From an uncultured virus (IMG/VR IMGVR_UViG_3300000301_000027) (Duplodnaviria; Heunggongvirae; Uroviricota; Caudoviricetes; Crassvirales), in IMG/VR virus record IMGVR_UViG_3300000301_000027: 20,000 nucleotides of DNA. One strand, written 5' to 3'. The position numbers and the translations under genes were made by a program. The notes under the pieces are model-generated. The model was given only the letters and a program-made list of their open reading frames with translations, had not been told where the DNA came from and made no database searches. This document shows, piece after piece, positions 1 through 20,000 of this stretch (the stretch's first letter is position 1; the number at the start of each line of letters is the position of its first letter).

Positions 1-220
1 CATTATCATCAATAGTAGGGTTTATTAAACTGGTTTGAAAAGTATATTTTCTTAACTCATTATTTTTATCTAAAGCAAAGAATGTTAGACCATAATATCT
101 TTTCTGTACAGGTACTCTTTTAAGATATTGTTCTAATGTCTCCAAATTACTTTTAGAAACAATCCTATCATCAATAGGATCATTTCCTTGCATGTTAAAA
201 CCAGTTAATATATTACTCAT
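1..220 (-). CDS. Partial CDS (N-terminal 73 aa; runs off the left edge), probable virion/tail-fibre-associated protein
   Basis: Manual translation from ATG at 220: MSNILTGFNMQGNDPIDDRIVSKSNLETLEQYLKRVPVQKRYYGLTFF..., open to the window edge and starting 4 nt after the upstream gene's stop. The P-x-D-x-R...RY-x-GL pattern resembles N-termini of phage tail/structural proteins (recalled, not searched). Confidence 0.7.
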   Translation of the reverse strand, partial: MSNILTGFNMQGNDPIDDRIVSKSNLETLEQYLKRVPVQKRYYGLTFFALDKNNELRKYTFQTSLINPTIDDN

Positions 221-224
221 TTTT

Positions 225-719
225 CTAACTTATTACTATGTTAAAATGATTTGGAGAATCCAAATATTTAATTTCTGATGTTCTATAAACATCTAATTGT
301 GTAGTTTTATCAGGTGTTAATTCTGATCTAATCTTTGTAAATTCATTTTTAACATTTACACCATTATTAGTAATAGAGAATGTAAATGTACTTGGAACTA
401 CAATATAGAGATATCCATATAAAGGATTAGCTACAGTACCATTAATATCTTCTTCAAATGTACTAGGTAATGATTTAACTAACAGTGCATTCAATACATG
501 AATATCTGAAATATTTTGAGATGCTGAAATACCAAAATAACAATTTTTATTATTAATAATTTCTTCAGTAGCAATCTCTAAAGTATCAATCATTTGAGAT
601 AATACATCAATAAGATATTTATAGTCCTCTGAAGTAATTCTCCTAGGACATGTTTGAAATCTCATTCTTAATTCTGCAATAGTTGCAGGATCAAAAATAT
701 CTATATTGATTTTATTCAT
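225..719 (-). CDS. Hypothetical virion/tail-associated protein (164 aa)
   Basis: ORF track; tightly packed in the operon. Helical N-terminus and beta-rich C-terminal half (YGYLYIVVPS..FSIT). Confidence 0.7.
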   Translation of the reverse strand: MNKINIDIFDPATIAELRMRFQTCPRRITSEDYKYLIDVLSQMIDTLEIATEEIINNKNCYFGISASQNISDIHVLNALLVKSLPSTFEEDINGTVANPLYGYLYIVVPSTFTFSITNNGVNVKNEFTKIRSELTPDKTTQLDVYRTSEIKYLDSPNHFNIVIS

Positions 720-721
720 TA

Positions 722-1027
722 TTATGCTTCTTTAATTTTAATACATAAATCAAATAGATAATCTGTGATTGCATTATTTTTATCCAATTCATCAACAGAA
801 TCTTTAAGTAGTTTTAATTCTTCACTATTAAAATCAACATCTTTAAGCTTCTCTTCATTTTTCCAAGTAATACCCTTTTCTGTTTGTTTAATTTCAAAAG
901 TTTCAATTTCTTCAGAACTAAAATCTACTTTCTTAATAATATTTCTCTTATTAGTCATAGTTAAGAGAGCCCCCTTTTCAGGGAGCAACTCTAACATCAT
1001 TAATCTTTCTTTTATATTTAATTTCAT
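722..1027 (-). CDS. Small acidic protein following the tail fibre (possible fibre assembly chaperone), 101 aa
   Basis: ORF track; starts 12 nt after the fibre gene. MKLNIKERL..LLPEKG...W...F...EL pattern resembles small proteins found beside tail genes in Bacteroides phages (recall). Chaperone role is inferred from position. Confidence 0.6.
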   Translation of the reverse strand: MKLNIKERLMMLELLPEKGALLTMTNKRNIIKKVDFSSEEIETFEIKQTEKGITWKNEEKLKDVDFNSEELKLLKDSVDELDKNNAITDYLFDLCIKIKEA

Positions 1028-1039
1028 AGTATTTATATT

Positions 1040-4000
1040 TTAATCTTTATGCCAATTAACATTACCACTTCTTCCTAAGAAAAACCATTTTCCATTTGTT
1101 TTAATTACAGAAACATTAGCTCCTCCATCAGTCATTTCCAAATGATTAGTTGTAATATCATATAAACTTCCAGCATTATATTGACAGATATTGTATATAA
1201 TAAGATTATTATTACTATTATCACAATCTACAAAAGTAATAATTTGCCCTTCTGTTCCAGAACTATTATTTAAAGTGATTGATTGTGTAGAACCTCCTGT
1301 CCATAAAAAAATAGATTGGTAATTAAATGCTGAAGCTTGACCTGAAGCAACACTAGAATATCCAAAAGTATTTCCTAAATTAAGATGATTTCTAATATAT
1401 AAGTCATTTCCATTAATTCTAACTTGATGTTTAGTAGAACCACCAGATTTAAAGTTTCCAGCAAAAAATAATTCACTATTTAATGAAGTTGTTCCATTAT
1501 CTTTTCTTACATTAATACCAAAAGAATCTGCTGATACTAAAGAAGGATCCAAATACTGTCCTATAGAGACATATCCAACAAATGGTGATTTAGACAATAC
1601 TCTAATACCATTATTATCTAATGTTAAGCTTCCAAAAGTTGTTCCATTAGCAACAGTAAGAGTTCCACTAAAAGAACCATTAACAGCATTTATTTCTCCA
1701 CTAAAGACACCATTTTTAGCAGTAAGATTACCATTAGGATCTACATAAAAATTGCCATCTTGTTGTCCAAATGAACCATCAGAATTAATTAGAAGGTTAC
1801 CAATTTTACCTCCTGTTGCAATGATTGATCCAGTGGCTTTTATATTTCCACTAAAATAGCCATTATCAGCCCATATATCTCCATGGAAATATCCCCCATA
1901 ACATAACATTTGACCATCTTCTCTAATTACAAATGTGGCTCCTTGGGGACTTTGAGACCTAGGATCATATTCCCAAAACTGTTGTCTTTTTTCTGGAGTT
2001 TTATCTCCATCTAAAAATTCTTGATATAAATTAGACCATTCTTGAGAAGATTCATAATTACCTCCAGAATAGAATCTTACTGTTTGAGGTTCATATTCTC
2101 CAGGTAAATTTTTACCTCCATATATACCTGCTTTTTCATCAGTTAATTCATATTCAAAATCATTTTTCTTTTTAGCATGACCTAATCTAATCCAAGTGGT
2201 TAAGAATAATCCTCCATCTGTAACAGATACTCCTCCTAATGCATCTTCTAGATACCAATTTTCTTCATTAATCTTTCTCCAAGTAATAACCTTCAAAAAA
2301 TTAATTCCTGAATCTTCACAATAAATTCTTATCTTACATGAAAGATATGTTTTATTAGTATTAAAAACTGTTGGGTATATTTGTCCTTTTTCTGAAATTC
2401 CAACTTCAAGACCTTCATCAGGTTCAGCTATTATAGAGTAATAATTATTTCCAGGAGTAGTACCTCCTTGTAGTCTATAAATAAGTTCTTTAGAACCTTT
2501 TAAAACTGTATATGTAGTTGATACTGATAATGCTAATTTATTAGGATCTAAGTAATCTGGATTTATGGTATCTTTAGTTCCAGGATCTACTAGTATATCA
2601 TGAGATTCTTTATCTGCTATTACAGTATAAGAATCTTCTCCTTTATCTCCTGTTAATTTAATAGGTGTTGACCACTGTTCTCCATCTTTTACTTCTCCAG
2701 TAATAGGATTTTTTAATATTTTAGTCATCCATACATATAAGTTACCAGATGGTTGGGGTGGATTATCATACCAATTAGTACCAGGACTTTTTCCATTAGG
2801 ATATTGTATAGGAGGAATATTTTCACTTAAAGCATATTTAAAATCTATATACCATCCATCAACTCCAACAATTTTTACAGGATCACCCCATTCACCTGAA
2901 GAAGCACTAGGTGCTACTTTTTGAGACATCCATATAACATTATCTGTAGTATCAGTATGCCATCCATTAGTAGTTCCATTACCAGTAGGCTTATTGGGCT
3001 TTAATTCAGAATCATGATAAGTTATATACACATTCCATCCATTTTCCCCATTAGCACCATCAGTTCCATCTGAACCATCAGTAACCATTAAAGTCCATGC
3101 TGTACCATTATAAATATAAACTTTACCATTATCTATATCTCTATATACCCAATTAATTTCAGGATTAGAAGGTGGATTTTTAAATTCTCCTTTCCATATA
3201 ATACTTAATCCATCAGTACCATTTTTCCCATTAATACCATCAATAGTCATCTGATACCAAGAACCACTTTGATATACATAACTTTTACCATCAGTGGTGT
3301 TTCTATATGCCCAACCATTTTGAGGATCATTTGGATGAGAATCAAATTCTCCCTTCCATACTATAGAAGTACCATCTGTACCATCTACACCATCAGCTCC
3401 ATTAATACCATTAATACCATCAGTTATTTTAACAATAGTATGAGTATCATAATAATCTCCTACATCTACTCTATAAGTAACATAAGTATTACCATTGCTC
3501 CATCCCATCTTAGGGTCATTAGGATTAATAGTTAAAGAATTAGTAGTATTTTCTATTACTGTCCAATTGGTGTTTTCAGTTTTATATCTCCATATATATT
3601 GAGGATCAAGAATATTTTGTGTTAAAGCTATTATATTAATAACATTAGGAATAGGATCTCCTTTAAAGTCATCTTTATATTTAAATAATTGATCTCCTTG
3701 TATTGTAACACTTTTTGCAGGTGTTCCAATAGCTGTTTGTTTTAATAATTCAGAAATAGAAGGTTCTCTATTATTGCATAGATCTAATCTCTGACCCCAA
3801 AAATGTACTTCAGTACCTATTCCTAAAGCACTGCCTTGATAAGCTCTAAACATTTGAACTTCATCAGTGTTTTTAAATTTAAAAGTTCTAAATTTAATTG
3901 TATCAGAAGCTTTTCTGCCTGTTTTAGGATCATATATACCAGCATCAAATTTTTCTCCTGTATTGTCCTCTGAACTATTAATATAACCTACTAATAAATA

Positions 4001-6742
4001 CCATTTATTTAATTCTGGTAAATCACCTCCCCAGAATAAACCATCAGAAGTTTGCCCTGAATATAATGAAGTATTAGGATCACATCCAAACAAGATAGTA
4101 CCATCTCTCTGCATCTGTTTTACCCATATAGAATATCTATAAGTAAGATGATGATAAATAGGTATATTTGGAACATAAAAACCTCCATCTGTATCACCAT
4201 CAGCAGTAGAAATACATTTCCATACTACATCTGGCATATTAAATGGAGTAGGTAATATCTCCCTTTTATTATTAGCATTAGTTCCATATTGTAAATACTT
4301 ACTATAATCTCCTGATCCTTCATTCCATAAGAATCTAAAGAACATGTTAGTAGTATATTCATCAACTAATAATGGAGGAGTCCATTCTCCTGAAGGCTCT
4401 CCAGTTAGATTATTTATATTAAATGCTTGCCATAATAATCCATACCATTCATCAAATGTGTTAGGATTAACATTCCATCCTGCTGGACTAGCTCCTCTAG
4501 GTTGGATAGGTTCAAGCATATCTCTAGTATATATAATAACACTATTACTACCATCAATAATATCTACAATGGTGATTCTTCCTTTAGCAATTACCTCTCC
4601 TAAAGAGTTTTTCAATCTAACTTCAAAATTAGATTTAGAATCAACATCATCTGGTGTTATTAAAATAGTCTTATTTATTCTAGAGAAAGTGGGAATTATT
4701 TGTCCATCTTTATCATATTGAATCCAATCATAAATATATGTTGATCCATCTTCATCAAGCTCTTCACCATTTCTCCATACTTCAGCTTCTATTGTAATAG
4801 TTCCTGTTTTATTTTTAAAGATAGTTCCTTCAGGAGTATTAAAAGCTATTTGTAAAGGATCTTGTTGGTCTAAGAATGAAGCTGTGGCATATACAGATTG
4901 ATTATAAGTAATAGATTTTGAATCTAAATCTGTAATAACACATTTAAATGTTGCAAAATTTAATACAGTAGATTCTGGAATAATAATTTCATTAGTAGTA
5001 TATCCAGTAACTCCAAAATTATTTACTTCATCAATATAAGCCCATCCTATTCCTCCACTACTATTATAATAAGGATTATATATTCTAGTACCACTAGGAA
5101 CATCTTGTTTTAATGTTTCTGTTAATACTAAGGTTGTAGAAGAATTTACTGTAGCTACTACATAATCATATCCTAAGATTCTAATATTAGAATCTCTAAC
5201 CATTCCTGTAGTATTATCTACATGTAATACATTATCTCCAACTTTTGCAGTAGAAGATGTAAATTTAGGATCAAATACTCCAGGTTTTTCTATAAACCAT
5301 TTATATTCAACATCAGTATTATCTATATAAGAACCTCTCCATAAATCACAATGAGCTTTTAAGAAATCTACATCATCATTTTTAAAAATACTTCCTAATG
5401 GATATAACATTACTGCTTGGATAGTAACTCCAGAAGTCTCTACCCTAACAAATGATAAAGATGAATAGAAAGGTGTCTCAGCTTTAGTTAATGGATCTAC
5501 ATATACACCATAAAATCCATATCTAATATTAGGATTAAGAGTTAACTCATTTGTTTTGATAGTAAGAACTTTATTTTCATCTATAACATGAGTAGGACTA
5601 TTTTCTATAGATAATCCATTCTTAGTCCATTTAAAATCTTTAATATTTTCTTTTTGAGATATAAGAAGATTATCTTCTGGATCTCCAGACCAGACTCCTG
5701 GAGTTAATACTAGATAAGGATAAACAGTCCAATCAGGATTTAATTTTCCATCTTCTGTATTATATAATTGAACTAAAGATTTATTAGATTCTAATGTTGA
5801 ACTTATATATGTTGTATCTAGTTGATCTAGAATGGTAATTTGACCATTCATAATCTTAGCACCATCTATAACAACAGTACAAACAAATGTAGCTTTCTTT
5901 TTAACATCTTTGTTGGTAATCCTTATAGTTTTACCTTTAAGATTTTTATTATTCCATTGAGTGTCTGATGTAGGATCATCACTGATTCTTTTCCAACTAA
6001 ATTCTTCAGCAGGAATAGTGTCAGTAATATCTGAACCTGCTATATATACATGTGCTGATAATTCAGTGTCTATTCTATTATTTTGAAAGATATTACCATT
6101 AGAAGAAGTTACTTCTACACTATATGCTCCATAACCATCTCTAACTTTAAAAATAGTTAACTGATTAGTATAGATATCATTAACAGTATATCTTAATGAA
6201 ATCATATCAGTATTATTCCATAACTCTGAATCTGGAGTTACAGTTAAATTGTCTGATGTAGCTCCTTCAATAACTTTATAAGTACCACCATTAGAATATT
6301 CCCATCTTCTAACTGCACTAGTTGAAGGAGTAAAATTATAAGCTACAGCTTGAAGATTAATTTTATTAGGAAATACTTGTCCTTCTCCATCATATTTAAA
6401 AGCTGTAGTATTAGCAATTACTGTTACTAATGATTCTTTAATATTGTATTCTCCTTTAGGATAAAATTGTGAAGGAACATCTTGAAAATAATTAGTTATA
6501 TTATTAGTAGGAGCATATTCCTTTTTAAAAATATCTGAAGAATTAACTATATATTCTACTATAGAATAAATATCTGTAATATCTTGATTAGAAGTATAAG
6601 AATAACATCTTAACTCTTTAATAACATCTAAAACACCCTTTAAGATGATAAGTTTCCTATTTTCATAGGAATGGCCATAAACAATGAGATTATTATAATA
6701 TGATTTTAATGATGAATACAAAGTTGTTAATGTATTTATCAT
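1040..6742 (-). CDS. Giant modular tail fibre / receptor-binding protein (1900 aa)
   Basis: Repeated Ig-like modules (G-x-IF-x-N...W...TF-x-C), G-x-x collagen-like linkers, 54-aa tandem repeats, Gly-rich beta-repeat shaft (NGYFSGNIKATG, NGVFSGEINAVNGSFSGTL) and a C-terminal globular tip. ATGA overlap with the upstream gene's stop. Confidence 0.8.
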   Translation of the reverse strand: MINTLTTLYSSLKSYYNNLIVYGHSYENRKLIILKGVLDVIKELRCYSYTSNQDITDIYSIVEYIVNSSDIFKKEYAPTNNITNYFQDVPSQFYPKGEYNIKESLVTVIANTTAFKYDGEGQVFPNKINLQAVAYNFTPSTSAVRRWEYSNGGTYKVIEGATSDNLTVTPDSELWNNTDMISLRYTVNDIYTNQLTIFKVRDGYGAYSVEVTSSNGNIFQNNRIDTELSAHVYIAGSDITDTIPAEEFSWKRISDDPTSDTQWNNKNLKGKTIRITNKDVKKKATFVCTVVIDGAKIMNGQITILDQLDTTYISSTLESNKSLVQLYNTEDGKLNPDWTVYPYLVLTPGVWSGDPEDNLLISQKENIKDFKWTKNGLSIENSPTHVIDENKVLTIKTNELTLNPNIRYGFYGVYVDPLTKAETPFYSSLSFVRVETSGVTIQAVMLYPLGSIFKNDDVDFLKAHCDLWRGSYIDNTDVEYKWFIEKPGVFDPKFTSSTAKVGDNVLHVDNTTGMVRDSNIRILGYDYVVATVNSSTTLVLTETLKQDVPSGTRIYNPYYNSSGGIGWAYIDEVNNFGVTGYTTNEIIIPESTVLNFATFKCVITDLDSKSITYNQSVYATASFLDQQDPLQIAFNTPEGTIFKNKTGTITIEAEVWRNGEELDEDGSTYIYDWIQYDKDGQIIPTFSRINKTILITPDDVDSKSNFEVRLKNSLGEVIAKGRITIVDIIDGSNSVIIYTRDMLEPIQPRGASPAGWNVNPNTFDEWYGLLWQAFNINNLTGEPSGEWTPPLLVDEYTTNMFFRFLWNEGSGDYSKYLQYGTNANNKREILPTPFNMPDVVWKCISTADGDTDGGFYVPNIPIYHHLTYRYSIWVKQMQRDGTILFGCDPNTSLYSGQTSDGLFWGGDLPELNKWYLLVGYINSSEDNTGEKFDAGIYDPKTGRKASDTIKFRTFKFKNTDEVQMFRAYQGSALGIGTEVHFWGQRLDLCNNREPSISELLKQTAIGTPAKSVTIQGDQLFKYKDDFKGDPIPNVINIIALTQNILDPQYIWRYKTENTNWTVIENTTNSLTINPNDPKMGWSNGNTYVTYRVDVGDYYDTHTIVKITDGINGINGADGVDGTDGTSIVWKGEFDSHPNDPQNGWAYRNTTDGKSYVYQSGSWYQMTIDGINGKNGTDGLSIIWKGEFKNPPSNPEINWVYRDIDNGKVYIYNGTAWTLMVTDGSDGTDGANGENGWNVYITYHDSELKPNKPTGNGTTNGWHTDTTDNVIWMSQKVAPSASSGEWGDPVKIVGVDGWYIDFKYALSENIPPIQYPNGKSPGTNWYDNPPQPSGNLYVWMTKILKNPITGEVKDGEQWSTPIKLTGDKGEDSYTVIADKESHDILVDPGTKDTINPDYLDPNKLALSVSTTYTVLKGSKELIYRLQGGTTPGNNYYSIIAEPDEGLEVGISEKGQIYPTVFNTNKTYLSCKIRIYCEDSGINFLKVITWRKINEENWYLEDALGGVSVTDGGLFLTTWIRLGHAKKKNDFEYELTDEKAGIYGGKNLPGEYEPQTVRFYSGGNYESSQEWSNLYQEFLDGDKTPEKRQQFWEYDPRSQSPQGATFVIREDGQMLCYGGYFHGDIWADNGYFSGNIKATGSIIATGGKIGNLLINSDGSFGQQDGNFYVDPNGNLTAKNGVFSGEINAVNGSFSGTLTVANGTTFGSLTLDNNGIRVLSKSPFVGYVSIGQYLDPSLVSADSFGINVRKDNGTTSLNSELFFAGNFKSGGSTKHQVRINGNDLYIRNHLNLGNTFGYSSVASGQASAFNYQSIFLWTGGSTQSITLNNSSGTEGQIITFVDCDNSNNNLIIYNICQYNAGSLYDITTNHLEMTDGGANVSVIKTNGKWFFLGRSGNVNWHKD
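3037..3423 (-). repeat. Two 54-aa (162-nt period) tandem repeats flanked by collagen-like G-x-x triplets, inside the fibre gene
   Basis: DGINGINGADGVDGTDG-TSIVWKGEF..P..P..GWAYRNTTDGKSYVY..W..M-DGINGKNGTDG-LSIIWKGEF..PP.NP..NWVYRDIDNGKVYIY..W..M-DGSDGTDGANGENG. The Trp codons of WKG start at 3358 and 3196. Confidence 0.9.
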
Positions 6743-7341
6743 AGTGTGATTTGTTTGTTATTTTGTACATTTTTATATCCCTCATATGAGGTTTTATGAT
6801 TAGCTTGAGCTAAATCATAGTTTAATAGATCATCCCATATTTGAACAGATGTAGAAAATTCTCCTAAAGTTAGAGAATTCTTAAAAATTTCTTCTTTTAA
6901 AATAATATCTATAATTAACTGTTCATTTTTACCACATGTTTTTACATATTCTTTAAGTAATTTAATTTTAGTGTGATAAAGTGGTAAAAGATTAACAGCA
7001 GCTGAAATTACTAAATCTGAATCACAGTAAGTTTCTGTTCCATTACTAGAAGTAGGTTGTCCAATAGTTTTAATATAAATAAAATAGAAATATTTTTCAA
7101 AATCAAATGCTGCACTAGATATAGTCATTTTGACTTCTTTTCTATTTTCTCCTAAATTTTCTCCAGTAAGTTCAACTAAAATATTTTGTTTGTCAGGATA
7201 ATCTATAGTAAATCTATCATACTGCACAATGGCAATCTTTTCTAGAAAGACATTGGCATAATCTGGACCATCTATAACATTAGTCCAGAGAAAAATTCCA
7301 TCTCCTAATGGAGATACTCTACATTCATGAATTTCTACCAT
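6739..7341 (-). CDS. Tail hub protein A-like structural protein (200 aa)
   Basis: Follows the auxiliary capsid gene, as in the crAss-like gene order. Beta-rich N-domain (I-x-ECR-x-SP-x-G) and helical C-domain with Cys residues. Assignment from synteny and recall. Confidence 0.55.
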   Translation of the reverse strand: MVEIHECRVSPLGDGIFLWTNVIDGPDYANVFLEKIAIVQYDRFTIDYPDKQNILVELTGENLGENRKEVKMTISSAAFDFEKYFYFIYIKTIGQPTSSNGTETYCDSDLVISAAVNLLPLYHTKIKLLKEYVKTCGKNEQLIIDIILKEEIFKNSLTLGEFSTSVQIWDDLLNYDLAQANHKTSYEGYKNVQNNKQITL

Positions 7342-7350
7342 AGTTAAAAT

Positions 7351-7383
7351 AAAAAAGGGGAGACAGTATTGAACTATCTCCCC
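7351..7383 (-). terminator. Rho-independent terminator after the auxiliary capsid gene
   Basis: Minus strand GGGGAGAUAG-UUCAAUA-CUGUCUCCCC followed by UUUUUUAUUUU. Confidence 0.9.
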
Positions 7384-7394
7384 ATGTTATGTTA

Positions 7395-8465
7395 TTACTC
7401 TGTAGCAGACAGGGAATTAATAGTAATTCCTAAGATAGTCCCTAGAGCATCAGTTAAAGTCTTAGCAGCAGCTTTAGCAGCATTATAACTAACTTTTACT
7501 GGTTTCTTACTTTCATCTAGATCAAATGGGAATACAAAATACAATTGTTTTTGTGATTTCTGTACATCTTCATTATGTCCTTGATAGAAGAAAGTAATAT
7601 CTACCATTACATAGCCTTTAGATGCATCAGCCATGTAAGAAGTTTCAAAGTTATTAGGATAACCCATATTTCTATAGATATCTCCTCTTTCTCCTAAATA
7701 GAACCATTCTTGTTCAGCAATAACTTTACCATTACCTTGACCAAGACTATGATATTTAACTTCAGTACCTGCAGCATCAACAAATTTATCTTCAGTAGTC
7801 ATTTCTCCCTCACCAGTAGGAATAGTAACATTGAACATAAGTTTCTTTGCAGGAACTTTATCCTTATTAGAATATTGTTCTTTCTCTTTAATTACTAGAG
7901 TAGCTGAAGTGGTTGCTCCTTCTTTAGAGAATTCCAAATATTTATTTCCAGGAAGCTTAATAGCAGTTCCACCTTTAGGAGTATACTGGAAAGATGAAGT
8001 GAAAGATCCAGTTTCATGCATAAACTGATAAGCTAGATCTTTAACAAGACCATCAACTACAGCTTCTGCATCATCTCCAGTTTTAGCAGTATAAGATGCT
8101 AACTTAAAATATTGATTTTCAGGACTTACTGAATACCAATCCAAGAATTGAATTTCAAGAACATATTTAACACCAGCAGTTACATTAACTGGAGTTACAA
8201 TTACTTCTTTAAATGATTCTGGAGCATAATCAGTAGTCTTAGCATATACTACTTGATCTTTATAGATATTATCTGTTTTAGAGATATATCCTTTATTATT
8301 TTTATATAAGAAATATGCATAGTTGCCAGCAGTCTTTTTTCCAAGATCATTAAATACAGCAGCTTGTCCAGTAGTAGCTGAAGTAAAATTAGAAGGAGCA
8401 GCAGCAGAAGATGCTCCAGTAACAACATACATATGTCTTACCTGTTGATTTGATAAAGCACTCAT
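7395..8465 (-). CDS. Auxiliary capsid (decoration) protein, crAss gene-73-like (356 aa)
   Basis: N-terminal S-x-QQVRHMYV motif and E-WFYLGERGDIYRNMGYPNNF-T-Y motif recalled from crAss-like auxiliary capsid proteins; synteny; followed by a terminator, as expected for an abundant protein. Confidence 0.7.
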   Translation of the reverse strand: MSALSNQQVRHMYVVTGASSAAAPSNFTSATTGQAAVFNDLGKKTAGNYAYFLYKNNKGYISKTDNIYKDQVVYAKTTDYAPESFKEVIVTPVNVTAGVKYVLEIQFLDWYSVSPENQYFKLASYTAKTGDDAEAVVDGLVKDLAYQFMHETGSFTSSFQYTPKGGTAIKLPGNKYLEFSKEGATTSATLVIKEKEQYSNKDKVPAKKLMFNVTIPTGEGEMTTEDKFVDAAGTEVKYHSLGQGNGKVIAEQEWFYLGERGDIYRNMGYPNNFETSYMADASKGYVMVDITFFYQGHNEDVQKSQKQLYFVFPFDLDESKKPVKVSYNAAKAAAKTLTDALGTILGITINSLSATE

Positions 8466-8478
8466 TTATATATTATTT

Positions 8479-9186
8479 TTAAAAGTTTCTTTGATTTAAT
8501 TGAACATGAGCTTCTAAATTAGAGGGATTATAATCTCTTAAAGCTAATTCTACAGCTCTATTCAATATATTTAAATGTATATTAGAACCTAATTTACAAA
8601 GAGTTTCTTTAGTCTCTCCTTTAATAGATAATCCCATACCTTTATATAATCCAGTTGAAAGATCTTCTAGTATTATAGGTTCTGGTTCTATTAAATAAGT
8701 TACTTCATAGCTAGTAGGTTCTTTACTAGAGATAATATAGATACCATCATTCTTAGTTAATTTAAATACTTTCCTTTCATTAGGTTTTTTAAAAGGATTA
8801 ATAAGATTGACATTTAATTCATCCCATGTAGTAGGAATAACTAAGATAGTTAATGGCCAATTAGGTATTATAACTTGTTCATTAATTGGATACCAGATAT
8901 TATCTGCAGTTTTAAATCTAGCTTGATTATAGCCTCTATATTTAGATAATTCTAATGGATTCAATGTTTCTGTTCTAACAAGATATTCCAAAGCTGTCCT
9001 TATATGTTCTGTACTATCCACAGCTTCATGGTATATATTTTTACCAGAATAAAATTCTTTTACAATTTCATCCTGTGCTTGTGTTAGAAACAAAGATATT
9101 TCATAAGAATTCAACTCAGGAGCAGACTTATCAGAATTATTATAATGCAAATTAAAACTTTCTATCCATTCTTTAGAATTATTCAT
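8479..9186 (-). CDS. Head-tail ring protein, crAss gene-74-like (235 aa)
   Basis: Motifs F...YNN..SAP.LN.YEISLFLTQAQ.EIVK, Y...P.PIILEDL and C.L...IH..IL.RAVELA typical of Crassvirales ring proteins (recall); synteny. Confidence 0.75.
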   Translation of the reverse strand: MNNSKEWIESFNLHYNNSDKSAPELNSYEISLFLTQAQDEIVKEFYSGKNIYHEAVDSTEHIRTALEYLVRTETLNPLELSKYRGYNQARFKTADNIWYPINEQVIIPNWPLTILVIPTTWDELNVNLINPFKKPNERKVFKLTKNDGIYIISSKEPTSYEVTYLIEPEPIILEDLSTGLYKGMGLSIKGETKETLCKLGSNIHLNILNRAVELALRDYNPSNLEAHVQLNQRNF

Positions 9187-10064
9187 TATTCTTGAGCATT
9201 TTTGATCTGAGATTGTAATTTAAGATAGATTGTTTGATTCTTAGGACTATTCAAGAATTTAACACAATTATCTAGTGTAGGCTCTTCATTTTTTTCACAT
9301 ACTGGTGTATTATCTGCCATGAAATAAAAGTCTCCTCTTTTCTTCATTATTCCATATTCTATTGCTTCAATAATATTAATCTTAGTATCTAAGAATTCAT
9401 CATTAGCAATCTGTAAAAATTTCTTGGGTTCCTTTTCAATTTCTTCTGTTGCCCATACAACCAGTTGATCTAATTTAGTATTGTTATTAATAGGTTTATT
9501 AGTCAATAACTGTACAATAGTTTTAACTTTAGGTTTATTCTCTTTAATAGATCCTAGCAAAATATAAGCTTGTGCTCTAGCATTAGCAACAGCTGTTTTC
9601 TGAGCTAATTCCTCTCCTTCATTAATAATTACAAATCTCCAAGTACCTAATTTCTTAGATTGAAGATCTTCCAATGAAGGAGCTACTAAATCAGTATTAT
9701 TAACAACTACTTTATATTTAATATAGTCAATAGGATCACTTAGATTAAATGTAGTATCTTCTTTTTTTAAAGCTACATTAAAATTATCCCAATAATTGTT
9801 CTCTTTTCTATGTACAGATAAAGCACCTGATTCAAGTCCTAGTGTTTCCTCCAAGAATGCTTTTTCATTATCTGTCAAAACATTTTTATAAGAACCATTT
9901 CTTAATACTGGTACTGTTAATACAATACTAGCTCCCATAGATAATCCTCCATATTGAGGATTTTTAGGATTAGTAACAAACCCATCTGGTTTCCTAATAA
10001 ATCTAACAATGACTTTATTATCTTTTAAACAAGATACAATCCCTTTTGATTTTGTTTCTACCAT
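9186..10064 (-). CDS. Conserved Crassvirales protein immediately downstream of MCP (gene-75-like), function unknown (292 aa)
   Basis: ORF track; conserved position after MCP; motifs NVLT..EK.FLE..LGL, NNYW and L.DP.DYIKYK. Confidence 0.7.
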   Translation of the reverse strand: MVETKSKGIVSCLKDNKVIVRFIRKPDGFVTNPKNPQYGGLSMGASIVLTVPVLRNGSYKNVLTDNEKAFLEETLGLESGALSVHRKENNYWDNFNVALKKEDTTFNLSDPIDYIKYKVVVNNTDLVAPSLEDLQSKKLGTWRFVIINEGEELAQKTAVANARAQAYILLGSIKENKPKVKTIVQLLTNKPINNNTKLDQLVVWATEEIEKEPKKFLQIANDEFLDTKINIIEAIEYGIMKKRGDFYFMADNTPVCEKNEEPTLDNCVKFLNSPKNQTIYLKLQSQIKNAQE

Positions 10065-10086
10065 CTTCTTCTCCTTAAATATATTT

Positions 10087-10106
10087 GGGGAGGAATAGTC
10101 CTCCCC
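10087..10106 (-). promoter_or_regulatory. GC-rich hairpin just after the MCP stop, without a U-tract (stabiliser or partial terminator)
   Basis: GGGGAGGA-CUAU-UCCUCCCC perfect 8-bp stem, followed by AAAUAUAUUU rather than poly-U. Confidence 0.7.
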
Positions 10107-10113
10107 TATTCAA

Positions 10114-11049
10114 TTAAACAGCTCTATAAATTAAACTCATAGTTCTCTCAGCATCTAAAATAAATGCTCCTAAAGAAGCCATCTTATGGATCACACAAGA
10201 GTCTTCATCAAATGACATATTATTGTTATTCATTTGGCCTGTGAAAGGATTCCTGAAGCCCCATTGATATCCTCTATGTTCCTCCTCACCTTTAATCTTA
10301 GCAATTTGGATATTTGGCTCTTCTGTTGAACCAATATAAAGAATATCATATCTGTAAGATTCAGTAACACCTCCATCAGGATGTGGAACTTTATTTCTTA
10401 CTGGATCATCATAGAATGGATCTACTTCCAAGAATACTTCTACATTATTAGGAGCTCTATAACCAACAAATTGGAATCCAGCAGTTAAAGCAGTCTGATG
10501 TAAATTAGAATTAGCTTTAGAGATAATTCCAGGTTGATCAGAACCTCTCAAATATGAGAATGCAGACCATCCTGATACTACATCTAGAACAGCTTTATTA
10601 AATTGGATTGCTCCATATTCACCAGTTCTCAAAATAAATTTCCTATCTTTCATATCAAGTTTAGATACAGATAGATCTACTAGAGCTTTCTCTAATAGTT
10701 TAAGATCAAATTTATTATAGTAAACAACATTACCATAACTCATTTGTTCCCTGATACCTGCACCCATCTTGATGACATTACCAGATTTACCAAAGTCATA
10801 ATATTCACCATGTTCATCTCTATTAGAGACTCCATACATCAATACATGAGATTTATCTTTAGCAAATTGTTCCTCTAATGTCCAGTCTACTTGATGAATC
10901 CACATTTTATTAACTTGAAGTTTACCTTCCTTAGTCATTACAGGAATACCAGTTTCAAGTTTTCTATTCATCTTATTCCCAGCTACCTTAGTAGAAATTC
11001 TAATAGTAGAGAATTCATTTCTCATAGAGAATGGAGTTGCATATCTTAC
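10114..11049 (-). CDS. Major capsid protein, exon 2 (311 aa + stop; begins VRYATPFSMRNEFSTIRIS)
   Basis: The reading frame extends 8 codons upstream of the ORF-track Met to the intron 3' splice site. Joined in frame to exon 1 it gives a 497-aa crAss-type MCP. Confidence 0.9.
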   Translation of the reverse strand, partial: VRYATPFSMRNEFSTIRISTKVAGNKMNRKLETGIPVMTKEGKLQVNKMWIHQVDWTLEEQFAKDKSHVLMYGVSNRDEHGEYYDFGKSGNVIKMGAGIREQMSYGNVVYYNKFDLKLLEKALVDLSVSKLDMKDRKFILRTGEYGAIQFNKAVLDVVSGWSAFSYLRGSDQPGIISKANSNLHQTALTAGFQFVGYRAPNNVEVFLEVDPFYDDPVRNKVPHPDGGVTESYRYDILYIGSTEEPNIQIAKIKGEEEHRGYQWGFRNPFTGQMNNNNMSFDEDSCVIHKMASLGAFILDAERTMSLIYRAV

Positions 11050-12206
11050 CTAGTTTTTACTTTCTCAGCTCTTTATCTGAGAAACCTCTTTTAGAGGCAA
11101 CTTGGAGTACATTTTCTTCCTTAGCATTACCTATTAGGAAGTGGACACTCTTGGGAAAATTATACTGTCAAATAATTAACATGGTATCTTTTAAATAAAG
11201 AATATATAGTTCCTTTATCTACTTCAAAATGTTTAGAAATCTCTTTAACAGATTTTCCATCATTAAACATTTTAATAGCATTTAAACATTCTTCTGAAGT
11301 CATTTTAAAATGTTTCTTTCCTTTATTTATACCATGCAATGAAAGGATTTTTAAAAGAGTTGCATAACTACAATGATATTTAGATTCTATTTCAGATAAT
11401 TTTAATTCTCCATCTAAATAATCATTTATTAAATTATTTTGTGCTTCTTGATCTTTAAGAATAGAGTATCTAATTCTAAGATCAACACCTCTTTTTTCTA
11501 AGAATTCTTTCAAACCTGTTGGACTACAATCATATCTTTTAGATAATTCTCTTAAAGAATATCCAATTTCATAATCCCTTTTAAGTTCTAAAAATTCTTG
11601 ATGATTTATGTTAAGATTATTATTTCTTATCTTAACATTCATAGAATGTAAAATCTTTAAAATAGTAGCTTTATCTACATTATATAATTTAGAGATTTTA
11701 TATCCACTAAATCCTGATAAATAAAGCTCTTTTATTTCATCATATTGATTATCAGAAATTATCTTTCTTCTACCATCTCCTCCTATAGTAGAATTATATC
11801 CATTGTTAAATGTATCATATTTAGCAATATAAAACATTTCTCTACTATCTAAGTCTTTAAATTCACATTCTTCTAATATTTCTACTGTAAAATTATCTGT
11901 ACCATATTTTTTAATTGCATTATGAAAATGACAATTATCTTTTTTAAATTGATGTTGTTTCCATCTAAATTCTACAGTATATCTAGTTTGTCCAATATAG
12001 GACTTCCCATTTACCTTATTGGTAATTTTATAAATATATCCTTTCATTAGATAATTATTTTATCCTCATTTCCTACTCTCTACACTGTGCATTCTAGTTA
12101 GGAATGCATTAGCTAGGTATTGTACCTTAATAGGTAGTTCCACCTAATTTGCCCATTTTTTAACTATCCATTACTGGAATAGGGTGACATAAAATATTCT
12201 CAGTCT
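11050..12206 (-). mobile_element. Group I self-splicing intron (IA-like, 1157 nt) interrupting the MCP gene
   Basis: 5' exon ends in U (GGUGAU, 12212-12207) and pairs with IGS GUCACC (12188-12183), with a U.G wobble at the splice site. P10 AUAUUUUAU (12197-12189) pairs with 3' exon GUAAGAUAU (11049-11041). Terminal omega-G at 11050. P2 with GUAA tetraloop; P3 UGGGCA/UGUCCA; P4 UAGGU/ACCUA; P7 GAGUA/UACUC; P8 CUUCCU/AGGAAG; P9 and P9.1 hairpins. Confidence 0.93.
11160..12047 (-). CDS. Intron-encoded GIY-YIG homing endonuclease with four C-terminal HTH-like repeats (295 aa)
   Basis: N-terminal GYIYKITNKVNGKSYIGQT, conserved R (FRWKQH), E (REMFYI) and N (GYN) motifs of the GIY-YIG fold. Lies wholly inside the intron. 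Confidence 0.92.
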   Translation of the reverse strand: MKGYIYKITNKVNGKSYIGQTRYTVEFRWKQHQFKKDNCHFHNAIKKYGTDNFTVEILEECEFKDLDSREMFYIAKYDTFNNGYNSTIGGDGRRKIISDNQYDEIKELYLSGFSGYKISKLYNVDKATILKILHSMNVKIRNNNLNINHQEFLELKRDYEIGYSLRELSKRYDCSPTGLKEFLEKRGVDLRIRYSILKDQEAQNNLINDYLDGELKLSEIESKYHCSYATLLKILSLHGINKGKKHFKMTSEECLNAIKMFNDGKSVKEISKHFEVDKGTIYSLFKRYHVNYLTV

Positions 12207-12764
12207 ATCACCAACTTTTCTACTCATTTCTCTTTCTACAGGAGCATATTCATCAGAGAATCTCTTACCTCCAATAAGCTCTTCACCAGGACAACCATTT
12301 TGTTTATTCTTACCTGTAAGTTCTACTTTATAAACATAATAGGTACCTTCTACTCTAGGTTCTTCAAGAATTCTAAAAGGATATTCTTCATTCTTTTCAC
12401 CTACAATGATATAACCATCAAAGAAATAGTTTTCAGGAAATACTAGTTCAATAGTAGATCCACCAATACCTACATTAAAGTCATTAGCTTCAACAACAGC
12501 ACCATTATATCTAGCTTCAACCAAAGCAATATTTCTCCTAGAAGAACCAATAAGTTCCCAAGTATAATCATCATCTGTTTCAAAATATTTAACAGGGAAT
12601 CTCATCAAATTTCTTTCAAGAGACATACCTCTATTTGCATAGAGTAATTTGATCATAAGATTTGAAGCTTTTTGAGGGGCACTCTGAAAAATAGAAGCCA
12701 AAGCATTATCTGAAACCAAACCATTCAAGGTCTTGGCTTCTCTCATTACATACTTTCCAATCAT
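12207..12764 (-). CDS. Major capsid protein, exon 1 (186 codons; ends ...EREMSRKVGD)
   Basis: SDN.L.SIFQ.APQKA.NLM..LL and W.LIGSSRRNI.LVEAR motifs of crAss-like MCPs (recall). The last 11 residues of the ORF-track protein are intron read-through. Confidence 0.9.
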
Positions 12765-12790
12765 TTTTATTCAATTAATTATTATAATAT

Positions 12791-13915
12791 TTAATCAAGG
12801 ACAATATCCCAATCTCTTCCATAGATACCAGAAGATTTTGAATTAAAAGGTAGAGGATTGTCTGATAAGCCAATAGGTTGAGAAACAAGTACTCTTTCTA
12901 AATCATCAACAGCTTTTCTTTTAGCCACTTTTTTAGTAGCTTTCATAATCTTATCAAAGCTTTTAAAACCATCTGTTAATACAAATAGAGTTCCTATAAC
13001 TTTTTGAAAATCTTTTGGATTTTCTTTTGCATATTTTTGAACAGCATTTAAAGGTCTTCCATTTTCATCTTTAGCAATAGGTTTTTTGAGAGTGTTTAAG
13101 ATTTTCTTAGATGTTTCTTCTGTGATTTTAATTCCTTTAATAGGTTCTCTATCTTTAGAAATAGAATCATATAAGTCATTATAAAAATCTTCTTGTTCTT
13201 TCTTTAATTTTTTAGCTTTCTCTTCAGCTTCTGCATTAATTTCTTCTATTTTAGAATTAAAAAATTCTTTATTAGATTCTAGAGCATCAAATACTTCATC
13301 AATATCATCTCCTCTATCAAATATCTTTTTAACTTTAGCTTTAGCTTTTTCTTCAGACATTCCTCTATTAAGATAATCTTGATAGATAATATTTGCTCTT
13401 AATGCTTCACCATCTTGTCCTTCCTCTTTTAATTGATCTTCTGTTAAACTTTCTAAGTAATCTAAGCTATTCTTATATTGCAAAATTTCTTTTGTATCTG
13501 CTCCATTCTCAATAGCTTTCTTGATAAACTTATCAGTTTCATCTAGTTTGGATTCAACTTCTTTTTCAATGTATTCTCTAAATACATCTTTGAAATCATC
13601 CCAACTTTTTAATTCTTTATTTTCTAGATCAAGATCAGGGAGGACAGATTCCTGTTTGAGAGCATTTGCTAGGGTATTGTAGAGATTTGGAGAAGAAGTT
13701 GTTTCCTCAACAGTTTGTTCTTCTTCCTCCTCTGCTTCTTGATCCTCACTAGCTACTCCCCCTGGATTATCATCCTCACTAGTATTATTTTTATTTTCAC
13801 CTTCAGGTTCTTCTTCTGAAGTTTCAATTTCTTCTTTATTTTCTTCAGTCTCTTCAATTTCATCTGGAAGAATTTCCATAAAATCATTAAGACCTAAAAT
13901 ATCTACATCATTCAT
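12791..13915 (-). CDS. Acidic coiled-coil protein upstream of MCP (gene-77-like; putative scaffold/head assembly protein), 374 aa
   Basis: Very acidic low-complexity N-terminus and helical body; position between portal and MCP. Confidence 0.65.
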   Translation of the reverse strand: MNDVDILGLNDFMEILPDEIEETEENKEEIETSEEEPEGENKNNTSEDDNPGGVASEDQEAEEEEEQTVEETTSSPNLYNTLANALKQESVLPDLDLENKELKSWDDFKDVFREYIEKEVESKLDETDKFIKKAIENGADTKEILQYKNSLDYLESLTEDQLKEEGQDGEALRANIIYQDYLNRGMSEEKAKAKVKKIFDRGDDIDEVFDALESNKEFFNSKIEEINAEAEEKAKKLKKEQEDFYNDLYDSISKDREPIKGIKITEETSKKILNTLKKPIAKDENGRPLNAVQKYAKENPKDFQKVIGTLFVLTDGFKSFDKIMKATKKVAKRKAVDDLERVLVSQPIGLSDNPLPFNSKSSGIYGRDWDIVLD

Positions 13916-13935
13916 TCTTCTTCTCCTTTAATATT

Positions 13936-14271
13936 TTATAGTTTACTCAAATGTTTTAATGATTCTACTAATGATTTTAATTCATTAATAGTTTTAGCAT
14001 TATCTTCACAAATCTTTTTAGTTTCTTCTAATTGTACTTGTAAAGATCTATTCTCTCTTTCTAAGACAATTATTCTACCATTTAATTCAATAACTTGTTT
14101 AGATCTTTCTTCTATTTCTTTTAGAAGAGTGTTATTTGTATTTAAATAGTAATCACTAGACTCTTTAATAATTTCAAAAGATTCTTTTTTTCTTTTGTAT
14201 TTGTTGGTCACAAAATAAGTTATTGTGTTGGTTACTAGAGTTACTACAGCCATTATAATTCCCTCATTCAT
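13936..14271 (-). CDS. Small protein with N-terminal hydrophobic helix and coiled coil (holin-like or membrane-anchored), 111 aa
   Basis: GIIMAVVTLVTNTITYFVT followed by basic KYKRKK and a heptad-rich C-terminus; ATGA overlap with the portal stop. Confidence 0.5.
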   Translation of the reverse strand: MNEGIIMAVVTLVTNTITYFVTNKYKRKKESFEIIKESSDYYLNTNNTLLKEIEERSKQVIELNGRIIVLERENRSLQVQLEETKKICEDNAKTINELKSLVESLKHLSKL

Positions 14272-16703
14272 GTCTTCTTGGTTTTAGTATCATATTTATT
14301 TTTATTTTCTCTAGCAACTTCTAAGCTCTTATCTGCTTTGTATTTTTCAGTCTGAGCTTTAGTTTCAACTTCCTTCTCTTTAATTCTAAGTTCTTCTCTC
14401 TTTAAAGAGTTAGTTTCTATAGCATTCACCTCTTCTAATGCCAATTTATTCATTTCTACTACATCAGGAATACTATTATCATTAATATCTTTATCTTCAG
14501 AATATCCTAAAGCTGATATAGTAGCCACTTGAATTTTAGTTTGATTATCTTGATCAATTTTATATTTTTCAAGATCTAATTTAGCTTGTTCTATTTGAGC
14601 TTGTTGTTCTAATTGAGATTGAGCTAATTCTTGTTCAGCTCGTTGTTGCTGTTGTTGTCTTTCTTGAATATCTGCTTCATCTATTTCAATAGTTCTTTGT
14701 ACTTGAGCTAAAGATTTACTATTATAAATCTTAATAATAGATGAGAAAGATAAAGCTTGGTTCTGTAAAGCTGCTTGTGCTAATGAATCTAATTTTTGTG
14801 TTAATTCTAAAGTGTTCATAGAATTATCAACCACTAAACCATAATCACATTCAGCAAATTCATCTCCATCAATAGTGACAAGTTCTCTAGAAAAGTCATC
14901 TAAAATAAAATTATATTTTTTACTAGAACCTCTCATTGCTATTTTAGCAGTTTCTAATAAAGCTTCTAGTACTCTTTTCTTAACATCATCATGAATTAAG
15001 AATAATCTTTCTGTAATATAAGTACTTTGTCTAACAGATGTTTGTACACCACCAACAGTTTCTGAAGCTTGTACTGCTCCTTCTCTTTGATCTGTAATGC
15101 CTACTATCTTAGACATCTCTTGTTTAATAAATTCTAATAAAGCTATATGCTGTTGTATATAATTACCTGTCTCAGCATCTATAACTCCAGAACTATTATT
15201 ATTAAGAGAACCTGCTAATTTACCAGTAGCAGCACCTACATTACCTTCTTTAAAAGAGTCTACTACAGCAATACCATTAACATAAGCAAAATGCATCCAT
15301 TTATCTATCTCCCAATCATCAGGAATAAGAGCAAAATCTAATTTAACAATTTTACCCATGTTTCTAGCAATAGCTTTATTTAATCTATCATGTACTGCAT
15401 CATACATGTATTGAAATGGTTTCATCATATCTACTAATGAATAGACTCTAGATTCATTAAGATTATAGACAGAACCAATAATACCAAAATGGCATCTGGA
15501 TGGATTAGACATTCTATTGTATTGGATCTTTCTAGGTCTGATATTAATATAAATATCTCTACCTATTTTAGTTCCTTCCCATGCTTCATTAATCCATTGT
15601 TTTTCAGCTTCCTCACCAAGAGCTTCATTTACTTTATAATCTTCAGGATAATAGTCATAGTAAGGTTCTCCTGTTTCTAAGTCATATTTCTTAACTTTCA
15701 AAACAAGTCTTTTACTTTTCCAGAATATTCTTAATACTCTAATATTACCCAAATTATCATAATAGTTAGAAGAAGGTGTAGTTGTTCCAGATTGAAAAGC
15801 AAAATCTAAATCAATATTATTATCATCATAATAAGAGAATCTTGGAACAAATAGTTTAGTATCATCATATAAATTTAATCCTTCAGATGAATCAGCAAAA
15901 GGAGAATATTCTTCTAACTTTTTAACATCATTATCAGAAAGATCATCATAATAATAATCTAATATTTTTCCAGGAGCCCAAAAGTCATCTAAAATTATTA
16001 AATCTGCATCTTCTATTTTATTAGAATATCCATTTTTAAATACATGAACTTTTCTAGGATTAAGTCTTTCTACTATAGGCTCTCCTGATACAATATCACA
16101 TTGGTATAATTCTTCACCAACAATCATTGCATCCATGAAACCATCATTAAACTTAACATCTAGTTTTAATTCTTTATAATAATGATTTAATAATTGATTT
16201 GCTCTTATCTCTCTTATATCTGACCAATCATATCTAAAAGAATCTGAAAGAGATTTTAATTCTTTATCCAAGATAGATTCATCTTGTGATGCTTCTTCTA
16301 GGAGGGAAGATAAAGCTTCTGAAAGCTCTTTTCTTTTTTTAATTTCAAGTTCTGAAATAGCATCAGGGTTAGTAATTATTACTTTGAATTCATATCTTCT
16401 TTCTTTTTCTTCTCCAGCTAATACATTCAATTTACTATTCATAATAGGATAGTGTTGAATATTACTAGGAATATAAGAGGCTTTGATATTGTCAGGATTT
16501 AGAATTAACTTTAAATCATCTAGATGAAGCTTTCCATTAATTAAATCATAATTGATTTTTTTATTAATAAAAGCTTTTCTAACAACAGAGTCAAAGAAGT
16601 AGGATCTTTTATCAGCCCAATCAACAACTCTTTTCCTCCATTCTTTACCTTTCTTAGAAAAAGGTAATTTCTGGTTAGGAAATCCACTAATAGTTAATTC
16701 CAT
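14268..16703 (-). CDS. Portal protein (811 aa)
   Basis: crAss-type motifs (P.QKLP..KK..EW, IQHYPI..SKL..L.GEE, WINEAWEGTKIG, GIT.QREG...SETVGGV) and a Q-rich C-terminal coiled coil; directly downstream of TerL. Confidence 0.9.
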   Translation of the reverse strand: MELTISGFPNQKLPFSKKGKEWRKRVVDWADKRSYFFDSVVRKAFINKKINYDLINGKLHLDDLKLILNPDNIKASYIPSNIQHYPIMNSKLNVLAGEEKERRYEFKVIITNPDAISELEIKKRKELSEALSSLLEEASQDESILDKELKSLSDSFRYDWSDIREIRANQLLNHYYKELKLDVKFNDGFMDAMIVGEELYQCDIVSGEPIVERLNPRKVHVFKNGYSNKIEDADLIILDDFWAPGKILDYYYDDLSDNDVKKLEEYSPFADSSEGLNLYDDTKLFVPRFSYYDDNNIDLDFAFQSGTTTPSSNYYDNLGNIRVLRIFWKSKRLVLKVKKYDLETGEPYYDYYPEDYKVNEALGEEAEKQWINEAWEGTKIGRDIYINIRPRKIQYNRMSNPSRCHFGIIGSVYNLNESRVYSLVDMMKPFQYMYDAVHDRLNKAIARNMGKIVKLDFALIPDDWEIDKWMHFAYVNGIAVVDSFKEGNVGAATGKLAGSLNNNSSGVIDAETGNYIQQHIALLEFIKQEMSKIVGITDQREGAVQASETVGGVQTSVRQSTYITERLFLIHDDVKKRVLEALLETAKIAMRGSSKKYNFILDDFSRELVTIDGDEFAECDYGLVVDNSMNTLELTQKLDSLAQAALQNQALSFSSIIKIYNSKSLAQVQRTIEIDEADIQERQQQQQRAEQELAQSQLEQQAQIEQAKLDLEKYKIDQDNQTKIQVATISALGYSEDKDINDNSIPDVVEMNKLALEEVNAIETNSLKREELRIKEKEVETKAQTEKYKADKSLEVARENKNKYDTKTKKT

Positions 16704-16727
16704 ATTTTATTTATTTCTAATATTTTG

Positions 16728-16758
16728 CAAATATATAACTCTTTAGTAAAAGTTATAT
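16728..16758 (-). promoter_or_regulatory. Candidate Bacteroidota -7 promoter element overlapping an inverted repeat, upstream of the portal gene
   Basis: Minus-strand TATATTTG (16735-16728) matches TAnnTTTG. ATATAACT (16733-16740) and AGTTATAT (16751-16758) form an inverted repeat. No clear -33 TTTG. Confidence 0.45.
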
Positions 16759-16795
16759 GATTTTATTTGAAAAAATTGAGTTTTTTATAGCTAAA

Positions 16796-19072
16796 TTACC
16801 AAAAAGAATTATCAGCAAAATTACTAGTAAAGAAGGGATCATTACCCAGATAATTTTTTCTAGTTTTTTTACCAATAGATGTTCCTTCTCCTGGAAGATA
16901 TTTCATATTATTTTCTCTAATAATCATCAACATACCTAAAGCAGAAACTCTATCTGCATTTATATCAGGATTCCACATTATAAGTTCTTTTATCAGAGCT
17001 ATTCCTCTTAATCTTTGTAGATTCTTAACAGTAGTAATCTTTTCTACTTCATCACCATGTTCATCTAATTCAACTTTAGTTTGTTTTACAGGCATTAATA
17101 GCCAGTCTCTAATCAATCTTCTAGCATAAGCATTTACTTGTTTTCCTGAATTAGTACCTTTAGACTTATTACCATACATAGAAGATTTTACTAATTCTAC
17201 ATCTCTTAAAATATCTGGAGTGTCACATAGTAAATGAGTACAATGATGATTAGAAAAATATGTAAATAAACCTTTTTTATCATTTTCATAATTTAATGAG
17301 GCATTGTAGAAAATAGCTAATCTTCTACATATTTCATAAAAATCATCTGCAAAATCAGGTCTACCTGTATATTCAGCTACAATCCTATCAGTGAACATGT
17401 CAAGGATAAATATACTGGGAAGAGATACAGTTGTACTATGATCATCATCAATAGGGTCAATACCACCAACATACCTATAACTAGGCACCTTTCCATTAAC
17501 TTCTTTAGGCAATTCATATATTTCTAATGCTCCTTTATGTCTATTATCTTTTAAGGGAAAATCTCTAATAGGATCATCATCTGTTGGTCTAAAAGAAATA
17601 TTTCCTTCAGGATCTTGATATAGTTCTCCAACTAAATGACCTCTATGCCATTCTATTTTATTTGATTCTATATAATTAAGATGATCTGTTAAATCAGCTA
17701 CAGGAAATAATGTGCCATCTCTTCTCATTACAGCTTCCTGAATAGACATAGGATGTTCAGCTATTCTCTGTGCTATAGTAGAAGGATCTGTAGAATTATA
17801 TTTAATAAATACTCTTTCTTTGACTTCCTCTAAAACAGCTTTAATAACATCTGAATTTCCATTTTTATCATAACATCCTTTTCTATTCATATACTCTCCT
17901 ATAAAGAGAATGGATTTAGAACCTCCTGATGTTCCTTTATCAAACATATTAGGAACTCCATAAACATTATATCCTAAGGGATTATAAATCATTTCTAAAG
18001 CACCACTAAAATCTGATCCTTCTGTACCTCCAGTTCCTAAAGCAATTGCTTGTCCAAAAGAATATCCACCTTCTTCTACATTAGGTCTACTAGTATTCCA
18101 TGCATCTATAAAACCAGGAAACATACCAAACTCCTCCCATATCATTAAATGAGATCTCTTTCCCCTGGCTTTATCAGAATCATTATTTAGTGATAATCCT
18201 ATAATTTCATTTCTAGTTCCTAAAGCTACATCTTTATTTCTAGTATCCTTAAATCCCATAATCCAATGCATTTCTTGATTAGAAGATTTTAATCTACTAG
18301 ATGGATATTGTGTATTTAAAGCTAAGAAATCTGTCATAGCTAATATCTTATTCAGAGTACCATCTTTTCTTAAATACTCTGTATTACTAGCTACAACAAC
18401 AGATTTTACTTTTTCACATACTTCTTTGTTTTCTCCTAAGATAAAATTTCTAGTAGCCATAGATGCTACTTTAAAAGATTTTCCTTTTCCTCTGGCTGCT
18501 ATTAAAGCTGAATGTTGACCTCCTTTGTATTCATTATACATTCCTCCATATCTAGCTTGATTTATATAATGAAAGAATATATAATCTCCATCATAGATAT
18601 CAGGAAAATCAACAACCCTATTTACAGCATTAGTATCTTTAATATTAGCTGTTGCTCTTTCTATTGGAGAATAGTTTAAATAAAAATAATGATAACCAGT
18701 AATCCATTCACCATCTGATGGTCTTTTACATCCATACCAACATTTAAGAACTTCTTTTCTTAACCATTTCATATATGGACTATTTGGATTACCATTAGGT
18801 CTTAAATTAGTATATTTACCATGTTTTTTAAAAGCTAATGCAGGTTTCCTAAAATAATCCATATTCTCTAATATGTGAGGCTTAACTACATTAACTATAA
18901 TTTTACCTTCTGAATCTCTTTCTAGATCTTTAGCATAAGGTCTATCTGGAGATATCATCCATCTTATAAATGGATAATTATTTAAATAGTCTAATAGTTC
19001 TGTTCTTTCTTCTTTAGCTAATGTTTCTAGAAACTCAGGAGTTAATTCTGTATTTACAGTATTAGTTACCAT
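16796..19072 (-). CDS. terL: Terminase large subunit (758 aa)
   Basis: Walker A (AARGKGKS), Walker B (LMIWEE), coupling motif (GTGG), RNase H-like nuclease motifs (GGIDP, YEND, N.DRVSAL) and the crAss-type ITGYHYFYLNY motif. Confidence 0.95.
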   Translation of the reverse strand: MVTNTVNTELTPEFLETLAKEERTELLDYLNNYPFIRWMISPDRPYAKDLERDSEGKIIVNVVKPHILENMDYFRKPALAFKKHGKYTNLRPNGNPNSPYMKWLRKEVLKCWYGCKRPSDGEWITGYHYFYLNYSPIERATANIKDTNAVNRVVDFPDIYDGDYIFFHYINQARYGGMYNEYKGGQHSALIAARGKGKSFKVASMATRNFILGENKEVCEKVKSVVVASNTEYLRKDGTLNKILAMTDFLALNTQYPSSRLKSSNQEMHWIMGFKDTRNKDVALGTRNEIIGLSLNNDSDKARGKRSHLMIWEEFGMFPGFIDAWNTSRPNVEEGGYSFGQAIALGTGGTEGSDFSGALEMIYNPLGYNVYGVPNMFDKGTSGGSKSILFIGEYMNRKGCYDKNGNSDVIKAVLEEVKERVFIKYNSTDPSTIAQRIAEHPMSIQEAVMRRDGTLFPVADLTDHLNYIESNKIEWHRGHLVGELYQDPEGNISFRPTDDDPIRDFPLKDNRHKGALEIYELPKEVNGKVPSYRYVGGIDPIDDDHSTTVSLPSIFILDMFTDRIVAEYTGRPDFADDFYEICRRLAIFYNASLNYENDKKGLFTYFSNHHCTHLLCDTPDILRDVELVKSSMYGNKSKGTNSGKQVNAYARRLIRDWLLMPVKQTKVELDEHGDEVEKITTVKNLQRLRGIALIKELIMWNPDINADRVSALGMLMIIRENNMKYLPGEGTSIGKKTRKNYLGNDPFFTSNFADNSFW

Positions 19073-19637
19073 CTTGTATTCCTTTTAAAGTTTCTATATC
19101 ATTAAAAGCTTTAAATCCACTATCTAGAATAGTTCTATCCTTAGATGTGATAGAATCTTCTTCAATTTCAGCTAATACTTCCCTTTCTAACTCTTTAAAT
19201 TCTTTTAATAAAGGTCCCACTTGTTTAATAGAACTTGTAGATTTATTAATTTCATTAGCATCCATATTTTTATAATCAGCCTCTCTTAAATTCTGAGTGA
19301 TCTTTCTAATAGCGACTCTAACATCATCTAATGCTGTAGAAAAAATAGTTACACTTAATTTAAGATAAGTGTTCATAGCTTTAGTTACAAGTTCATCTGG
19401 TTTCCATTTTTTAGGTAGATTTAAATCTGTCTTAATGGCTTCCATTCTTTCTGTAGGATCATCTATATAAAGATAATCTGATCTACTATCACAAAAGAAA
19501 AAAATAAATGATAATTCATTTATAGCATTCTCCTTTGTTTTAGATTTATCTCTTTTAACTAACTCCTTAAAGTCTACTATAGTTAATGCTTCTGGAGCTA
19601 TTTCTACTTTCCAATTTTCTAATTTAAATAGTTTCAT
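19062..19637 (-). CDS. Conserved protein upstream of terL (candidate terminase small subunit), about 191 aa
   Basis: Overlaps the terL start. ATG at 19637 (MKLFKLE) is preferred over the ORF-track TTG start, which lies in the terminator U-tract. TerS role is inferred from position only. Confidence 0.55.
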   Translation of the reverse strand: MKLFKLENWKVEIAPEALTIVDFKELVKRDKSKTKENAINELSFIFFFCDSRSDYLYIDDPTERMEAIKTDLNLPKKWKPDELVTKAMNTYLKLSVTIFSTALDDVRVAIRKITQNLREADYKNMDANEINKSTSSIKQVGPLLKEFKELEREVLAEIEEDSITSKDRTILDSGFKAFNDIETLKGIQDGN

Positions 19638-19644
19638 AATAAAC

Positions 19645-19673
19645 AAAAAAAGAGGAAGCTTTAAGCCTCCTCT
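19645..19673 (-). terminator. Rho-independent terminator after the GroES-like gene
   Basis: Minus strand AGAGGAGGCU-UAA-AGCUUCCUCU followed by UUUUUU; the UAA loop is the upstream gene's stop codon. Confidence 0.85.
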
Positions 19674-20000
19674 GTTACTACTTTATATCTAACATCTGAA
19701 TCATATAGAAAAAGAATCTCTTTATCTTCTGATTTTTCAATAGGTAAGTCTAAATAATATTCCCAACCATATTCTTCTTTAGAAGGATCAGGTTGAAAAG
19801 CTTTTTTCTTTTGTTCCCTTCTAATATAGTTTTTAGGATTAATTTCAATAACATCTCCTACTTTTAATTCTCTACTAGCAGTTCCTCCTAAAGCTAAAAT
19901 AGTTTGTCTGAGTTTAATAACTCCTTCTTGTTTGTCTAATAGAATTAATCCAGATTCTGTTTTATCAATATCTTCTTTAGTATATCTATCTGCTGTGGTT
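19661..20000 (-). CDS. GroES/Cpn10-like co-chaperonin (partial; C-terminal 112 aa; start outside the window)
   Basis: Not in the ORF track. Manual translation: ...KTESGLILLDKQEGVIKLRQTILALGGTASRELKVGDVIEINPKNY...EDKEILFLYDSDVRYKVVTEEA*. Matches the GroES mobile loop (KT.xGI/LIL), VxAxG, KVGD.V and the terminal E.L...ESDI..V strand. Confidence 0.7.
   Translation of the reverse strand, partial: TTADRYTKEDIDKTESGLILLDKQEGVIKLRQTILALGGTASRELKVGDVIEINPKNYIRREQKKKAFQPDPSKEEYGWEYYLDLPIEKSEDKEILFLYDSDVRYKVVTEEA

Follow-up and report, generated by a model that had tools for sequence, protein, structure and literature searches.

The 20,000-nucleotide stretch of DNA analysed here (the window), from an uncultured virus of the Crassvirales (IMG/VR record IMGVR_UViG_3300000301_000027), carries on its minus strand a crAss-type major capsid protein (MCP) gene, which is interrupted at 12207|12206 and 11050|11049 by an insert of 1157 nt (Table 1). 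The ORF at 12764..12171 (minus strand) matches positions 4-190 of the 496-position Pfam profile Crass_capsid (PF23898; e-value: 1.8e-58), while that at 11025..10114 (minus strand) matches positions 199-494 (e-value: 1.3e-114). Joining the exons at 12207^11049 yields a stop-free product of 497 amino acids, in which the joint supplies the eight residues VRYATPFS, corresponding exactly to the eight PF23898 positions missing between the two halves. The joined protein furthermore aligns without a gap across SRKVGD|VRY with both gp32 of crAss001 and the MCP of cr106_1. The in-frame joint and the colinearity of intron-less MCPs across RKVGD|VRY, the first read from the sequence and the second set as a check in an earlier note, are thus borne out. 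Translation of the unspliced RNA would yield no more than a 197 amino acid fragment, with a stop codon 11 codons inside the intron.

Among eight near-identical IMG/VR loci, the insert is absent from five (L003, L004, L005, L008 and L009) and present in three (L006, L007 and L027), where the intron shares 98-99% identity and has identical boundaries. In blastn comparisons with the five insert-free loci the alignments break at gene positions 558/1716, equivalent to 12207/11049, with no letters shared between the two sides, and the boundaries of the insert are therefore exact. In this crAss-like phage of the pig gut, the MCP gene is split by an intron-type insert. The nearest classified relatives belong to the Steigviridae, with the MCP sharing 59% identity with that of crAss001 and TerL approximately 50% with those of IAS virus and DAC15. 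The intron-bearing allele circulates: between 83 and 95% of the sampled words of a 2651 nt stretch, 44% of which is intron, are found in fourteen DNA runs from eight studies (pig, bovine and other gut), although the window may itself derive from one of the fourteen.

Table 1. Features of the interrupted MCP gene and of the predicted intron in the window (helix letters are given as RNA)
Feature	Position	Strand	Details
MCP exon 1	12207..12764	-	186 codons; 3′ end ...GGU GAU
Predicted group I intron	11050..12206	-	1157 nt; first bases AGAC..., last ...CUAG
MCP exon 2	10114..11049	-	311 codons and stop; first codons GUA AGA UAU
P1	12212-12207 with 12188-12183	-	GGUGAU with GUCACC; 6 bp, U.G at splice site
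P10	12197-12189 with 11049-11041	-	AUAUUUUAU with GUAAGAUAU; 9 bp including two G.U
Internal guide	12183..12197	-	P10 strand AUAUUUUAU, then immediately P1 strand GUCACC; read from sequence
P2 hairpin	12164..12182	-	CUAUuCCA-GUAA-UGGAUAG, GNRA-type loop; R2 alignment
P3 5′ strand	12151..12155	-	UGGGC, partner GUCCA 11146-11142
P4 enclosing P5	12113..12147	-	P4 UUAGGU/ACCUAG; P5 UACCU-AUUA-AGGUA; R2 alignment
P6 hairpin	12088..12108	-	UGCAUUC-CUAACUA-GAAUGCA; R2 alignment
P7 5′ strand	12074..12080	-	G(A)GAGUA, bulged A; partner UACUCC 11109-11104
P7.1 5′ strand	12069..12072	-	GAAA, partner UUUC 11158-11155; helix surrounds endonuclease ORF
Predicted homing endonuclease ORF	11160..12047	-	295 aa; N-terminal GIY-YIG, then several helix-turn-helix modules
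P7.1 3′ strand, conserved segment, P3 3′ strand	11142..11158	-	UUUC, CCAAGAGU, GUCCA; R1 alignment, cross-half counts
P8 hairpin	11116..11141	-	CUUCCU...AGGAAG; R1 alignment
J8/7 and P7 3′ strand	11104..11115	-	AAAAUG and UACUCC
P9 and P9.1	11064..11098	-	P9 GCCUCU-AAA-AGAGGU; P9.1 CUCAG-AUAAAGAG-CUGAG
Intron 3′ end	11050..11055	-	AACU, A, terminal G 11050

A putative homing endonuclease is encoded within the insert. Its product contains a GIY-YIG domain covering the complete Pfam profile (PF01541; positions 1-78/78; e-value: 5.2e-9), as well as HTH_7 (e-value: 1.9e-11), HTH_38 and HTH_23 domains, and matches the homing endonuclease family PHROG 7168 (e-value: 7.7e-31). An N-terminal GIY-YIG catalytic domain joined to a DNA-binding domain, encoded in an intron, is the make-up of I-TevI-like enzymes, and the predicted product shares it. 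By blastn against GenBank phages, matches to the intron are limited to short stretches of endonuclease genes. The earlier note's identification of a group I intron is upheld by the evidence below, while the mobile, endonuclease-carrying nature of the element had been overlooked.

The predicted ribozyme consists of two halves, 159 and 110 nt in length, which flank the endonuclease gene. Covariance models for the 5′ half (R2) and the 3′ half (R1) were trained on other family members, with the site-186 intron of this lineage left out. Each gives a single match in the 20-kb window, at 12197-12064 for R2 (83.6 bits; e-value: 3.1e-16) and 11168-11045 for R1 (90.3 bits; e-value: 9.1e-18), while neither matches the intron-less relatives L003, L008, L001 and L002. 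The helices P2, P3, P4, P5, P6, P7, P8, P9 and P9.1 are all found in the window, so that the complete P3/P4/P6/P7/P8/P9 core read earlier from the letters is now backed by family models and covariation. The contig of L027, which at 54 kb is the closest record (G001), has two family introns, both in the MCP gene, and no others were detected.

The family 3′-half structure was supplied by hand and the rows were then realigned by the model. Over 69 distinct rows of the 3′ half, 89.2% of the cells are paired (61.9% when shuffled), and over 63 of the 5′ half 90.8% (61.1% when shuffled), with changes on both sides in 20/21 and 20/22 pairs, respectively, although the alignments, being fitted to the model structure, favour pairing within each half. 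None of 500 shuffles reached the observed pairing and covariation score, and slid controls were 27-50% paired. Both-side changes occur in all pairs of P2 (6/6), P6 (7/7; 96.8% of cells paired), P8 (7/7) and P9.1 (7/7; 100% paired) and in 6/7 pairs of P9 (99.1% paired), while the 69.6% pairing of P8 is due to variation in the length of its inner helix. P5 also covaries in the family, and a C-G pair of the family P4 is replaced in the window by a compensatory A-U pair. RNAalifold on a plain MAFFT alignment of the 3′ halves recovered P9.1 alone, as P8 and P9 were misaligned. In the window, the R2 alignment flags three P5 pairs as non-standard and the R1 alignment of P9 is poor and non-standard; the 5 bp and 6 bp versions in Table 1 are hand readings.

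Pairing across the two halves was compared with partner-shuffled controls. For P3, 89.6% of 299 cells hold standard pairs against 76.2% when shuffled, a value reached by 0/500 shuffles, with types including CAGAC/GUCUG, CGACC/GGUUG and UGAGC/GCUCA. The corresponding values are 98.1% of 372 cells against 88.9% (maximum 93.0) for P7, including GAGAGUA/UACUCC, ACGAGUA/UACUCU, ACGCAUA/UAUGCU and GAGACUA/UAGUCC, and 93.5% of 246 cells against 54.8% (maximum 65.0) for P7.1, which occurs in approximately thirty 4 bp combinations. As all three helices exceed 500/500 partner shuffles over 63 distinct introns, the P3/P7 pseudoknot topology is established. Taken over the family, covariation is seen in all of the helices. 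A first hand-drawn P3 (UGGGcAAA with UUUuCCCA) was discarded, since family comparison assigns UGGGC/GUCCA to P3 and UUUC to P7.1. Between the P7.1 strands, 32/63 family introns carry an insert of at least 500 nt and 26/63 carry none. Beyond P7.1, a further helix to close the ORF shows no advantage over shuffled sequence: its duplex energy is -13.4 kcal/mol, shuffled sequences average -11.8, and 27% of them do as well. P7 is presumed to be the guanosine-binding helix, a role modelled on the Tetrahymena arrangement; at its bulge the 5′ strand reads G/A, a bulged A/C and G, and this G pairs with C in 62/62 introns in which both letters are present. The J8/7-P7′ element AAAAUGUACUC is unchanged in all 40 sequences of alignment A1, an invariance which, like that of the L9.1 loop, arises by construction as the search pattern fixed both.

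A check with covariance models (Rfam RF00028 and subtype models) had been proposed in the earlier note, where the lack of any match was to count against a group I intron. For Rfam this outcome is nearly reached, as RF00028 finds no match at its gathering score in the whole window. A search of 10950-12350 against Rfam (e-value ≤10) returned seven chance-level matches, none to RF00028. When confronted with the 5′ 181 nt alone, RF00028 scores 18.4 bits (gathering score 50; e-value: 0.0086; model positions 1-153), and its alignment places P1, P2, P3, P4, P5, P6 and the P7 5′ strand as assigned here, while the 3′ 136 nt alone give no match. Family members without an ORF were likewise not recovered in a 21-kb search (e-value ≤1), although a short stretch of one of them, L053, reaches 29.4 bits (e-value: 7.4e-6). 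Canonical-type introns at the same loci (GUUCAACGACUA ... GAAGAUAUAGUCU) score 35-81 bits with RF00028, against 18.4 for the window. The miss is one of a general model insensitive to the subgroup of this intron, and not of an absent ribozyme. A gathering-score match in Rfam is an annotation criterion and does not define a ribozyme class.

The splice-site features are those of group I introns, with a U.G wobble in a P1 formed by an internal guide, a terminal omega G and a P10 to the 3′ exon. Exon 1 ends in U and the intron in G, and the 6 bp P1 and 9 bp P10 noted earlier hold up against the exact boundaries. The guide changes in step with the exons in the diverged introns inserted at the same site in L058, L063 and L099: P1 is GGUGAU/GUCACC in the window, GGAGAU/GUCUCC in L063 and L099 and GGUGGU/GCCACC in L058, while P10 is UUGUAU/AUACGA in L063 and AAUCUUAU/GUAAGAUU in L099. 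The intron at site 285 (L027/L009) likewise has its own matched P1 (GCUGGU/GCCAGC) and P10 (CUCUAAU/AUUAGAG). The terminal G is shared by the same-site introns and by other family introns whose ends can be fixed, and a possible P9.0 may be formed by AACU near the 3′ end with AGUU at 11102-11099.

Together these features point, with a probability of roughly 0.9, to a mobile group I intron, subgroup-IA-like in its architecture, that is spliced from the MCP mRNA and has extra helices between P7 and P3′. Subgroup IA, divided into IA1, IA2 and IA3, has additional helices, P7.1 and P7.2, in the segment from the P7 5′ strand to P3′. In the family, extra helices lie in this segment, where the 4 bp P7.1 encloses an inner hairpin or the ORF. 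P7.1/P7.2 are given among the features separating group I classes (PMC3984707) and are described as additional pairings in a subgroup-IA-like intron (PMC2248736). In the late transcript, the guide would pair with both exon edges, forming P1 with the six terminal bases of exon 1 and P10 with the nine initial bases of exon 2, and the pseudoknotted P3/P7 core would bind free guanosine for attack after U12207. The freed exon 1 would then attack after the terminal G11050, and the ligated exons (...GGUGAU|GUAAGA...) would provide an mRNA for the full 497 amino acid capsid protein. When related phages co-infect a cell, the endonuclease presumably cleaves those of their capsid alleles that lack the intron, with repair then copying the intron into the cut allele; such homing would explain the presence and absence of the intron among near-identical phages. 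For I-TevI-like enzymes the cut is expected some 20-25 bp upstream of the site of insertion. Catalysis by the RNA, splicing in vivo and cleavage by the endonuclease are activities predicted from these sequence features.

Contigs of the RNA libraries X17 and X18 join exactly at 11049^12207 and leave the intron uncovered, while those of X15 and X20 run unspliced over both junctions. As the SNP haplotypes are mosaic (X17 agrees with the intron-bearing L007 at 11/14 sites and with L004 and L009, which are free of the site-186 intron, at 9/14), the joined contigs are indistinguishable from intron-less alleles or carried-over DNA. They are compatible with a decayed, splicing-dead intron in the broken capsid gene of a defective phage genome, a reading also favoured by RF00028 scores far below the gathering score and the deviation of P5 and P9 from the family consensus alignment. 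We consider it very unlikely, since all family helices are intact in the window, where differences such as that in P4 are compensatory and not disruptive, P1 and P10 fit the window's own exons and the endonuclease ORF is full length and open. Furthermore, the near-identical intron recurs in three other IMG/VR contigs, most of the sampled stretch is present in the fourteen DNA runs, and a phage lacking its capsid would not persist.

That a free-standing endonuclease cassette split the gene, and that the capsid is assembled from two separately translated polypeptides, is less probable still. Both halves are open reading frames, the second with an ATG at 11025, and the related phage cr111_1 is annotated in GenBank with two capsid CDS. 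Initiation at 11025 would, however, forfeit eight conserved residues, exon 1 would gain a foreign tail of 11 residues, and the non-coding flanks of the supposed cassette are a conserved, covarying ribozyme with a guide that pairs with both exon edges. A split at the protein level also cannot explain the ORF-less RNA versions which interrupt genes in 26/63 family members. An assembly chimera, which might be suspected in metagenome-type sequence where intron-less and intron-bearing alleles coexist, is scarcely credible, as the independent contigs L006, L007 and L027 share the insert and its boundaries and the X15 and X20 contigs span each exon-intron junction. Stops in the exon frame, the absence of a reverse transcriptase and the 1157 nt length led to the rejection of an intein, a group II intron and translational bypass.

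The intron of the T4 td gene, a nucleotide-metabolism gene, belongs to subgroup IA2 and has extra helices of the P7.1/P7.2 type. It homes into intron-less alleles by means of I-TevI, a GIY-YIG endonuclease with a C-terminal helix-turn-helix DNA-binding part, whose ORF lies in the P6 region. In the window the ORF is instead housed in P7.1, in the segment from P7 to P3′, and the intron interrupts a structural gene; core sequence elements also differ from those of td (J6/7-P7 UGUAGAGAGUA, J8/7-P7′ AAAAUGUACUCC). The earlier note overstated the rarity of an intron in a capsid gene. Group I introns with endonuclease genes have been published for crAss-like phages, where they interrupt MCP genes (Yutin et al. 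2021, PMC7886860; reviewed in PMC10136315), and in mycobacteriophage LittleE RT-PCR and protein sequencing demonstrated the splicing of a capsid-gene intron (Pope et al. 2013, PMC3706429). The introns of Yutin et al. share the gene and the phage order with that of the window and likewise carry endonuclease genes. They are described as found through protein domains and for the Delta and Zeta groups, whereas the present analysis models the RNA itself and delimits the insertion by comparison with intron-less alleles, although this site or family may be listed in the supplements of that paper. The LittleE intron likewise carries an endonuclease in a major capsid gene, with exon 1 ending in U and the intron in G, but it comes from an unrelated phage and host, encodes a different endonuclease and is given there as 'most likely group I'. 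The arrangement is thus already published, and nothing about it is new in kind.

Gene callers would break such a locus into two partial capsid genes and an unconnected endonuclease, as in the GenBank record of cr111_1 for a related intron. Rfam-based pipelines would miss the intron, and a family-specific model would mend the calls of capsid, terminase and tail genes in many gut phages. The most abundant virion protein would hinge on RNA self-splicing, and splicing efficiency could gate capsid production. As near-identical phages that carry or lack the intron coexist, they offer a natural setting in which homing between gut phages can be studied.

More tentatively, and on balance doubtfully when taken with its linked claims on spread and colonisation, the intron could represent a coherent and so far undescribed group I subgroup. 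Such a subgroup may be characterized by a nested P7.1 housing the endonuclease gene, the AAAAUGUACUC element at J8/7-P7′ and the AUAAAGAG loop on P9.1. It may be missed by the general Rfam model, be common to Crassvirales and phages of Clostridioides, Clostridium and Staphylococcus, and be the foremost coloniser of crAss-type capsid genes, where as many as three copies share a 3-kb locus and tandem arrays include micro-exons. If so, its spread would be a sign of genes passing between phages whose hosts are unrelated, and homing would amount to allele competition among co-infecting crAss phages.

Insertions in the TerL genes of DAC15 and cr111_1 were also considered as introns; being in frame inside a single CDS, they are probably inteins, and the family models give no match to them.

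Every long ORF of the window lies on the minus strand, in a crAss-type structural block where two ORFs flanking a third encode the halves of the major capsid protein (MCP). In PHROG, both of these ORFs have matches in the major head protein family 11589. Joining position 12207 to 11049 yields 1,494 nt, or 497 codons without a stop, and the eight residues preceding the ATG of the second ORF (VRYATPFS) correspond exactly to the eight PF23898 positions missing between the halves. The earlier note had described an MCP gene split by a group I intron, its halves joining in frame to 497 aa; this observation is confirmed. The joined protein is also colinear with the intron-less MCPs of crAss001 (gp32) and cr106_1 (58-59% identity), and aligns without a gap at the junction (SRKVGD/VRY in the window; SRKVGDVRF and SRKVGDIRF in the others).

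Features of the capsid region and its intron in the window
Feature	Coordinates	Strand	Remarks
TerL-like ORF	19072..16796	minus	
Portal-sized ORF	16703..14268	minus	
MCP half 1 ORF	12764..12171	minus	PF23898 (Pfam) profile positions 4-190 of 496, E 1.8e-58
P1	12212-12207 with 12188-12183		GGUGAU/GUCACC
P10	12197-12189 with 11049-11041		AUAUUUUAU/GUAAGAUAU
P2	12182-12164		
P3	12155-12151 with 11146-11142		
P4	12147-12142 with 12118-12113		
P5	12136-12132 with 12127-12123		hand reading
P6	12108-12088		
P7	12080-12074 with 11109-11104		
P7.1	12072-12069 with 11158-11155		
Endonuclease ORF	12047..11160	minus	295 aa, between MCP halves
P8	11141-11116		
P9	11098-11084		hand reading
P9.1	11081-11064		
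Possible P9.0	11102-11099 with 11055-11052		inferred
Terminal G	11050		
MCP half 2 ORF	11025..10114	minus	PF23898 (Pfam) profile positions 199-494 of 496, E 1.3e-114
Ring protein	9186..8479	minus	

A scan of IMG/VR with MCP exon 2 returned 47 loci, eight of which encode MCPs sharing 93-100% identity with the joined window protein. The insert at the window's intron position (site 186) is absent from five of these (L003, L004, L005, L008 and L009), while the same insert is found in the other three (L006, L007 and L027) at 98-99% nucleotide identity. As the blastn alignments with the insert-free loci stop at gene positions 558 and 1716 without overlap, the insert comprises exactly 12206..11050 (1,157 nt); it is preceded by U and its last base is G. 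Among the near-identical relatives, there are also loci with one or two additional MCP introns, at residues 284/285 (site 285) or 451/452, both of which the window lacks. The residue 451/452 intron of L005, L006, L007 and L027 is of a different, canonical-looking type; in L006 it spans 348 nt and has no ORF, and in the other three it measures 857 nt.

The ORF within the insert, absent from the earlier note, combines a full-length GIY-YIG nuclease domain (PF01541; E: 5.2e-9) with several helix-turn-helix modules, and its top PHROG is 'homing endonuclease' (E: 7.7e-31). Such an enzyme would promote homing of the intron into the intron-less alleles of co-infecting relatives.

The 159 nt before and 110 nt after this ORF were read by hand as two group I core halves. 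Rfam disagreed with this reading, and relatives of the RNA were therefore sought. The site 285 intron of L009 and L027 (3117-4000) has the same layout, its ORF likewise starting at intron position 160, with J6/7-P7 and J8/7-P7′ elements similar to those of the window and a guide of its own (P1 GCUGGU/GCCAGC; P10 CUCUAAU/AUUAGAG). Its GIY-YIG ORF extends through P3′, P8 and P7′. A search with two shared motifs (AAAATGTACTC, 15-45 nt, ATAAAGAG) identified 81 IMG/VR loci, of which approximately 15 were left out as apparent chance matches with no flanking stems (L054, L068, L069, L071, L073, L082, L086, L089, L096, L101, L114, L119, L126, L128 and L130). The remainder form an obvious family, including ORF-less members of about 270-330 nt. 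From 5′ to 3′, its members comprise the P10/P1 guide and P2; the P3 5′ strand and AAAAUCGGUGAA (J3/4 and P4); P5 and AAUACCGAG (P4′); P6 and UGUA; the P7 5′ strand with one bulged base, followed by G; P7.1 of 4 bp; UGAA, an inner hairpin or ORF, and AAUAUAAU; P7.1′; CCAAGAGU and P3′; P8 and AAAAUG; and P7′, P9, P9.1 with loop AUAAAGAG, a short tail and the terminal G. This is a group I topology, and the extra helices between P7 and P3′ are of the kind marking subgroup IA. P7.1 and P7.2 are among the features used to distinguish group I classes (PMC3984707) and have been described as extra pairings in an intron resembling subgroup IA (PMC2248736). A further helix closing the ORF in the window was unsupported.

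The helices are supported by covariation. In the model-derived alignments, which are fitted to the structure and thus biased toward pairing, standard pairs make up 89.2% of the 3′ half (61.9% when shuffled) and 90.8% of the 5′ half (61.1% when shuffled), with both-side changes in 20/21 and 20/22 pairs, respectively. For cells paired and covariation score, the observed values of both halves were reached in 0/500 shuffles, and sliding the partner by 1-3 columns lowers pairing to 27-50%. Pairing in P8 reaches only 69.6%, as the length of its inner part is variable. To assess the helices spanning both halves, 3′ matches were assigned to the closest 5′ match upstream, which gave 63 distinct introns. 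Among these, standard pairs reach 89.6% in P3 (shuffled partners: 76.2%, maximum 80.3%), 98.1% in P7 (88.9%, maximum 93.0%) and 93.5% in P7.1 (54.8%, maximum 65.0%). The variants, the tables of which retain a few mismatched halves from multi-intron loci, include UGGGC/GUCCA, CAGAC/GUCUG, CGACC/GGUUG and UGAGC/GCUCA for P3, GAGAGUA/UACUCC, ACGAGUA/UACUCU, ACGCAUA/UAUGCU and GAGACUA/UAGUCC for P7, and about 30 different 4-bp combinations for P7.1. An insert of at least 500 nt lies between the P7.1 strands in 32/63 introns and none in 26/63, and a truncated remnant of GIY-YIG persists in one (L127); ORF-bearing, ORF-less and remnant introns reflect the cycle of gain and loss that is usual for homing endonuclease genes. 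In four members (L066, L070, L077 and L094) the P5 region, and not P7.1, houses the coding insert, and the family thus offers two or more sites for ORF insertion.

Covariance models of the 3′ half (R1; 40 sequences, 132 positions, 21 pairs) and 5′ half (R2; 32 sequences, 137 positions, 22 pairs) were built from family members, leaving out the site 186 introns of the window, L006, L007 and L027; both training sets include the diverged site 186 introns of L058, L063 and L098/L099 and the site 285 intron. Each model has a single match in the 20-kb window, on the minus strand (R2: 12197-12064, 83.6 bits, E: 3.1e-16; R1: 11168-11045, 90.3 bits, E: 9.1e-18), in the correct order and one at each end of the insert; P5 and P9 align poorly in the window and are hence given as hand readings. 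Over 81 sources R2 and R1 gave 85 and 95 matches, respectively. Neither matched the intron-less relatives L003 and L008, L005, whose only intron is of another type, crAss001, cr106_1, or the TerL regions of DAC15 and cr111_1. The Rfam model RF00028 (Intron_gpI) had no match in the window at gathering score, nor at E≤10 over 10950-12350. On short stretches, where filters are laxer, it scored 18.4 bits at 12210-12040 (E: 0.0086; model positions 1-153) and 29.4 bits in the ORF-less member L053 (E: 7.4e-6), both alignments placing P1-P7 and P3′ as assigned from the family; the window's 3′ part alone gave nothing. In a 21-kb search at E≤1, ORF-less family members escaped RF00028, whereas canonical-type introns of these loci scored 56-81 bits. 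Given the insensitivity of RF00028 to this family, the lack of a covariance model hit, which that note held to be refuting, is a weak test for this subgroup.

The predicted P1 and P10 follow the exon sequence across the site 186 introns. These pairings are GGAGAU/GUCUCC and UUGUAU/AUACGA in L063, GGAGAU/GUCUCC and AAUCUUAU/GUAAGAUU in L099, and GGUGGU/GCCACC and CUUAU/AUAAG in L058; all three introns and that of the window end in G. The group I interpretation of the insert is supported by the R1 and R2 matches, the covarying helices and this guide tracking the exons.

In standard group I splicing, guanosine would attack after U12207 and exon 1 would then attack after G11050; without splicing, translation would stop 11 codons into the intron. 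Fourteen DNA runs from eight studies (pig, bovine and other gut metagenomes), one of which may be the window's own source, contain 83-95% of the sampled words of the capsid stretch, and the intron is therefore present in those runs too. The data from four RNA-library runs are contigs throughout: one contig each in X17 and X18 joins exactly 11049^12207, the intron being without cover, while contigs of X15 and X20 span the exon-intron junctions unspliced. As intron-less alleles exist as DNA, DNA may be present in RNA libraries, and the exon haplotypes of these contigs are mosaics, they do not decide splicing. We infer splicing because the ribozyme is intact, its guide fits, the allele persists and a capsid protein is needed.

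Yutin et al. describe a Zeta-group MCP ORF in five fragments and introns recognised via endonuclease domains (PMC7886860), an account repeated in a 2023 review (PMC10136315). Splicing of a capsid-gene intron has been demonstrated for mycobacteriophage LittleE in a paper that also cites a capsid intron of lactococcal phage Tuc2009 (PMC3706429). Unlike the Delta- and Zeta-group phages of Yutin et al., the window phage is nearest to the Steigviridae. A capsid-gene intron is already known in kind and the present case adds modestly, with an RNA family that has covariation support and is missed by Rfam, and an intron site bracketed by intron-less alleles. No description of the RNA family as such was found in the literature searched.

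In GenBank, the family occurs unannotated or as gene fragments in crAss phages cr111_1 and cr128_1 and, beyond these, in Clostridioides difficile phage phiCD211 (L137), Staphylococcus phage PT1-1 (L136) and Clostridium perfringens phage phiCP39-O (L138). In cr111_1 (L135; MT774387.1, 10981-13396) a 'hypothetical protein' is annotated between two separate 'major capsid protein' CDSs; this gap is matched by both family models (113.6 and 119.4 bits) and thus holds an unannotated family intron in a human-gut Steigviridae genome. The phiCD211 intron is flanked by the 'minor tail protein' and 'tape measure' CDSs and immediately precedes an annotated Rfam Intron_gpI, which places two introns of different types side by side. 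The TerL of DAC15 (L133, 9429-12761), DAC17 and cr111_1 (L134) is a single CDS of about 1,100 aa that, compared with the 758-aa TerL of the window, contains roughly 1 kb of inserted in-frame sequence; this insertion, part of which RefSeq labels 'DarB-like antirestriction', is probably an intein, and neither family model matches it in DAC15 or cr111_1. Locus L109 (IMG/VR; 273-1854) has a heavily interrupted capsid region, with three 5′ and two 3′ family halves within 3 kb and one canonical RF00028 intron (56.2 bits). In a TerL-like gene of another IMG/VR locus (L112:1117-2099), four ORF-less family ribozymes follow one another directly as 228-237-nt units, their model matches separated by only 1, 15 and 43 nt, which represents either micro-exons or a nested arrangement.
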